Shown: in pieces, positions 1 to 64,000 of the stretch | Position numbering within the stretch: the stretch's first letter is position 1 | Layout of the letters: every line of letters begins with the position of its first letter | The notes under the pieces: generated by a model | Database searches by the model: none | Seen by the model: the letters and a program-made list of their open reading frames with translations, nothing else | Told to the model about the DNA's origin: nothing | Origin: a virus | IMG/VR virus record: IMGVR_UViG_3300020473_000020 | Location: 1-64,000 of that record | Strand: one strand, 5' to 3' | Length of the DNA: 64,000 nucleotides | Made by a program: the position numbers and the translations under genes

Positions 1-41
1 TCGGGTACCAGTAACACCACGTCCCTGTACGATCCCGTGTA

Positions 42-599
42 CTACGACGCCGTATAACCCGTTGGGTAGACGTCTTTCTTTCGCGCAGCGCGACAGGCTT
101 TCCATGCAGCTTTACCGCCTAAACGTAGCGCCCAGTAAGCAACAGTATTTAACCATTTCATACCGTTAACGTGGTCGCCGACAGCTTTAAAGACCATGTC
201 CCATACTTCCTGACGTCCCGATGCGTAAGGCCGTATGGCATCTTTAATGTAGGTTCCATCGGGCTGACGAACCCACAGATAATCGTAGTCGTAGCCGAAG
301 TCGTGTAGCAGGCTCTGTACTAGCAGTACACCGTTGGGGCTGATCAGCGAGCGAAAGATACGCGGTACGCTAGCCCCGTTGAAGCGATAGCCTTGTGGTA
401 CAACTATCACCGTGCCGTTAGGCAATGTAAAATGCCAGTCTTCTGCTAAATCCCACTCACGCGTTGAACCCCACCAAACTTTAATTGCTTGAAGCCATGA
501 TAAGCCCTTCGTCTCAATTAACACAGGCACTAGTTTAGGCATCGAAATGCTGGCTTTGTTTTCCAAGGTGATGCTCCTATTGCTTTCGTGGAAAGACAC
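42..599 (-). CDS. DUF1353 family protein
   Basis: VPxGYxFNGASVPR and LLHDFGY motifs, C-terminal YWALRLGG. Confidence 0.75.
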   Translation of the reverse strand: MSFHESNRSITLENKASISMPKLVPVLIETKGLSWLQAIKVWWGSTREWDLAEDWHFTLPNGTVIVVPQGYRFNGASVPRIFRSLISPNGVLLVQSLLHDFGYDYDYLWVRQPDGTYIKDAIRPYASGRQEVWDMVFKAVGDHVNGMKWLNTVAYWALRLGGKAAWKACRAARKKDVYPTGYTAS

Positions 600-700
600 C
601 CCTTACGAGGTAGCAACACAGACACACTTGTACAACTCATTCACATTTCAATGAGTAGTTTAGCAAAAAACGGGGAAGCTTGTACAAAGGATTAGACAAC

Positions 701-728
701 AAAAAGGGCACCTTAGTTGGTGCCCCTT
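701..728 (-). terminator. Intrinsic terminator after the NAMPT-like gene
   Basis: GGGCACC/GGTGCCC stem with U-tract on the minus strand. Confidence 0.7.
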
Positions 729-764
729 AGCGAGTTAGGCTCAGTGCCTATTTAAGCTGTGGTA

Positions 765-2387
765 TTACAGCTGGCTTGCAATCTTAGCGCGGATCTCAGC
801 AAGTGTCGTTGTACGTAACAGCTTACCGTCTTCAAACACGACGCGAAGCAGTCCGCCTTGCTCTTGTTCTTCGGTGCAGTTATCAGTCATGACTAGCTCG
901 CCATTAACCTCGTCAACACGGATAAGCCCTTTAGCTGACTTCTTCTTTTTATCCGTTTTAGGGTCTTTGAAGATAGCCACTGATTCGCCTGCTTTGATAA
1001 CGTTAGTTGCTTTCACAGCTGAGCCGTGTGTATCACGTGTAACGTACTGGTAGCTGTAAGAACCGATACCTAGTACAACCTTAGAGCAGAAACCTTTATC
1101 CATCAGACGCTGTAAGATAGCACGCTGACGTTCTAGTGTGATAGCATCACCGTAGATTGCACCAATGTGCTCATCCAACATCTTGTAACCTTTATCGGTG
1201 ATAGTTCCGCCGAAAATATCCCACAGGCACTCGATAAGACCTTTTACTTCGCACTCCATAAGTACGGTTGACTGTTCTGCATTGCCAAGACCTTCTACCG
1301 TGTAGAGCTTGCCGTCGAAGCTAAATGCTTCTGAGCCAGCTTTAACAGCACGCATGTGTGCCATCGCAAAGGTCAGCTCGGTGCTCATGAAGATCTCAGG
1401 GTGTAATAGGTAACCCGTTAGGATCTTAACTGGACAGCCTGAGTCTGGTCGGATAATGACCGCGCCGTCACGAGCTAGAATTTCTTCTTTAAGCTCTGGT
1501 AAGTATTCAGTTACTAACTTCCAGAAATCCCATGTGTCGCTAACGACTGACAAGATGCCCGTAGGCGACTGTTCACACATTAGGTAGCGGAAGAACTCAA
1601 TCTCACCCTCAAGCAGCCATGAACAGGTCACTGAGTGCTCAGTTGCATCAACCGACGCACCGACTAACTCGGTCTCAACATTCGCACCGTAGAACTTCTC
1701 AGCAAATAGAACTGCTGGGATCGTGTCGGTACCGACTAGGCCACTTGCTAAGTGTCCAAAACCTGATGCCGCTGCTGCCGCGCGACCAAACATGCCACGG
1801 AATGAAAAGTCATGCCCTTGGAATGGTACAAAATCGAGTGGCACTCCCGTCTTCTCAGCATACTCGCGGAACACCTTAAAATAGGCCGTTGCAGTGGTTG
1901 CGCTTGTCTGAATACCCCAGTTCTCACAGCTCATAACCGTCTCGATCATGTTGGTAAGCCAAGCAAAATCGGGGTGAGTGTTAACAACGGTGATAGGCGG
2001 TACTTGGTAAGGCACTAACGTACCCTCTTCCAATGCTTTGATGCGAAGTGGTAGGTAGCCAAGGTCATGCAAATTACGTAGGTACTCAACGTTAACGCTG
2101 TAGCCCAGCATTGAATCAAGTATGCGTTTGTGTGCGCGGACAGCGGCTTCTTTCGGAGCTTTAAAGAATAGGCTCCACTCGTCCATCAAGTAGTCCATAA
2201 CGAAGTATTGAAGACCCACAAAAGCAACATGTGCATTGTCAGGTACGTTACTTAGCTTACCATTACGCGATGTATAGTTCGCATAAACGCTGGTTACCTG
2301 CGGGTGGTATGCTCTTAAATGAAATTCCTTATACACATCTTTAGCTAATGAGCTGGTTTGTACGGTTGTTGATGTAGTTAAATTCAT
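765..2387 (-). CDS. nadV: Nicotinamide phosphoribosyltransferase family (NadV/NAMPT; possibly NARP1 Namat)
   Basis: DxYK, FVGLQYF, HDFSFRG, ATEHSV, SVVSDTWD, IRPDSG, IYGDAIT, FKDPKTD..KKSAKG motifs. Confidence 0.93.
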   Translation of the reverse strand: MNLTTSTTVQTSSLAKDVYKEFHLRAYHPQVTSVYANYTSRNGKLSNVPDNAHVAFVGLQYFVMDYLMDEWSLFFKAPKEAAVRAHKRILDSMLGYSVNVEYLRNLHDLGYLPLRIKALEEGTLVPYQVPPITVVNTHPDFAWLTNMIETVMSCENWGIQTSATTATAYFKVFREYAEKTGVPLDFVPFQGHDFSFRGMFGRAAAAASGFGHLASGLVGTDTIPAVLFAEKFYGANVETELVGASVDATEHSVTCSWLLEGEIEFFRYLMCEQSPTGILSVVSDTWDFWKLVTEYLPELKEEILARDGAVIIRPDSGCPVKILTGYLLHPEIFMSTELTFAMAHMRAVKAGSEAFSFDGKLYTVEGLGNAEQSTVLMECEVKGLIECLWDIFGGTITDKGYKMLDEHIGAIYGDAITLERQRAILQRLMDKGFCSKVVLGIGSYSYQYVTRDTHGSAVKATNVIKAGESVAIFKDPKTDKKKKSAKGLIRVDEVNGELVMTDNCTEEQEQGGLLRVVFEDGKLLRTTTLAEIRAKIASQL

Positions 2388-2471
2388 TGTCTTTGTCTCT
2401 TTTGTTCAAGTCTTTTTAACTGACTTCTTAATAAGCCAGCACTGGTTTTTGTTCTGTGGACTACGTGAGGC

Positions 2472-3347
2472 TTACAGCTCAACCACAGTCAGGCTTACGT
2501 CTGCACCATTGAGTGCTTGTAACTGTTCACGTGTCTTGAATGAATCAGTTGTGTAGATAGTATCAATTAAGCCCGCGAATACTGACATACCTTGAGAGAA
2601 AATGCCATGGGTAACGTACAAAGAAATCGACTGTGCACCACGGTTTTTCGCAACTTTTGCAAGTTCAAGATACGTACGGCCACCGTCACACAAGTCATCT
2701 ACGATAATGAGGTCTTTACCAGCCACATCGCCATTGATTTCAGTTCGGATTATGTCACCTGTTGCCATATCGCGAAGTTTCTCGCCTTGTACAACGCTTG
2801 TGCAGCCCATGTACTTTGCTAACGTGTGCGTTTTCTTCGCAGCACCTGCATCGGGAGCAACCAATGTGTAGTCGTTTGATTTCAACTTAGCTGTTAGCGT
2901 TGTACAACGGTTGATTACGTTAACCTGTGAAAGATTCACCACGTTATTCAGTAGGGCAGTGGTTACATCGCTGTGCGCATCGGCAATCACAACTTTCGTA
3001 AAGTTCATTGAGTTAATAAGGTCGGCCATGACGCGTACGCTAAGCGCTTCACCTTCGTTACATACACGGTCTTGGCGAGCGTATGGGAAATATAGAGCTT
3101 TTAGCTCTAAGTTTAATGTCCCACCAAAGATGTTGCGAAGGGCATTAACCGCTAGTAATAGTTTCATCACAGCCGATGAGTTAGTTAATCGCGTCTCGAT
3201 TCGTGCGCTGAACTGTGTCTCTGTGTCTAGTTCGTTTAGCGCGTCATCTACGATGCGGATGTTTTCTTCACCACCGTTAAAAGTGATTGTCTCAACTTGT
3301 AATTCGCGTTCTTCTTGGCATCCGCTTTGTTTAATAAAAATTCTCAT
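2472..3347 (-). CDS. prs: Ribose-phosphate pyrophosphokinase family (possibly NARP1 Adps)
   Basis: FNGGEENI, YFPYARQDR, DAHS, VAPDAGA, IVDDLCDGGRT, VTHGIFS motifs. Confidence 0.92.
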   Translation of the reverse strand: MRIFIKQSGCQEERELQVETITFNGGEENIRIVDDALNELDTETQFSARIETRLTNSSAVMKLLLAVNALRNIFGGTLNLELKALYFPYARQDRVCNEGEALSVRVMADLINSMNFTKVVIADAHSDVTTALLNNVVNLSQVNVINRCTTLTAKLKSNDYTLVAPDAGAAKKTHTLAKYMGCTSVVQGEKLRDMATGDIIRTEINGDVAGKDLIIVDDLCDGGRTYLELAKVAKNRGAQSISLYVTHGIFSQGMSVFAGLIDTIYTTDSFKTREQLQALNGADVSLTVVEL

Positions 3348-3366
3348 TGTATCGTTTTCCGTCTTG

Positions 3367-3387
3367 TAAGTATCAGCTTGGTACTTA
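3367..3387. promoter_or_regulatory. Putative NrtR operator 1 (21-bp imperfect palindrome)
   Basis: TAAGTATCAGCTTGGTACTTA, covering the predicted prs transcription start. Confidence 0.8.
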
Positions 3388-3415
3388 CTTTAATGCAACA
3401 TTCGGATGCCGTCAA
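3387..3415 (-). promoter_or_regulatory. Sigma70-type promoter for prs-nadV
   Basis: TTGACG-17 bp-TAAAGT on the minus strand, AT-rich tract upstream. Confidence 0.7.
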
Positions 3416-3430
3416 CCCCTTTTATAATAA

Positions 3431-3472
3431 AAAGTTTCAGGCTGGTACTTTAAAGTATCAGGTTGGTACTTG
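3431..3472. promoter_or_regulatory. Putative NrtR operators 2 and 3 (tandem 21-bp imperfect palindromes)
   Basis: AAAGTTTCAGGCTGGTACTTT (3431-3451) and AAAGTATCAGGTTGGTACTTG (3452-3472), same consensus as operator 1. Confidence 0.8.
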
Positions 3473-3474
3473 TA

Positions 3475-3503
3475 TTGACTTTAGAATCAATTAACTATAA
3501 GCT
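3475..3503 (+). promoter_or_regulatory. Sigma70-type promoter for nrtR
   Basis: TTGACT-17 bp-TAAGCT. Confidence 0.6.
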
Positions 3504-3512
3504 CTCACTATA

Positions 3513-4256
3513 ATGAAAATTACAACAAGTAAAGAAGCCATCATGACTGAACAAGAATATTTAGCGTCCTATAATGCAAAGGACTTCGACTCCCCACTAG
3601 TAACTGTCGACAGCGTACTGTTTACTATCCGCGAGGGTGACTTACATGTGCTTCTTGTAAAGCGCGCTAACCATCCTTTCATCAATCACTGGGGCTTAGC
3701 AGGTGGCTTTATTGATCTAGAGGCCGATGCCGAACTAGCTGATTGCGCTATACGTAAGCTTACTGAAAAGACAGGTATTGCGCCGCCATACTTAAAGCAG
3801 CTGTCTACCCGTGGTAATGCAAAGCGTGACCCGCGTGGTTACTCAGTCAGCACTGGCTTCTATGCACTCATCGACCACCAAGAGTGCACAGCATTAAATG
3901 CTGACGTCTCTGATGCGCAGTGGTTTAAGTTCACTGAGCTGCCTGAGCAGTTAGCCTTTGACCACCGTGAGATTATTGAATATGCCTACACGCGTCTGAC
4001 GAACGACGCCCGTTTCCGCTTAGTCGTTGCCCACGCATTGCCTAAGCAGTTTACCTTGGCACAGTTCCAAGCAGCTCACGAAGTGATTTTAGGTCAGCCG
4101 CTCTCTAAAGCATCATTCCGCCGCCGAATTGAACGCGCACAAGTACTGGAAAGCACAGGGGAGTTTTGCAAGAAGCACGCAAGACCCGCTGAATTGTTCC
4201 GCGTTAAACCCGAGCTAGATAATTATGAGTTCGACCAATCTATCGCGATGAACTAA
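3513..4256 (+). CDS. nrtR: NrtR-family Nudix-related transcriptional regulator
   Basis: N-terminal Nudix (VTVDSV, WGLAGGF, RDPRG, LAFDH), C-terminal wHTH (FTLAQFQ..ILG..ASFRRRI..RPAELF); divergent from prs-nadV. Confidence 0.92.
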   Translation: MKITTSKEAIMTEQEYLASYNAKDFDSPLVTVDSVLFTIREGDLHVLLVKRANHPFINHWGLAGGFIDLEADAELADCAIRKLTEKTGIAPPYLKQLSTRGNAKRDPRGYSVSTGFYALIDHQECTALNADVSDAQWFKFTELPEQLAFDHREIIEYAYTRLTNDARFRLVVAHALPKQFTLAQFQAAHEVILGQPLSKASFRRRIERAQVLESTGEFCKKHARPAELFRVKPELDNYEFDQSIAMN

Positions 4257-4259
4257 AAG

Positions 4260-4285
4260 AAAAGGCTACCAACGGTAGCCTTTTT
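4260..4285. terminator. Bidirectional intrinsic terminator
   Basis: AAAAGGCTACC-AAC-GGTAGCCTTTTT between convergent genes. Confidence 0.8.
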
Positions 4286-4294
4286 AGTCAGTGC

Positions 4295-4537
4295 TTAGCA
4301 AAAACAAGCAGTGCCGTCTTGGCGGAGCATTCCCCTGTCCAAGCAGTACAGACACTTGTACTCGTCGACCTTAATGATCTTAAAGTCTTCTACTTGGTGC
4401 TGCTTGGCCAGCTTGGTGAGCTGCCTTTTCACAGCAAGAGCCGACTTAACCTCGGCAAAGTCCTTATGACCTGTCACGGTCTTAACACCGTCGATAGTTC
4501 GCGATGTGTACTCAAAGGTTGTAACAAAATTAGCCAT
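4295..4537 (-). CDS. Hypothetical protein with C-terminal CxxC/CxC
   Basis: ORF in operon context. Confidence 0.55.
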   Translation of the reverse strand: MANFVTTFEYTSRTIDGVKTVTGHKDFAEVKSALAVKRQLTKLAKQHQVEDFKIIKVDEYKCLYCLDRGMLRQDGTACFC

Positions 4538-4724
4538 GCGTCATGAACCCCCGTCATTATCGAATGCCTGACACAGCTCCAAATAGAATGTACCTGCGCA
4601 AACGATGAATGTGAGCCATAACCAGCCCTCGACTGATCGTGATGTGTGCATGGCCACTGACCATGTGCTGGCCATGAGAACGAACACGCATAAGTACCAA
4701 GGTAATCTTTTCAGCATGCGTACC

Positions 4725-4976
4725 TCACTGTATGAAAGGGATATAGCGGATTGTGACCCTCTTTAGGTCAGCCGAGCTTTTAATGTCGTCGCGAATGTGT
4801 TTCTGAGCATCCTCAAGCGTCCTAAACGTGACATCATCAGTGCCACCGCCCTGATTACACGTCTTCCAGCTAAACCAGAATGGAAAGAATCTATAGGTAT
4901 ACTGCGGCGTATATCTGTAGCCCAGTTCGTCGCAGCCCTTAACTTTAGTTCTGTAGCGTGGTGCAAATGTCGGCAT
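4725..4976 (-). CDS. Hypothetical phage protein
   Basis: ORF abutting the HD gene. Confidence 0.55.
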   Translation of the reverse strand: MPTFAPRYRTKVKGCDELGYRYTPQYTYRFFPFWFSWKTCNQGGGTDDVTFRTLEDAQKHIRDDIKSSADLKRVTIRYIPFIQ

Positions 4977-4977
4977 C

Positions 4978-5508
4978 CTATACCTCTAACAGTCGATCGA
5001 GTTCTAACCAAAGCTCGGATGGCTGACCCTCGCGGTACACGGCATCTTTGAAAGCAGCGTGCTCCCCACGGTATTTAGTCAGCATCTTGCTATTATCTTC
5101 ATGATGTGATTTACGTACATTCGCTAAACGGTCGCACAGCTTAACCACAAGCGTAATGAACTCACGCGGTAAGCTCGCGTCAAGCGCCTTTAGCTTGGCA
5201 TGTGTCTTTAGCTTGCGCTCGGCACGTGTTGCCCCTTCCTCATCGGAGATCCACTCAACCATTTGCGCGATGTCTTCCCCGAACAGGTGCGCAATATCCT
5301 CACGCGTCTTAGCTGTGTCCTCAACCACGTCATGAAGGTAGCCTAGGGCTTGTGCAAAATGGCCGTAGGGCTTCGCTAGGTAGGCTACAAGGTCTAAGTG
5401 GTAAACATAGTCATGCTCCCCATACTTTTGACCGTGGTGAGCGTCTACGGCGTATTCTCGTGCGGCTTGTACGAGCTTCGATGTGGGTTTAATTTTTGTT
5501 GTGAGCAT
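4978..5508 (-). CDS. HD-domain protein, RelA/SpoT-type small alarmone hydrolase (Mesh1-like)
   Basis: AHHGQKY..YVYHL, LHDVVEDT, VKLCDRLANV motifs. Confidence 0.85.
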   Translation of the reverse strand: MLTTKIKPTSKLVQAAREYAVDAHHGQKYGEHDYVYHLDLVAYLAKPYGHFAQALGYLHDVVEDTAKTREDIAHLFGEDIAQMVEWISDEEGATRAERKLKTHAKLKALDASLPREFITLVVKLCDRLANVRKSHHEDNSKMLTKYRGEHAAFKDAVYREGQPSELWLELDRLLEV

Positions 5509-5560
5509 TCCCAGTTCCTTATTTATTTTATAATTTTCTTGGTTCTGAGCAGGCCAGTGC

Positions 5561-6109
5561 TTAACTGGCCTTTTCTAGAAGTACTTGTGGGAATGTCTCT
5601 TTTTCGTAGCCGTTTTCATCAGGGAAACGTCCCTCATGGTCTGCTAATACGATCTGAACATAGTCAGGCATTTCGATGCGTTCCTGATAGTACTCAGGGT
5701 ATTCCTGATAGAACACTTCATTTTGCACGACCATGGTGCTAAGAAGCTGCTCAGTACGTGCTAGTGGACGTAGTTGAACATCAACAGACATTTGGTCGAA
5801 GTCTAACGTTAATGGCTTTAATGAGTAACCTGAGCGCTCCCAGCTCGTAAGCACACCCTTGATGAACTCTGCACCCACGTTATGTGGCACAGGTAGGGTG
5901 ACAACGAGGTCAGGCAGACCCTTGTTCGCAACGCCAATAGAGTAGATGTGACCTTCGATAACGCCCATCACGGCAAAGCCATACTTCTCAATTAGGGCAC
6001 CGAAGCTAGCGCGCATTTCTTTTAGTCGGCGATGGACTTCTTCTTTACTTAGTACTTCTTCGTGCGTTGGATCTGGTGAACCCACACCATTGTGGTTTTC
6101 ATTCGACAT
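5561..6109 (-). CDS. DUF4262-like protein
   Basis: IEKYGFAVMGV, YSIG..GLPDL, QIVLAD..GRFP pattern. Confidence 0.6.
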   Translation of the reverse strand: MSNENHNGVGSPDPTHEEVLSKEEVHRRLKEMRASFGALIEKYGFAVMGVIEGHIYSIGVANKGLPDLVVTLPVPHNVGAEFIKGVLTSWERSGYSLKPLTLDFDQMSVDVQLRPLARTEQLLSTMVVQNEVFYQEYPEYYQERIEMPDYVQIVLADHEGRFPDENGYEKETFPQVLLEKAS

Positions 6110-6126
6110 GTCTTTGTCTCCATTAG

Positions 6127-6399
6127 TTAGATTTTATTGATTGCCCGATAGCGCTTGGTCTCATTGTCGGTAATATCCGACCACCAACTCGGGTCTAGTG
6201 TCTCAGTAGTGCCATTTAAAAGCTGTGCCTTAACGTTGCCCATGAGTGAGTTCAACTCGCGGCTGCCAGCTGTAAAGGTTCGTTTATGTTGAAGGATTCG
6301 ACCACCCAGCGTCAGTACCTGCACACGGCGGTCATCGGCTGAGCGGGTCACTGACGGGACAGTGATTACATTAATCGCTTTGGTTAGACAGATATTCAT
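6127..6399 (-). CDS. Hypothetical protein
   Basis: ORF overlapping the upstream gene end. Confidence 0.5.
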   Translation of the reverse strand: MNICLTKAINVITVPSVTRSADDRRVQVLTLGGRILQHKRTFTAGSRELNSLMGNVKAQLLNGTTETLDPSWWSDITDNETKRYRAINKI

Positions 6400-7015
6400 T
6401 GTAGTGCAGTGTCTTTTGAGAAGCGCGAAGGTTTAGTAAGGCTTTTGGTAGTAAGCACTTTTGTAGGATCCCAATGCGGCGTGCAATGTCAGCCGAGTAG
6501 TGTGGTACTGACTCCCAGTTCTGACCGCCGTTGTAATAAGCCCAAATATCTCGCCACTTGCCCGTACCAACAATACGTTTACCGTCGTCTAGCACTTGCA
6601 TAGCATGACGTGCAGCAAAGGGCATATCATCCATTAAGCGCTGTGCAAGCATGTTCTTTTTAAAGCCACTGGTTACGTTATCGCGGCGTGCTGCATACGT
6701 TAGATTCACATGAAAAACCCCATACGATGGGTCTGTGTAATTTACGTTAACCTTGCCTGCAAGTGATTCTTTCCAAGCTATAGCGGCAAGTGAATAGCCG
6801 TAGCCTCTATCGAGTCCAAGATGGAACGAGTCTAAGAGTGTATGTATTTGACCACTATCAAGCTGGTGGACTTCCTTGCACGACGTAGCGGCCTCAGAGT
6901 TCGTGCTTAACGCAGCTAAGAAAAATAGGATGGCACACGGTACCTTTGCTTTGTGAACGGTACGTTTAAAACGCTGGCGTTGTACGTACTGTTCGCGACT
7001 CAATATAGCGCTCAT
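6371..7015 (-). CDS. Lysozyme-like/SLT lytic transglycosylase with N-terminal hydrophobic segment
   Basis: AIAWKES (catalytic Glu), YGVFHVN, AYYNGG motifs. Confidence 0.7.
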   Translation of the reverse strand: MSAILSREQYVQRQRFKRTVHKAKVPCAILFFLAALSTNSEAATSCKEVHQLDSGQIHTLLDSFHLGLDRGYGYSLAAIAWKESLAGKVNVNYTDPSYGVFHVNLTYAARRDNVTSGFKKNMLAQRLMDDMPFAARHAMQVLDDGKRIVGTGKWRDIWAYYNGGQNWESVPHYSADIARRIGILQKCLLPKALLNLRASQKTLHYNEYLSNQSD

Positions 7016-7162
7016 AGTCTCGATGTCTTGTAACTCAGTATCAATATGGCGCGCATCTTAACGCACAAAGGACTGTAGCGCAATTCTTTTTGATTTTCGT
7101 TGTACAACAAAAAGGGCTGCACATTGTACAACCCTTTTAAATCAAATCAATTTCGCTGTCGC

Positions 7163-8041
7163 TTAAAGATTGCTAGACCAGTCGAGTAAGGCGTCTTCGT
7201 TTTCATTAAAAAACTTGATAAGCTTATCGGCAGCGCCTTGGAAGTCTTTTTGTTTTAGCATGCGAGGTGCTTTAACCAGCTCTTTAGCGCGACGGCTGAA
7301 ACCTGATACGATTTCAAAGCGCATATCTTCACGGGCATTCGGGGCTTCTGGTGTTTGGTGGATCATGAAAATCATGCGGAATAACGCATTGAACTCAATG
7401 CCACGTAGATTCGGGTTTTCCACGATGTCATTAGACGTGTAGCGTACTGTTACAGTACGGCCGCCACCCAATGCTTTTTTGTTAAGCTCAACCGAGAAGT
7501 TTGCCTTTTCTTTTAGCGACTTCGGGATGTTATCTTCGATATAGGCCACAAACTCTTCATCTGTTTTGAACTCGACCTTTGCTTCGTCGATAGACTCTTC
7601 AACAAGCTTTAAGTAGGTGTCCACACCGCGCTCGACTTCAACAGTGATCAAGCCTTTCTTTTCTAGTGCTTGGTAGGCTGACATGATACGGCCATAGTCG
7701 ATACCAATGTTTTCACGACGGCGCGTAATGCTGTTTACAGAGACAACGTCGCCTTTTTCAGCTGCGGCTTTCGCGGCATCTAATAGCATCTTTTGAACTT
7801 TACCTTGCGGCTTAGCTTCACCTAGTACGGTATCTTGACCGATATAGACACGGATGTCCTCTTGTGAGCTTTTTTCTTCGTTTAATGAGGTTGGCTGTGC
7901 CTTACCAAATGATACACCGCCCATTGATTCCATCAATGACGTTGCGCGTGAGTGTGATGCAGGCTGGTGAGTGCCATTACTGTAATTAGTTGGTTCGCTG
8001 AATGTTTCCATTAGGCTACCAAGTCTTGAGGTCTGTCGCAT
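7163..8041 (-). CDS. Hypothetical protein, candidate internal head protein
   Basis: SRLGSLMET and SRATSLMES motifs, several xxEA putative protease sites. Confidence 0.55.
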   Translation of the reverse strand: MRQTSRLGSLMETFSEPTNYSNGTHQPASHSRATSLMESMGGVSFGKAQPTSLNEEKSSQEDIRVYIGQDTVLGEAKPQGKVQKMLLDAAKAAAEKGDVVSVNSITRRRENIGIDYGRIMSAYQALEKKGLITVEVERGVDTYLKLVEESIDEAKVEFKTDEEFVAYIEDNIPKSLKEKANFSVELNKKALGGGRTVTVRYTSNDIVENPNLRGIEFNALFRMIFMIHQTPEAPNAREDMRFEIVSGFSRRAKELVKAPRMLKQKDFQGAADKLIKFFNENEDALLDWSSNL

Positions 8042-8130
8042 TCTCGCGTCTCCAAAGTCTCATTAAAAAAGTGCACGTACAACGTGCTGTAGGGCAACCA
8101 TTGTACAACACTTTTTCATACTTAGAAAAC

Positions 8131-8769
8131 TTAGGCTTCACCTAGTATCACAGTGCCTTCACTCTCGGCCTTTAGTGCTTCTTCACGAAGCCTCGCGTCG
8201 AGTTCTGCTATAAGGGCATCTATGTGCGCGACAGCATCTAAATAAACCTGATGTCGGTTCACCTCTTGGTTTATCTCGTCGAGGTATCGTTCGTAAACCT
8301 CTTGCGCCTCGTAAACTGTCATAGGTAACATGCCTGCCTCGTTACCGTCGCGGCCTTCCCATGCTGGTGCGAGTACCATTGCGCCAACATTAAGGCCATC
8401 AACGATGATGAGGTCAGCACGTGAGGTCTTCAAGGCAAGGCTGTCACTTAGCATGGCTTGCCAGCTTTCTGTAAGTGTTTCCCATGCTGTCTCATCGATC
8501 ACGATGGAGTCAAAGTGTTCTGGCTTTACGATACCCTGAACCTTTACGCGTGACTCAGGTACCTGCTCATCACCTTCCTTCTCGGCGTAGTACCAGTGCT
8601 CACCCACTTTGATGACGGGTTCAATTGCGCCTGTTGCTTCACGTACAAAATACGAGTACTCCACTCGGTGTGAAAAGCGTCGCAAGATTACTTTAAGTTC
8701 TGGTCGTTCTTCTAGGCGAGCAATGCGCTCGACCATCGCTGTTGCGCTGCCCCAATCTTGTAAACTCAT
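8131..8769 (-). CDS. Hypothetical protein
   Basis: 212-aa ORF in operon. Confidence 0.6.
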   Translation of the reverse strand: MSLQDWGSATAMVERIARLEERPELKVILRRFSHRVEYSYFVREATGAIEPVIKVGEHWYYAEKEGDEQVPESRVKVQGIVKPEHFDSIVIDETAWETLTESWQAMLSDSLALKTSRADLIIVDGLNVGAMVLAPAWEGRDGNEAGMLPMTVYEAQEVYERYLDEINQEVNRHQVYLDAVAHIDALIAELDARLREEALKAESEGTVILGEA

Positions 8770-8771
8770 TG

Positions 8772-9077
8772 TTATGCCTTAACGACTTTGTAGTTAGCCA
8801 TAGAACCCGTGAAGAACTCCTTTGATACACGCTTGATATGAGCGTCACCCGAGTCCTTTAGTTCAGGATGGAACAGTAATACAATGGCGCGTTTGGCGTC
8901 GAAGTTGCTGTCATGGACGCCGTACTGTTTAGGGTCTGGGATCCACTCTATCTTGGTGCCGTTACTGCTGCCATAAGCACTTGCACGTTTAACCACTTTA
9001 GGTGTGGCCACCGTGTATTTTACACGCTCATTTAACATTACTTCAAAGCGCTTCTGTATTGCTTCTGCTCGGGTCAT
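8772..9077 (-). CDS. Hypothetical protein
   Basis: ORF in operon. Confidence 0.55.
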   Translation of the reverse strand: MTRAEAIQKRFEVMLNERVKYTVATPKVVKRASAYGSSNGTKIEWIPDPKQYGVHDSNFDAKRAIVLLFHPELKDSGDAHIKRVSKEFFTGSMANYKVVKA

Positions 9078-9133
9078 ACTTGTCTCTGTGTTCCAATTTA
9101 AGTCATTAAATTGTACAACGCCCGTCTATTCCG

Positions 9134-9526
9134 TTACAACAAAGCATCGATCAGGTTTAGCGAACCTCGGTATCGGCCAGCGGGTGCTCGCCAAGCGCGC
9201 TTAGCGTCAGGATTAAATACCGATTCGAAATAGTCTTCTGCTGCCAACTTATTTGTGAACGGCGGAGCGGAGTACACAAGGATATAGTGTTTTAGCGAGC
9301 GTCTATCGCGTAGAGCACCTTTTTTAATTTGCAGGCTGTCTAACTGGCGGTGAAGTAGCTGGTTTGTCTTCAAAGTGTGCTTATGGCCGTGTGTGAAAAT
9401 TACGACGGTCAGTCCGTCATAGTTAGCCGCGTCTTGCAGTTGTTTGCGGCTCGGCATTCCCCAAATTATTCTGTAAGGTACCGTGTGCTTAACCATCAAT
9501 TTGTCGGAGACATTAACTTCATACAT
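9134..9526 (-). CDS. Hypothetical protein
   Basis: ORF in operon. Confidence 0.55.
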   Translation of the reverse strand: MYEVNVSDKLMVKHTVPYRIIWGMPSRKQLQDAANYDGLTVVIFTHGHKHTLKTNQLLHRQLDSLQIKKGALRDRRSLKHYILVYSAPPFTNKLAAEDYFESVFNPDAKRAWRAPAGRYRGSLNLIDALL

Positions 9527-9572
9527 ACTGGGTTTCTCATAGCAAAAAGCCCCTTAATAAAGAGGCTTTAAT

Positions 9573-10052
9573 TTAAAGTTTAGCTAGCGCGGCTCTGACG
9601 GCTTCGTCAGGCTTTACAAGCGTTTGACGGTCTTCGGGGTACTCCCATTCACCGTCGGGTGAAACAAGTAAATTCTCACTGATACCTGTGTCAGGGCAGC
9701 GTGTCATTGCGAGTCCGAGAGGATGCAGGACTTCTCGGTTTATCCGCTCAATGAGGCCAAGATCACTGGCCTTATTCCAATCTATCGTCTTCATATCAAC
9801 CTGCTGTGGCGGTCGCAACGCAATATCTATGCAGACCCCCATGCCTGATGTGAATTTTAGAAGCATTTCGATAGAGAACAAATGATAGTTACCATTCCTC
9901 AATGAGTTAATTCTTGGCTGCGTTGTTTTTAAAGTGCTGGCCAGTTCCTTCTCAGTTTGACCCGACTCATTCATCAGATTGACCAAGTACTCGGCGACTT
10001 TTGATTTTAACGCCTGTAAGTCTTGTCTAACCTCAGTGCTCGCTTCTATCAA
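9573..10052 (-). CDS. XRE-family HTH protein fused to a conserved phage domain
   Basis: TEKELASTLKTTQPRINSL..FSIEML HTH; C-terminal DLGLIERINREVLHPLGLA. Confidence 0.7.
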   Translation of the reverse strand: MIEASTEVRQDLQALKSKVAEYLVNLMNESGQTEKELASTLKTTQPRINSLRNGNYHLFSIEMLLKFTSGMGVCIDIALRPPQQVDMKTIDWNKASDLGLIERINREVLHPLGLAMTRCPDTGISENLLVSPDGEWEYPEDRQTLVKPDEAVRAALAKL

Positions 10053-10915
10053 AGTGTTAATTCCCCCGATACAAGGCCATTGTAAATACCGACGACTGAC
10101 TTAAACCCTTTGGCATTTAGCTCTGAGTTTAGAAGTGTGTCAGCAAAGTGCTGTGCTATGCCGCTGTCACCCAGTTGAAGGTCAGTGTGACGTCTCACGT
10201 TACATTGACTGAACAACTCGGGGAACGCCTCACGCAACAATGCCTTTTCAGGTTTGTTAACGGTGTCCCAGTCTGTCGCATCATGAACCTCAGCCCAAAA
10301 CCGTGTGCTGTCGTACGGGCTATGGTAGAACTTACCAAGTGCCATGGTCTCACTCTTGAAGACACGACGCTGGCTCTTCTCCTGACGCCATGTGTGTGCA
10401 CGGTAGCGGTCAAGGTGTTCACGTAGGTGCATGCAGCCTTTCTTGGTGGTAGCGAAGTAGTCATCAGCGCCGATACCCGTCAAGACAACTGACTGCGTTA
10501 TCTCACCGAAGGCATGCGTCATCGGCCAACAGCATTCAATATCGGCCTTACCTGTCAGGCCAAGCTTACCGATTGCGTAGTTAAGATAACGATACAGGTG
10601 CTCTTTGCTGGTGGGTAAGTCAACGCGTGTGAAAGGTACGCCTAAGACCTCGCAGGTGTTCTCTGCGATTTTAACATCAGTGGATTGATGGCCTTCTAGC
10701 GCGAATGAATAGGCTGCTGGTTGCAGTCCTGCCTCAATACAAGCAAAGAGCACTGCATGTGAGTCAATGCCCGAAGAGAGTAGGACAGCCACATCACCAC
10801 TCGGGTAGCAGCTGACCTCGTCCAGTAGTGCCTGACGTACATCGGGCACTATTTTTTGCTCGTATTGTGCACGGACACGCTCACCGATCTTGTGTGTGAT
10901 TTCGGAGCGTGCCAT
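10049..10915 (-). CDS. Stand-alone asparagine synthetase C-terminal-like (PP-loop ATP pyrophosphatase) protein
   Basis: VLLSSGIDS PP-loop, VLTGIGADD, KALLREAF; no glutaminase domain. Confidence 0.75.
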   Translation of the reverse strand: MARSEITHKIGERVRAQYEQKIVPDVRQALLDEVSCYPSGDVAVLLSSGIDSHAVLFACIEAGLQPAAYSFALEGHQSTDVKIAENTCEVLGVPFTRVDLPTSKEHLYRYLNYAIGKLGLTGKADIECCWPMTHAFGEITQSVVLTGIGADDYFATTKKGCMHLREHLDRYRAHTWRQEKSQRRVFKSETMALGKFYHSPYDSTRFWAEVHDATDWDTVNKPEKALLREAFPELFSQCNVRRHTDLQLGDSGIAQHFADTLLNSELNAKGFKSVVGIYNGLVSGELTL

Positions 10916-10917
10916 GA

Positions 10918-11511
10918 CTATGCGGCCTCTTCAATTTCTGGGTCTTCCAGCCATACCGTGTTTAATGGCACAGGGATAATTTTGGCGATTGAATTAGGGA
11001 TTTTACCATTACGGAAGATGAATAGAGCCTGTGCCTTTGGTTGGTCGCGTGCTACTTCACCCGTCGTTGGATGTACGAAGCGTACACGGCCTGAGCGCCA
11101 TTGGCCTTTCTCGTTATGGTACCCAGTCAGTAGCCAGATTTCGCTCGCGGCTTCTATTGCTTGGGTGCACCAGTGGCTAGAGTGATCCCAGTTCGCGATG
11201 AGTACCGTGCCGACGTCGTCTTTCGTTTCTGCGATGGCCTGACTGATAAAGCCATCCATATTTGAGAACGGTGGGTTACACCAGACGTTTCGAGAACTGG
11301 CACCGATTGCTTTTAGGCGCTCTGACCATGACTGCGTTAGTGCACTGTCTTCTGCTGTGAAGTAGTTATCACACAGGTGGTGGTCATCTGATGCGGCAGC
11401 ATCTAAGCTGAAATTGAAAATCTTATTAAGTGCATTGAAAAGTTGGTGGGGTGTCTGCCAACAATCCTTAACCGTCTCGTCTGTCGTAGACTTAGGTAAA
11501 CGTCTGCTCAC
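10918..11511 (-). CDS. Phage DNA N6-adenine methyltransferase (Dam/PF05869-type)
   Basis: WQTP, FSLDAAAS, VWCNPPFS motifs. Confidence 0.88.
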   Translation of the reverse strand: MSRRLPKSTTDETVKDCWQTPHQLFNALNKIFNFSLDAAASDDHHLCDNYFTAEDSALTQSWSERLKAIGASSRNVWCNPPFSNMDGFISQAIAETKDDVGTVLIANWDHSSHWCTQAIEAASEIWLLTGYHNEKGQWRSGRVRFVHPTTGEVARDQPKAQALFIFRNGKIPNSIAKIIPVPLNTVWLEDPEIEEAA

Positions 11512-11651
11512 TAGAAGCTCCTATAATTTTTTTATCTTTGTCTCAATTACTTGGCGCGCAGCCAATTTCAAGGTGAATATTACACGGAACTGCGACCCCT
11601 GTACACGGCTTTATGCAATGGTGCAGAGGCGTAACCGCCGTAATTACCAGC

Positions 11652-11681
11652 TTGACATCGTTGTACAAAGCCTAATACACT
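11652..11681 (+). promoter_or_regulatory. Sigma70-type promoter with TTGTACAA in the spacer
   Basis: TTGACA-18 bp-TACACT. Confidence 0.55.
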
Positions 11682-11690
11682 GCACCACAG

Positions 11691-12344
11691 GTGATTACAC
11701 GAAAAGAAGACGTAATGTATAAAGTTAACGAGGCGGACAGAATACCTGTTCGTACAATTGAAGAAGCTGCGCGATTAGACGCTGAATACGGCGGTTTTAT
11801 CGGTGGTGACGAGAAAGACTACCCAAAGGTTGCGGAGCTTATGGATAAGATTGCAAATATGTACAGCACGAACATACCGCGAAACTTCATGAAGATCATG
11901 AAGCAATCATACCGTGTCGTTGATATGCTTAACACAAAGACCGCTCAATACTCTGTGTGCCAGAAGGGGTGCTCTCACTGCTGCCGTGTGGCAGTGCCAA
12001 TCAGTCGTATGGAAGCTGAGTACATCAGTCGTAAGACGGGTCGTAAGATTAACGAAGAGCCTCGACGTAAGGTCGCAACTGATGACCCGTTCATTGAGTA
12101 TTGCCCCTTTCACGATGATAAGACCGCAAGCTGCACTGTTCATGAACACCGCCCGTTAGCGTGTCGCATCTTTTTCACGTTTGATGACCCTAAGAACTGC
12201 GAAAACAGTTCTACGATGCACACAATCTCTACCGATGAAGGCGCAACAAGGCAGCGTCCAGTCATGCAGCTGACGCAGTGGATGGCCATTGGAAGTGAAA
12301 TGGAAGCTGACGACATCCGTTCATACTTTGCTAATCAGGACTAG
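11691..12344 (+). CDS. YkgJ/UPF0153 CxxCxxCC cysteine-cluster protein
   Basis: CQKGCSHCC, CPF, CTVHEHRPLACR; start may be the ATG at 11715. Confidence 0.85.
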   Translation: MITRKEDVMYKVNEADRIPVRTIEEAARLDAEYGGFIGGDEKDYPKVAELMDKIANMYSTNIPRNFMKIMKQSYRVVDMLNTKTAQYSVCQKGCSHCCRVAVPISRMEAEYISRKTGRKINEEPRRKVATDDPFIEYCPFHDDKTASCTVHEHRPLACRIFFTFDDPKNCENSSTMHTISTDEGATRQRPVMQLTQWMAIGSEMEADDIRSYFANQD

Positions 12345-12406
12345 ACATACTCGCCCTAATGCGGTAAAACAGATTTATTGTACAACGATGTTTGTTTTAG
12401 GATGCC

Positions 12407-12613
12407 ATGTTGGGGCTAGAAGTACTGCACAATATCCTATCTGCGTCACTACTTTGGTTAGTGATGATAGGTCTTGCTGTCTTGTACAAAAGTCTACAGG
12501 CACTCATAGCCTGCTGGTACCCACCACCGAATTGTAACCACAATAGAACGAGATACCGAGTAACCTGTTTCAACCAACCGCAGTTCTTTGGGTACTGTAT
12601 GGAGCTTACATAG
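12407..12613 (+). CDS. Small membrane protein
   Basis: Hydrophobic N-terminus, followed by a terminator. Confidence 0.4.
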   Translation: MLGLEVLHNILSASLLWLVMIGLAVLYKSLQALIACWYPPPNCNHNRTRYRVTCFNQPQFFGYCMELT

Positions 12614-12622
12614 GTTACAAAG

Positions 12623-12658
12623 AAAAGCCCGCTGTCATGCAACATGAGCGGGCTTTTT
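12623..12658. terminator. Bidirectional intrinsic terminator
   Basis: AAAAGCCCGCT...AGCGGGCTTTTT. Confidence 0.75.
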
Positions 12659-12677
12659 GCTGTCTTGGCGCTGACGC

Positions 12678-13796
12678 CTAGTACTTTTTAGTACGGCTAC
12701 TTGAGCTGCTTTTAGTTTTACTTGAGCTACCGTAGCTGCTGCTTCGGCTACTGCTACCATAGCTGCTTTTAGTTTTACTTGAGCTACCATAACTGCTGCT
12801 TCGGCTACTGCTGCCGTAGCTGCTCTTATTTGAGTTGTAGCCACTGCTGCGGTTGTTATTAGCTTTCTGCTTGTTTTGATTATTGTAGCTAGTGTGTTTA
12901 GAAGATTGTTTCTGGCCTGAGTATGACTTATCTTTTGGCGCGTTACCGTACGCGGTGCGGCGTGCGTTATCACGGCTAAGTGTTAGCCCCTTACTTTGCT
13001 GTGCTTTGGCCTCTTTTTCTTTCTGGGCTTTCTGCTCAGCGACTTTCTTGGCATGGGCAGCTTTATCACGGGCACTTTGCTCTTTACGGCGTTGTAGTTC
13101 TTTTTGTTCAGAAACCTTTTTAGCGTGGGCTGCTTTGTCTTTGGCGCTTTGGGCTGCACGGCGATCAGCTTCTGATTGTGTGATCGTCTTCCCTTTTTTA
13201 TCGGTTGTTAAACCTGTTTTACCTTGGGCTTTGGCCAGCTTCGCCTCGGCTTCGTATTGCTTCTTCTTTGCTTTCCACATATCGCGTTCAGCTTTAGCAG
13301 CCTTTGCGCGTGACTCGTACTCTGATTGTGAAAGGGTACGACCGTCGCGGCCTGTAGCATGCTCTACGACAATAACGTCTTTTTTCCATCCACCACGGTG
13401 CTTACGATCCCAATCGTCGCGTGACAGGGCTACTGCAAGCGCTGAGGCAGCAATGACACCTGTGGCCACTTGATAATCAAGGTACGAACGTGTTTGAGCA
13501 GCTTGTACACTGTCTTCGTTATGCCAGCGCCAGTTACCGAAGGTGTCCCAGTAACCGTACTGTAGGTTACCACGGTAGTCCACGTAGTTACCTGCCGCGA
13601 TAGGGGCAACAGGTCGAGGCTGGCTATAATAAGCAAGCTTTTGCTCGTGTGCCATTTCCTTTTCAGCAAGGTCTTGGCCAGATTGGATTTTGGCTAGTTT
13701 GATTTCATGTTCGCGTTGTAGTTGCTCTTCGCTCTTTCCACAACCTGTCAGTACTAAGGCCGCAGCTAGACCGACTAATGCTAGTAGTCTTTTCAT
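12678..13796 (-). CDS. Lipoprotein with Lys/Ala-rich coiled coil and Ser-rich tail
   Basis: Signal peptide with lipobox LTGC; low-complexity C-terminus. Confidence 0.75.
   Translation of the reverse strand: MKRLLALVGLAAALVLTGCGKSEEQLQREHEIKLAKIQSGQDLAEKEMAHEQKLAYYSQPRPVAPIAAGNYVDYRGNLQYGYWDTFGNWRWHNEDSVQAAQTRSYLDYQVATGVIAASALAVALSRDDWDRKHRGGWKKDVIVVEHATGRDGRTLSQSEYESRAKAAKAERDMWKAKKKQYEAEAKLAKAQGKTGLTTDKKGKTITQSEADRRAAQSAKDKAAHAKKVSEQKELQRRKEQSARDKAAHAKKVAEQKAQKEKEAKAQQSKGLTLSRDNARRTAYGNAPKDKSYSGQKQSSKHTSYNNQNKQKANNNRSSGYNSNKSSYGSSSRSSSYGSSSKTKSSYGSSSRSSSYGSSSKTKSSSSSRTKKY
12704..12824. repeat. 57-bp intragenic tandem repeat encoding SSYGSSSRSSSYGSSSKTK
   Basis: AGCTGCTTTTAGTTTTACTTGAGCTACC at 12704 and 12761. 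Confidence 0.8.
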
Positions 13797-13923
13797 GTCT
13801 ATGTCTCGATTTGGTTAAATTAATGTGATGCGTTTAAATCACGAGCAGTATGGTAACAACAAAAAGTGCTGCGTGGTAGGGCAGTTTGGAAAAAGATTAG
13901 ATTTTATAAAGGTTGTACAACGG

Positions 13924-14121
13924 TCAGTCGATGATTTTGACTGCTGCTTGATTTCCGTTGGCGTCGATCCCGTTTACTGTGAAATAACCTCGGATCGGGT
14001 TTTGGCTTACTTGGCCATGCAGAGTACATGACAGGCCGTCTTCGAAGGTGACGTGCATTTTGCACATCGTATAAGCTTCTTTTGTGAAGCCTTCAAGCTC
14101 TACGTGCTTAACGCGCCTCAT
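13924..14121 (-). CDS. Hypothetical protein
   Basis: Short ORF. Confidence 0.5.
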   Translation of the reverse strand: MRRVKHVELEGFTKEAYTMCKMHVTFEDGLSCTLHGQVSQNPIRGYFTVNGIDANGNQAAVKIID

Positions 14122-14243
14122 TGGGTCAGCTTTGCGCCTTTTTGCCCAGTGAAGGTCGATTACTTCAAGTTTTATAAGATTCTCCTTGTACTTGATTCAT
14201 TCGTATTGTTGCGCAGTCGTGCGACTAGACAGGCCGCAACCAT

Positions 14244-14282
14244 GCGGTACCCCTCTGGGACTCGAACCCTTAACCAGCGCCT
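14244..14282 (-). pseudogene. tRNA remnant (T-arm and 3' strand only)
   Basis: GGGTTCGAGTCCC T-loop at the distal end of the tRNA cluster; no matching 5' half seen. Confidence 0.35.
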
Positions 14283-14367
14283 CTATCGCAATTAACTTTT
14301 TTGCTGGCGACTACGCAACGGAGTATAAGCGATACTATCGCTAAATGTCGAGAGAATAAAGAGAAAG

Positions 14368-14445
14368 TGGTCGGCCGCGAAGGATTTGAACCTTCGACCA
14401 ATTGGTTAAAAGCCAACTGCTCTAACCTGACTGAGCTAGCGGCCG
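14368..14445 (-). tRNA. tRNA-Lys(UUU)
   Basis: Cloverleaf CGGCCGC..GTTGG CT TTT AA CCAAT..GGTTCAAATCC..GCGGCCG A CCA. Confidence 0.93.
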
Positions 14446-14459
14446 ACATAAAAAGAGGT

Positions 14460-14534
14460 TGGACTAGGCGAGGATTTGAACCTCGCGTCCCGACCCTTCA
14501 ACCGAGGGCGGCTCTCACACTGAGCTACTAGTCC
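14460..14534 (-). tRNA. Atypical tRNA-like gene (GUU at anticodon position, G33, 6-bp T stem, no encoded CCA)
   Basis: GGACTAG/CTAGTCC acceptor, GCTC/GAGC D stem, GCCCT-CGGTTGA-AGGGT arm, TTCAAAT T loop. Confidence 0.6.
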
Positions 14535-14540
14535 ACAAAG

Positions 14541-14616
14541 TGGCGGATCCTACTGGGCTTGAACCAGTGACCTCTGGATTAACAGTCCATTGCTCTACCA
14601 ACTGAGCTAAGGATCC
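14541..14616 (-). tRNA. tRNA-Asn(GUU)
   Basis: 76-nt cloverleaf, loop CT GTT AA, CCA encoded. Confidence 0.93.
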
Positions 14617-14626
14617 TAAATAAGTT

Positions 14627-14703
14627 TGGGGTGGCTCACGGGACTCGAACCCGTGACCGACGCGATCACAACGCGTAGCTCTACCAACTGAGCTAGAGCC
14701 ACC
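14627..14703 (-). tRNA. tRNA-His(GUG)
   Basis: Cloverleaf with G-1:C73, loop TT GTG AT, CCA. Confidence 0.95.
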
Positions 14704-14716
14704 ATACCAAAGAAAG

Positions 14717-14792
14717 TGGCGGATCCTACTGGACTTGAACCAGTGGCCTGATCGTTAACAGCGAACTGCTCTACCAACTGAGCTAAGGATCC
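14717..14792 (-). tRNA. tRNA-Asn(GUU), second variant
   Basis: Near-identical body to 14541-14616 with a different anticodon stem. Confidence 0.93.
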
Positions 14793-14797
14793 TAAAT

Positions 14798-14874
14798 TGG
14801 TCGGTGTTGTAGGATTTGAACCTACGACCCCTTCGCCCCAAACGAAGTGCGCTACCAAACTGCGCTAAACACCG
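14798..14874 (-). tRNA. tRNA-Pro(UGG)
   Basis: CGGTGTT.., loop TT TGG GG, ACCA end. Confidence 0.94.
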
Positions 14875-14883
14875 ATTTTAAAT

Positions 14884-14958
14884 TGGTAGGGGCGGCAAGA
14901 CTCGAACTTGCGAATGCTGGAATCAAAATCCAGTGCCTTACCACTTGGCTACGCCCCT
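14884..14958 (-). tRNA. tRNA-Gln(UUG)
   Basis: GCCAAGTGGTAAGGC D arm, loop TT TTG AT, CCA. Confidence 0.93.
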
Positions 14959-15097
14959 TCCATGTTTTAAATAATTACATACTGATTTTTCTTCGTCAAC
15001 ACTTTTTTATAAAAAACTTCAATTAAAACAGTTACTTACATTATCTCAGGCCGAGCGAACCCGCTTTACTTTTTACTTAGCAAAGTCCTGAAACGAC

Positions 15098-15129
15098 AAA
15101 AGCCCCGAGGCGGAAAACCTTGGGGCTTT
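15098..15129 (-). terminator. Attenuator terminator (3:4 hairpin) upstream of the tRNA operon
   Basis: AAAGCCCCAAGG-TTTTCCG-CCTCGGGGCTTTT on the minus strand. Confidence 0.8.
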
Positions 15130-15210
15130 ATGCAAATCAGATTAACTCTAACTTCTATCGCGTAAACACACCAAGACCCGCCAGTGACAGGTCTCGATGA
15201 CACCTGTCAA

Positions 15211-15255
15211 CTACGGTTGATTATTGGGTTGTTTATGCTGATGATTAAAAGTCAT
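15211..15255 (-). CDS. Leader peptide MTFNHQHKQPNNQP
   Basis: ATG ACT TTT AAT CAT CAG CAT AAA CAA CCC AAT AAT CAA CCG TAG; weak AGAG SD-like sequence upstream. Confidence 0.75.
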   Translation of the reverse strand: MTFNHQHKQPNNQP

Positions 15256-15299
15256 TTGCTAAGTTACTCTAACACTAAATAAAAAATCTGTTCGAGTAA

Positions 15300-15557
15300 T
15301 CATAATAGCGTAGGACTAGGGCGTTGTACAACCTTTTCTGGGTCTGGTGCACAGATTTCTATATCGAAACCGCATGAGCGCAGAAGCTGTGTACGATGCG
15401 CTCGCTCATTTTCATAGAACGTATGTGTCGAAAGATAGTGCTGCTTCTCACCTGTCACTTTGTTAACGACCCAGCCACTGAATCGATCAACCTCTATCGT
15501 ATGCGTTGCCGAGTCGGGGAGCTGCGCTAGCTGCTCCCAGTTCATTACCTTCTGCAT
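15300..15557 (-). CDS. Hypothetical phage protein
   Basis: ORF in operon (YLSTHTFY..CGFD). Confidence 0.6.
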   Translation of the reverse strand: MQKVMNWEQLAQLPDSATHTIEVDRFSGWVVNKVTGEKQHYLSTHTFYENERAHRTQLLRSCGFDIEICAPDPEKVVQRPSPTLL

Positions 15558-15862
15558 TACGCTTTCTTCTTGCTGAAAAGTCCTTTGGACTTCTTAACAG
15601 GCTTCTCATCTAGCATTAGGTCAATCACGTACGTGTTGTTGACATGGTCGAGCACACTAATCACAGCATCAAGCATCGCATCGTCAAGCTCGTTGATAAT
15701 GCTGTGTATGTTAGCCTCGCGGTCGTCAGTTGCCGTAAGATGTAAGCGCTGGCACACCTCTTCGATAGCATCGTTTGGCAGACGGTTAGTTAATAAGTCA
15801 CTAAGCTCGTTTAGCGCCTTTTCGTGGGTGTAATTGCCGTAAGCTATGTATCGTCTAGTCAT
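15557..15862 (-). CDS. Hypothetical protein
   Basis: Translationally coupled ORF. Confidence 0.55.
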   Translation of the reverse strand: MTRRYIAYGNYTHEKALNELSDLLTNRLPNDAIEEVCQRLHLTATDDREANIHSIINELDDAMLDAVISVLDHVNNTYVIDLMLDEKPVKKSKGLFSKKKA

Positions 15863-16271
15863 TGTCTGTTTTCCCCTTGTTTAAGAATGCGGCTAGTTCG
15901 TCTTCGCCATTCACCGAGGTTTTAATTACCTTGCCTCGGCCGTCTTCTAACTTACGGTCAAAGTAAGCGGCAACCAGTCTATCGAATGAGTCAAGCTCTT
16001 CCTCTAGCAGGTCTTCCATGTGACTGCATAACTGCGCCATCAGACTCTCATGGTTCGCAGCCTCTGCATGTGGCTCTGCGCCAAAGCCCAGCAAAAGAAA
16101 TGCTTCAAGTTCTTTGTCTGTGCACTCGGCTAGGGCTAGTGCCTTGGCCATGATGTAGCTCGCCATGTCTACTTCGTAATTATCTTTAGTATCAGTCATT
16201 ATTTCTTCTTCACGTGTTTCGTTACCACTTTGCTGATCACTTCTCTCAGCATCTGTGGTGCATTGGGACAA
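15855..16271 (-). CDS. Hypothetical acidic protein
   Basis: ORF; start may be MTDTK. Confidence 0.5.
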   Translation of the reverse strand: MSQCTTDAERSDQQSGNETREEEIMTDTKDNYEVDMASYIMAKALALAECTDKELEAFLLLGFGAEPHAEAANHESLMAQLCSHMEDLLEEELDSFDRLVAAYFDRKLEDGRGKVIKTSVNGEDELAAFLNKGKTDND

Positions 16272-16371
16272 ATTCGTTTTACTTCGTCGCGAAGCTCATT
16301 CACCAGCGCCGCTACCTCGTGGTCGGCCAGCTGTGTCGTACGCTTGTTCGTTTCGGCTGCCATAAAATACC

Positions 16372-16773
16372 TTAAATCGTGCTATTAGGGTTTCGTTTGT
16401 AGCGCCACATATCCAACCAGTTACCGCAAGTATTCACTAGGTCATAGCGTACGCTCACAAACAGGTCTTTGATGCTATCAAGTTCCCACGGCATTACTTC
16501 ACGTATGATGTAGTAGGGAGCAGGGCGCTCAGTATCAACCCACGTCTCATCGAAAAAGACACCATCATTGCTATTGATAAAGTGGATCATCCCATTATGG
16601 GTACCTGCCCAAACGAGCCATACCTTGTTCGCACGGCCAGCTCTGTAAGCCTGCACCGCATTGTCAAAGCATAACTGATTATTGAAAGCAAACTGACTAT
16701 GACTGAATGACTCTGGGTCGATGGGCTTATAGTTGCGCTTTATGTGTCGAAAGACTTTCTCAGTTAGCTTCAT
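16372..16773 (-). CDS. Hypothetical protein
   Basis: ORF in operon. Confidence 0.55.
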   Translation of the reverse strand: MKLTEKVFRHIKRNYKPIDPESFSHSQFAFNNQLCFDNAVQAYRAGRANKVWLVWAGTHNGMIHFINSNDGVFFDETWVDTERPAPYYIIREVMPWELDSIKDLFVSVRYDLVNTCGNWLDMWRYKRNPNSTI

Positions 16774-17218
16774 GGTTCGCTTGTTCCGTCAGGTCTTCAA
16801 GTAAATAGAAGTTATCTGCAATACGCTGGCAAATCGCACGTATTTCTGACTCTTTCTCTGGGTCATTAACCTGTAGTGCTTGGCCGTCACCTGCTGGGTT
16901 GCTAGCCGTCGACTTGTACACGCCGTGCAGACCCGTGTAGCTTAGGTGGTTACTATCAATATGAAGCTCACCACTACGGTAGAACGCTTTTAACCCGCCC
17001 ATAGAGTTTGCTTGACGGGTTTCTAACTCAGTTGCCTTGTTTAGCTCATCTAGAATAAAGGCCATTTCATACAGGATCCACGATGGCCAGCCGCCTACGG
17101 ATTCCTGAAAGGATAGGTGGAAGGTGCCGTCTACTTCACGGTACGCCGTAGTGATAGGTTTGTTGTTGTACAAGATTTCGACGTTATCATCATCGACGTG
17201 GTTAACCATTAATTTCAT
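16760..17218 (-). CDS. Hypothetical protein
   Basis: ORF with GAGG SD. Confidence 0.55.
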   Translation of the reverse strand: MKLMVNHVDDDNVEILYNNKPITTAYREVDGTFHLSFQESVGGWPSWILYEMAFILDELNKATELETRQANSMGGLKAFYRSGELHIDSNHLSYTGLHGVYKSTASNPAGDGQALQVNDPEKESEIRAICQRIADNFYLLEDLTEQANHEAN

Positions 17219-17302
17219 AGTACTGCCTCGTTTCTCGGTCTCATTTACCGAAAAAGCCCCGCACCATTACTGGTAGCAGGGCTGACTGTACTCGGATGAG
17301 CG

Positions 17303-17488
17303 TCAGGTCTTTTTGATGGTATCGACCTTGCGCTTAACTTTGTAGATTGCGACTGCAATGGCCACTACGATGACCAATACAACCGCTTTAAAAATACCAC
17401 TGATGATCGGGAGCAAGAAGTACAGGGCAATCAGCCCTAAAATAATTGCAACCACTACTTTTGGGTTTTTCTTTAAAAATCCAAACAT
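17303..17488 (-). CDS. Small two-helix membrane protein
   Basis: Two hydrophobic helices, basic tail. Confidence 0.6.
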   Translation of the reverse strand: MFGFLKKNPKVVVAIILGLIALYFLLPIISGIFKAVVLVIVVAIAVAIYKVKRKVDTIKKT

Positions 17489-17674
17489 TGTAATCTCGTT
17501 GTCCTAGTTTAGGTTTAACGGCATTTCAGCTTTTACGCCGCGAATACCAATAAGCAGGGCATTAATTGCCCAGCCTATTGATAGAATCACCGCGACAGAA
17601 AAGAAGGTGCAGCCGATAAACACGCCAAAACCACTTGTTACGTATTGGAGTAATTCAAGTACCATGTGGGTGCC

Positions 17675-17869
17675 TCAGTAAATAACCTTTTTAAACACGT
17701 CGCCGTTTGGGAGTACTAGCAAGTCGTCAGCGCCGTTTACAACACGGGCGGCTGATGGAGCCGATGGCTGCATCACATAGCCATGTTTCATCAGGGTCGC
17801 CAGCTTGTAGTGGGCTTTATTGCTAAAGCCCTTTGTGGATTCTTCGTAGTACTCGTCACCGTTCTTCAT
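17675..17869 (-). CDS. Hypothetical protein
   Basis: Short ORF in operon. Confidence 0.5.
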   Translation of the reverse strand: MKNGDEYYEESTKGFSNKAHYKLATLMKHGYVMQPSAPSAARVVNGADDLLVLPNGDVFKKVIY

Positions 17870-18018
17870 TGGGAATGTTACGCGTTGTCTGCTGGTGGAA
17901 GTGTTGAGTCGTGCACAATACGCGCGGCGCGCTTACTCACAAGTCCAACAAAATACATGAGTGGATGCGCAAGTACATTGTGTACAAACCAGTTCTTATA
18001 CAGCTTCTTCATCGCGAG

Positions 18019-19194
18019 CTACCCTATGATCACGTGTGGCACAAAGCGTGACGTATCTTTTGTCACAGCGGTATCATCTTCACGGATAGTAAGGCCACAG
18101 GCTTTATCGCCAATGACCCACGAACCGATTAGGGTGTAGTCGTCACCGAATTTAGGCAATGAGTAGAACTTTTGAGCAACCATAGTGTGGTTACCGTAGT
18201 CACCCTCAACGGCTTCGACAACCTCGCCTGAGTCCAAGATCGTGATATTTGCGCCCTCACGGCTGTGTACAGGCTTAGTCACAAAGTGGTCACCTAAATC
18301 CTCTTTCTCTTCGCCCACGAAGTACGCTGGCAGAAGGTTAGGGTGGTTCGGGTAACGCTCCCACAACAACGGTAGGATCCCTTTGTTTAATAGCACTTTC
18401 CATGGCGGCTCGAAGAAGTGCATGTCTACGAGGCTCAGGTATTTACCGTAAGTATCTTCGAATGCGTGTTCCCATGGGTACAGCATGAAAAGGTTACGGA
18501 TAATGTTGTGCTCTAAGTCCGTGAAGCATGTCTCAGGCTCGAAGGCTAGGCCAATATCGTCAACGTAGATAAACGCTGTCTGTAGCCCCGCTTGGTGGGC
18601 ACAATCACGTAAGTAGTCAACGGTGGCCTTATCTTCTGATGAGCCTTTACAGCTTGCAAAGTACATGACGGTCTCTTTGTCTTCCATGTCTTCATAGATG
18701 GCATAGAAACGGTCAATCAACTTCTCTTGGATGCTATTGAATTGGTCAGTTGACGCAGGCAATTTGCCCGCGTCCACCTGCTCTTGAAGCCAGACCCACT
18801 GGAAGTAGGCCGCTTCGTAGATAGAGGTTGGTGTCTGACCATTCATTTCAAGTAGCTTAGGCGGGTTTTTGCCATCATACGCAAAGTCCATACGACCATA
18901 TAGCGTCTTGTCTTGCTTTTTCCAGCTGCGTTTAACCCACGTACGTAGATTGTGTGGAACTTCAAGCTTATCAAGTAGCTCGTCGCTCTGTACCACTTCA
19001 TCAACCAGTTTAAGGAACATTTGATTGATCTCGTTCGTAGCAGCTTCGAGGTGTTCTTCGATCTGCTTTAACGTGAACTGGTAGTAGCGGCTCTCATCCC
19101 AATAGACTTCACCATCAATTGTATGGAAGTTAAAGCCCAGCTTTTTAGCCAATTCGTCTAAATGTGGTCGTACGGTTGAATCTCTGCGTATCAT
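18019..19194 (-). CDS. yjfC: Glutathionylspermidine synthase family ATP-grasp ligase (YjfC/YgiC-like)
   Basis: YWDESRYY, LYGRMDF, KLLEMNGQTPTS, QFNSIQEKL, LYPWE, EPPWK, SREGANI, IGSW, FVPH. Confidence 0.9.
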   Translation of the reverse strand: MIRRDSTVRPHLDELAKKLGFNFHTIDGEVYWDESRYYQFTLKQIEEHLEAATNEINQMFLKLVDEVVQSDELLDKLEVPHNLRTWVKRSWKKQDKTLYGRMDFAYDGKNPPKLLEMNGQTPTSIYEAAYFQWVWLQEQVDAGKLPASTDQFNSIQEKLIDRFYAIYEDMEDKETVMYFASCKGSSEDKATVDYLRDCAHQAGLQTAFIYVDDIGLAFEPETCFTDLEHNIIRNLFMLYPWEHAFEDTYGKYLSLVDMHFFEPPWKVLLNKGILPLLWERYPNHPNLLPAYFVGEEKEDLGDHFVTKPVHSREGANITILDSGEVVEAVEGDYGNHTMVAQKFYSLPKFGDDYTLIGSWVIGDKACGLTIREDDTAVTKDTSRFVPHVIIG

Positions 19195-19200
19195 GTCTAA

Positions 19201-19743
19201 TTAGCCCCCGAAGCCACCGCGTGCTGAGAAGCCACCGCGTGATAATGTAACCGCCTTTGATGACGCTGTTGATGGTGCACTTGCGCGCACTGTCGAACGG
19301 CTCATTGTCACTGGGCGGCCTACGTTGTGAACTTTACCGATTGAAGAACCTGCACCCGTGATGAACGTGTAGCGGTCTTTCTTCGTTGTGTAAAGAGGAC
19401 GGTAGGTGTATGACGACGAACGACGACCGTCGCTGTCAAGCATGTTTGCTACCATGAAGCCTGCCATGAATGGCACAAAGCTGTTACTGCTGCTACCTGA
19501 GCCAGATTGGCACTGGCCAACACCGAAGTCGGTTTCGCAGGCTGCTTTGTTTGTGTACTTCACTTCTTTAAGCGCTTCTTGTTCAGCCTTCTTATATGCG
19601 GCCTCACACGTTGAATCAGCGACTTTATCAGACGCCTTACACTGTTCTAACGATTTGAAGGTTAGAACCTCTTCTTGTGATCCGCAGCCAGCTAGTGCTG
19701 AGGTACCCATTAGGGCAAGTGTTAGCTGTAGAGAACGTTTCAT
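19201..19743 (-). CDS. DUF1190 lipoprotein (YjfM/YgiB-like)
   Basis: Lipobox LAGC, CETDFGVGQC, PFMAGFM, C-terminal RGGF repeats. Confidence 0.85.
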   Translation of the reverse strand: MKRSLQLTLALMGTSALAGCGSQEEVLTFKSLEQCKASDKVADSTCEAAYKKAEQEALKEVKYTNKAACETDFGVGQCQSGSGSSSNSFVPFMAGFMVANMLDSDGRRSSSYTYRPLYTTKKDRYTFITGAGSSIGKVHNVGRPVTMSRSTVRASAPSTASSKAVTLSRGGFSARGGFGG

Positions 19744-19757
19744 AGCGTTCTACCCCC

Positions 19758-20171
19758 TTACCCGTTCATGCTTGATGCGTTGATCAAACCAATGATTACT
19801 GAGATACCACCAAGGAAGATACCCGCTTGTACTTCTTGGTTCTTGATGCGTTGTACTAGGTCTGGCAGAGGTAAGCGGATCGCTGTGAACACTGCAAGTT
19901 GTACAAGACAGGCTACGATACCCCAAACTACGAAGTCTGCTAAAGCAACTGAGTTGTTCATAGCTGACATAAGTGGAATGGTGAAACCTGCGATAGCACC
20001 TACGTACGCGATTGATGCTGCTGTGTTATGGTTTTTCTTGATCTCTGTCCACTCGCAGTATGGCGTTACGCGTGAGTATACGAACGAGAATACAACGATC
20101 ATGGCAATTGCCACAGAGAAGTAAAGTGCGAAGTGTGGTAAGCCCGCTAGGCTCTTTTGAATTAATTCCAT
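19758..20171 (-). CDS. yjfL: DUF350 membrane protein (YjfL-like)
   Basis: Four TM helices, YSRVTPY.E..I..HNTAA, INASSM. Confidence 0.85.
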   Translation of the reverse strand: MELIQKSLAGLPHFALYFSVAIAMIVVFSFVYSRVTPYCEWTEIKKNHNTAASIAYVGAIAGFTIPLMSAMNNSVALADFVVWGIVACLVQLAVFTAIRLPLPDLVQRIKNQEVQAGIFLGGISVIIGLINASSMNG

Positions 20172-20206
20172 TATCTTAGTCTCAATTAGTTTTTAATGGT
20201 TGTGAT

Positions 20207-20902
20207 TTAAAGCTGCTCGGCCAGTTTTGACACGCGCAGGTCGGTTGAATTAACGTGTTTGCCCAATGCGATACTGAATAGCACTTCATTGCTGCCATGG
20301 TCTTCAAGCGCTGTTAATAGCAGCTCGTGGGTACCATCAGACAACTCACGGCTAAATAGCATCATGTGGTTGTACACGTTGTAGTTTTTACCCTCGGAAT
20401 TATCAATGTCCTCGTCAACTTCGGCTAAGGTAGCCAATCCGTTGTGGTCATCTTCAAATACACGATTGTAAACTTGGCCGCCGTATTCATACGTCGTTGC
20501 ACGCATCTTTAACGTCGCTTCTTCAATCGCAGCTTCGCTGTGACAAGGATGTGACGCATCGTATGAGAACAATGTAAGCTCTTCCACGTTATCAACGTGA
20601 GGATTGCCCGTATAAATAACTTGAATAAGAACGTCTGCACTTGCGTAGAAGCGTTCCATTACACGACCGAAGCCTAGTTCAGCTTTTGATACAGCTTGGA
20701 TTGATAGGTGCTCAGGGCAGTTATCAATGTTCAGCTCATCTTTAAGCCACAGGATGTCCGTTGTATTAACGTCAACCTGCTTGCCCAATGCCAAGCCAAA
20801 GAGAGGCGCTGGGACTTCATTTCGCGGCTGTGGTTTATCATCAAAGGACGCCATGGCGGCGTCCTTCTTGATCCCAAGCCAAAGTAGGATCTTTTTCCAC
20901 AT
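20207..20902 (-). CDS. DUF2491 protein (YjfK-like)
   Basis: Operon position; FGLALG, ERFY, MMLFSRE pattern. Confidence 0.7.
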   Translation of the reverse strand: MWKKILLWLGIKKDAAMASFDDKPQPRNEVPAPLFGLALGKQVDVNTTDILWLKDELNIDNCPEHLSIQAVSKAELGFGRVMERFYASADVLIQVIYTGNPHVDNVEELTLFSYDASHPCHSEAAIEEATLKMRATTYEYGGQVYNRVFEDDHNGLATLAEVDEDIDNSEGKNYNVYNHMMLFSRELSDGTHELLLTALEDHGSNEVLFSIALGKHVNSTDLRVSKLAEQL

Positions 20903-21567
20903 TACGATAGCTCAGCTAGTAAGTCTTTTTGGCTCTTACCACCAGTGCGGTCAAGCTCTGCGAATTGCGCGTCAAGGTCACGTGCTGAGTCTAGCTCTTT
21001 AGACGCATCAAGCTTGTCTTGGCGCTTCTGCTGGATCTCTTTAGCACGACTTAGACTTGAAGCTGCATTAGACGTGTTGTTGTGTACAGCGTGAGAAGCT
21101 GACGCTAGGCTCTCGCGTACATCAAGGATTGCGTCTTGTGCTTTAAGCTCTTCAAGCTCAATGCCACGCGCTTCGATTTGCGCAGTTAGATTGTCGTAGT
21201 CGCGGTCTAGCGTAGCGATAGACTCAGATACAGAATCGAAGATTTTTTGCTGTGCTTCAAGCTGCGTCTGTGCTTTTTGCATTTCGCCCAGTGCTTTCAT
21301 TGCAAGCTCTTCGTTACCTGAATCACGTGCTTGGATTGCGCGTGCTTTGAACTTTGCAGCTGACTCAGTGAACTCAGCTACTTTGCGCTCTGCTTCGCGA
21401 CGTTTAGCACCGAACTCGATACGAGTGCCATCTGTCTTAGCAAGTGCTGCACGGTCATCGCGTAGTGCTTGCTCTGTTTGCGCAATAATCGTTTCTTGGT
21501 CTAACGCGTCTTCTAAATCGTGTTTAGCTTTACGGCCAAGTGTGAAAAGTTTTTTAAGTAATGACAT
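20902..21567 (-). CDS. PspA/IM30 family protein (YjfJ-like)
   Basis: MSLLKKLFT amphipathic start, EQALRD, long coiled coil. Confidence 0.85.
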   Translation of the reverse strand: MSLLKKLFTLGRKAKHDLEDALDQETIIAQTEQALRDDRAALAKTDGTRIEFGAKRREAERKVAEFTESAAKFKARAIQARDSGNEELAMKALGEMQKAQTQLEAQQKIFDSVSESIATLDRDYDNLTAQIEARGIELEELKAQDAILDVRESLASASHAVHNNTSNAASSLSRAKEIQQKRQDKLDASKELDSARDLDAQFAELDRTGGKSQKDLLAELS

Positions 21568-21581
21568 ATCAATCCTACCTC

Positions 21582-21989
21582 TTATGCGGAAAGTTCGTCT
21601 TGGATAAGCTCAGCTACATTGAGCGCATTAACAGCAAGTAAGTTGACTTCTAGTGCTACGTTCGACAGCTTTGATGTTGACGAAAGCGCACCGAATACAA
21701 CGTAGTTGTCTTCACCATTGATGGTTTCAATTGCGATTGAGCTTAAAGGGAGTGGCTTCTGTAAGCGCATGAACGCATCGTTAGCTGCATTCACGTCGGC
21801 TACGTTTGCCGTTGGACAAATCACAATCTCAGCTGTGATCTGCTTATCGCCAACAGTGGCAATAACTGATAAGTCACCGTATTGAGGTAAGTTGAATGAA
21901 ATTACACTGCCATGGATGACAACGTCACTACCGATTGTTTCAAGTAGCTCAGCAACTTCTTTTACGGACAACACATTATTCTCAGACAT
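21582..21989 (-). CDS. DUF2170 protein (YjfI-like)
   Basis: YGDL, PLSSIAI, YVVFGALS motifs; first gene of the yjf-like operon. Confidence 0.8.
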   Translation of the reverse strand: MSENNVLSVKEVAELLETIGSDVVIHGSVISFNLPQYGDLSVIATVGDKQITAEIVICPTANVADVNAANDAFMRLQKPLPLSSIAIETINGEDNYVVFGALSSTSKLSNVALEVNLLAVNALNVAELIQDELSA

Positions 21990-22221
21990 AATGATGTTCC
22001 TTAGTTTTTAATATCTATGTATCGATCAATGCTTCTCATTGAGGAAGCGATGCACACTGTACACGCAAAAACGCGTAGTTGTAAAGCGCAAAATGTCTCT
22101 GTTGCAGTAATTTTCGTAATTAATTTTTAATCAGTATGATTAGCGTACAGGGTTGTACAATGGCGTGCGTTTGCCCACGCCTTGTGATTGATATGTAAGA
22201 ACTTTAGCGAACTTGCTGGGC

Positions 22222-22830
22222 TTAGTAGTTTGGCGCGCCACAGTGCGAGCATGATGAGTAGTAATCGCTTTCTCTGATGAATTTACCACACGCGATGCAA
22301 TTGAATTTTTGTTTCGGCGGTAGTGGGTCGGGCTTTTTAAGAATGAAGCCATGAGCCTTAAATAGCTCGTCTTGCCTAGCAGGCAGAACTGACACAGTAC
22401 GACGTACTAACGGGAGCAGGTCATCATAGCGATAGCTCGTATAGTACTCATTGGTTGTACAACGCTCGATAGCTTCGTCACGTGTAAACACCTGCGCTAA
22501 GTTAAAATCGTAGGTACGGCCGACATTAGACAAGAATTGCAGGTCGTTTCCATCGTAGTCGTTACCTGTGCGAATTAGGAACCTATCGCCCGCAAGGCTC
22601 TGTTCAGGGGCGCACTGCATATCTATACGCTCGCGACTCGATTCCATTAACGCATCAAGAGGTAAGGGGACGTCTGTTTCACGGCAGCTGTGCTGACGTT
22701 GAGCACGCTCGTGCGTAAAGTGCTCGGCCTCAAGCAGGTTACTTGTGTAGCAGCCGCCTTTTTTCCAGAACATGGCGTTAGTGCCCGTATTGCTGCGGGT
22801 ATCACGTAGTACAAAGATGGCCTCTTTCAT
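22222..22830 (-). CDS. Hypothetical phage protein with C-terminal Zn ribbon
   Basis: Internally repeated GN..F..G.T.(N/D)L..A..FT module; CxxC..CxxC. Confidence 0.6.
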   Translation of the reverse strand: MKEAIFVLRDTRSNTGTNAMFWKKGGCYTSNLLEAEHFTHERAQRQHSCRETDVPLPLDALMESSRERIDMQCAPEQSLAGDRFLIRTGNDYDGNDLQFLSNVGRTYDFNLAQVFTRDEAIERCTTNEYYTSYRYDDLLPLVRRTVSVLPARQDELFKAHGFILKKPDPLPPKQKFNCIACGKFIRESDYYSSCSHCGAPNY

Positions 22831-23324
22831 CAGACGTCACCTACTGGCAGGGTAAACCGTGCGCGGTAGTCTTCAAGTATTCCGCCATAGCGTCTGAGTT
22901 GATCTTGCGTCAAATTATCAAGCACCTGACATTGTAGTGTTCTATCCCAAATGCAGAAGCATAGATAAGGTTTCCCCTCTCGCTCACGGCTGACGACAAG
23001 ATGACTTGTGCTGCGGCTGCCATAGAGTTCAACAGCGCACTCGCTAAGGTCAAGCGTACCAAGGTCTAGCTCCTGTACTTGGTCGTCGAATGTAAGGTCG
23101 GGGATGATCGAGTAGCGCTTACCCGACTTTAGGTATGAGCGCACGGCGGCTGTCGCGCGGACAATGGCTTCTTTCTCGGCGGTGCCGTATGTATGCTCAA
23201 CCGATATGATGGGCATACCGTCAATGTGAATCGTCGGGAAAGTTGTTGCATAGTGTTTACCTGCGCCACTGACTAGCGGGTAGGCCACACTGTCGATAGT
23301 TATTTCGTTCGGGCTTGTGCTCAT
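22830..23324 (-). CDS. Hypothetical protein
   Basis: ORF with GAGG SD downstream of a promoter. Confidence 0.55.
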   Translation of the reverse strand: MSTSPNEITIDSVAYPLVSGAGKHYATTFPTIHIDGMPIISVEHTYGTAEKEAIVRATAAVRSYLKSGKRYSIIPDLTFDDQVQELDLGTLDLSECAVELYGSRSTSHLVVSREREGKPYLCFCIWDRTLQCQVLDNLTQDQLRRYGGILEDYRARFTLPVGDV

Positions 23325-23357
23325 AACGCACCTCAGTCTCGTTTATTGTACAACGAT

Positions 23358-23386
23358 ACTATACGTTGTATTAGACTGCGGTGCAA
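23358..23386 (-). promoter_or_regulatory. Sigma70-type phage promoter
   Basis: TTGCAC-CGCAG..17 bp-TATAGT, with TTGTACAA at the +1 region. Confidence 0.65.
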
Positions 23387-23397
23387 TCTTTTATGCG

Positions 23398-23685
23398 CTA
23401 TTCTTTGCCGTTGGAGAAGAAGTCCATCAGCTCTGTAAAGCTGGCCAAGCACTCTTCCTTTAACACCACAGGGTGAAGGTTTAGACCAAACTCAGCGGAC
23501 ACCTCATCAACGATAGCTTGCGTGTCTTGCTGGTTGATGCCGTACGAGGAAAGGCCATGGGTGATGGTTACGTGGGCAACGCCTAGACGGCGCATTAACG
23601 CACGGTAGGCTGCTTCCTCAATTGCGTTATACAACGCTTCACCCGCTTCCATATACTCCTGCATCTTCGATTCCATGTACCCCAT
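23398..23685 (-). CDS. Hypothetical protein (possible degenerate ACP-like fold)
   Basis: LSSYGIN..IVDEVSAEFGL pattern; adjacent to the ACP-domain gene. Confidence 0.45.
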   Translation of the reverse strand: MGYMESKMQEYMEAGEALYNAIEEAAYRALMRRLGVAHVTITHGLSSYGINQQDTQAIVDEVSAEFGLNLHPVVLKEECLASFTELMDFFSNGKE

Positions 23686-23688
23686 AGT

Positions 23689-24162
23689 TTACCTCAGCTC
23701 TCGGATTATTTTGACGATGTCGTAGACTGTTTCGGCCTGCTCAGCTGCCTGTTTAGTGATTTCGATATTAAAATGCTCTTCTAGATGGAAAAGTGCTTCG
23801 ATTCTATCAAGAGAGTCCATCCCTAATTGAGTGAAGTTTGTCGTCCCTACGATTAGGTGTGGCTTTAGCTGCGCGTGCTCGCTAAGAATGCTGACGACCT
23901 CGTTGTGAAGCATGCAGGTAGGCGACTTTACAGGTACGATAGGCTTGGCACGTGAACTTACGTAGGCATCGATCAGGCTGTCTGCATAGTTATTCTTAGC
24001 GTCGGCGCTCTGGTAGATCGTGAAAGCACCTAGCTCCCCTTTCTTGTGATAGATATAGCCTGCGCCATCTGTGTTGCTTTCTAAAATTAGTGTCTCTGCC
24101 AATTGCGGTACGACTTGGATCCGCCCATCAACAATGCCACCCATAAATAAAACGTTGTGCAT
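23689..24162 (-). CDS. Protein with C-terminal acyl carrier protein domain
   Basis: LGMDSLDRIE..LEEHFNIEI..A....TVYDIV. Confidence 0.8.
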   Translation of the reverse strand: MHNVLFMGGIVDGRIQVVPQLAETLILESNTDGAGYIYHKKGELGAFTIYQSADAKNNYADSLIDAYVSSRAKPIVPVKSPTCMLHNEVVSILSEHAQLKPHLIVGTTNFTQLGMDSLDRIEALFHLEEHFNIEITKQAAEQAETVYDIVKIIRELR

Positions 24163-24259
24163 CGGTTAGTCTCTCTGTCTCAGTTAGTGCTCGCTAAATA
24201 ACGAGCCATCGTTGAGTTTCCATACTAGACCGACTTCTTTGAAATGTTAAGTAAATTCA

Positions 24260-24541
24260 CTAACTTTTGCTGCGGGCTAGGTTTTCTTGACGACGCTTGT
24301 GTCGGTCGTAAACGGTCTTCATTGAATACGGCCAACAGACTGCATGGAAGGCCACGCCTAATGTTACTGTGGTGCTTGACTCATCACGTAAGCGCATAGG
24401 TCGTCCCATGCTGTTTATCACAAACATGAGCAGGGCACACCATGTCAAGCTAACCGTTGTATAACTCACTGCGCCTATTTTAACTGCTATTTCTAATCCA
24501 CTATAGATAAGTTGTAAATCCATTGCTAAACCTTGTCTCAT
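24260..24541 (-). CDS. Small membrane protein
   Basis: Two hydrophobic segments. Confidence 0.5.
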   Translation of the reverse strand: MRQGLAMDLQLIYSGLEIAVKIGAVSYTTVSLTWCALLMFVINSMGRPMRLRDESSTTVTLGVAFHAVCWPYSMKTVYDRHKRRQENLARSKS

Positions 24542-24719
24542 TCTTCATTCGGTACCCGCACGTCACTCGGGGCATAATCAGACTCGCTAAAATCGTGTAC
24601 AATGTCAACACCCAATCTTTGACTTTTTCCCTGCATGGTAGTGTGTTACCATCGCTCGCAATTGAACTTCGATGCGCCGACTTAATGTCAATGGTGCGAT
24701 ACAACATGAGTGACTATAG

Positions 24720-25166
24720 ATGACACCTAAATATACCCTTGGGCAAGTGCTCGAACACCGCAACGGCGGCCGTTATAGCATTGTTGAGCTACCCAACGAA
24801 AACAAGCTTTTAGAAGACTGTGCCTTACCTTTCTACGGCTATCAGTGCCTTGAATCAAATACAATCTGGCACCGTCGTATTGACCACATGGAAGACGGGC
24901 GCTTTACACCTGTTGACGTGGCGCTTTACCCGCTTGTGACCTTTAAGGCGCTTGAAAGCGATACTGCACGCTGGGAATGGCTCAAGAACAATCATGACAA
25001 TCGCTTAACGGTTGTACTCAAAGCAGACGAGACCTTTGTTGTCGATGTTGCATGCCATGACCCTGACCATGGTGACGCCACTGCAAGTTTTGACGCATTT
25101 GTTGGCCGTAACGAGGGTATTGCCGCCTTAATTGAAGAGCTTGGCATTCCTTGCAAGTTTGACTAA
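24720..25166 (+). CDS. Hypothetical protein (DUF1653-like N-terminus)
   Basis: HRNGGRY..Y......IWHR....EDGRF. Confidence 0.55.
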   Translation: MTPKYTLGQVLEHRNGGRYSIVELPNENKLLEDCALPFYGYQCLESNTIWHRRIDHMEDGRFTPVDVALYPLVTFKALESDTARWEWLKNNHDNRLTVVLKADETFVVDVACHDPDHGDATASFDAFVGRNEGIAALIEELGIPCKFD

Positions 25167-25176
25167 TCACCTAATA

Positions 25177-25205
25177 GAAAAGGGAAGCGCTGTGACTTCC
25201 CTTTT
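25177..25205. terminator. Bidirectional intrinsic terminator
   Basis: GAAAAGGGAAG..CTTCCCTTTTC between convergent genes. Confidence 0.75.
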
Positions 25206-25211
25206 CTATTT

Positions 25212-25499
25212 TTAGTACGCGTCGTCGTCTTCACGAATATAGTAGTTATCGAACATCGACCACCGATAAAACGGCTCGTCCAATTTGTCCTCTATCATCG
25301 TATCTGACCAGTTCTCGATCTCACCCAGCGTGATGCCTAATGGTGCCGTCTCGTTAACAAAGTTCTCGACGCTATAGTCATGCTCGCCTGTTGCGTTATC
25401 AAGGTCTCTGTAGCGCTTCTGGCTTAACAGTGCATCAATTTCCAGTATACGTGTTATCGCATCCTGACGTGTGACGTATTGTGTTGATTTTATACCCAT
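25212..25499 (-). CDS. Hypothetical protein
   Basis: ORF. Confidence 0.55.
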   Translation of the reverse strand: MGIKSTQYVTRQDAITRILEIDALLSQKRYRDLDNATGEHDYSVENFVNETAPLGITLGEIENWSDTMIEDKLDEPFYRWSMFDNYYIREDDDAY

Positions 25500-25545
25500 G
25501 AGCAGCCCCTGTGCTTAGCTAGAGCTGCTATTGTTTGGAGTACGG

Positions 25546-26067
25546 TTACTTAATCGCTAAGTACTTACCGTCTTCCATATCAGCAACTAGCTGGTCAATT
25601 TTGTCTTGGTAAACCTTCTTAACGCTCGCTTTCTTTTTATCGTTGCGCTTAAATTTAAGGGCATTGATAACTTTCGTCGTTAATAGTTTAGGATCCATAT
25701 TCTTACCGTTTTCACGGCGTTCAAGGTTGTAAAGAATGTCTTCTACAACTGTGTCGATTTGTGAGCGGGCAGTTGCTTCACTGATTGGGTCATCTTGCAG
25801 CGCTTCGCTTTCTTCTACGCGTAGTAGGATCTTGTCAGCGCGTGACAGCATTGATTCATTTTTAAGAATGTTTTCCATCCACTCACGCCACGTTTTTTCC
25901 GTAACGTCAGGGTTTAGGGTACCCATTGAATCTGGCTCTTGCGCAGCTTTCCACGCTTCTTTCCACTTACCACGGCGGGCAAGGTCTTTTGCTTTTAAGT
26001 GGCTGCTTTGCTTAGTACCTTCTTCAAGGCTTAATAAATTCTCAGTAGTCATGTCACAGTGTCCCAA
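25546..26067 (-). CDS. Hypothetical protein, candidate internal head protein
   Basis: LEE/NES/ISEA sites and internal SRADKILL motif. Confidence 0.55.
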   Translation of the reverse strand: MGHCDMTTENLLSLEEGTKQSSHLKAKDLARRGKWKEAWKAAQEPDSMGTLNPDVTEKTWREWMENILKNESMLSRADKILLRVEESEALQDDPISEATARSQIDTVVEDILYNLERRENGKNMDPKLLTTKVINALKFKRNDKKKASVKKVYQDKIDQLVADMEDGKYLAIK

Positions 26068-26127
26068 TTAGAGTGTTGTACAAAAGTAAAGAACCCATTG
26101 TACAACACTTAACTCAGTGAGACCAAC

Positions 26128-26601
26128 CTAGGCACCGCAGCACTTTTTGTACTTCTTACCTGAGCGGCATGTGCAGGGTTCGTTACGCCCAATCTTACGG
26201 CCTTGGTGAACAAACGGCTTACGCTCGAACTCGCCCGCAAAATCATCCGTCATACGCTTAGTAAGCTGTGACGGCTCGCCTTTAATCCACTTACCGTCAG
26301 GGTCGTAGGCATGGTAGAAGTCTGGCTCAACGTCGACCATAGGCTGGCCGTCATCCATTGAGTGCGGGTTGTATTTATTCAGCTCATTACCACAGCTTTC
26401 ACAGTACCACGCGAGTGAGCCTCTGTTCCAGCTAGACGCGCCGTTCTTCTGGCATTGGGTAATGTTACAATCACCCCCTTTGCGCCCTTTCATTGGATTA
26501 CGATCAGCTAGTTCGTACATTGCGCTATGACGGTCGCCACTACTCGCAAACTCGATAGTACGTGGGTCGACAAAGGTATCGTTCTTATTAGACTTTGACA
26601 T
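26128..26601 (-). CDS. SEC-C motif protein
   Basis: C-terminal [18 protein letters not shown]; additional CxxxxC..CxxC. Confidence 0.85.
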
Positions 26602-27554
26602 TACGCATCGTCCTCTGCTTCTGTTTGAATAAAGCTAAAGGTAGGCCACAAGATGTCACCGTTAACCTCTGAGCTTAGTAAGCCTGAGAATATGCGATAG
26701 TTCTTACTGACGCTTAGGTCTTTGTAGTTAACGACAGCAATGTGACGACTAAAGTTACCGACGTAAGCTGGGCGGGGCTGGTGTACATAAAAATCACGGA
26801 TCCAACCCTCAACCTCTACTTGGTGACCCGAGCCACAACGCTTTAATGCCATGATGTTACTCAAGTAGGCTGTATCAGCTTCTTTGCCTGCATGCAGGTT
26901 ATCGGCAATGTCTTGTAGATTTGCTACAACGGCGGCGACCTTCGCTAGGTATTCAACAAGCACAGCGCTCTTGTCTTTGAAGATGTCTGATAGTGCCGAT
27001 AACTTATTGCGGAACAAGAACCAGTCATCAGGTGTACCACGGAACATGACCGACGGAAATCCACATAACAACATACTGTAGCTGTAGTAAGGTGATACCG
27101 TATCAAGGAACGTAGCAAGGTGTGCGAACGTGGCTGCATCGCTGGTCGTTGTAAACTCAGGGATGAAAGCCGATGTATCTGTCGGTACTAGCTTCTTTAA
27201 TTCAGCTGATACGCCGTAAATTAAGTGATGCGCTTTACAACCGACCACCGTAATTTCTACTGTTTCATCTGACGTACTAAACAGGTCTCGGAAGTGCTCA
27301 GGGTTATCGCGTACAACAATCGCAATCTCAGAGGCCACCATGTTCCACAAGTAGTCTGGCTTTATGACGAAGCCTAGGTGGTTATTCCATGCCTCGGCAA
27401 GATAGCCCAAATAGTTATCATGACCTACGGTGCCTCGTAAGGTGTGGTACACAACAGGTGAATTAGCATCGTATTCGGCTAAGTATTCTGTTAGTGGTCG
27501 AAGTTTCTCTTGGTCACCCAAGCGCTCTAATGTAGGGTCTAATATGACGTGCAT
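26601..27554 (-). CDS. DUF4419-like protein
   Basis: AWNNH..IKPDYLW, FTTT, YYSY..CGFPSV..GTPDDW, GWI. Confidence 0.75.
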
Positions 27555-27724
27555 CAGTTAGCTTCCTTTATCGGTTAGTATCAGTGTTTCGTTTGAGCGG
27601 CTAATGTACTGCATAAAACCCTGCCGCGCAACCACTTATAATCCGTTGTACAATGATATTTAACTTGCCCTAAAGACACCCAGCGGTTATATTGTCGCCG
27701 AATTTTGATACTTGAGATACAACG

Positions 27725-27934
27725 ATGCAGAAAGATAATCCTCCTGTAGACCGTCGAACGCGCATACCTATTTGCCCTAAGTGTGATGCTGAAATCACAG
27801 GCAAAGGACATGGCTACGGTCAGCAATCATACGTTTGCTCGAACTGTAATAGTTGGGGCGCATGGTCAGACCGTAAAACGATACGCAATCCAGCAAACCC
27901 TAAGAAGAGGGCAGCTAAGCGGGGGAGTGTATGA
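27725..27934 (+). CDS. Small Zn-ribbon protein
   Basis: CPKC..YVCSNC; overlaps the channel start. Confidence 0.55.
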   Translation: MQKDNPPVDRRTRIPICPKCDAEITGKGHGYGQQSYVCSNCNSWGAWSDRKTIRNPANPKKRAAKRGSV

Positions 27935-29034
27935 ACCTGCTAGCGATACTTAAACGCCGACGCTATAAGCGCCGTGTCGGTCTAAAGTCTATTAAAGACT
28001 CCCTTAGAAATGCGGTATTACAGCTCAGTGTGATGATGTCCATACACTCGATGCTTATTATGCTGATCGAGAAAAAGAGCGTGTTTGAATCAATCTGGTT
28101 CACGATGGTCTCTGTAACGACGGTTGGTTACGGTGGTTTTATACCGCAAACGACGGCGGGTAAAGTGACCACAATGGTACTCGTGTTCTCTGTCGGCATC
28201 TGGCTCGTCGCACACACAGTGAGCTTAATCGTTGAATACGCAACGGAACGAACAAAACAAAAAAGAATAGGTAACTGGAACTGGAAAATGAAAGAAGCAA
28301 TCGTACTGATGGGTGCCCCAAGTCGCGGCGCAGAGGTCTTCCTTAAAAACTTGTTAGAACAAATCCGCGCAACTGAACTACTGGCGCATAAAGATGTCGT
28401 GATAGTCTCAACCAACTTTCCTGATGGCCTACCAGAATCGGTGGCCGACCTTGGCGCTGTCCTTTTGAACTACAACCGTGATGATAAGGCGCTGTATGAA
28501 AAAGACGTCATAAAGAACGCCACAATGTTCTATTTCTTGGCCTCCGATGAAGTAAACAACGTGTCGAACTCAGTTACGTTTAACGCGCTTAGCTTGCTTG
28601 TACACAGTGAGGCTAAGCCTTGGCAAGTCATAGCTGAGACAACCAAAGAGTGTGACCGAGAACGCTTCTTAGGTATGGGCGCTACTGCAATTATACGTCC
28701 TATCCGTGCTTACCCTGAAATGGCCGTACGTGCGATGGTTAACGAACAAAATGCAGCCTTCATCGAAAACATGTTTAGTTCGAAAGGCGATGAGCCACAA
28801 GTCTTTCCCCTTCGCTACGTTGGCACATGGAGCAAGCTGGCTTTGCGTTGCATCGACAATGACCTAGGCAGCCCAGTTGGTTATATCAATGCCGACGACA
28901 AGCTCATAACGAACCCCAAAGGCTCCGATCATATCTATGCAAAGGGTGTTCAGCTGCTCATTAAAGAGGGCGATAAGCGCGCTCTTAAAATCCTTGCGAG
29001 CTGGGCTTACACTGACGAAGACGATGGTTGTTAA
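27931..29034 (+). CDS. Potassium channel (2TM-P plus RCK/TrkA-N-like domain)
   Basis: TTVGYG selectivity filter, flanking TM helices, IIRPIRAYPE. Confidence 0.9.
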   Translation: MNLLAILKRRRYKRRVGLKSIKDSLRNAVLQLSVMMSIHSMLIMLIEKKSVFESIWFTMVSVTTVGYGGFIPQTTAGKVTTMVLVFSVGIWLVAHTVSLIVEYATERTKQKRIGNWNWKMKEAIVLMGAPSRGAEVFLKNLLEQIRATELLAHKDVVIVSTNFPDGLPESVADLGAVLLNYNRDDKALYEKDVIKNATMFYFLASDEVNNVSNSVTFNALSLLVHSEAKPWQVIAETTKECDRERFLGMGATAIIRPIRAYPEMAVRAMVNEQNAAFIENMFSSKGDEPQVFPLRYVGTWSKLALRCIDNDLGSPVGYINADDKLITNPKGSDHIYAKGVQLLIKEGDKRALKILASWAYTDEDDGC

Positions 29035-29043
29035 GGGGACACT

Positions 29044-29262
29044 ATGAAGAACGGTGAATACAAAGCAACGGCTGACTTCTGTGCCATGGGTTACTGCTCA
29101 ATGATAGATATTCCTAAAGGCGCTGATGTTAGCATAACGGATGGTGACCACGACCATACAATGTTTGTTAAGTACGGGAAAGGTGTGATCGAGACTGACC
29201 GTACTGATGTCATAAAGCAGCTAGAGGCCAAACACCATGTTAGTGAAGCATGCGCACAATAG
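29044..29262 (+). CDS. Hypothetical protein
   Basis: ORF with GGGG SD. Confidence 0.5.
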   Translation: MKNGEYKATADFCAMGYCSMIDIPKGADVSITDGDHDHTMFVKYGKGVIETDRTDVIKQLEAKHHVSEACAQ

Positions 29263-29434
29263 ATACACGCACTTTGTGAACCGCGTGGATATGCTGACGC
29301 TCTGTGACCTCGACCACCCGAATCAGGTCGATACGTCCTTGGAGCATCTTGGTGCTGACGCAAAGCTTACGTGCCCGACGTGTGTGGCCATCGTTAAGGC
29401 CATTCGGGAGAGTGACGTGGAACTCGCTGAATAA
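29237..29434 (+). CDS. Small Cys-containing protein
   Basis: TLC..TCPTC; followed by a terminator. Confidence 0.5.
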   Translation: MLVKHAHNRYTHFVNRVDMLTLCDLDHPNQVDTSLEHLGADAKLTCPTCVAIVKAIRESDVELAE

Positions 29435-29435
29435 C

Positions 29436-29462
29436 AAAAAGGGAGCGCGATGCTCCCTTTTT
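29436..29462. terminator. Bidirectional intrinsic terminator
   Basis: AAAAGGGAGC..GCTCCCTTTT. Confidence 0.75.
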
Positions 29463-29480
29463 CATGACAACAAAACCGTA

Positions 29481-30311
29481 TTAACGGTGCGCCTTCATCA
29501 TATCAGTAAAGCGTGTGATCTTCGCTTCGTACTCGTCGTACTTATCTGGCCAATGGCTCAGCGCAAAGATTTCCGCAAAACATTCCGAACCGCCCATACC
29601 ATCAGTATGTGAATACTTTGTCGTATAGAACTGGCGCTCGTAGAAGTCACGAGGTAAGCCAAACTGGTGCTCATAGCGATGACCTAGCTCATGCAGCACA
29701 ATGTAAAGAAGATGGCCGTAGAGTTCTGTATCAGCTCTCGAACCCGACTTAATCCAAATTACGTCATCAAGTGACTTATACTGTGCCTTTGAACGAATGT
29801 CTTTCGCAGACTTAAAGTGTATCTCAAGCGGTTTCTCAAGCGTTTTTGCATGGAAGCCTTTAAGCTCGTCTAAGAAGTTAGCGACTTGCTTAACCGTCTT
29901 CTTGAACGTTGCTTCACCCATACCTGATCGGTTTTTAAAGGTGATGTTCTTGTGCTTGATTTCTTCAACGCGTGCCTTAGTCTTCTTCGCAAAGAACACA
30001 TCGGCGATACGATCCATTTCGCCTTCTTCTGCCCACCACCCGAGCATATTGGCTATGTTATCGGATTTAAGCCCGTACTCTCTGTACGAGTCAACCTGAC
30101 GATGCAAAAACTTGATGTTATCAAACAGCTTTTTTCCTCCCGACGGTGCGCGACCACCCTTCGGGAAATAAGCAATCCACTGTAGGAACTTCTCAAACTT
30201 ACTGTCATCATACGGTTGCAGCTCGCGGCCTAGTTTCTTAATGGCTTCTAGGTCGACACCCGCCTCGTACAGCGCGTTGTAAGTATCTAGGATATTCTGT
30301 GCGCGACTCAT
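29481..30311 (-). CDS. Zincin-like metallopeptidase (MPTase/anthrax-LF-like), candidate virion protein
   Basis: HELGH zinc motif, downstream T.YS and ECFAE; N-terminal SRAQNIL..LYEA. Confidence 0.7.
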   Translation of the reverse strand: MSRAQNILDTYNALYEAGVDLEAIKKLGRELQPYDDSKFEKFLQWIAYFPKGGRAPSGGKKLFDNIKFLHRQVDSYREYGLKSDNIANMLGWWAEEGEMDRIADVFFAKKTKARVEEIKHKNITFKNRSGMGEATFKKTVKQVANFLDELKGFHAKTLEKPLEIHFKSAKDIRSKAQYKSLDDVIWIKSGSRADTELYGHLLYIVLHELGHRYEHQFGLPRDFYERQFYTTKYSHTDGMGGSECFAEIFALSHWPDKYDEYEAKITRFTDMMKAHR

Positions 30312-30604
30312 TAGGCTGCCTGCACTGTGTCTAGATCAGGTTGCTGGTCTACCTTCAAGTAGATGCCTTTACGTGCGTTCTTAGTTAGCAGCACGCCTAA
30401 TGCGTTATAAAATGCAGACACGGTGCCTTCTAGCTCTTTCGCCTTCTTGTACACAAAGGCGATGATTGCCTTGGTAAGCTCTTCACTTGAGCTAGGGTTA
30501 GACTTCTTCACCACATTGGCCTTAGCGTCTAGAAGTAGGTCAAGGATTGTTTGCTGGCGGATGCCAGCCTTTTCGAGAATTAACTCTGCGCGGGATTTGC
30601 TCAT
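30311..30604 (-). CDS. Hypothetical protein, candidate internal head protein
   Basis: N-terminal SRAELILE. Confidence 0.55.
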   Translation of the reverse strand: MSKSRAELILEKAGIRQQTILDLLLDAKANVVKKSNPSSSEELTKAIIAFVYKKAKELEGTVSAFYNALGVLLTKNARKGIYLKVDQQPDLDTVQAA

Positions 30605-30904
30605 ATCAGTGTCTCAATTAGTTCAATTAACGAACTTCATTGTACAACGAATATGAGCCTAATTTAAAGTGTACCGAATAACCGACTATTAACCTCTGTC
30701 TGCTAAACCTCGGGCTGGCCAGTGAACTTAAACTGGTCACCGCACTTATCACACATGTACGAGCGGTGGCCTAAGCTATCTTCCAAGCGTGATTGCGGCT
30801 TAATGCTCAGCACGCCTCGGCACTCTTCATTTCCTGCGCCCGTTTTCTTGCGGCAAATAGTATCAGTTTCTTTCTTCATCACAGTTACTCCATTGTTTGT
30901 ATGT

Positions 30905-31093
30905 TTAGGTGTCTATGCCAAGCGTGCTACGCGTCTCAATTTTTAGCTCGTCATGGCACTGACTAATTTTTTCTAACAGTTGCTGGTCAGCCTCGCACTC
31001 AACGTCAATCGAGTTGCCGATGGCACGCAATGATAAAAGTGTCTTCTTAATTGCGGCCGTTAGTTGGTCAACTTGTTCTTTAGCGTCTGCCAT
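30905..31093 (-). CDS. Hypothetical protein
   Basis: Coupled ORF. Confidence 0.5.
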   Translation of the reverse strand: MADAKEQVDQLTAAIKKTLLSLRAIGNSIDVECEADQQLLEKISQCHDELKIETRSTLGIDT

Positions 31094-31446
31094 CAGTCCG
31101 CCTCTGGTTCATACTTGGTTAGTTCTGTGAGGTCGAAGACGGTTACATCTGCGGGCACGTTGCCGCCTGACCACTCAATATCATTCTCTTGGCCAAGCTC
31201 ATAATAGACTGAGCCTACCTCTAACTTAGCGTGGTTAGCCTCGACAAGTGCCATAGCCGACGCTACAGCGTTCTCACGACTGGCAAACCCCGTAGTGTGG
31301 TGGCCTTTTGATTTCCAACGAAGGCCATCCCCTAACTGGCCTGATGGCGGCGGGCACTCCCAATAGAAGGTCGGGTGGTACTTATTTGTCATCGCGTTTT
31401 TAAGCATTAGAATGACAGGGTTAGCCGCCACGGTAGGTACGATCAT
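31093..31446 (-). CDS. Hypothetical protein
   Basis: ORF (RWKSKGHHTTGF). Confidence 0.55.
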   Translation of the reverse strand: MIVPTVAANPVILMLKNAMTNKYHPTFYWECPPPSGQLGDGLRWKSKGHHTTGFASRENAVASAMALVEANHAKLEVGSVYYELGQENDIEWSGGNVPADVTVFDLTELTKYEPEAD

Positions 31447-31449
31447 GTC

Positions 31450-31998
31450 TCAAACTCCTTGCGGTTGTGCCACAGCGGCAGGGACTTCCCAGCCTAGGGC
31501 TTTTGCTTTATCAGCAATGTAAATTTTGCGTTTAGGGTCGGCACAGCCGCCTACACGCTGTTCTGTTAAAGTGCCTTCGTTCTGGCCAACAAATACGGGC
31601 ATGCCCGTCTTGAGGTCGAGCACATAAGCATTTAGGTTGTAATCCATTGTGCCCAACAACGTCGCACGGTCTTTGAACTCGGCCTTATAGATAATCAAAT
31701 CAAAGTGCAGGTCGGTATTCTTAATGCGAAATCTAAACGCCCTGTAGATACGCAAGTCATGCTTAACCTCGTGCTCTAAAACGAAGTCAAAGCGTGCCTG
31801 TGCATGCGCAATAAGGTGCTCAGTTAACTCAATGTTGTCTGCATCCAAGCCATAAACGCATAAGTCCATGTCTTTCGGCGTACAACCATGCGCGAGGTCA
31901 CGTGGGTAACCTCCCGCAATAACAAACTTGAACTGGCACTTTTGAAGCTGGCCAAGTAGGGCAGAGACCTCGGGTAAGGTATGATGCAACACGCGCAC
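31450..31998 (-). CDS. tRNA nucleotidyltransferase/poly(A) polymerase head-domain protein
   Basis: VIAGGYPRD..G..PKDMD and later D..LN motifs. Confidence 0.75.
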   Translation of the reverse strand: MRVLHHTLPEVSALLGQLQKCQFKFVIAGGYPRDLAHGCTPKDMDLCVYGLDADNIELTEHLIAHAQARFDFVLEHEVKHDLRIYRAFRFRIKNTDLHFDLIIYKAEFKDRATLLGTMDYNLNAYVLDLKTGMPVFVGQNEGTLTEQRVGGCADPKRKIYIADKAKALGWEVPAAVAQPQGV

Positions 31999-32448
31999 TT
32001 AGTTACCGCCCTTAACTTTTGTATGGTTTACGCCCACAGGTGTGCTCGTTAGGCCAAGCCCATAGTTATCGTGCGTCACTGTACCATCGTCAGTAGCCTC
32101 AGCTGCGACATTTAAACCAACAACATCGGTCATCAGCTTAGCAACGTCTTTGCAGGTTTCTGGGCTATCACACTCAATGATGATTGTGTTCTTTAGGCTA
32201 GCCACATCGTTCTTTGTGACTGCGCGTGAAACAGACCATGCAATCACGTCAAGGATTGTCACGTAGTGTGAGTCAGTTTCGCGGCTGCCCAAACAGCGCT
32301 CAATAACTTCGAAATCCATTGGGCTTCGTGCGTCCTCATCTGATTCTTGACGAACGTCGATTACCTTAAAGTCTGGGAAAGTATTTGTGCCTGTCTCACG
32401 CAAGTACATGGCAAGCAGCTCTTCGTTATAGATTGGCTTAATGCTCAT
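31999..32448 (-). CDS. Hypothetical protein
   Basis: ORF in operon. Confidence 0.5.
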   Translation of the reverse strand: MSIKPIYNEELLAMYLRETGTNTFPDFKVIDVRQESDEDARSPMDFEVIERCLGSRETDSHYVTILDVIAWSVSRAVTKNDVASLKNTIIIECDSPETCKDVAKLMTDVVGLNVAAEATDDGTVTHDNYGLGLTSTPVGVNHTKVKGGN

Positions 32449-32719
32449 TATCGGCCTCTGATTTAATTATTGTTTGCGGTTCCATTGAGTTTAGTAGGTA
32501 TTCGATATTCGCACTTTTAAGCAGCGATAAAGCATCTAGGTGCTGTCGTCCAAGGTGGTCGCTGTCGGCCGCATGGACACGACAAGCTACCGTTAATGTC
32601 ATCTTCTTCTCTTCGAAAGATAATGCTGTTAACGTCTCGTCGTTAAAGTAACGCTGAATTAGTTCGGCGGCCTTCTTCAAGCTGTCGTCTAATGCACTGT
32701 AGCTTATTTTATTATCCAT
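32438..32719 (-). CDS. Hypothetical protein
   Basis: ORF downstream of a TTGCGT..TATAGT promoter. Confidence 0.5.
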   Translation of the reverse strand: MDNKISYSALDDSLKKAAELIQRYFNDETLTALSFEEKKMTLTVACRVHAADSDHLGRQHLDALSLLKSANIEYLLNSMEPQTIIKSEADNEH

Positions 32720-32866
32720 ACCATCTAGCTCGGGGTTCCAATTAGGCTTAACTATACACCTAAAACGCTGCGACGCAAGGGTTTTAGTTAATTTTATTGT
32801 ACAATGATTTGGGTCTGCACCATTGGGTTCCCATCACAAAAAAGCAGCCCGTAGGCTGCTTTCATA

Positions 32867-33310
32867 TTAGCGGTCGTAAACAAAGCCATCCGTCGGCTCA
32901 AACAGGTAGATGTACTCAAGCTCGCCCGTCTCGACAGGGTTTATGCCCAGCCATTTCTTACTTGGGTCAGGGTCGTGCACAATGACACCACTGCGATCGA
33001 TAATAACCGCATGAGTGACGCCCTCAAAGTTCTTGCTAGGAACCACAGCGTAGAAGTGCCCCTTTACTGCAAAAAGGCTCTGTAGCGCCTCGTAGGTTAG
33101 TTCCTTTTCATCATGAGCGTTGATGACGCCCCCGTACTGGTACTTAGTGTTCGACTCAACCCAATCCATAAAGGGGATATGCCAGCCCGTCTCTTGGAAG
33201 TCTATTGGATTTATTGTCGAATCAAGGTCAGTCTCAAACAGGCTCGCAAGCACAGCCTGCATACAGGTTCCCTTTCCCTTATCTACGATGGTCTGGTTAA
33301 CAGGTATCAT
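32867..33310 (-). CDS. Papain/C39-like fold protein (putative)
   Basis: Q..G.C..A.LASL and HAVI..IVHDP (Cys-His-Asp arrangement). Confidence 0.55.
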   Translation of the reverse strand: MIPVNQTIVDKGKGTCMQAVLASLFETDLDSTINPIDFQETGWHIPFMDWVESNTKYQYGGVINAHDEKELTYEALQSLFAVKGHFYAVVPSKNFEGVTHAVIIDRSGVIVHDPDPSKKWLGINPVETGELEYIYLFEPTDGFVYDR

Positions 33311-33313
33311 GGC

Positions 33314-34267
33314 TTACCCCAACTCGGCGACAATAAGCTGGCCAAAGCGCTCTACCTTCGGGAACACGGCCTGTATCTCTTTCATGTAGCCATCAGTAGG
33401 GCGGTTTAGCTGATACTGGTCATCACCTGTAACCTTACCAACCGACGTTTTATCGCCCTCATGAACAGTGATGAACACCTTGCCGTCTTTGGCCAAGTTC
33501 TTCTTCGCATAGTCGAGCAGGTACTTACGGTTACCCAACTCCTTAATAACGTTCAGCACGTTGCTAATAGTGATTGTATTAACACGTTGCTGTGCAAGGC
33601 TCTGCCTTACTTTTTTATTGTGGTCGTCGCTGCGGTTGTATGGGTCTAAGATTAGGTTCGTTACACCGTGGTTCGACTTTAGTGCCTGTGTCAGTGTATC
33701 AAAGCGCCCGCCGCCTAAGTCTAGATTGCGCGTACCACGTTGCCAGCCGTACTTATTGGCCACAAGTGTGTAAACCTTTGGCGTATTCGCTGAGTTTATC
33801 GACGTGGCCGCTGACGTGTATTTCTGTGCCTCTTCCAACTCAGCTGCTTTTAGTTTCGAACGAAGGTCATTAATCGTTAGTTCGCGGAGTGAGCTGCGCG
33901 GCACTTTTAGAAGTCTTGCTAGCTTAGCAACAAGCTTATTGTACTCTGCAAGGTCTTGGGTTGCTGTCATCCCTCGGTCACCAAATCGGGCTTTCTGCTT
34001 GATGCTATCTACCTTTGCCGCAAGCTTTCGCTGCATGTCGATTTCGTCGGCGCTAAGGAACCCTTGATTGGCTCCCATCAATACAAAATGTGGATTTTTA
34101 TCTTGGAACTTTTCTATGCGGCGTTTTTCGATCTGTCTTAGTCGGTCTAGTATGCGCTCCATACGTTCAAGGTCGGCCTTACCAAGCTTACTTACATCAA
34201 TCTTACGTGAGAGTTCACATAGCGGTAGGTCTGCTGTACTTTCAAGCAGGTCTCGAATAATAGTCAT
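33314..34267 (-). CDS. SAM-dependent methyltransferase with N-terminal helical domain, candidate virion protein
   Basis: NLDLGGGRFD, LDPYN, ISNVLNVI, ITVHEG, YQLN motifs; N-terminal RDLLES. Confidence 0.75.
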   Translation of the reverse strand: MTIIRDLLESTADLPLCELSRKIDVSKLGKADLERMERILDRLRQIEKRRIEKFQDKNPHFVLMGANQGFLSADEIDMQRKLAAKVDSIKQKARFGDRGMTATQDLAEYNKLVAKLARLLKVPRSSLRELTINDLRSKLKAAELEEAQKYTSAATSINSANTPKVYTLVANKYGWQRGTRNLDLGGGRFDTLTQALKSNHGVTNLILDPYNRSDDHNKKVRQSLAQQRVNTITISNVLNVIKELGNRKYLLDYAKKNLAKDGKVFITVHEGDKTSVGKVTGDDQYQLNRPTDGYMKEIQAVFPKVERFGQLIVAELG

Positions 34268-34417
34268 ATCATGGTCTCAAAAAGTCTCGTTAGGTTACAA
34301 TTGTACAATGTTTCATTGGTGCGTTAAAAGTCACCGTGATATGATGCTTTTGTTGCGGCTAGTACCCGTAGCTTTAATAGACACATAGATATTTAGTTAG
34401 ATAGAAGGTAGTACCTT

Positions 34418-34744
34418 ATGAACCAAGTTAATTTCACATTGAAAACGCGCCGATCTTTACCTGATGGCGTCTCTGAACGAAAAGTCTACGCATGCCGTAG
34501 CTTCGAAATATCTCACGACCTTAACGATAACATTACGCTGGTGGCTCGTGGCCTGTCTGGTACTAATGAAAACGCCGTTATGCGTTTAAGAAGTCATGAC
34601 CACCCAAGTAAAGAAAACTACGAAGAGCTGATCCTTGAGAATATGGCGGGGAAGACCACTGAACGCTTCGTCGCATCACCTTCAATCGACGTAGACCTGC
34701 GTAACAGCCAGAAAGATGCAGACAGGTTACAGCTTAATAGCTAG
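34418..34744 (+). CDS. Hypothetical protein
   Basis: ORF (ENMAGKT motif) followed by a terminator. Confidence 0.55.
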   Translation: MNQVNFTLKTRRSLPDGVSERKVYACRSFEISHDLNDNITLVARGLSGTNENAVMRLRSHDHPSKENYEELILENMAGKTTERFVASPSIDVDLRNSQKDADRLQLNS

Positions 34745-34751
34745 GCTTGAG

Positions 34752-34776
34752 AAAAGGCGTCTTCTGACGCCTTTTT
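34752..34776. terminator. Bidirectional intrinsic terminator
   Basis: AAAAGGCGTC-TTCT-GACGCCTTTTT. Confidence 0.8.
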
Positions 34777-34777
34777 A

Positions 34778-35233
34778 TTAGACTTCAATGTCTCGAACTT
34801 CCATAATTTTTGCGGGGTATATGAAGTGCTCAACCTCCCAAACAAGGTAGTCAGCAAACGACGGTTTAGGTGCTAAGAAATAACTAATCGTTTCTTGCAG
34901 GTCGCTTTGCCATCTTAGCAATTCTTTTTCTTTGCCAAATAGCCTGCCTTCGACTTGCTTCTCTGCTAAAATGCGTGCGATGCGGTTCGGTGCATGAATG
35001 AAGTATTTACTCTTGAAGCACGTGTCACTAAAGTAACGCAGGTCATGTCGGTCTCTTACCTGTTTTAACAGGGGCACTATGACCGCGTAGTAATAGTTCG
35101 CGTAGTGCTCAGACGGATCCCAATCATTCTTAATTCTTCCTTGGTACAACAACTCGAAGTCGAGCACGTTGCCCGACATGAACTTAACTATTGTTGGATT
35201 CACTCGGGTTGTCATAATAGCTTCACCTCGCAC
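34778..35233 (-). CDS. Hypothetical protein
   Basis: ORF. Confidence 0.5.
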   Translation of the reverse strand: MRGEAIMTTRVNPTIVKFMSGNVLDFELLYQGRIKNDWDPSEHYANYYYAVIVPLLKQVRDRHDLRYFSDTCFKSKYFIHAPNRIARILAEKQVEGRLFGKEKELLRWQSDLQETISYFLAPKPSFADYLVWEVEHFIYPAKIMEVRDIEV

Positions 35234-35514
35234 TCGTAGTATTCGTCGATAGTCTCACCGACTATATTAAAGCCTTTGCCAGCCCAAAACTTCTTACCAA
35301 CCTTGTTAAACTTAAACACCTCTAGCACAACTAATGGTATCTGCTGCTCTTTGACAATACCTAGAAACTGCTCATATAGCCTCGTACCTACACCTTTCCT
35401 GCGATGACTTGAATTAACAATCAGGTTTTGTACGCGCGCAACGTTGCATTGTTTATCATAGTAACCCCTTAGATAGCTACCGTTCTCCCTCAGCACAATT
35501 TCATGTCGTTTCAT
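35212..35514 (-). CDS. GNAT acetyltransferase
   Basis: LIV..HRRKGVGTRL acetyl-CoA motif, N..GKKFW..KGF. Confidence 0.85.
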   Translation of the reverse strand: MKRHEIVLRENGSYLRGYYDKQCNVARVQNLIVNSSHRRKGVGTRLYEQFLGIVKEQQIPLVVLEVFKFNKVGKKFWAGKGFNIVGETIDEYYECEVKLL

Positions 35515-35900
35515 AGATTACGGCCTCTTACGCTGGCAGTGCGTAAGTACATTCTAAATGGGTCGGTCTTTACTTTCCGCGTTCTTATATTCTTTGATTT
35601 CTCATGTGCTTCGGCCAGCACAGCTTCGATGTCGGGTGTCTTGCTCACAAAGTGTTGAGCAATCGTTTTACGCCGTACTAGTGTATTCGAATGATGTTTT
35701 GCGAGGTCAGTTCCGTAGCGCGCCTTGGCTGCGACACTTTGCTCGTATAGAGTTCGAAGTTCATCGGTTACTACGTTGTTACCTTCTTGAAGAGTGAGAA
35801 GCATACGCGTACAGCGCGTGATCTTGGCTATTTGATTTTTATTAAAACCAAACGTGGCCTTTATGTGGTATATGGCACGTCGTGCACTTATTTCTGACAT
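35511..35900 (-). CDS. HTH-containing protein (antitoxin-like)
   Basis: IKATFGFNKNQIAKI..TR HTH, coupled to the GNAT gene. Confidence 0.5.
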   Translation of the reverse strand: MSEISARRAIYHIKATFGFNKNQIAKITRCTRMLLTLQEGNNVVTDELRTLYEQSVAAKARYGTDLAKHHSNTLVRRKTIAQHFVSKTPDIEAVLAEAHEKSKNIRTRKVKTDPFRMYLRTASVRGRNL

Positions 35901-35961
35901 GGTTGTTCACTTTATCTTAGTATCAATTGTGCGAGCCAGTATACCCGCTTAGTTTGCAGTG

Positions 35962-36414
35962 CTACAAGGCGTGACGGCCTTCCGCCATAGCAGTCCTAAA
36001 CTGCTTTTTAAGCCAAAGTGTAAAGGCCGTATCATCACCCCGACGATTGTACGTAGCATTAAGAAAGCTGCGCATCGCCTTTGGGTCGATTGGTGCATTA
36101 AACTGCTCGACTAGGTCAGCTCCTTCTAACTCGTCGCTTTTTACGACTTCAATAGTTAGGGTCATCCCAACGGCGCTAAAGCACCAGCGTACTATGTTCG
36201 GGATTGATTTGAACCAGTTTTGCTGTAGGTTACATTCGTACTGACCACTGTACTTTAGGCAGCTATATATCTTAGGTATAGCGGGTCGATAAGTCCCAAA
36301 CAGATCGAGTAAGTCCTCAGTAACCTCGTATGAGGGCATGGCCTCCTGTCGCGTAATCTTAACTTTCACGTATTCGTCAGCCCATATACCGTAGGGTTGT
36401 TTAAGAGCCAGCAT
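35962..36414 (-). CDS. Hypothetical protein
   Basis: ORF. Confidence 0.5.
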   Translation of the reverse strand: MLALKQPYGIWADEYVKVKITRQEAMPSYEVTEDLLDLFGTYRPAIPKIYSCLKYSGQYECNLQQNWFKSIPNIVRWCFSAVGMTLTIEVVKSDELEGADLVEQFNAPIDPKAMRSFLNATYNRRGDDTAFTLWLKKQFRTAMAEGRHAL

Positions 36415-36667
36415 TGATTCGCGCCTTCTGGTCGTGAGCAGCCTTTATAAGCTTTAGAACTGGGTAACCTGCTACAACGAACAGAATGAAGCCAAGAAGT
36501 AAGGTTACGGTGTACCATGGGTTATTGTTTTGGTACCACTGCAAGACGGCCACAGTCCCCAAGCTCATAAAACCTATAATGCCTAGCGGGAACACTAGTA
36601 GGAATATGTTTTCTGGGTTATCGCGCCAGTTAAAAAGCTTTCTTATCAGACTCATGTTATCGACCAC
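36401..36667 (-). CDS. Small two-TM membrane protein
   Basis: Two hydrophobic helices. Confidence 0.55.
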   Translation of the reverse strand: MVDNMSLIRKLFNWRDNPENIFLLVFPLGIIGFMSLGTVAVLQWYQNNNPWYTVTLLLGFILFVVAGYPVLKLIKAAHDQKARINAGS

Positions 36668-36757
36668 CCATAGTTAAAAGTTGCCCAATCGAGTAGGTTG
36701 CATCTAGTATCATTGAAATTACCTTGTATAGGTTATCAGTGTCTCGTTACATACCAG

Positions 36758-36786
36758 ATTGTACAAGCTACACAGCTGCGCCGCAA
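36758..36786 (-). promoter_or_regulatory. Sigma70-type phage promoter
   Basis: TTGCGG-CGCAG..17 bp-TACAAT; the -10 overlaps TTGTACAA. Confidence 0.55.
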
Positions 36787-36806
36787 CGGTTTACGTAAAA
36801 TAGTTC

Positions 36807-37160
36807 TTGCATTGTAATGACAGTCCCTCTAACATGTTGTACAACGTTTTGACCGATAGACATGGAATAACTATGACCCCAAAGACTTTTTTGGCGTTAA
36901 AGAATAACCCAAAGGTTGATGACCTTAGCTATGAACCTGATAACAGCTCGAAAGAGATTAACCCTGAGACAGGGCACGAGTTCGAAGTAGGATCAATTTA
37001 CTGGGTGTATCTAGCTACGGGCTGGTACCACGATGACGAAGGCAAGCACCTTGTCACAGGTTCAAACTTAGCTGATATTCATGAACAAATGCGTGAGATC
37101 CAGCCTTGTGAGTGTGACCAGTGCCTTAGTCAAAAAGAGCAAAATAAAGACACCCCATGA
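36807..37160 (+). CDS. Hypothetical protein with CxCxxC
   Basis: ORF; real start probably MTPK. Confidence 0.5.
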   Translation: MHCNDSPSNMLYNVLTDRHGITMTPKTFLALKNNPKVDDLSYEPDNSSKEINPETGHEFEVGSIYWVYLATGWYHDDEGKHLVTGSNLADIHEQMREIQPCECDQCLSQKEQNKDTP

Positions 37161-37200
37161 GGGGCGTGAATCTAACCGATAAGAGAGCGTTGTACTACTG

Positions 37201-37593
37201 ATGTCAAAGAAAGACCACCGTAAGCTGGCCGAGCTATATGAGGCCATCCCTGAATTTAATTGCAAAGAGGGTTGTAACGATTGCTGCGGCTGTGTGCCCG
37301 TCACTAATGTGGAAGCTGAGAACGCTGGTATCAGTGCTGGCTTGACGGCAACTAAACTAGGTACCATGGATTGCGTGCACTCGACGCCGAATGGTTGCGC
37401 TATTTATGATGACCGACCATTTATGTGCCGATTATTCGGTACGACTGAAAAAATGAAATGCCCACACGGTTGTAAGCCTGACAAGATGCTGAATGATAAG
37501 CGGGCAGCGAAGCTAACCGAGCGTTACCAAAGCTTAAAGATACCCGCCATTGACGTCAGTGGCGCAATAACTTCATTAGCCAAACAGGCATAA
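37201..37593 (+). CDS. YkgJ/UPF0153 CxxCxxCC protein (second copy)
   Basis: CKEGCNDCC, CAIYDDRPFMCR. Confidence 0.85.
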   Translation: MSKKDHRKLAELYEAIPEFNCKEGCNDCCGCVPVTNVEAENAGISAGLTATKLGTMDCVHSTPNGCAIYDDRPFMCRLFGTTEKMKCPHGCKPDKMLNDKRAAKLTERYQSLKIPAIDVSGAITSLAKQA

Positions 37594-37620
37594 CGAAAAG
37601 GGAGCGCTAGGCTCCCTTTC

Positions 37621-37923
37621 TTAATCTACAGCACTACAGGCCGATATAATTATCTCGGCTTTTTCGTCACCGAAGCGAAAACGTATGGTTTCTATTGCTT
37701 CGCGCCAGCGTGACTGGCCATCACCTTTAATTTGATGCTTCCAAGGCTCCCAGTCTTCAACACCTGCTTGTACCTTCTGCTTAGCACCGTGCTCTGACAG
37801 GCCGTAGCCAGTGGCTAGCGCTTCGGCCTCAAATTCAGATAGGTCTGTATAGCGAAAGTCGTCAATTTCTTCATCAAACAGTGCAAGTTTTCCGTTTGGT
37901 TGTTTTACGTAGCGCCAAGGCAT
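37621..37923 (-). CDS. Hypothetical protein
   Basis: KQPNGK..F N-terminal pattern. Confidence 0.55.
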   Translation of the reverse strand: MPWRYVKQPNGKLALFDEEIDDFRYTDLSEFEAEALATGYGLSEHGAKQKVQAGVEDWEPWKHQIKGDGQSRWREAIETIRFRFGDEKAEIIISACSAVD

Positions 37924-37933
37924 AATACTGCTC

Positions 37934-38563
37934 CTAATTCTTACCGATTGTTCTGTATTTACTCTGCCAAAAGCACACGAGAGTGCCGCTGATACCTTTT
38001 ACGTAGCTAACGTCGTAGTCTTGGCCAAACGTGTCTGAGAAGTCCTCAGAGTGCCCTGTAGCATAGTAACCAGCCTGACGTTCCCATTGACCAGTATCAA
38101 CCTCTAAGAATGAGAGTGATGCGACTCTGAGCACGTTTTTATTTTCGCGGTTCACGACATGGATCTCAACACGTACGTTTTCAGCGCCGCGCTCTTCGAC
38201 GTGCTTATCGACTAACGTTTTTAAGAAGTCGATGTGTAACTGGCTCTTACGATAGTCGCCACAACGGCCGCACCACGCATTTTCCATATCACCAAGGCTA
38301 TAACTCTTTATGAGACATTTAGGGCAGGCCGTGTGTCTAGGTTCTTGTGCCATAGAAGGGTTCTCATCTTTCTTTAGTTGAAACTTAACAAGATTATTAA
38401 GCTCAGGGTTAGTTAATCCTGTCGCACTATGGATAAGCTCGCCTATGTGCTCTGGGTCTAATTTATAGCCCATTGTAAGGGTGCCAATGCACATGTTTGA
38501 AATATCGGTTAAGGCGGCTAACAATTCGGTTTGGCAGAATTGTCCGTTTACGTGGTCGGTCAT
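37934..38563 (-). CDS. Hypothetical protein with Zn ribbon
   Basis: CPKC..CGRC. Confidence 0.55.
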   Translation of the reverse strand: MTDHVNGQFCQTELLAALTDISNMCIGTLTMGYKLDPEHIGELIHSATGLTNPELNNLVKFQLKKDENPSMAQEPRHTACPKCLIKSYSLGDMENAWCGRCGDYRKSQLHIDFLKTLVDKHVEERGAENVRVEIHVVNRENKNVLRVASLSFLEVDTGQWERQAGYYATGHSEDFSDTFGQDYDVSYVKGISGTLVCFWQSKYRTIGKN

Positions 38564-38648
38564 CTTTAGTCTCTATTAATTTATACAATTCAGTAGCTAG
38601 CTTTAGTCTAACTCACAATAAAAAAGCCTGCAATGCAGACTTTTATGA

Positions 38649-38951
38649 CTAGACGATACTGTCTTCCAAGGGCAGCACATCAATGAGGTGTACCTCTCGT
38701 ACTGGGCTGTTCCAAAACCCAAGGCTACAGTCCGCCGTCAGGTGCGGTATGCCATTGTTCTCATAGACGTAGATATAACCATCTTGGTTGCGTGAGATTT
38801 GATGCTCTTCACCCCACGGGTAGTGACCTACGCGGCCAGCCCACGTACCGCCCAGCTCGCCAAAGACAAAGTCATAGAACTGGTCAAGCTCCTTCGATTC
38901 TTTCTCAGGCAACTTGATCTTAAAGGGCAACGTTAAGTCGATACTAGACAT
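38649..38951 (-). CDS. Hypothetical protein
   Basis: ORF. Confidence 0.5.
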   Translation of the reverse strand: MSSIDLTLPFKIKLPEKESKELDQFYDFVFGELGGTWAGRVGHYPWGEEHQISRNQDGYIYVYENNGIPHLTADCSLGFWNSPVREVHLIDVLPLEDSIV

Positions 38952-39165
38952 ACATATCCTTAAATTGGCTGATTGTCATTACACAGCCCGAGCCAACGTC
39001 ATTAGTAAATGAGACGGCACCTGCCTTAATCTCGTTCCCCTCGTCGTCTAAGACGGGCGGTGTTACCGCAGTGACTTTGGCGGTCGGTGTCTTCTTACGC
39101 GTGAAGTCTGTCTTACCCAGAAGCTCTATAAGCTGGTCTTCTTGTTGAATTGGTTCGTTACTCAT
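38944..39165 (-). CDS. Hypothetical protein
   Basis: ORF with AGG SD. Confidence 0.5.
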   Translation of the reverse strand: MSNEPIQQEDQLIELLGKTDFTRKKTPTAKVTAVTPPVLDDEGNEIKAGAVSFTNDVGSGCVMTISQFKDMYV

Positions 39166-39184
39166 CGTTACTACCTATTTAGCT

Positions 39185-39460
39185 TTAATCGTTGTACATG
39201 ATGTACTCGCCTACACGGCAAGAAACTGGTTTACCATCTTCTGTCAGGGCATTTACGGCCATACCTTTGCGTGAGTAATTAGCGCGGTACACTAGCTGAT
39301 CATGAACGCAGACGGGCTTCCAATCTTCGCTACTTGAACCCAGCTCTGAAAGCTCTTTCTCATAATGTAATCCATAGGCACACGCTGCAACACCTACGGC
39401 AATAAACAACAGCACTCGTCCGCTCATATAAATACTCATCTTAGTTCGATTAGAAGCCAC
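39185..39460 (-). CDS. Small exported/membrane protein
   Basis: N-terminal TM helix; C..G.P..C. Confidence 0.55.
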   Translation of the reverse strand: MASNRTKMSIYMSGRVLLFIAVGVAACAYGLHYEKELSELGSSSEDWKPVCVHDQLVYRANYSRKGMAVNALTEDGKPVSCRVGEYIMYND

Positions 39461-39543
39461 ACTTTACCTGATGAGGTTTGCAGCCACAATGCTTAGGTCG
39501 TTGTACAAAGAACTTATCTAACGTCTTTGTATCGAAAAAGGGG

Positions 39544-39634
39544 TGGGCACATGCTGGATTTGAACCAGCGACCTCCTACCGTAGTAGACGCTCCTTCCAC
39601 ATGGTTGATCAAGCCAATCTGAGCTAATGCACCC
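39544..39634 (-). ncRNA. tRNA-like RNA lacking an anticodon loop
   Basis: GGGTGCAT/ATGTGCCC acceptor, GCTC/GAGC D stem with enlarged loop, TCTAC-TACG-GTAGG arm, GCTGG-TTCAAAT-CCAGC T arm. Confidence 0.7.
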
Positions 39635-39647
39635 TTTGTTTCGTTGT

Positions 39648-39676
39648 ACAATACTTTATAAGTTGCTGCGGTGCAA
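39648..39676 (-). promoter_or_regulatory. Sigma70-type promoter for the tRNA-like RNA
   Basis: TTGCAC-CGCAG..17 bp-TATTGT. Confidence 0.6.
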
Positions 39677-39756
39677 CTACTTTAGTAAATTTTTTTACGT
39701 AGTTTGTATATGAGCGCTTTATGACTGTTTTATCCATCGCTCATAATCGGTAATCA

Positions 39757-40200
39757 TTAATCTTTTACTGATTTAACTCGGGGCACAAAGCGTTCAGAGT
39801 CATCCTCTAAGCCATCATAATCAACCCAGTCAATAAGCAGCTGCTCGTTACGATCAATAAACAGTCGGGCAGCCTTTAGGTATTTCGCAGGCACATCAGA
39901 CTCGGCCTTGTAAAAGCTACCCTTAACACGGAACCACTTACCCTTCGTTGAGCCTTTTATACCCATTGAGAAAGCTTTATCACTGGCACCCCAAGCTTTG
40001 CCTACTGAGACCTTTATGCGATAGGGGCTGTGCTTGCCACGGTCGTCGGCTCTACCTGCATAAATAACAACGCCGTCTATACCAGTACGCTTTGGCGACA
40101 AATTTGCCATTTCTGACATGTCGTAGACTTCAATTGAATCTAGGCAAACTGGCTCGTCTACATTGGCCAACAATTTACCTGCTCTTGATTCCGTACTCAT
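39757..40200 (-). CDS. Hypothetical protein, candidate internal head protein
   Basis: N-terminal SRAGKLL; EMANL..TGI..VIY..H..RIKV..FI..N..LL..W domain. Confidence 0.6.
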   Translation of the reverse strand: MSTESRAGKLLANVDEPVCLDSIEVYDMSEMANLSPKRTGIDGVVIYAGRADDRGKHSPYRIKVSVGKAWGASDKAFSMGIKGSTKGKWFRVKGSFYKAESDVPAKYLKAARLFIDRNEQLLIDWVDYDGLEDDSERFVPRVKSVKD

Positions 40201-40234
40201 AACAAAACCATCCTATATCTCTGTACTTCGTTGT

Positions 40235-40263
40235 ACAATACTTTGTAATCGGCTGCAATGCAA
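40235..40263 (-). promoter_or_regulatory. Sigma70-type phage promoter
   Basis: TTGCAT-TGCAG..17 bp-TATTGT. Confidence 0.55.
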
Positions 40264-40273
40264 CCGATTTTGA

Positions 40274-42160
40274 TTATTTCTTAACTTCTAGCTGCCACAC
40301 TTGGCGTTTAACGCCCCATACTCGGTCGGCACCCACTTCTTTAAGGCGTGAATCGTGTAGCGTTGTATTCGCATTGAATGCTGGATCTATTAATGAAGCT
40401 CGCGCTACGAGTTCTTTACGTGGTAGACGGTTGCCATACTTACATGGTTTCATTAGAAACCACCCCTGACAGTCAATTTCTTTTTGATACTCAAACCCAG
40501 CCTCACCGTATGGAGTAGGATCATCGAAGGATGGATCTATCTCAACCGTGAACAATTTAGTGCCCCTTACGCGTGCGGCTGCTTCGGAGAGTAGACGCTT
40601 AAACCCTTTGGGAACTTGGTACCCGTTAATTACAGAGTACCTAAGTGCAGCCTTACCTACGGCGTCACCCCGTCTACGAGGGCGTTGCGCAACTTGAAGA
40701 ACGGCAGCTGCTTGGCCTTGGTATTTAAGGACGTAGCTAGTAACTACACCAGTCAGAGTGCCGTCGCGGTGATATAGCTCTAAGTCGTCACCGAACTCAG
40801 CTCCCGTCACAATCTCGCATTCATCAGCATCAATGACAGTGCCATGACCACAAGCTTCCATTATTGCCTGTTTAATGGCTGTAGGGCGGTTATAAAGCTC
40901 GTCTTCCCACACATAAATAAGTCGATAGCCTTGCTGGTTGGTAGCTTCTAACTTTGACTGATGGTAGTCTTTATCTTTCCCGCCTGCGTAGGCACTGTGC
41001 CAATAAATGCCGTTGTACTCAATTGCTAGCTTTAAGCTAGGGATCACGATGTCAAGCTCTCGGCCGCTAAGTAGCTCCCGATCCCCATGCTCGATATGTG
41101 TCCCGTCTGGGCAGGCCATCTTGACTACATCTAATATCTCACGCTCGCCTTGGCTAACTTCTTTAGGGAAGCAGCTAGGGCATCGTGGTTTACTCCCACT
41201 GATAGACCCATCATTCTCTAACCCACCCATAAATTCAGTACCACAGGCAAGACATTCCCAAGGGTAGCGGTGTGGCATTCCAGATTCGCGGTCAGCCATC
41301 ACACCGAAGTACTCGTCTTCTGCAAAAAGTGGTTTTATATCACCTACACGGTCAGTTTTATGAAGTTGTGCGTAGGCATGTTTACGCTTACCATTGCCTG
41401 CCTTATGCGCAAATTCTTGCACGCCCATAGGATTCTCACAGCCATACTTTCTAAGGTTTGTTACCTTAACCTTTTCTAAGGTCTGTTTGCTCGCGAAGGC
41501 ACTTGTTGATGCTGTCCCATACTTTGCTTTATTTGTGGCACGATGTTTAGTCCGAATAGCTTCCGAGTGGATTGGCGAAGTGACCCCATGGTTTTTTTGA
41601 AGCGTAGCTTGCATCTTATCACGAACCTCCTTTGACTTGGCTGGTACGTCGACACCGCGTCGCTCAATATTTGTATCTCGGCGCTGCTGTATAACTTCTG
41701 GGTCAGAAGACCCACACTTGATGTCGCAGTATGTTCCGTAGCCTGCCTTAGTCGCTTTAGAGTCCGTCATGCGGAAGCGCTTCTTAGGCTTGAGCTGCTT
41801 ACCGCAGGTCTTGCAGTTCGGTATTGCGGACAGATCATTGTAAAAAAGGTAATAGCGTTCTACCAGCTGAGCATCATCGGGTAGGAATGACGTTGCGGCT
41901 ACTAAGTCGTCCTCGACACTGGGTTTAAAAGCAATCAACGAGTTCATGCGTGATGAAAAGTCGGCTACAGGTATGTCAGTGATATGTGACAAGCCCGCGT
42001 TGATTAGCTCTGTCCACGGAGCCTTTGCGCGCTGGCTAGGTCGCTGGTTACGGTAGGCTGGTATAAGTTTTACAATCTGTTCTGAAAGCTGTAGGTACTT
42101 CTGCTTTATGTCACACATATCATTCGTCTCTGGCATTTGATGGAGCCAGTCTATGTGCAC
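40274..42160 (-). CDS. Free-standing PD-(D/E)xK (Vsr/DUF559-like) homing-endonuclease-like protein
   Basis: Zn fingers, T(N/L)..(K/R)YG repeats, SQGERE, ELDIVIP..AIEYNGIYWH, LIYVWE. Confidence 0.75.
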   Translation of the reverse strand: MHIDWLHQMPETNDMCDIKQKYLQLSEQIVKLIPAYRNQRPSQRAKAPWTELINAGLSHITDIPVADFSSRMNSLIAFKPSVEDDLVAATSFLPDDAQLVERYYLFYNDLSAIPNCKTCGKQLKPKKRFRMTDSKATKAGYGTYCDIKCGSSDPEVIQQRRDTNIERRGVDVPAKSKEVRDKMQATLQKNHGVTSPIHSEAIRTKHRATNKAKYGTASTSAFASKQTLEKVKVTNLRKYGCENPMGVQEFAHKAGNGKRKHAYAQLHKTDRVGDIKPLFAEDEYFGVMADRESGMPHRYPWECLACGTEFMGGLENDGSISGSKPRCPSCFPKEVSQGEREILDVVKMACPDGTHIEHGDRELLSGRELDIVIPSLKLAIEYNGIYWHSAYAGGKDKDYHQSKLEATNQQGYRLIYVWEDELYNRPTAIKQAIMEACGHGTVIDADECEIVTGAEFGDDLELYHRDGTLTGVVTSYVLKYQGQAAAVLQVAQRPRRRGDAVGKAALRYSVINGYQVPKGFKRLLSEAAARVRGTKLFTVEIDPSFDDPTPYGEAGFEYQKEIDCQGWFLMKPCKYGNRLPRKELVARASLIDPAFNANTTLHDSRLKEVGADRVWGVKRQVWQLEVKK

Positions 42161-42379
42161 ATTTTAGTGATGTCAACTAAATGTATATAAAAATATGATA
42201 CCGTGCGGTAGTGCTTTTGTTACGACTAAAGGCATGTATGATGGTAGATTTTTAGCGTGTAGGCCACCATACTCAAGGGCTTAATGGGGGTCTTAGCGAC
42301 GAGTGGTGTACAGAATGCCACCAACGGCATGTATGGCAAATAAGCTACGAGTAGCATATAAATAAAATTTTAGGCAACA

Positions 42380-42405
42380 AAAAAGGCGACTTAGGTCGCC
42401 TTTTT
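42380..42405 (-). terminator. Intrinsic terminator after the major capsid gene
   Basis: AAAAAGGCGAC-TTAG-GTCGCCTTTTT. Confidence 0.85.
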
Positions 42406-42426
42406 AGTGTCAAATCTAGGACTAGA

Positions 42427-43827
42427 TTAAACTAACTTGATCTTAGTGATGAAGTTAGGAACTAGTACGTCGATTGCACCCCAAACAGCCGCAGCCTTTT
42501 GATTCATAAGAGGATTTGAACCGTGCGGTAGGGCTGATGTAACAACTAAAGGCATATATGGGGCTGATACAAGTGCACTTTCAAAGTTAGATTTACCTTT
42601 GTAAAGAGCAACAGCTTCGTCTGGGTGCATCACGTGTTGGTTAGGAACACGGATTACTAAGATACCGTCTAAAGTACCGAAGATGTGTGGACCGATTGCC
42701 GCGCCGTCAGAAAGCTTGTTGAAGCCTTGTAGAGTACCGATTAGGGCACAAACGTTACGACCAGCTACTAGAGCTGAGATAGTACCACGACCAGCGTTAC
42801 CAAGGATTACAGCTTCTGCTTGTGCAAGAGCGTCTTTGAAGCCTTGCTTGTGCTCAGCGTAAGAGATACCGCTTGGCGCAGCTTTTTGGAACGTAGTCTC
42901 ACCTTGAGCTTTAGCTAGAAGCATGCGAGTAGCAGCGTTCATTTGCTCAGAGTTGATAGCAGCAACTAAGTCTTGTGCAACTTCGTCTTCTGCAACCATA
43001 CCGAAACGACGACGTAGCGCGTATGACTGTTGCATACCGATAGTGTCTTTCAGTGCCCATAGACGAGCGTTAACAGTCTTAGAAGTGAACTTCATTAGGA
43101 TCTTAGGAATGTCTTCCGCAGACTCGTAATCAGACTGGTAAGAAGCTGTGATCGTGTGACCGTCAGCTGGGTTGTTCTTCAACGTGATAGTTACAGCACC
43201 AGTGTTGTAGTCAACTGTACCTTGGATGTCGAAACCGATTAACTGGCCAGCGCCGTTATCAGTAGCAACTAGACCAAGCTGTGCAAGTTCGATGCGAACT
43301 GAACCAGCGCGTAGTGGAGTGTTAACTAGTACGAAAGAGTACTCAGTTGTACCGTCAACAGTGTCACCGTGAGCTTCGCCAACAACAGCAGAAGAAGCGT
43401 AACCGTCAGCTGCGTAGTTGTCACCACCCATAGGACCTGATAGTACGTCACCTGCGTTAACGCCGCCTTTAGTTGAAGCAGCAACAACGTTTTTGTAGTA
43501 GATAGTGCCTTGCTCTTCGTCAATCGGTTGGATTGAAGCGATAGCAGAAAGCGGAGAAGTACCGTAAGCAACAGTTAATACGTCGAATGCAACGTCAGGG
43601 ATCTTGCCTAATTGGCCGATTGAACCGTCTTCTTCACAAAGCTCTTTGTAGATTTCAAAGTTTTCTAACTGCTTACCAAGAGCGTAAACGTCGTTAGAAG
43701 TGATAGAGCGTACTTTTGAAAGTAGTGACTGGCTTTGTAACGCTTCCATGAATGGTGCGTATTTTTCAGCGTACTGACTTGCGCCGCTGTCGATGCGTGC
43801 GCCGATTGCATTTTCATTGATAGACAT
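42427..43827 (-). CDS. Major capsid protein (T4 gp23-like)
   Basis: IASIQPI..GTIYY, ARLWALK, AINSE, SAPYMPL; biased codon use; GAGG SD before MSINE; follows protease and portal. Confidence 0.88.
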   Translation of the reverse strand: MSINENAIGARIDSGASQYAEKYAPFMEALQSQSLLSKVRSITSNDVYALGKQLENFEIYKELCEEDGSIGQLGKIPDVAFDVLTVAYGTSPLSAIASIQPIDEEQGTIYYKNVVAASTKGGVNAGDVLSGPMGGDNYAADGYASSAVVGEAHGDTVDGTTEYSFVLVNTPLRAGSVRIELAQLGLVATDNGAGQLIGFDIQGTVDYNTGAVTITLKNNPADGHTITASYQSDYESAEDIPKILMKFTSKTVNARLWALKDTIGMQQSYALRRRFGMVAEDEVAQDLVAAINSEQMNAATRMLLAKAQGETTFQKAAPSGISYAEHKQGFKDALAQAEAVILGNAGRGTISALVAGRNVCALIGTLQGFNKLSDGAAIGPHIFGTLDGILVIRVPNQHVMHPDEAVALYKGKSNFESALVSAPYMPLVVTSALPHGSNPLMNQKAAAVWGAIDVLVPNFITKIKLV

Positions 43828-43957
43828 GGTAGTTATCCTCATTTGTCTCAATCACACCGTTGTACAATTATTTCTGTGTAGTACAACTACAGTGGTGTTT
43901 TTAAATTTGTAAACTTTGCAGCCACTCTCAATAGCGACTGCTAATCATGTTCGAGTA

Positions 43958-45736
43958 TTAGTTGCAGCTCTCGAATAAGCCACCAACAGTAAGTTTCTTA
44001 CCGCTGTGACGTGCACTAACGTCTTCTTCTGACAGCTCAACCGAGTCAGTAGTAACTTGGCCGAATTGCTTCATAAGAGTTTCAGTTAAAGAACCAGCAC
44101 GTGAACGAGTTGGTGCAGACTCAGAAACCTTTGCTTTAGCAGCAGCTTCGTCTACAGAATCGTCTTCATCGCTGTCGTCGTTGTCGATACCGTCAACGTC
44201 GTCTTCATCTTCGTCGTCATCGCAGTCTTTACCTTCAACCACTGTGTGTTCAGTAGTTGCAGTAGTTGCTGTAGTTGCAGCAGACTCAGCTACAGTGCCA
44301 CCCGATAGACGAGTTAACATTGCGCGAGCTTGGTCTTCGCCGAATGACTCAAGCATTTCTGCTACGATGTCGTTCGGTGCATTAGTTTCAGCAGCTAGTA
44401 CTGCAACTTCCGCTTCGAATTTTTGCTGACGTAGAGACTCAGCCATGTGCTCAGTACGCTCGATTAGTGCTTCAACTTGAGAAACAGTACCTAGTTCTAG
44501 GTAAGCTTCTAATAGGTCAGTTGCTTGCTCTAATTCAACAGGCGTAGCTACAGCTTGGTAAGCTTCTAATAGGTCAAGGGCAGCGTTGATTTCTTCAACA
44601 GTACCTAGCTCTGCGTAAGCTTCTGAAACGTTCGATGCTTCTGCGATAGCGTTCTCGCCGCCATCAAGTAGCTTTTCTGCAACGTCCATAACGCCTTCGA
44701 TAGCTTCAACAGTACCTAGTGCTTGGTAAGCAGCTAGTTGCTCTTGTACAGACTCTAAAGAACCCGCTTTTTCAGTTAAGTCGCCGTGTGCTGTTTTCAT
44801 GCTGTTGAACTGTTCGAAAACAGTTGAAATTGCTTCAACAGAACCAAGCTTCTTGTACTTAGTAAGTTCTTCATTAACTGCATTGAAGTTTTCTACTTTA
44901 GCTGTAAGTTCAGCTACAGTAGCTGTCAATGTTTCGTTAGTGCCACTTAGTGCCTCATTCTCTGCGTAAGAAGCAGTTAAGTCGTTTTCAACTTGTGCTT
45001 TTTGACGCGCAAGAGCTGAGATAGTAGCAGCAGTATCAGTTGCGCTCATTTCTCTTTCCTCAGAAGTGTTTTTTGGGTCAGTGGTTACCTGTTCAGAGTC
45101 CGCACCTTCACCGAGCAGTGATGTGTGGATCTTAGAGGCTTCCATATCTAAACTTTCGACTAATTTTGGAATAGCAATAGCCACGCCCTGCACGCGAACA
45201 AAGTCAAAGGTCTCTAATTCAAAAGACTCTTCGTCGATGATTGGTGCGCCGTCACGTTTTTCATTGCGGAAACCGCCGTAGCCTCGGCTAGATACAGGAA
45301 ACTGTACCCCGCCTCGAAGGTAAGCGTTTAATGCCCGTCCAGATGGAGTGTTCAAGACAAGGATTTCGCCCATGCCAACACCTTGATCTTCATCGATCCA
45401 CAGACGAGCCACGCGGTGACTTGCTAGACCTTGAAGAAGTGCTTCATCGTCAAGCTTCTGGGAGTGACCAATGGTACCCAGCATAGTGCCGTTTGCCATT
45501 GCTTCACTGGTACGCTCGATAGCCTTTTCCCAAAGTTTGCGAGTGTAGAAGCGGCCGTTACGGGATTTCCCGTCGACTAAAAAGAAAGGACCAACCACGC
45601 GGGCTAGTATATTCTCACCATCAACCACACCAGCATTTGGAGAATCATCAGGGATAGAAATATCTTTCGCCTCATGAATCTCGTACTTTGCTACAGGCAT
45701 TTCAAACGCATCAACGAATAAATCTCGTTGTGACAT
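43958..45736 (-). CDS. Prohead protease (T4 gp21-like) fused to an acidic coiled-coil scaffold
   Basis: SRNGRFY, LGTIGH, SH, LNTPSG, VSSRGYG, TFDFV; repeated Y..LG(T/S)VE.I. Confidence 0.88.
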   Translation of the reverse strand: MSQRDLFVDAFEMPVAKYEIHEAKDISIPDDSPNAGVVDGENILARVVGPFFLVDGKSRNGRFYTRKLWEKAIERTSEAMANGTMLGTIGHSQKLDDEALLQGLASHRVARLWIDEDQGVGMGEILVLNTPSGRALNAYLRGGVQFPVSSRGYGGFRNEKRDGAPIIDEESFELETFDFVRVQGVAIAIPKLVESLDMEASKIHTSLLGEGADSEQVTTDPKNTSEEREMSATDTAATISALARQKAQVENDLTASYAENEALSGTNETLTATVAELTAKVENFNAVNEELTKYKKLGSVEAISTVFEQFNSMKTAHGDLTEKAGSLESVQEQLAAYQALGTVEAIEGVMDVAEKLLDGGENAIAEASNVSEAYAELGTVEEINAALDLLEAYQAVATPVELEQATDLLEAYLELGTVSQVEALIERTEHMAESLRQQKFEAEVAVLAAETNAPNDIVAEMLESFGEDQARAMLTRLSGGTVAESAATTATTATTEHTVVEGKDCDDDEDEDDVDGIDNDDSDEDDSVDEAAAKAKVSESAPTRSRAGSLTETLMKQFGQVTTDSVELSEEDVSARHSGKKLTVGGLFESCN

Positions 45737-45764
45737 GCGTTACCTCATTAGTTCAATTAAAAAT

Positions 45765-46475
45765 CTAAGCCTTGCTTAGTCGAGTTTCAAACTCTTGTAC
45801 AAAACTTAACTCATTTTCATCCATTGTACAATGGTGCAGTGTGCTTTGTACAACATTAATGTAATTTTCTGAACAGCCTGCTTCAAAAAATGCTGAGTTA
45901 AGCGCATTCGGATGTGTCAGGCAAAGAAGCATTTCTAGCTCATCTTCGCTGAGTGACACGGCATTAGTCTCAACAAGCATTTCACCGTCGCTTTCGTTCC
46001 ACCAACGTTGCTCGATCTCAAGCAGGGCAGGTACCACGTGATCCATCATGATACCCAAGTCACGTTGGTCTGCCATCGGCTGGTACGTTTCGTTCTCGAT
46101 GTACAGGTGCGTACGCATGCTGGCCACTGCTTTAAGTAGTGTCTCGCGTAGCATCTTAGATGACTTGGTACCGCTCGACGTAATACGAGAAGCTAGGAAG
46201 CGTCCCATTTGACGGTGCATGCGCTTACCTTTAGTCGACTTGTGGTACTTAGATAAACCTTTCTTGTACGACTTACGGTTTTTACGCCAGCCTTTCTTTG
46301 CGTTCTTAGCTACCTTGGCGCTTTTGGCACCACGGATAAGACCTGAACGGCGCTTAATAAACTCATGTACTTCCTCTTCTGGAATTGAGTCCATCGGTGT
46401 ACTAATGGAGTAGCCTAGCTCACTTAGGAAACTAATGCGGTCTGCTTCTTCGTTAATACGCATCATAGTGGTCAT
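45765..46475 (-). CDS. Head-module protein (putative prohead core)
   Basis: Between portal and protease; basic central segment. Confidence 0.55.
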   Translation of the reverse strand: MTTMMRINEEADRISFLSELGYSISTPMDSIPEEEVHEFIKRRSGLIRGAKSAKVAKNAKKGWRKNRKSYKKGLSKYHKSTKGKRMHRQMGRFLASRITSSGTKSSKMLRETLLKAVASMRTHLYIENETYQPMADQRDLGIMMDHVVPALLEIEQRWWNESDGEMLVETNAVSLSEDELEMLLCLTHPNALNSAFFEAGCSENYINVVQSTLHHCTMDENELSFVQEFETRLSKA

Positions 46476-48349
46476 TGTGGGGTGTCCTCGCTTTCTTCGG
46501 TACTATTGGCAACTGGTGCCGTTGCTTCTTGGTTTTTAGCAGCAATCGTGTCGGACTCATCGAAAACTTGCATATCTTTAGGTGCAATGTCTTCTTTGAT
46601 AGATTCACCCGCTTTTTCTTCGCTGTTAGTTCGAACTTCGTCGTAATTGATTTCATCGCCCACGTCGGCCGCAGCTTCTTGGAGCTTAGCTGCTAGTAGA
46701 CCAAAGGCTTCTTGCATGATCGCATCTTGTGGGACGTCGGCGTTTGTAGCGTCACGACCTTTCTTTTCCGAAGTAGGGCGTTTCTTCTTGCCGTCTGACC
46801 TCGGGTCAGGCTCATCCTCGTTAAGGTCTTCTGACAATGGAAGGATGAATGAACGGTTACTACCAAATAGAGCCATTTGGCGACGCATCCAGTCCGATAG
46901 TGCTTCAAAGTCAATACGGCCATTGAACTGTTCACTGTCGTTAAGTTCAGTCATGAACATCCAAAGGTCAGATACCATCGCGTTTACTTGGTCAGCAAAT
47001 TCAAGCTTATCTAACTCATCAATGTTTACTACTTCATTACGGAATACGACGTGAATATCTTGCGGTAGTGCTTCAATGCCTTTCGTTAGAAGGTGAGCCA
47101 TAGCCAGCTGTTTAGCACCTGATGCTAATGCAGCTTGAATAGACTTGATCTTGCGAAGGTAACGCGCGTGGCGCTTCAAGAACTCGCCTTTAGATTCGGC
47201 TGACTCGCTGCCGAATAGTAACTCTGGTGGAACCCCGATAGTTGCACAGATTGTTGCGCGGTTATCACGGATGTTGCTGAGCATGTCGTCAGCTGTACGG
47301 TTTTCTTTTACGTCGACTGTTTGCAGGTTGCCTTTATCACCCATAACAGGCACACACTTAGTACGGCCAGCGGTTGATAAGATCGAGCCTACGTCTGACA
47401 AGTCACCTGAGCGCTTATCTAATGCAGTTTTATTGTTTAATAGTTGCTCGTAGCGACGTGAAATTGCAAAAGCTTCTTTAGGGTCTGTTTGCGCAGGCAC
47501 TGTCACGCCTACGATAGAACCTGTGCTAAGCTGATGTAGCTTACTAGCAGGTACTAGCGACTCTAACAGCTGTAATTCTTTCAGTTTTGACTGTACGCCA
47601 TATAGCAAAGGACGACCAACACGTATGTAGTTCGGCAGCTTCTTCTTTAGGGCTTCAAGGTCTTTGTCGTTTACGCCGAACTCTTCACCAAGGTCAATAC
47701 GCAGTTTACTTCGGCCAAGGGCAAAGTGAAGGTGCGAACTCGCTGGCTTAATAAGAATACGGTTAGTCTCGCGGACAAGATACTTTTCAGGAAGACCATG
47801 GCGGTATAGCGCTACAATGTTCTCTTGCTTAACATCATCGCTGATAGCCACTACACCTTCTTCTGGGTCTAACTCCATTGATAACGTGTAGTCCCCGTTA
47901 CTGAGTAAGTCGAGGGTAATGTCTTCGAAGATTTGGTCAATGTTCAAGCGGCGTTGAAGTACTTTAAGCTCTTCGTCAATCTCTTTGACTGGGCTTTGTA
48001 GATGTACGATCTCACCCGTCATAATATCGGCGACAAGTGTCTCGTCGGCGATAAGGTTTAACAGTGCATCAACTAGGTAATACTTCTGAACATCCTTTAG
48101 TGACTGCGAATAAGCCCGTTTAGTATCGGCCGCTTTTGTAAAGGCTGATACCATGGCCATTGCAGCTGAACCGCCGAGTGAAGCACGGTCAGCTTCTTTA
48201 TCGACCATTTGGTCACGGACGGCATCACGGAACTTGCTCAGGTGCTGGTTTACGAGGTCACCAGCTTGGTCGTTTGTGCTCGCGAATGCGTTACTCTCAT
48301 TAATAGAGTCAAACGTCGGCACATTTTTGGATGAATACAACTCAGGCAT
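46472..48349 (-). CDS. Portal protein (T4 gp20-like)
   Basis: GRPLL..KELQLLE, IGVPPELL, size and position in the head module. Confidence 0.75.
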   Translation of the reverse strand: MPELYSSKNVPTFDSINESNAFASTNDQAGDLVNQHLSKFRDAVRDQMVDKEADRASLGGSAAMAMVSAFTKAADTKRAYSQSLKDVQKYYLVDALLNLIADETLVADIMTGEIVHLQSPVKEIDEELKVLQRRLNIDQIFEDITLDLLSNGDYTLSMELDPEEGVVAISDDVKQENIVALYRHGLPEKYLVRETNRILIKPASSHLHFALGRSKLRIDLGEEFGVNDKDLEALKKKLPNYIRVGRPLLYGVQSKLKELQLLESLVPASKLHQLSTGSIVGVTVPAQTDPKEAFAISRRYEQLLNNKTALDKRSGDLSDVGSILSTAGRTKCVPVMGDKGNLQTVDVKENRTADDMLSNIRDNRATICATIGVPPELLFGSESAESKGEFLKRHARYLRKIKSIQAALASGAKQLAMAHLLTKGIEALPQDIHVVFRNEVVNIDELDKLEFADQVNAMVSDLWMFMTELNDSEQFNGRIDFEALSDWMRRQMALFGSNRSFILPLSEDLNEDEPDPRSDGKKKRPTSEKKGRDATNADVPQDAIMQEAFGLLAAKLQEAAADVGDEINYDEVRTNSEEKAGESIKEDIAPKDMQVFDESDTIAAKNQEATAPVANSTEESEDTPQ

Positions 48350-48612
48350 GATCGCCCCCTGTATTTAGTCCTAATAACAGCATAGTCATACTGTAGTGTC
48401 TCCTAACAAGTGTTTAGGCTGACTGTCTCAATTCAGCGTCTCAATCAGTGTGGGTTAAACATCGCAATGGTGCGACGCCACTGGGGGAGTTTATCAACAG
48501 ATTCGTTGTACAACAAGCTGCAACGTAAAGTTTTTAGGCTCGTCAGGCCGCGTGAATACTGGGTTTGCTAGGCTTTTGCAGGTAGGTGAAAATTAAATCA
48601 TTGTACAATGTA

Positions 48613-48641
48613 TTGCGCCGCAGGGGTTTTCGTGGTTTAAT
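48613..48641 (+). promoter_or_regulatory. Sigma70-type phage promoter
   Basis: TTGCGC-CGCAG..17 bp-TTTAAT, with TTGTACAA just upstream. Confidence 0.55.
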
Positions 48642-48683
48642 AGCTTCAACTTAACCGATTAGCAACCTCCCACGGAGAACTTA

Positions 48684-48908
48684 ATGACCGCACAAACTGA
48701 AATTCAAGATAACCGTTATACTTATGGTTCTGACTGGCCTGCTGGCTCTGTAATTGAAATGTTCGGTACGCAGTATCGAATCCGTGAGAACAACGGCACT
48801 TCGGGTGAGGTCGAATACTTAGATGGTACCTTTGCAACAAGTAACTTCTCATGGTGGTACGCCGATGAGAAGGCTGTATTGGTCTCTCGCCCTGAGCAGG
48901 CTAAATGA
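48684..48908 (+). CDS. Hypothetical protein
   Basis: GGAG SD, promoter upstream. Confidence 0.6.
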   Translation: MTAQTEIQDNRYTYGSDWPAGSVIEMFGTQYRIRENNGTSGEVEYLDGTFATSNFSWWYADEKAVLVSRPEQAK

Positions 48909-49111
48909 CCATGTCTGAGAAAGAAGTGTCAATTATCACGGGTACTCTGCGCGGTGATTTGTATGCTGTTTGGTACTACATTGCTGGGAACGGTTCGCAC
49001 GTTCATCCTTGTGTGCGGTTACTGTTCGCACCGTTTGTCGCTTATACGGTGCTGACCATTGGGTTTGCTACTATCCTAGACCACCTCTTTAAAGGTCGAC
49101 CTGAAAACTAG
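48905..49111 (+). CDS. Small membrane protein
   Basis: Coupled ORF. Confidence 0.45.
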   Translation: MTMSEKEVSIITGTLRGDLYAVWYYIAGNGSHVHPCVRLLFAPFVAYTVLTIGFATILDHLFKGRPEN

Positions 49112-49171
49112 ATGCGCCCGCACCTAGGCGCGGACGACTTTACTCTGGCGAGCTGCTAGGCAGCTCCGACA

Positions 49172-49471
49172 CTACCTAGCTACTAAAGCGTAGCACTTGT
49201 TATTACTTTTCGAGCACATATAGCGCATGCCGTTGCTATATTCTTCTAGCCATAGCTGTTCGTTGTTCCGTGCCGACATAAGTTTACTAACGTAAAAGGT
49301 TCCTTCTGTTGTGATGACTTTGGCTCGTGCATTGCCATACTCATCAGTGATACCTTCGGAGCTTACAAACGTACCGATGCTCTCTTGCCCCATGTAATGT
49401 GGCGGTGGTTCACTGCACCCAGTTAATGCTAACGTTGTTGCGATGGCTAAGATTGTTGCAAGTTTTCTCAT
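49172..49471 (-). CDS. Lipoprotein
   Basis: Lipobox LTGC. Confidence 0.7.
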   Translation of the reverse strand: MRKLATILAIATTLALTGCSEPPPHYMGQESIGTFVSSEGITDEYGNARAKVITTEGTFYVSKLMSARNNEQLWLEEYSNGMRYMCSKSNNKCYALVAR

Positions 49472-49494
49472 TCTTTTATGTCTCTATGTCTCGT

Positions 49495-49806
49495 TTAGTT
49501 GATATACGGTTTGCTGCTTTGTTCTTCTAGGACTTTACGTGCGTAAGCAGTTGCCTCTTGTATGTCCTCAATCGCGTGAGATTGCAGGTCAAAGCTAATA
49601 ACAGGTATTCCGTTGACTTCACCACGTTGGTAAGCGTGATAGAGGTAAACAATACCTGCCTCGTCGCTGTCGTCGAAACCTTCTAGTTGCTCGATAACAT
49701 GCGTTAAGCTCCTAAAGTTTCCCTTTTGCTCGAAGTGCTGGCCGTGGCTGTTCGATACCTCGTAGCATTCTTTTAGTACAGCAATGATGCGTTCGATACA
49801 TTTCAT
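49495..49806 (-). CDS. Hypothetical protein
   Basis: ORF. Confidence 0.5.
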   Translation of the reverse strand: MKCIERIIAVLKECYEVSNSHGQHFEQKGNFRSLTHVIEQLEGFDDSDEAGIVYLYHAYQRGEVNGIPVISFDLQSHAIEDIQEATAYARKVLEEQSSKPYIN

Positions 49807-49809
49807 TGT

Positions 49810-51102
49810 TTAAGCCTTAGCTGTTGCGTTTGGGTCGTTATAGACATCACGGTCTAGCTTACCTTCTGAGTGAGCCACAACCATCGTCACGGCGCTATCA
49901 CCCGTTAAGTTTACGGCTGTTCGGATCATGTCTAAGATAGCGTCCACAGCCATGATCATAAGGATCCCTTCTACAGGTAAACCTACTTGTGAGAAGACCA
50001 TTACGAGTGTCACGGTACCAGCGCCTCGAACCGCTGCTGTGCCCATGCTAGCAAGCGTGGCGGTTAGGACTACCATGCCAAGCTGCTCGAACGTTAGCGT
50101 TATACCAAACGCTTGCGCTACAAAAATCGTGGCAACACCCTGCATAATACTGGTGCCGTCCATGTTTAAGGTTGCACCGAGTGGTACGTTAAACGAGGTT
50201 ACCGACTTACAGACACCCATACCTTTTTCTAGAACGCGTTGCGTCACTGGGATCGTAGCTGAGCTTGATGCAGTCGAGAAACCGAAGAGCCAGACTTGCG
50301 GCATTTTCTTAAAAAAGTTGATTGGATTGATGCGCGCAAAGACAGCCATATAAGCAGGGTAGACAACTAGCATTTGGATAGCGAGTGCAGCGACAACGAC
50401 AAAGAAGTAGCCCATTAATGGTGCAAGCGCGTCGACGCCTTTATCAGCTATTGTTTTTGTCATCATCATGAATAGGCCATACGGGGCTAATCCCATGACA
50501 GTTTTTACAACAGACAGTGTAATATCGTTGGCGTCTTTAGCTAAGTTCTTTACGTTTTGATTGCCTGTCGCAGCCGCGTGGCCTAATACGGCAATACCTA
50601 TGAAAACTGCAAATACCATAACAGCAATCATGTTTCCCTCTACCATGGATTGTATCGGGTTGGCAGGTATCATGTTCAAAAATGTTTCAACCATCGGCGG
50701 TGCTTGTACAACCTCGACGGTCTTACCTGTAACCTCAGCGTTAACACCCTCACCAACGCCAAAGGCCAGCGCAAGTGCAAGACCCAATGTGATAGCAATG
50801 ACCGTCGTGAGGACGTAACTGGCCATCGCTTTAACTCCCATGCGGCCAGCTTGGCCTACGTCATCATTATCGGCGACTGCGAGCATGATGCCTAGAAAAA
50901 CGAGAGGTATAACCATCATCTTCATCAGGCCAATGAAGCCCTGACCCCCAACATAGAACAAGCCGTCAAGAATGTATGTTCGGAATACTGAACCCTCTGC
51001 GGCTAGACCTGTTGCTTGAAGGAAAACACCCACTACCACTGCGGCTAGTAAGGCTATAAGTATTTGTGCGGTTAAGTTACCGCGTATCTGGATCCCACTC
51101 AT
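49810..51102 (-). CDS. Dicarboxylate/amino acid:cation symporter (DAACS, GltP-like)
   Basis: FSTASSSATIP, PLGATLNMDG, D..RTAVNLTGD motifs. Confidence 0.93.
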   Translation of the reverse strand: MSGIQIRGNLTAQILIALLAAVVVGVFLQATGLAAEGSVFRTYILDGLFYVGGQGFIGLMKMMVIPLVFLGIMLAVADNDDVGQAGRMGVKAMASYVLTTVIAITLGLALALAFGVGEGVNAEVTGKTVEVVQAPPMVETFLNMIPANPIQSMVEGNMIAVMVFAVFIGIAVLGHAAATGNQNVKNLAKDANDITLSVVKTVMGLAPYGLFMMMTKTIADKGVDALAPLMGYFFVVVAALAIQMLVVYPAYMAVFARINPINFFKKMPQVWLFGFSTASSSATIPVTQRVLEKGMGVCKSVTSFNVPLGATLNMDGTSIMQGVATIFVAQAFGITLTFEQLGMVVLTATLASMGTAAVRGAGTVTLVMVFSQVGLPVEGILMIMAVDAILDMIRTAVNLTGDSAVTMVVAHSEGKLDRDVYNDPNATAKA

Positions 51103-51494
51103 TAGTGTAGTACCTTATTTTTGTTATCATCGTTCGATTGATTATGTTGTTCGTCGGTTTGGCTTTCGGCCTGTTCTTTTGCACGTTCTCTCGATTCTTC
51201 AAGGTCAGCTAAGCGCTTTAAGCGCTTCATTGCAGCCACCTCGCGTTTTATCCACTTAGGCGTAGGCACTGCATCAACAGCGCTTGCAATAAGACCCGTG
51301 ATGAAGTTAAGTGCTGCGCAAAGAAAGATAATGGCGAAGATTGGAAGTAGTATTGTGCACGATGCCGTTAGGAATAGCGCAAGGTTACGTGCGCGCCTGT
51401 GCTGATAGCGGCGTCTATAGTTCATCTTTGGCCTTTGCTTTAGGGTAATCGGTTTTGACCTTTGGAGAGTGACCCTGTAGCACCTGTGAAGCAC
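51102..51494 (-). CDS. Membrane protein
   Basis: Central TM helix; start probably MNYRR. Confidence 0.5.
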   Translation of the reverse strand: MLHRCYRVTLQRSKPITLKQRPKMNYRRRYQHRRARNLALFLTASCTILLPIFAIIFLCAALNFITGLIASAVDAVPTPKWIKREVAAMKRLKRLADLEESRERAKEQAESQTDEQHNQSNDDNKNKVLH

Positions 51495-51753
51495 CCGTCG
51501 TCATCTTAAAGCCTTCGCTTTGTGCCTCGATCCATTCTGGTGTGGCCAGCTCTCGGTGAAACTCGTTGTGCCATGTTCCACCTTTACGATTAGGACTACC
51601 GTCTGCAAAAAGAGCAGGGGTGCAAGCTGAACACAACTTCTCGCCTTCTTCTATGGCGTCGCCGAACCAGCGCTTATGGGCGCTAGCACGGTTGAACATC
51701 CCCAGCGCTGTATTTTCAATCGTGTGACAACGGTCGCAAATATAAAGGCTCAT
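51415..51753 (-). CDS. Hypothetical Zn-binding protein
   Basis: CDRC..ENTAL..LCSAC..WHNEF. Confidence 0.6.
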   Translation of the reverse strand: MSLYICDRCHTIENTALGMFNRASAHKRWFGDAIEEGEKLCSACTPALFADGSPNRKGGTWHNEFHRELATPEWIEAQSEGFKMTTGASQVLQGHSPKVKTDYPKAKAKDEL

Positions 51754-51804
51754 TTAAGTCTCTCTGTAGATCAGAAAAGGGCACAGTGCGTGCCCTTGTA
51801 GTGT

Positions 51805-52503
51805 TTAAAGTTTGGTTACATCACCAGCGATACGGTCACGTAGGCCAGTGAAGAGACCTGCACAAGCGTTGTATAAGCCCTCAAACAATGAGACTAGCGG
51901 GTCATACGCCGTGTAGAAGATTGCGAATGGCCACATACCCCACCAGTTCATGATATAGGCAGGCATAACTTTTGGCTTAACAACATTCACAGTCTTGCCC
52001 TCAACAAGTTGGCTCTCTTGGAAGACTTGTGGTAGGCGACCACCTTTAAGTTCTGACTTGTACATAGTTGAGAATTTTGAATAGATGTACTCATTCAGCT
52101 CGGCAACGTAATCATGTGTCGCCGCATTAAATTTTGTTTGTTTATCGAAGTCGGCCTTGAACTCTCGCGCTTTCGCTTTATAACGCGACATCATGAAGCC
52201 CCAATTTATGAGCGCAACAAAGAACCCGACAAGAATGTAGGCACCCAGTGTTAAGAGTCCTCTAAACATAAGGTTTTCAGCGTACCACGCATTAAGGGTA
52301 GGGTTGCCATAGGCAAATATACCGAAGGCCAGCACTACAACGAGTACGCCCCAGCTTTTTGTTAAGGCTTTAACATCGTCGGAATACAAGGCAAATAGGA
52401 TAACGAGTGATATAGCCATATACACCCAAAAAGCTATACCCGTCGCGAAGAAGCTTACGCCCGTCAATAGAAGGTCTAATACTATCATTATCTCAAGTCT
52501 CAA
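51805..52503 (-). CDS. Multi-pass membrane protein
   Basis: Several TM helices, W...WPF. Confidence 0.6.
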   Translation of the reverse strand: MRLEIMIVLDLLLTGVSFFATGIAFWVYMAISLVILFALYSDDVKALTKSWGVLVVVLAFGIFAYGNPTLNAWYAENLMFRGLLTLGAYILVGFFVALINWGFMMSRYKAKAREFKADFDKQTKFNAATHDYVAELNEYIYSKFSTMYKSELKGGRLPQVFQESQLVEGKTVNVVKPKVMPAYIMNWWGMWPFAIFYTAYDPLVSLFEGLYNACAGLFTGLRDRIAGDVTKL

Positions 52504-52569
52504 TTAATTTTAATATTGTGTTGTACAAGGTAATGCCTTGTACAACTTATTAAGACTTGGGCTAGCTGA

Positions 52570-54483
52570 CTACCAAGGGCTATGGCCAGAATCTGATAAG
52601 AAACCGCCAAAGTCATCCATAAATCGGTCGTCTCGGTTTTGCAGGAACGATGCGTAGGTAGACTCATTGTCCACGTCACTCGTATCACCTAGCATGCCTA
52701 GTATGTCACGGCTAGTTACGCCACCATCTTTGGCAAGAGCTTGATAGGCATTCCAAGCAGCACCACAGCAAGCATCGGCTAAATCTTTTGAGCCTCGTGA
52801 GCCATCAGGGTTTTCCATGGGGTGGTCAATTTTATTGCCCAAATCCATGATATTCTTTAACTCGGTCTCAAGTAGCGTATGCTTCGGTAGGTTTAAGCGT
52901 CCTGCCAGTAGTGCCATCTTAAAGCTATCGTATGGGTCGCGGAATCTATCTACTGATTCTATCGTCGCTTCAAAACCTGCTAGCTCCAAATCTTGTCTCA
53001 AGTTTCGCGATTGGTAACCATCGGCAGAAACCTTGGCGATAGGATAACCGAATTGAGAGCGTAATAAAAACAAAAATTCCTTAATTTTATAAAACGGAAT
53101 CTCCTGCCCCGCTTTGGCTTCCACACAAATCAACCAGTCGAACATGTACACTGGTTCCCGTGTTTCTTGCACGGTACCATCCAGTACGTTTGTGTGCTTA
53201 CGCGTGACATAACCAGCAACGTAGCAGCTAGCTATGCCGAGCTTATCTTTAGTTAAGCCGACGTCGATGTGAATGTAGCGTGGTTCGCGTACAGTCAGTT
53301 TAAGCGCCGACTGGTCAAGATAGTTGATAAGCTGGTCGTGCGTCTCGTAGAAATCAAGCTGAACCACTTCACGGCGAACAGGGTTTACCTTCGTCATGGC
53401 TTGCCCAATACGTTCGGTTGATGGGATAAACTTATGTGCCGACCATGTGCCTTTACCCGCCAAATCCTGTAGTGACTTGTAGATGTCAGACTCGAAGTTC
53501 TGTTTAAGCTCGACAGGTACGTCAATGATGAGTGTTTCATCAAGGCCAATGATTTGCTTAGGCTCTGTTAAGATAAACGGGTCTCGTGTCGATGAGCCGA
53601 TGAATACCTTGAATGTTTCACCTGAGTAACGGCCACGGAATGCGTGTACTTCCCACTGAGCGTAATCGAATACGCGCACGTCTCTACGGTTGCGGCCTTT
53701 GTCAATCTGAACGTCTAGGAATGAGTCAGAGTCTTTACGAGATGAATCCAACCATATACGCCCAGCCCATGAACCTGTTTTAGAGTATGCAGTACCAAAA
53801 CGTGAGTCTTGACGTGAGAGCACACCGTTATAGTTGTCTTCGGCTTGACCTTTAATTGCTTTTTGGTCGTTAAGCTCCGATAGCAGTGCGCCCGCCACAG
53901 CCTTACCTAGCAAGTCATTCTTACGTGACGCTGCAATTGCTGTGATCTTCTTCGGGAACATGATGCCTTTGTCTTTCGCTTTTTCCATTTGGCCAAGGAA
54001 GTAGGGCGATGCTTCCGCAAGCTCTTTAAACTGTGACAGTAAGTTCTTTTCAGCAAGGTCTTTCGTCGCTGATACCATGGCAAATACAATCGGGTCGGTC
54101 TTTAGTATACCGAACGTCTTATGGGGGTTCTTCAAATGAAGCATTCGACAGGCATCGTACATATTGCCTGCTAATGAGAATGTAGATTTACCTAGACCGA
54201 TTGCCCCCGTGATCATTATCTCACGGTACGGTGAATAGAACGGGTTTGCGTAGATTTCTTCTAACGCTGCACGCCAAACGGGGAACAAGTTCTCACCTAG
54301 AACCTCACCCAAGTAGTCGTGGTTAAAGATAAACTCAAGGATGGTCGGTGGCATGGATTCATACCCCGACATTTGAGCCAGTGCGTTCATGGCTTGTTTA
54401 TACCCGAAGCCATCAACTAGCTGCCGAGCCAGTTGTTCGCGCTGCCTGTCTACAACAGGATCCAGCTTATTTGCATGTAGCAT
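52570..54483 (-). CDS. terL: Terminase large subunit
   Basis: Walker A GAIGLGKS, LLSE Walker B, nuclease HID..D, ADGYQS, IDHP..SKDLADA. Confidence 0.9.
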   Translation of the reverse strand: MLHANKLDPVVDRQREQLARQLVDGFGYKQAMNALAQMSGYESMPPTILEFIFNHDYLGEVLGENLFPVWRAALEEIYANPFYSPYREIMITGAIGLGKSTFSLAGNMYDACRMLHLKNPHKTFGILKTDPIVFAMVSATKDLAEKNLLSQFKELAEASPYFLGQMEKAKDKGIMFPKKITAIAASRKNDLLGKAVAGALLSELNDQKAIKGQAEDNYNGVLSRQDSRFGTAYSKTGSWAGRIWLDSSRKDSDSFLDVQIDKGRNRRDVRVFDYAQWEVHAFRGRYSGETFKVFIGSSTRDPFILTEPKQIIGLDETLIIDVPVELKQNFESDIYKSLQDLAGKGTWSAHKFIPSTERIGQAMTKVNPVRREVVQLDFYETHDQLINYLDQSALKLTVREPRYIHIDVGLTKDKLGIASCYVAGYVTRKHTNVLDGTVQETREPVYMFDWLICVEAKAGQEIPFYKIKEFLFLLRSQFGYPIAKVSADGYQSRNLRQDLELAGFEATIESVDRFRDPYDSFKMALLAGRLNLPKHTLLETELKNIMDLGNKIDHPMENPDGSRGSKDLADACCGAAWNAYQALAKDGGVTSRDILGMLGDTSDVDNESTYASFLQNRDDRFMDDFGGFLSDSGHSPW

Positions 54484-54546
54484 GTAGTCTCACTCTCATT
54501 ATTGCCCTACGGCAAAAGTGCCGCCCAAAGGCAGCACCAGTCTCAA

Positions 54547-54744
54547 TTACTTTTGCTTTGGCATCCCAGCTGGACGCCTTGGCTTACGTGGCTTGCGATT
54601 TTGCATGGCCTTTCGGGCACCTTCTCGGCGGCGCTGCATTTCAATGTCAGACATCTTCACGCAGGTGCCACGGAAAAGCTTAAACCCCTTCGGGCACGAC
54701 TTTTTCACTTCACCACGCTTACTTACTTTTATCATCGGATCCAT
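54547..54744 (-). CDS. Small basic protein (prohead-core-like)
   Basis: CPKGFKL..GTCVKMS..E..RRR..ARK; GAGG SD. Confidence 0.55.
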   Translation of the reverse strand: MDPMIKVSKRGEVKKSCPKGFKLFRGTCVKMSDIEMQRRREGARKAMQNRKPRKPRRPAGMPKQK

Positions 54745-54788
54745 AACGAATACCTCTAGTTAGATAAATAACTCAGTCAGCTCAGTCT

Positions 54789-55826
54789 CTAAACATCAAA
54801 TTCCATATCAAAATCAGCTAGCGGGTCGTCCTTACCACCTAGCGTATCGTCGCCCCACAAGGCACTTTCTTCATCGGATAACGGAGCATCCGCTATCAAT
54901 TCAATTTCATCAGGGTCTATGCGTTCTACGTCGTCATCTGTTGGGTTTTTTGGTGCAAGAAAGTCACTCAGATCAAGCGAGCCACTTTCTCCCATTTCCT
55001 CGGCCATGACGAGTTCCCATTGGTCTTCATCTAAGCCCGCACATGGTACCCCATTCGTGGTATCGTCATCAGGAAGTGCCAACGTGGCTGACTCCTGCTT
55101 TTGTTCTAGTTTCGGAGTTGATGCAGACTGCTGCTTTCGGTGTTCTTCACGGGCTTCCTCTACAACGGCCTTGTTAGATTCAACGCGAGCCTTTTCGGCT
55201 TCCTTACGTCCTTCTTCATCTAGCAGGTCATTCGGAAGATGCTGTGGGTTAACCTCTGGCACTTCCACGTCTTTATTCGTTGGTATAGTTTGACCAAGCG
55301 TTGATACACGGCGGAAGATGTCAGTAACAACTTCGCGTGTGCTGTGGTCGCCTTCATCACCGTCAGAATTGCTGCCACCTGACACAAGGTCTGTGATTTG
55401 CTCTTGCAACTCGCCAACGTTAACAGACCACATAGACTCTTTAACGTACTTCTGAGACACCTCAAGCGATGTACCGAGCAACTTATACATGTTAGTTAGC
55501 TCTTTCGTCGTCATCTGCGCCAAACGGTCAGGCGTTGCAAGCTGCTGCTCGATCATGTTCATTGCACGGTCTAATCTGCCTAGTCGCTTAATGTGCGACT
55601 CAGACATACCAAGAATTGAGAGTTTAATAGCAAGGTCTTTAAGGTCATTGGCGGGCAATGCCTCTTCACGTCCTCGATCAATGATGTCTACCGCGTCGGT
55701 TAGCGCATGACCACTGAACTTATGGTCATGAAGGTCAACCGTTTTGTATAGCTGTGCCTGTTCATCGGCTGGCGCTTCAAGGTCATTGTTGATAACGACT
55801 TTTAGGTGTGAATTGTCATCACTCAT
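54789..55826 (-). CDS. Acidic protein, possible terminase small subunit
   Basis: Helical core upstream of terL; the call is positional. Confidence 0.4.
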   Translation of the reverse strand: MSDDNSHLKVVINNDLEAPADEQAQLYKTVDLHDHKFSGHALTDAVDIIDRGREEALPANDLKDLAIKLSILGMSESHIKRLGRLDRAMNMIEQQLATPDRLAQMTTKELTNMYKLLGTSLEVSQKYVKESMWSVNVGELQEQITDLVSGGSNSDGDEGDHSTREVVTDIFRRVSTLGQTIPTNKDVEVPEVNPQHLPNDLLDEEGRKEAEKARVESNKAVVEEAREEHRKQQSASTPKLEQKQESATLALPDDDTTNGVPCAGLDEDQWELVMAEEMGESGSLDLSDFLAPKNPTDDDVERIDPDEIELIADAPLSDEESALWGDDTLGGKDDPLADFDMEFDV

Positions 55827-55843
55827 AAATCAATCTCTCGATA

Positions 55844-56185
55844 CTATTCAGCCCCAGCTGACAACGTCGGCTGAGTCTTAGAATTAGGGTTAGCGTAAAA
55901 GGCTGGCATATCTTCGGCAAAGAACGGTTCTTGTTCCTCTGCAAAGTAGGGTTGGTTCTCTTCCTTCGGGCTAGGTGAGACTAAGTCTCCCTCGGCCAAA
56001 AGTGCTTCTGCTTCACTTAATGCACGTCGAATGGTTAAGAACTCGCGGCTGTGTAGGCCATGCACCGTTCTATTCTGGGAGCAGGTACTACGACCTGCCT
56101 CAGTAACAGCTCCACTAGTTGATTGCCAAGGTTTCGCCTTGGTTACCACAGCTTGTCGTTTTTTAGAGACGATAGAATAGGCCAT
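55844..56185 (-). CDS. STG(P/A)xT..G..N...HG motif protein
   Basis: PWQSTSGAVTEAGR..SQNRTVHG. Confidence 0.55.
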   Translation of the reverse strand: MAYSIVSKKRQAVVTKAKPWQSTSGAVTEAGRSTCSQNRTVHGLHSREFLTIRRALSEAEALLAEGDLVSPSPKEENQPYFAEEQEPFFAEDMPAFYANPNSKTQPTLSAGAE

Positions 56186-56191
56186 TGGTGC

Positions 56192-56626
56192 TTAGCCTGT
56201 TTTTTGCTGTTGATGCGGTACGGAAGATAGCTTAGGCTTCGCTTTAGGTTTCGCTTTCTCAGCAATATCAGCCATTGACTCCATTGTTTGGCGTGACGCA
56301 TTCTGAGCGCGCAAGGCGACCGTCATCATTGTACTAAATGCTTTTGGGTTATTTTGCTGTAGCCCTTGCTCTACGCATAGCTGGAACACTTGGTCGAGAA
56401 CCAATGATTGTGTTGCAAGCACTTCTTTGAGCTTTTCTGGGTCGTCTTTTAACCCTTTGATCTCGGCCGTTACTTGAGATAGGACGTCGCCGAGTGAGGC
56501 GTTAGCCCCATAGCGCTTTGCTATCAGCGCTTGCACAGTTTTACTACCATTTGCGACTGATGACGTCGATAGCTGTATAGCAGCTTTTGTAAATTGGTCA
56601 TTCGTTGACATAATACTGCCTCTCAT
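56192..56626 (-). CDS. Hypothetical helical protein
   Basis: L..Q..VLD.VF..ALRAQ..SR.T pattern. Confidence 0.55.
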   Translation of the reverse strand: MRGSIMSTNDQFTKAAIQLSTSSVANGSKTVQALIAKRYGANASLGDVLSQVTAEIKGLKDDPEKLKEVLATQSLVLDQVFQLCVEQGLQQNNPKAFSTMMTVALRAQNASRQTMESMADIAEKAKPKAKPKLSSVPHQQQKTG

Positions 56627-56686
56627 AACAAAAAACGGGTCACCCTAAGACGACCCGTTCTAAACTTGAAGCAGTTAACGTATATG

Positions 56687-58675
56687 TTAACCCCAGCGCA
56701 ATTGGTACTTCTCAGCGAAGTCCTTTGGTAGCATTATGGGTAGCCCCATTTCGCGCGCTTTTTTAAGTTTAGTCGTCGAGCCTTCTGGATTTAGCGTGAC
56801 AACCATTGTGGTTTTCTTTGTAACACTGCTGCCGACCTTACCGCCTTCTAATTCGATAATGTCTTGCAAATCAGCGTCTCTAAATTCAGTGAATACAATC
56901 ACTTCATTGTCTAGTACACCTGATGAAGCTGTCATGTCTGTTAACACCTTCACGCTCTTCACGTCTTCAAGGAATGACAGGAACTCTGACCAGCATTGTA
57001 CAAAGTTTTCGGCTGACTCTAGTGTAAAGTCTTCACCGTTAGCAATTCGTTGTACAATTGTGGCATTATAGGCCATCGGCTGCAAGTCTAATAGCTCTGG
57101 GACAGAGGTTAGCGCTGACTTAGACTTCGTTTCACCGAAACCACGTCCGAACACTGCTGAGGCTGCCATAAGCTTGTACAATGGCACGCCATTGTCCTGC
57201 ACGTTCTTGATTTGACCATAAATGCTTTCCGCAGAACGTTCTTTAATACCTTGGATGTCTACAAGCGCTCGTACGTCTAGCGATAGGAAATCTTTAAGCG
57301 TTGTGTAGCCTTCTTGGTAGATTTTCTTAACGGTACCAATCTTCATACCTGCCATGCCCATTGCTGTCAGGATGTGAGAGATTTGCTTGATGTCTGCTGT
57401 TTCTGAGGTCTTACCCGCAGGAAGAACTAGGTCTACCTCAGTCTTGCCCCACTCGTAGGCATCATCAGGGAACTGTGGCTCAGCACGCTCAAGTACCTCA
57501 TAGATGTCTGGGATAACATCACCTGAGCGAAGTAATACAACTTTCGCACCAATGCCGATACCATCACGGATGATTGCACGGGCGTTTTCACCATGACACC
57601 AGTTATAAGTCGCACCACCGATAACAACAGGTTTGATTTTGATGCGCGGGATCCAAACATTGTAACGTGATAGGTTCCACTCGATGTACTCAACCTCAGT
57701 CTCGGCCATCTGTTCAGGCAATGGCATCTTGAAGGCTGCCATGTGTGTAGGGTTACCACTTGTGATCAGCTCGTGCTTAACATCGGCTGTAACGATGAGG
57801 CCGTCAATTTGGAACGGGCTATTTTCGCGGCGGTCGGCATAGATTTCTTCAAGGTCGGCCATGAAGTGTTCTTTGGTCTCATCGGTTACTGCAACCGTTG
57901 CATACCAAGCCATGTGGAAGCCACGCTGTTCAAGCTTATATAATTGCGTAGAAGGTAGTCCACCTTCGCTTGGGAAGCCAAACGCAATAAAATTAAGTAG
58001 GCTCTTATTAGCGTCGGCTTCTAGCTTGCCCGCAAGACCTGTTGCTACGTGACGAGCTGACGTGCGTTTACCATCAGTGAAATGTGAGTCAGGAATAGCT
58101 GCAAAGCTTTCTTCTGATATGATGACTTCGCCTTTAACCACATCGCCAACGTTCAATGGTGGTAGCTGCATGAACGGCATCAAGTGATCCCAGTTGGTAC
58201 CCTCGGCACCGTCACCACGGCTTGCTAGGTGGTGGCCATTTTCGTCACGCCAGTAAGTACCGCTCAAACCATCAAGTTTATCACCTAGGGTGAAGGTCAC
58301 TTCACCGCCTTTAGGAATAAATTTATTTGTGAAGCGTTCAAGCTCCTTTGTACGTGCTTTGATTTTATCGGCACTACCGCTGTAGTATGGCAGTTTAACT
58401 GTCTCACCTGTTGCCACAGCGCCCGTATGGTGGTCTAGTGCGATACCTTGGCTAACTGATAGCTCGCGTAGTAAGTCGTATGTGCCATCGGCAAGGATTG
58501 GCTCAGAAGTATTGTAATAGAAGTCATCTAGGGTGGTGATGATTTTAAGTAGGTCATCTTTAGGCGTAGACGCAACCGTGTCAGTTGGATTGCCTATGAA
58601 AACGTTTAGCCAGTCAGCCACTTCTGGACTGTCAGCAAGTAATGTTTTCGCTAATGGCGAAATCTTATCAGTCAT
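56687..58675 (-). CDS. ligA: NAD-dependent DNA ligase
   Basis: YY..D..YD (domain Ia), KLDG, SRGDG, KGE, DGLI, AFK, RSGDVIP, HhH, C-terminal BRCT. Confidence 0.93.
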   Translation of the reverse strand: MTDKISPLAKTLLADSPEVADWLNVFIGNPTDTVASTPKDDLLKIITTLDDFYYNTSEPILADGTYDLLRELSVSQGIALDHHTGAVATGETVKLPYYSGSADKIKARTKELERFTNKFIPKGGEVTFTLGDKLDGLSGTYWRDENGHHLASRGDGAEGTNWDHLMPFMQLPPLNVGDVVKGEVIISEESFAAIPDSHFTDGKRTSARHVATGLAGKLEADANKSLLNFIAFGFPSEGGLPSTQLYKLEQRGFHMAWYATVAVTDETKEHFMADLEEIYADRRENSPFQIDGLIVTADVKHELITSGNPTHMAAFKMPLPEQMAETEVEYIEWNLSRYNVWIPRIKIKPVVIGGATYNWCHGENARAIIRDGIGIGAKVVLLRSGDVIPDIYEVLERAEPQFPDDAYEWGKTEVDLVLPAGKTSETADIKQISHILTAMGMAGMKIGTVKKIYQEGYTTLKDFLSLDVRALVDIQGIKERSAESIYGQIKNVQDNGVPLYKLMAASAVFGRGFGETKSKSALTSVPELLDLQPMAYNATIVQRIANGEDFTLESAENFVQCWSEFLSFLEDVKSVKVLTDMTASSGVLDNEVIVFTEFRDADLQDIIELEGGKVGSSVTKKTTMVVTLNPEGSTTKLKKAREMGLPIMLPKDFAEKYQLRWG

Positions 58676-58692
58676 AATTTTTTCTTCTAGTA

Positions 58693-58712
58693 AATTCGTT
58701 GTACAACGAATT
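58693..58712. promoter_or_regulatory. Perfect 20-bp palindrome containing the TTGTACAA motif
   Basis: AATTCGTTGTACAACGAATT upstream of the ligase. Confidence 0.7.
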
Positions 58713-58842
58713 GTTAGTCTCAATTGATTTTTTCATTGCTTAGTCAAGCAATCGCCGTTATTATACCCATCTAAAATTGATACGCAATCCCCTCTGGGGC
58801 AGTGATTTACTAACCGATACAAGCCTATAGAAGAGCACCGAT

Positions 58843-59073
58843 ATGAGCACTAAATTTTACGCTGTGCGCCGCGATAATGGCGAACGCTGGACACCTGTTA
58901 AAAAGAAATATGGCAGCGACTGTAAGCAATATTTAATGATGTGGGATAGTGGCTATTTAGCTGTTGTCACCGAGACTAAAGGGTATGACGCATCCGTCTC
59001 TATAGACCCTTTATGCACTAAGACGTGGAAAACCGTCATACCTAAACCAATTGAACAAAGAGAGCCTAAGTAA
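58843..59073 (+). CDS. Hypothetical protein
   Basis: ORF upstream of the primase. Confidence 0.55.
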   Translation: MSTKFYAVRRDNGERWTPVKKKYGSDCKQYLMMWDSGYLAVVTETKGYDASVSIDPLCTKTWKTVIPKPIEQREPK

Positions 59074-59075
59074 CA

Positions 59076-60107
59076 ATGGCACGTAAACTTAAATTTGATA
59101 TTTTAGCATTCCTTCAACTGCATGGTATTGAGTACCGTACATCTGGTAAAAACTGTGCAAAGGGGCATGCCGTCGTCTCTTGCCCATTTTGTGAGGATGA
59201 GGGTGACCCTGACCCGTCGATGCACATGGGTATCGAGCTTAAAAGCGGTAACTGGGGTTGCTGGCGTTCAAGTCACCACCGTGGTAAGAAACTCGCAAAT
59301 CTCATGGCTAAGTTGACGGGTATTAGCTACAAAGAGGCCGCCGAATTAGTGGGCGATGCCTCAGCTTCCGTTGATAAGGAAGAATTTGATTCACTTGCAG
59401 CTTGGTTGCGAGGTATTGAGGACGAGAGCGGCGACCCTCTTGAGGTTAAGCCACCTAAGACTATCCCTATGCCTAGTAGCTTTCGTCCTATTACGGATAG
59501 CCGATTCTCTCAGCCTTATAGAACCTATTTAAAGAAAAAGCGTGGCTTCCTGAGCCGTGATATAGATAAGGTTATCGAGACCTACGACTTACGTTACTGC
59601 TCGCAGTCTGGGAGCTGGAACAAGCGTCTTATCCTACCTATCTATCGTGATAAGAAGCTCGGCACCTACACTGGCCGCTCCATCGACCCTAACGAAGAAC
59701 TTCGTTATAACTCGCTAGGTAAGGAAAAGTCACCTGTCAACATTAAAGAAACTATCTACGACTTTGATGGCTTACTGAATACAACGGGGCGTGCACTGTT
59801 CGTCGTGGAAGGTCCACTAGACATGCTCAAGATGGATTTCTATGGAAGACCCTATAACTGCCGTACTACGTGCTTATTCTCAAAGACTGCAACCCCTGAG
59901 CAAATCGCGGACTTATACCTCGTACACAAGAACTTTGCCTTTGTGATCGTATTACTCGATGCGGGTGAGTCCAAATCAGCTAGCGTTCTACTCGATGAGC
60001 TATCGCTTATACCGAACCTTCGTTCTATGGAAATCCCATTTGAAGGCGTAGACGACCCCGCAGACCTTTATCCTAGTGAAATCGCAGAAATGTGCGCAGA
60101 AATCTAA
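59076..60107 (+). CDS. DNA primase (Zn finger plus TOPRIM)
   Basis: CPFC..H..C, YLKKKRG, RLILP, GRS..RY, VVEGPLD, LLD, DDP. Confidence 0.85.
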   Translation: MARKLKFDILAFLQLHGIEYRTSGKNCAKGHAVVSCPFCEDEGDPDPSMHMGIELKSGNWGCWRSSHHRGKKLANLMAKLTGISYKEAAELVGDASASVDKEEFDSLAAWLRGIEDESGDPLEVKPPKTIPMPSSFRPITDSRFSQPYRTYLKKKRGFLSRDIDKVIETYDLRYCSQSGSWNKRLILPIYRDKKLGTYTGRSIDPNEELRYNSLGKEKSPVNIKETIYDFDGLLNTTGRALFVVEGPLDMLKMDFYGRPYNCRTTCLFSKTATPEQIADLYLVHKNFAFVIVLLDAGESKSASVLLDELSLIPNLRSMEIPFEGVDDPADLYPSEIAEMCAEI

Positions 60108-60738
60108 TGAGACAATCACCATGTCAGATATGAATATTTTTATGATGGGCGGTTTTGCTGGCCATGACCGCAGCCCCCGTTATAGCACGACAGTGCATAC
60201 CGAGTTAAAGTCGACAACCTTTAGCTTTCTAGGATCAACGTACTGCGTACACTGTGGCGATCCTGCCAAGGCCATACAAGCAAACATCCAAACACTTAAT
60301 TGCTATAAAACCACTGGCCACCGATGTACGTGTGAGGGTGCGCTAGACGAAATGGCAGAGCGTCTTGCATACGAGCTAGGTAGCTTTTCACGGTGTAGTC
60401 TTATTGATAAGCCTGAAACGAAGAAGCCTAATACCTTTATGCTGAAAAAGCTGGTCGAGAAACGCGAAAGAGTTCGCCTTAGTGACTTTGAGCGCCCGAG
60501 TACTATTACAGAGGGCTGTGCTTCACGTCGATTTATCACGTCGCAGCGCACAGAAATCAAGTACAACCTCCACCATGAACGCTGCAAGGACTACCCATTT
60601 ACCAAGTTCATGCACCGTGTAAAAGAGCATTACGAAGCCTACCAGACGGCACTCGACAGCGCCATTGCATCACTGAAAGAGACAAGCGTTAATGAGTTCC
60701 AAAAAGTCTTTGACCCCGTTAAGGCGCGAGAACTGTGA
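60076..60738 (+). CDS. Hypothetical Zn-binding protein
   Basis: YCVHCG..CTC. Confidence 0.55.
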   Translation: MKSQKCAQKSNETITMSDMNIFMMGGFAGHDRSPRYSTTVHTELKSTTFSFLGSTYCVHCGDPAKAIQANIQTLNCYKTTGHRCTCEGALDEMAERLAYELGSFSRCSLIDKPETKKPNTFMLKKLVEKRERVRLSDFERPSTITEGCASRRFITSQRTEIKYNLHHERCKDYPFTKFMHRVKEHYEAYQTALDSAIASLKETSVNEFQKVFDPVKAREL

Positions 60739-61046
60739 CAATTGATTGGAAGGCATTCCCTGAGCACAAACCACCTGTTGGTAAGCTCATACTTGTTGAG
60801 ATTACCAAGACCCCTTTGCGCTTTACACAAGAATACACGGCACTTTGTGACGGGACAGACCGCACGGCAAGTGAGCTTAGGTTTCGTGAGCTGACAGCCA
60901 CGTTTTACCGTGAGAACCCCTTACAGTTGGCCAAGACATACAAGTCCTTCATGCACGATGTAAAAATCATGGTTAGGGCTAATCATGACAGCCGTCAGGG
61001 CTTCATCGTTTGTGATGAGGTCAGCCGCTGGGCTTTAGTCGAATAA
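60735..61046 (+). CDS. Hypothetical protein (DUF551-like)
   Basis: W...PE..P N-terminus, V..W C-terminus. Confidence 0.5.
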   Translation: MTIDWKAFPEHKPPVGKLILVEITKTPLRFTQEYTALCDGTDRTASELRFRELTATFYRENPLQLAKTYKSFMHDVKIMVRANHDSRQGFIVCDEVSRWALVE

Positions 61047-61072
61047 GCACGTCTATCACTTAATTAGGCACA

Positions 61073-61099
61073 AAAAAGCCAGCGCTATGCTGGCTTTTT
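61073..61099. terminator. Bidirectional intrinsic terminator
   Basis: AAAAAGCCAGC..GCTGGCTTTTT. Confidence 0.75.
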
Positions 61100-61363
61100 C
61101 TTTCCATACCTCTTGTAGCTGGCAAGAAGCTGTCGTTGATTCATCGTGGATGGGACTATCTTATCTATGACACTATCGGCTAACCTTAGCCTTTCCTCTA
61201 ACTGCGTGATGTAGTCGGCCGCAGCTACGCATTCATCGTATGGGTCGCCATCACAACCTTCCTGCGCTGCGATGTCGCGGAGAACCTGTACTATCGGCGC
61301 GTTTCGACCTGTTAGTGGATGTTTTATTTGCATGATAGGCTCCTGTTTCCATACAGACCTCAC
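61085..61363 (-). CDS. Hypothetical protein
   Basis: ORF (AADYI..LE). Confidence 0.5.
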   Translation of the reverse strand: MRSVWKQEPIMQIKHPLTGRNAPIVQVLRDIAAQEGCDGDPYDECVAAADYITQLEERLRLADSVIDKIVPSTMNQRQLLASYKRYGKKKPA

Positions 61364-61428
61364 AGACCTTTCCGTCGCGAGTATTGTAGTACGGTGTGTT
61401 AAATAGCTGATTTTTGCATTCGGGACAC

Positions 61429-61842
61429 TTATACATCGTTTTGTTTACCAGACTTTTTAGTAATTAAGTCACTAAAAAAGTTCTCTATAGTGTCTTCGTA
61501 TAGTATGAAAAACAAGGTCTTATCAACCGACCGTTTTTCGTGAACCTTGAAATCATTGTACAAACTGATATGTTCGGCTCCCACCACACCGTGAGGGGCG
61601 CTATCGCCACACCACATACGCGCTCGGTAATCAAAAATAGCGTGGTCAACCTTTAGGCAGAAGTGTGGAAGGGAACCGTTACCAGTATCGAGCATCCCGA
61701 ATAGAACTTGGTGCTCAATACCTGCATAGGTTAGGGCACAGGTTGCTAAGTTAGCAAAGCCGTCACACTCCACGCGAGCGTTGTCTAACGCGGAGAGTAT
61801 GTCATACGCTTTTAAGCCATGGCCATCAAATAAAGAACTCAT
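61429..61842 (-). CDS. Transglutaminase-like small protein (putative)
   Basis: ECDG..L..AGI..PH..D.RARMW (Cys-His-Asp). Confidence 0.45.
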   Translation of the reverse strand: MSSLFDGHGLKAYDILSALDNARVECDGFANLATCALTYAGIEHQVLFGMLDTGNGSLPHFCLKVDHAIFDYRARMWCGDSAPHGVVGAEHISLYNDFKVHEKRSVDKTLFFILYEDTIENFFSDLITKKSGKQNDV

Positions 61843-62387
61843 TACTTATGCAACCATTCTTTAAGCTGCACAACGAGGTTGTCATGCTTTGTACGCGCCT
61901 CTTTGCTGCTGTAAGGTCGGTAACCGCCACTTTCCCATGAGCTATCAACAATCGAGTTTGATGTAAGCGAGCCTGTCTCTATGAGCTGTTTAGCCAGCAT
62001 ATAGAGGTTACTCGCATCGGGTGACCCGAACATGTCCTCTTCATCGTCGAACGCTGGGTCAAAGTCTGCATTCATTTCGGCATGGACTAGCAGAAAGTTA
62101 AGCACTTTGTTCGCAAGCAGATTTGGCTCCGCAGCTGACTGCCCGTTGTACATCGCCATAATGCCCGCTTTAACACTACCATACTCATTTGTAAGGTGCT
62201 CTTTTAAGGCATCCCACGCTTGAGGGTCATCACTTGCAGCTAGGTTAACTTTAATGATGGTTTTGCCACGGCCAGTCGACTCGTACTTACGTCTGGCTTT
62301 GGTTTGGCTATCTACATGATCGGTCATGATTGTCTCGTTTTCTTGTTCTAGTTCGCCTAGTGTATGTCGTGGTACACGATAAATCAA
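61842..62387 (-). CDS. Hypothetical protein
   Basis: ORF. Confidence 0.5.
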   Translation of the reverse strand: MIYRVPRHTLGELEQENETIMTDHVDSQTKARRKYESTGRGKTIIKVNLAASDDPQAWDALKEHLTNEYGSVKAGIMAMYNGQSAAEPNLLANKVLNFLLVHAEMNADFDPAFDDEEDMFGSPDASNLYMLAKQLIETGSLTSNSIVDSSWESGGYRPYSSKEARTKHDNLVVQLKEWLHK

Positions 62388-62395
62388 GCCCTTAT

Positions 62396-62899
62396 TTAGA
62401 CCTTACTCACTGTAGGGTAGTGCTTTTCGAGAAGCGTGCGTACAGCCTGCCAATCTGGGCATTGAACCGTCGCAAAGTGCAACAGGATGCCCTCAAACTT
62501 GTCTTGGCCATGTGAGTCACACTTATCATCAATTAAGACAGCGCCTTTCAGCTTTGACTTGTCATAACAAATGATTGTCTTCTTCGCCATTTCGCGGCCA
62601 AAGTGCTTGAGAACCCACACGATTTTTTCAGTGTAGCTAAGTGGGTTGTCGACTGATGGCGCAGTCAGAAACCATACATCAAACTTGCCTTGAGCTATGA
62701 TCTCCTTGATTGTTTCCACAGCATCACGTACTGGTTCTAGGTTGGCGTAAAAGCCATAGGCCGCGTGAGGATAGGCTTGCTCAGGGCACTCGCCAAGCGC
62801 ATGCTGCTTTGCCGCAGAGAAGGCGCAGGCCGTATCGTCCATGTCAATGTATAGGACTGGTTTTTCTTCACTCATATCAATCATTCCGTTGGGTTCCAA
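62396..62899 (-). CDS. 5'(3')-deoxyribonucleotidase (NT5C, HAD family)
   Basis: YIDMDDT, FYANLEP, LTAP, EK..WV..HFG, LIDD. Confidence 0.88.
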   Translation of the reverse strand: MEPNGMIDMSEEKPVLYIDMDDTACAFSAAKQHALGECPEQAYPHAAYGFYANLEPVRDAVETIKEIIAQGKFDVWFLTAPSVDNPLSYTEKIVWVLKHFGREMAKKTIICYDKSKLKGAVLIDDKCDSHGQDKFEGILLHFATVQCPDWQAVRTLLEKHYPTVSKV

Positions 62900-63138
62900 A
62901 TATAGAGAGTTCGCTTTTTGCTAGCCTTAAACTCTGTATAGCCGTCAGGTATTGCACCTTGTCTGCCAGCCTGTCTGGCTTTCGAGGTTGATGGGTACGC
63001 ACCGACTTCAACCATTAAGTTCGGTAAGTCTTGGGCGTCACAGTACAGCACTTCTTCACCTTCGAAAAGTGTAGGGATGTCCGACTCTAACCAAGGTGCA
63101 TGGCTGATCACAATGTTGTTAATCTGTTCTTTTTTCAT
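62881..63138 (-). CDS. Small S4-like (TyrRS C-terminal-like) RNA-binding protein
   Basis: LMVEVGAYPSTSKARQA..QGAI..KKR. Confidence 0.55.
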   Translation of the reverse strand: MKKEQINNIVISHAPWLESDIPTLFEGEEVLYCDAQDLPNLMVEVGAYPSTSKARQAGRQGAIPDGYTEFKASKKRTLYIWNPTE

Positions 63139-63350
63139 TACATCGTTACCGCTGGCAATAAGCCGTAGTGGCGGGCAAGTGCTGCTACGTCTTCTTTGCT
63201 TAAATTAATCGTGGCCTCGTCGCCGTCTTCGTTATCAGGCTCAGGACGGTACAAGCTTAGCTCGTCACCTTCCTGCGGGCTTAGGGTATTCAGTTCCCAC
63301 TGCGCGTCGCTAAACTCGTGATGGACGATGTCAGATACTTCTCTGGCCAT
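63138..63350 (-). CDS. Hypothetical protein
   Basis: Coupled ORF. Confidence 0.5.
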   Translation of the reverse strand: MAREVSDIVHHEFSDAQWELNTLSPQEGDELSLYRPEPDNEDGDEATINLSKEDVAALARHYGLLPAVTM

Positions 63351-63355
63351 AATCG

Positions 63356-63934
63356 TTACTTGTACTGTTGTCGACGTGCCGCATTGGCTGCGTCGCGGTT
63401 TCGGCGATACTTGTGGGCACGCTTGCTGACTTGCTTAGCTTCTTGCGTTTTGCCTTCTTTCACGTGACCTGCCTTGCCTTTGACACGCTTTTGAAGCGTC
63501 GCAAATACGACCATGTGGAGAAGCCCTGATTTGATGTATGACGGGAACTCTCGGTCGAAGAGTACAGGGGCTTTATCAAGCCAGTTTAGCATCGTACTCA
63601 TCGTAAACACGACTTTCATGTCTTTAAGAGCTGCCCCTATAAGGTTCGCTGCAATTGTGTAGAATTTCAAGCGCTCAGCAATAGTCAGCTCGTGCTTCCC
63701 CGTGGCCTCATCAAGGAACTTGTCAAACTCTTTAGCTTTGGCCACTGCCAGCTTTGCAGTATTATCCTGCGAAGCCAGTAGAATTTGGAAAGGTTTAACG
63801 CGCTGCCGAGTCTCGGTGTACATGTAGTCTGCCATAGCTGTGTACAACGACTCTGCCTGACTATGCTGACCACCTGTGTCGACCTTAGTAACTTTATCAC
63901 TTACGACAAATTTACCGCCTGTCATACTGGCCAC
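63356..63934 (-). CDS. Hypothetical protein, may start beyond the window end
   Basis: Reading frame appears open toward position 64000. Confidence 0.5.
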   Translation of the reverse strand: MASMTGGKFVVSDKVTKVDTGGQHSQAESLYTAMADYMYTETRQRVKPFQILLASQDNTAKLAVAKAKEFDKFLDEATGKHELTIAERLKFYTIAANLIGAALKDMKVVFTMSTMLNWLDKAPVLFDREFPSYIKSGLLHMVVFATLQKRVKGKAGHVKEGKTQEAKQVSKRAHKYRRNRDAANAARRQQYK

Positions 63935-64000
63935 GAGCTTACCGACGGCTTCAAGCTCAGCGCTACTTAGGGATGCAAGTTCGGCCTTGAGTGCCTGCGG

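Follow-up and report, generated by a model that had tools for sequence, protein, structure and literature searches.

Here, we describe an element on the minus strand of a marine giant phage that appears to be a ribosome-mediated leader-peptide transcription attenuator, one that would sense the same kinds of tRNA whose genes it controls. We give this reading a probability of about 58%. It is built on observed sequence features, their statistics, and alternative folds that change with the position of the ribosome. From these we infer that the leader open reading frame (ORF) is translated, that ribosome and polymerase are coupled, that transcription reads through the terminator, and that a share of tRNA expression is under this control.

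The tRNA block

The window, i.e., the whole stretch of DNA that was analyzed, comprises 64,000 nucleotides (positions 1 to 64,000) of the viral record IMGVR_UViG_3300020473_000020, which is 138,059 nt long and rated 33% complete. ARAGORN predicted a block of seven tRNA genes on the minus strand (14368-14958; Table 1), and no tRNAs besides these seven were found within this partial record. The block covers Gln, Pro, Asn, His, and Lys, and no sixth amino acid. Six of the tRNAs score 64-71 bits with the Rfam model RF00005, and the remaining, odd Asn-gtt-like tRNA scores 40 bits; the latter has G33 and G37, and its CCA end is not encoded. A sequence check located all features named in the earlier note where that note had placed them. 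Its amino acid set for the tRNAs also stands, and its count of six canonical genes becomes seven by ARAGORN, with the odd Asn-like tRNA included.

Table 1. Features of the putative attenuator and the tRNA block, in the order of transcription
Feature	Position	Strand	Basis or detail
Candidate leader promoter, TTGTACAA palindrome (15331-15324) + TATTAT (15307-15302)	15302-15331	(-)	Promoter-like scan
GAG, ribosome-binding-like triplet	15267-15269	(-)	Begins 14 nt 5′ of the leader ATG
Leader ORF, 14 codons, MTFNHQHKQPNNQP	15255-15211	(-)	ATG 15255-15253, TAG 15213-15211
Hairpin P2, TGACAGGT/ACCTGTCA	15178-15216 (core 15209-15185)	(-)	In MFE structure
Segment 2, switch strand	15184-15161	(-)	Alternative pairings by folding
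3′ strand of long imperfect stem	15136-15177	(-)	Folding
Predicted intrinsic terminator	15129-15091 (hairpin 15129-15099)	(-)	Hairpin + U-tract
Sigma-70-like promoter candidate, TTGACG-17-TGnAATTAT	14999-14971	(-)	Promoter-like scan, 9/12
tRNA Gln-ttg	14958-14884	(-)	ARAGORN
tRNA Pro-tgg	14874-14798	(-)	ARAGORN
tRNA Asn-gtt (first)	14792-14717	(-)	ARAGORN
tRNA His-gtg	14702-14627	(-)	ARAGORN
tRNA Asn-gtt (second)	14616-14541	(-)	ARAGORN
Odd Asn-gtt-like tRNA	14534-14460	(-)	ARAGORN
tRNA Lys-ttt	14445-14368	(-)	ARAGORN

The leader ORF and its codon match

The leader ORF lies upstream of the tRNA block on the same strand and reads ATG ACT TTT AAT CAT CAG CAT AAA CAA CCC AAT AAT CAA CCG TAG. Codons 4-14 (15246-15214) form a run of 11 consecutive codons that all specify Asn, His, Gln, Lys, or Pro, and these five amino acids are the set of the tRNA block. 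Across the six frames of the 138-kb record, in which this amino acid set has a frequency of 0.188, the run is the longest of its kind, followed by a single run of 8 and six runs of 7. Runs of at least 11 never arose when the 341-nt intergenic region was shuffled 5000 times with dinucleotides preserved (maximum, 8) or when the A/C-rich 60 nt around the run were shuffled 5000 times (maximum, 9). Among 14 short ORFs within 450 nt upstream of the block, the leader, with 11 of 13 codons in the set, has a binomial p of ∼2e-6. These numbers bear out the earlier claim that the match between codons and tRNAs exceeds chance.

As a negative control, and not as counter-evidence, we used ten cultured phages comprising distant relatives and others. 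Their 49 tRNA blocks, with 641 upstream short ORFs, contained no matched leader, and the minimum p of 0.0047 obtained with the same scoring corresponds to the chance level. In a very wide scan, one codon match at p ∼3e-5 per block could arise by chance, and the case for attenuation rests on the conjunction of features.

Two further properties of the leader codons were picked post hoc, with the sequence already seen. Within the 33-nt run, all seven T/G bases fall at third codon positions, and each of the seven codons for Asn, His, and Pro is a synonym that this phage uses less often (synonym fractions: AAT, 0.38; CAT, 0.41; CCC, 0.09; CCG, 0.19). The GAG triplet upstream of the ATG is a plausible ribosome-binding site for the leader ORF, judging from its sequence and spacing: GAG occurs at -14 to -9 in 71 of 139 predicted ATG-start genes, and at -14 in 11 of them.

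RNA elements between the leader and the tRNA genes

The RNA of the leader region is unusually stable (MFE of -64.5 kcal/mol, z = -5.08), with none of 200 shuffles being as stable. Hairpin P2, which reaches -20.0 kcal/mol when folded alone, incorporates the last leader codons (CCG UAG U) at its base, where they are paired with ACU.GGCGG, and may act as a pause hairpin. Segment 2 contains GGCGGGUCUUGG (15182-15171), which has three alternative partners, namely the leader codons, the 3′ half of P2, and the 5′ arm plus loop of the terminator. The duplex of segment 2 with the terminator arm amounts to -20.2 kcal/mol, and the alternative hairpin of segment 2 with the 3′ half of P2 to -14.9 kcal/mol. 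The segment 2 pairings that the earlier note had put forward do form upon folding. Without a ribosome, the strand at 15136-15177 is base-paired to the leader ORF, including the start codon, and to the ribosome-binding region, and the duplex of this strand with the leader has an energy of -18.3 kcal/mol.

An intrinsic terminator, of good quality as judged from its sequence, is predicted to sit between the leader and the tRNAs. It is built from AAAGCCCC-A-AGGU, a UUUCC loop, and GCCU-C-GGGGCUUU, followed by UGUCGUUU; UUUUGUCGUUU is located directly 3′ of the hairpin at 15129-15099. The hairpin has an energy of -17.8 kcal/mol and was partly listed by the terminator scan. Rfam cmscan of positions 13000-16500 (E <= 1) yielded no leader family (Thr, His, Trp, Leu, or others), T-box, or other cis-regulatory family; the matches were to tRNAs only, plus weak chance hits overlapping the tRNAs.

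Folding with a positioned ribosome

Transcripts were cut just before the 3′ arm of the terminator and folded with a ribosome footprint placed codon by codon. In the cut transcript, the terminator 5′ arm pairs upstream at all nine ribosome positions from codon 4 to codon 12, and it is unpaired upstream without a ribosome or with the ribosome at codon 14 or the stop. The probability that the 5′ arm is captured is ∼0.7 for a ribosome on codons 3-12 versus ∼0 for no ribosome or a ribosome at the stop, and this contrast is stable for footprints of +11 to +17 nt and for transcript ends at 15107 or 15104. Capture is weaker in the shortest transcript (end at 15110), where it is 0.25-0.67 for a ribosome on codons 3-9 and drops to nearly 0 once codon 10 or 11 is reached. 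When the cut was made 4 nt earlier, at 15111, codons 4, 6, and 8 were the only tested ribosome positions at which the MFE contained the antiterminator. The comparison of masked and unmasked leaders had been set beforehand as a check, and its outcome is that the 5′ arm is captured only with a ribosome on codons 3-12. One of these positions, codon 3, encodes Phe, which is outside the set, and a ribosome parked there also antiterminates in the model. When the spacer was shuffled, the whole switch logic was seen in 4 of 300 shuffles (p ∼0.013) and some antiterminator in 34 of 300.

Folded at full length, the RNA keeps the terminator in its MFE structure for each of the 14 ribosome positions, which means that the switch must work kinetically. 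The thrL leader of Escherichia coli K-12, analyzed in the same assay, gave the same position-dependent pattern, and its terminator always wins in the full-length MFE. Full-length MFE folding with ribosome masks was consequently rejected as a test, since it never loses the terminator, either here or with thrL as the positive control. The 1:2, 2:3, and 3:4 logic ascribed to this locus in the earlier note is thus supported in silico, insofar as the ribosome position decides the fold as it does for thrL. The claimed gating of the tRNAs might be bypassed by a candidate promoter, as described below.

Proposed mechanism

Transcription would come in from the small-gene operon that lies upstream, or would start at the TTGTACAA/TATTAT site (15331-15302). 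A ribosome that reaches the Pro-stop end of the leader would mask the 5′ half of P2; the freed 3′ half would pair with segment 2, and the terminator (15129-15099) would form. The terminator would likewise form when no ribosome is present, with the leader itself occupying segment 2 and the strand that follows it. Upon slow decoding of Asn, His, Gln, Lys, or Pro codons, the ribosome would linger on codons 3-12 with P2 closed, and segment 2, being left without a partner, would capture the 5′ arm and loop of the terminator before the 3′ arm exists. RNA polymerase would then continue into the seven tRNA genes. More tRNAs are thus probably made when ribosomes read the matching codons slowly, and the net effect would be feedback control of the tRNA supply through five inputs.

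The element could in addition be an inducible five-input counter-measure, in which cleavage or degradation of the host's Asn, His, Gln, Lys, or Pro tRNAs during infection leads to stalls on the wobble-read leader codons, and replacement tRNAs, including the odd Asn-like one, are produced on demand; we consider this extension rather unlikely. The tRNA loss could be caused by anticodon nucleases (PrrC, colicin-E5-like, or PARIS kinds) or by the host shut-off of the phage itself, and the G33/G37 anticodon loop of the odd Asn-like tRNA might resist cleavage. A purpose in counter-defense against anticodon nucleases is one that we only infer.

Promoter candidates

The candidate leader promoter (TGTACA-17-TATTAT, 9/12 match) overlaps the 3′ end of the gene for an 85-residue protein (stop codon at 15302-15300). 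Its TTGTACAA palindrome, which lies 69 nt 5′ of the leader ATG, is an enriched motif, with 93 copies in 138 kb compared with ∼2.6 expected. Of these copies, 50 are not wholly inside coding sequence, and 41 lie no more than 100 nt 5′ of the start of a gene, versus 13% for random positions.

A second candidate, resembling a sigma-70 promoter, is located between the terminator and tRNA-Gln, and transcription from it would start a few bases 5′ of tRNA-Gln. The earlier note had described this internal site as a -35-like hexamer with only a weak -10. It proved to be a 9/12 match, with a TTGACG hexamer at 14999-14994, a TG-extended -10, a 17-nt spacer, and an A/T-rich tract upstream. As far as sequence can indicate, the tRNAs may be made from this candidate promoter without read-through, and because it lies downstream of the terminator, the terminator may modulate rather than gate the tRNAs.

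Natural variants, RNA data, and relatives

Data from sequencing runs were examined as Logan assembled contigs. A variant contig from run X3 carries 18 substitutions over 1227 aligned nt, with none at 15078-15425 (∼5 expected; a post hoc and suggestive observation), six in the spacer at 15017-15077, and none at 14798-15016, a region that spans the sigma-70-like site. A 158-nt contig from one metatranscriptome run is identical to the window at 15275-15121; it is indistinguishable from DNA and provides a weak hint. RNA run X18 has no cover at 15120-14960 or 15276-15457, a gap that is uninformative. Contigs from X18 that map on the tRNAs carry 4-12 differences and represent tRNAs of other organisms.

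Searches for relatives used several probes. In the phage collection, megablast with the DNA around the leader returned one 48-nt match to tRNA-Gln, and blastn returned nothing. Single-protein scans of IMG/VR with the 372-residue and 138-residue neighbors, GSP synthase, and TerL found no relative. The back-translated leader pattern was absent from the viral contigs and genome contigs scanned, the 24-nt switch-segment pattern was absent from the genome contigs scanned, and a pattern scan for the Gln-Pro tRNA junction gave nothing. The 85-residue protein encoded upstream belongs to a small phage family that is widespread and has the motif YLSTHTFY, and its closest homolog (P0002, 66% identity) is on a 2456-nt contig. 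One or two tRNAs are present at 14 of 154 loci of this family, and a comparable block adjoins the gene at none of them; these loci were uninformative for a comparison.

Alternative explanations

The locus could hold an ordinary terminator that closes the small-gene operon upstream, followed by a separate tRNA promoter at 14999-14971, in which case the mini-ORF would be untranslated and its codons a coincidence brought up by a very wide scan. Such a promoter is credible in its parts (extended -10, 17-nt spacer, A/T tract, a position few nt 5′ of tRNA-Gln) and is unchanged in the X3 variant, and promoter-like matches are at the same time common by chance, with 5 found versus 3.2 expected in 3 kb. 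The persistence of the terminator in the full-length MFE fits this explanation, as do the many windows scanned and the lack of a matched leader in the 49 control blocks of the ten cultured phages. Coincidence would, however, have to account for an 11-codon run that is unique in 138 kb and was seen in 0 of 10,000 shuffles, for the ATG that opens the ORF, the in-frame stop that directly follows the run, and the GAG at a distance that genes of this phage use, for the less-used codons, and for a wiring to the terminator that depends on ribosome position and is matched by only 4 of 300 shuffles. We regard this explanation as very unlikely.

The codon match also argues against two other explanations. 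An independent gene for a small RNA of ∼200 nt and/or a micropeptide (∼15295 to ∼15095), acting in trans without control of the tRNAs in cis, would fit a stretch that is equipped with a promoter-like motif and a terminator of its own and has a very stable structure (z = -5.08); the contig from an RNA library that spans just this stretch points weakly in the same direction. There is precedent for trans roles of attenuator products in rnTrpL and peTrpL (PMC7968998), and rnTrpL, the released trp attenuator RNA of Sinorhizobium, acts in trans. Such a gene would leave unexplained why the peptide consists almost wholly of amino acids carried by the neighboring tRNAs and why a stalled ribosome is required for segment 2 to compete for the terminator arm, and a trans role would in any case be compatible with attenuation in cis; as a full account of the locus, we deem it decidedly improbable. 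It seems quite unlikely, too, that a real switch is present that acts as a general sensor of translation speed or coupling, reporting ribosome availability or speed (e.g., host shut-off or ribosome damage), with codon choice being secondary. Antitermination by a ribosome on codon 3, the Phe codon outside the set, agrees with a sensor of this type, which would need neither the five-amino-acid match over 11 codons nor the less-used, wobble-read codons.

If the attenuator reading is true, the sensed molecule and the product would be the same kind of molecule, and the phage would gauge decoding speed codon by codon and top up specific tRNAs when needed. This bears on the question of why phages carry tRNAs, for which codon compensation, host shut-off, and escape from tRNA-cutting defenses come into consideration, and it makes the question testable, as the leader would name the tRNAs whose shortage the phage anticipates. 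The element spans a small stretch of ∼370 nt (promoter to first tRNA) and could be transferred to a reporter. Should the counter-measure reading hold as well, the element would represent an undescribed class of feedback control of tRNA supply.

Comparison with known systems

Leader-peptide attenuation is textbook control of amino acid biosynthesis. Our literature search found no description of its application to tRNA genes, in keeping with the earlier note, which knew of no attenuator described for a phage tRNA operon. Like thrL, which responds to Thr and Ile, the phage element has a short ORF with control codons for several amino acids, and it is predicted to have an intrinsic terminator as well as 1:2, 2:3, and 3:4 pairings that exclude one another and are selected by the position of the ribosome. 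Another multivalent attenuator is the ilvGMEDA leader, with Ile, Val, and Leu control codons. The enterobacterial thrL and ilv leaders control biosynthetic enzymes, whereas the phage element would control tRNA genes and have five inputs; it also differs in its location on a phage and in its additional hairpin, P2, which would furnish the anti-antiterminator strand. The attenuator of pheST (pheM leader) is chromosomal, encodes a peptide of ∼14 residues, has Phe as its single input, and gates an aminoacyl-tRNA synthetase. The likeness is in the leader of ∼14 residues and in a target that belongs to the translation apparatus, although the phage target would be tRNAs rather than a synthetase. T-box elements resemble the phage element in that antitermination depends on tRNA status and concerns translation-related genes, but they bind uncharged tRNA directly, with no ribosome or ORF, whereas the phage element would use both.

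The accessible parts of PMC10264068 and PMC10802454 propose or show that phage tRNAs replace host tRNAs depleted by anticodon nucleases, PARIS, or retron Ec78; sensing or inducible control of such defense-answering tRNAs is not described in those parts. Anticodon-loop changes listed in the supplements of PMC10264068 might be relevant to the odd Asn-like tRNA. A further parallel is the trn operon of Anabaena PCC 7120, described in PMC8421152 and PMC10272220 as a long tRNA array that is expressed at a low level and induced by translational stress; the main texts of both do not mention a leader, attenuation, or a terminator. As portrayed there, the Anabaena array and the phage block are alike in being spare tRNAs that are, or would be, switched on when translation is impaired. 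They differ in location, the Anabaena array being on a bacterial megaplasmid, and in the means of control, which in Anabaena is a protein repressor, TrcR, and in the phage would be an RNA switch.

Genomic setting of the leader locus

The full virus record is 138,059 nt long and is rated 33% complete; the window is its first 64 kb and includes genes for terminase, head protease, and major head protein. TerL is only 38 to 45% identical to that of its nearest cultured relatives. Because a protein neighboring the leader locus has an identical copy on a 419,624-nt contig, and because most of the runs containing the stretch come from marine or seawater metagenomes, the source is probably a marine giant phage. 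All features that the earlier note had named were found where it had placed them.

Features of the leader and tRNA locus, in 5′ to 3′ order on the minus strand
Feature	Coordinates	Strand
Small-gene run, last member an 85-aa gene	15557-15300	-
TTGTACAA palindrome	15331-15324	-
TATTAT	15307-15302	-
GAG	15269-15267	-
Leader ORF, 14 codons	15255-15211	-
Strong hairpin P2	15216-15178	-
G/U-rich segment	15184-15136	-
Intrinsic terminator	15129-15091	-
Sigma-70-like promoter candidate, inside the 98-nt spacer before the tRNAs	14999-14971	-
Seven tRNA genes	14958-14368	-

The 85-aa protein adjoining the leader lacks a match in Pfam or PHROG and belongs to a widespread family of small phage proteins with an invariant YLSTHTFY and a C-G-F motif. 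Its relatives are encoded in 142 metagenome-contig stretches and 74 viral-contig stretches, of which the best 80 of the 142 and all 74, respectively, were kept as loci. The window also carries auxiliary genes (18019-19194, 765-2387, and 10049-10915, all on the minus strand), namely a glutathionylspermidine synthase-like gene (Pfam E = 2e-142), a nicotinamide phosphoribosyltransferase, and an Asn-synthase/QueC-like PP-loop protein adjoining a Dam methylase.

The tRNA block

ARAGORN called seven tRNAs, Gln-ttg, Pro-tgg, Asn-gtt, His-gtg, Asn-gtt, an odd Asn-gtt-like gene, and Lys-ttt. The canonical Gln, Pro, Asn, His, Asn, and Lys genes of the earlier note are thus all present, with the odd gene bringing the total to seven. 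No tRNA was found elsewhere in the 138-kb record; since the record lacks about two thirds of the genome, the block need not be the whole tRNA set of the phage. The odd gene (14460-14534, minus strand) has the anticodon loop CGGUUGA, with G33 and G37, where U33 is near-universal in tRNA. Its variable region is longer, CCA is not encoded, and its Rfam score is only 40 bits, compared with 64 to 71 for the other tRNAs of the block. The gene may be a copy in decay or may serve as a decoy or as a variant that resists nucleases.

Directly past tRNA-Lys lies a multibranch RNA candidate (14205-14315, minus strand) with a 12-bp closing stem and a T-arm-like hairpin (GGGUUCGAGUCCC), preceded by a promoter-like TCGACA-18-TATACT (14351-14322). 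It folds at -45.7 kcal/mol (z = -2.2), is called by neither ARAGORN nor Rfam, and is possibly the remains of a tRNA or an element that resembles one.

The codon match compared with chance

When all six reading frames of the record are considered, stretches of codons for Asn, His, Gln, Lys, or Pro become about five-fold less abundant with each extra codon: 13 are six codons long, six are seven, and one is eight (poly-Asn), and the only longer one is the leader's run of 11. None of 5000 shuffles of the 341-nt intergenic region that preserved dinucleotides contained a run of at least 11 (longest, 8), nor did any of 5000 shuffles of the local A/C-rich 60 nt (longest, 9); the match is therefore not a product of local composition. 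In the 33-nt run, each of the seven T/G bases occupies a third codon position.

Cultured phages were scored by a rule in which any ORF of 6 to 45 codons within 450 nt upstream of a tRNA block receives a binomial p value against the amino acid set of that block. Under this rule, the leader, one of 14 ORFs, has p = 2e-6. No matched leader was seen in five distant relatives (smallest p, 0.008; 24 blocks, 327 ORFs) or in five other cultured phages (smallest p, 0.0047; 25 blocks, 314 ORFs). These control blocks are at chance level, and the codon-matched layout is, as judged from the ten phages scored, not general among cultured phages.

Signs of leader translation

The phage genes prefer a GAG-containing ribosome-binding motif (GAGAC, GAGG); the GAG starts at -14 to -9 in 71 of 139 ATG-started genes and at -14, as in the leader, in 11 of them. 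The leader's three Asn, two His, and two Pro codons are exclusively AAT, CAT, and CCC/CCG, whose synonym shares in 138 predicted genes are 0.38 (AAT), 0.41 (CAT), 0.09 (CCC), and 0.19 (CCG), in a test that was chosen post hoc, with the sequence already seen. These codons are wobble-read by GUU, GUG, and UGG anticodons and would therefore be the slowest decoded. The peptide ends in Pro followed by the stop codon, which is a slow termination context and would, in the default state, detain the ribosome at the ORF's end.

The sequence GUUAGAGU(A/U)AA is present twice on the minus strand (15138-15152 and 15259-15273), one copy being the leader's ribosome-binding region and the other lying in the 3′ strand of the long stem. 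By eye, a TTG approximately 9 nt past the copy in the stem strand opens a 20-codon frame across the terminator.

Predicted folding of the leader RNA

The free RNA (15270-15085) folds at -64.5 kcal/mol (z = -5.08), and none of 200 shuffles was as low. In this fold, 15177-15136 pairs with the ribosome-binding site, start codon, and control codons (codons 4–14), around P2, and the terminator forms separately. When a 30-nt ribosome mask was applied to the full-length RNA, the terminator was kept in the minimum free-energy (MFE) structure at all 14 positions. The attenuator thrL of E. coli K-12, our positive control, likewise kept its terminator; because a known attenuator acts alike, we rejected the full-length mask as an invalid test of switching.

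The informative assay used transcripts ended just ahead of the 3′ arm of the terminator. In the MFE structures of the transcript cut at 15107, GGCGGGUCUUGG (15182-15171), part of the switch strand called segment 2, pairs with the terminator 5′ arm and loop when the ribosome is on codon 4, 6, 8, 10, 11, or 12; this pairing is absent from the free RNA and with the ribosome on codon 13, codon 14, or the stop. From codon 13 to the stop, the freed 3′ half of P2 takes GGCGGGUCUUGG instead (-14.9 kcal/mol). A codon-by-codon scan of positions 4 to 12 gave the antiterminator at nine of nine positions, where upstream pairing took up 7 of the 10 arm bases, compared with none for the free RNA, codon 14, and the stop. 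In these predictions, the pairings that the earlier note gave for segment 2 are seen, the choice among them varying with ribosome position. thrL gave the same three-state pattern.

Pair probabilities, calculated with 3′ ribosome footprints of +11, +14, and +17 nt, indicated that the terminator arm is held upstream at about 0.7 on codons 3 to 11 and about 0 otherwise, for ends at 15107 or 15104. With the shortest transcript (end 15110), the values were lower, 0.25 to 0.67 on codons 3 to 9, and fell close to 0 at codon 10 or 11 and beyond, and with the cut at 15111 the antiterminator appeared at codons 4, 6, and 8 only. The duplex between segment 2 and the terminator arm is predicted to be as strong as the terminator hairpin (-20.2 versus -17.8 kcal/mol). 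Of 300 shuffles confined to the spacer that separates the stop codon from the terminator, 4 reproduced the complete logic and 34 yielded some antiterminator, so that this modeled support for the switch is moderately significant, not overwhelming.

Candidate transcription starts

TTGTACAA occurs 93 times in the 138-kb record, compared with approximately 2.6 expected. Although the record is 90% coding, 50 of the 93 copies are not wholly in coding sequence (five-fold enrichment), and 41 are found in the 100 nt that precede a gene start, compared with 13% of random positions (three-fold enrichment). The copies have no fixed -10 at a set distance; the one before the leader has the best -10-like hexamer of all and lies 69 nt before the leader ATG. 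TTGTACAA may be a promoter or operator motif specific to this phage, and the leader may have its own transcription start besides read-in from upstream genes.

The promoter candidate beyond the terminator consists of TTGACG, a 17-nt spacer, and TG before AATTAT, with an A/T tract upstream. It would initiate a few nt ahead of tRNA-Gln, as is usual for tRNA genes. Promoter-like matches are common by chance (5 found versus 3.2 expected in 3 kb), and the candidate is credible by position despite this rate.

Natural variants and an RNA-library contig

The population data consist of Logan contigs only. A 7534-nt contig from DNA run X3 extends across the entire stretch and differs from it by 18 substitutions and a 1-nt deletion. 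There are no substitutions in 15078-15425, six in 15017-15077 (between terminator and promoter candidate), and none in 14798-15016; the first tRNA-Asn (14717-14792) is replaced by 69 other letters, and the leader is identical. A contig from run X9 over 15222-15600 has 13 substitutions, all of them at coordinate 15333 or higher. In metatranscriptome X18, a 158-nt contig matches the window without differences over 15275-15121, from 20 nt before the ATG into the terminator 5′ arm; this hints at a short terminated leader RNA, with the proviso that a contig cannot show RNA ends or exclude DNA.

Discussion

The observed features and the codon match are confirmed, and the match is far beyond chance within the record, the shuffles, and the ten-phage controls. 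Given the very wide scan, a codon match by itself could occur once by chance, and the case therefore rests on the match occurring together with start, stop, and ribosome-binding site, codon choice, terminator, and position-dependent switch. On this conjunction, we favor, at a probability of approximately 0.58, attenuation by a leader peptide, by which transcription of the phage's tRNA genes would depend on how the corresponding codons (Asn, His, Gln, Lys, and Pro) are decoded. Slow decoding of any of these codons would raise transcription of the matching tRNAs. Should the promoter candidate in front of tRNA-Gln prove active, the attenuator would supplement tRNA expression, not gate it.

Phage tRNAs have been proposed as answers to tRNA-cutting defenses (PMC10264068, PMC10802454), and the earlier note saw the attenuator as an inducible counter-defense, a purpose that we consider possible but of low probability. 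The passages of PMC10264068 yielded nothing on regulation of phage tRNA genes. The earlier note knew of no attenuator controlling a phage tRNA operon, and a full-text literature search likewise found no leader-peptide attenuation of tRNA genes. The nearest published case found is the trn array of Anabaena, also a tRNA array, induced under translational stress (PMC8421152) and, by title and abstract, controlled by the repressor TrcR (PMC10272220); the words "leader," "attenuat," and "terminator" are absent from the main texts of both papers.

The element matches none of the Rfam leader families, nor T-box. Its proposed mode of working is that of the multivalent enterobacterial attenuators, and it shows each sequence-level feature of that class that we examined. 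It differs from them in cargo, which here is tRNA genes, and in setting, which here is a phage.
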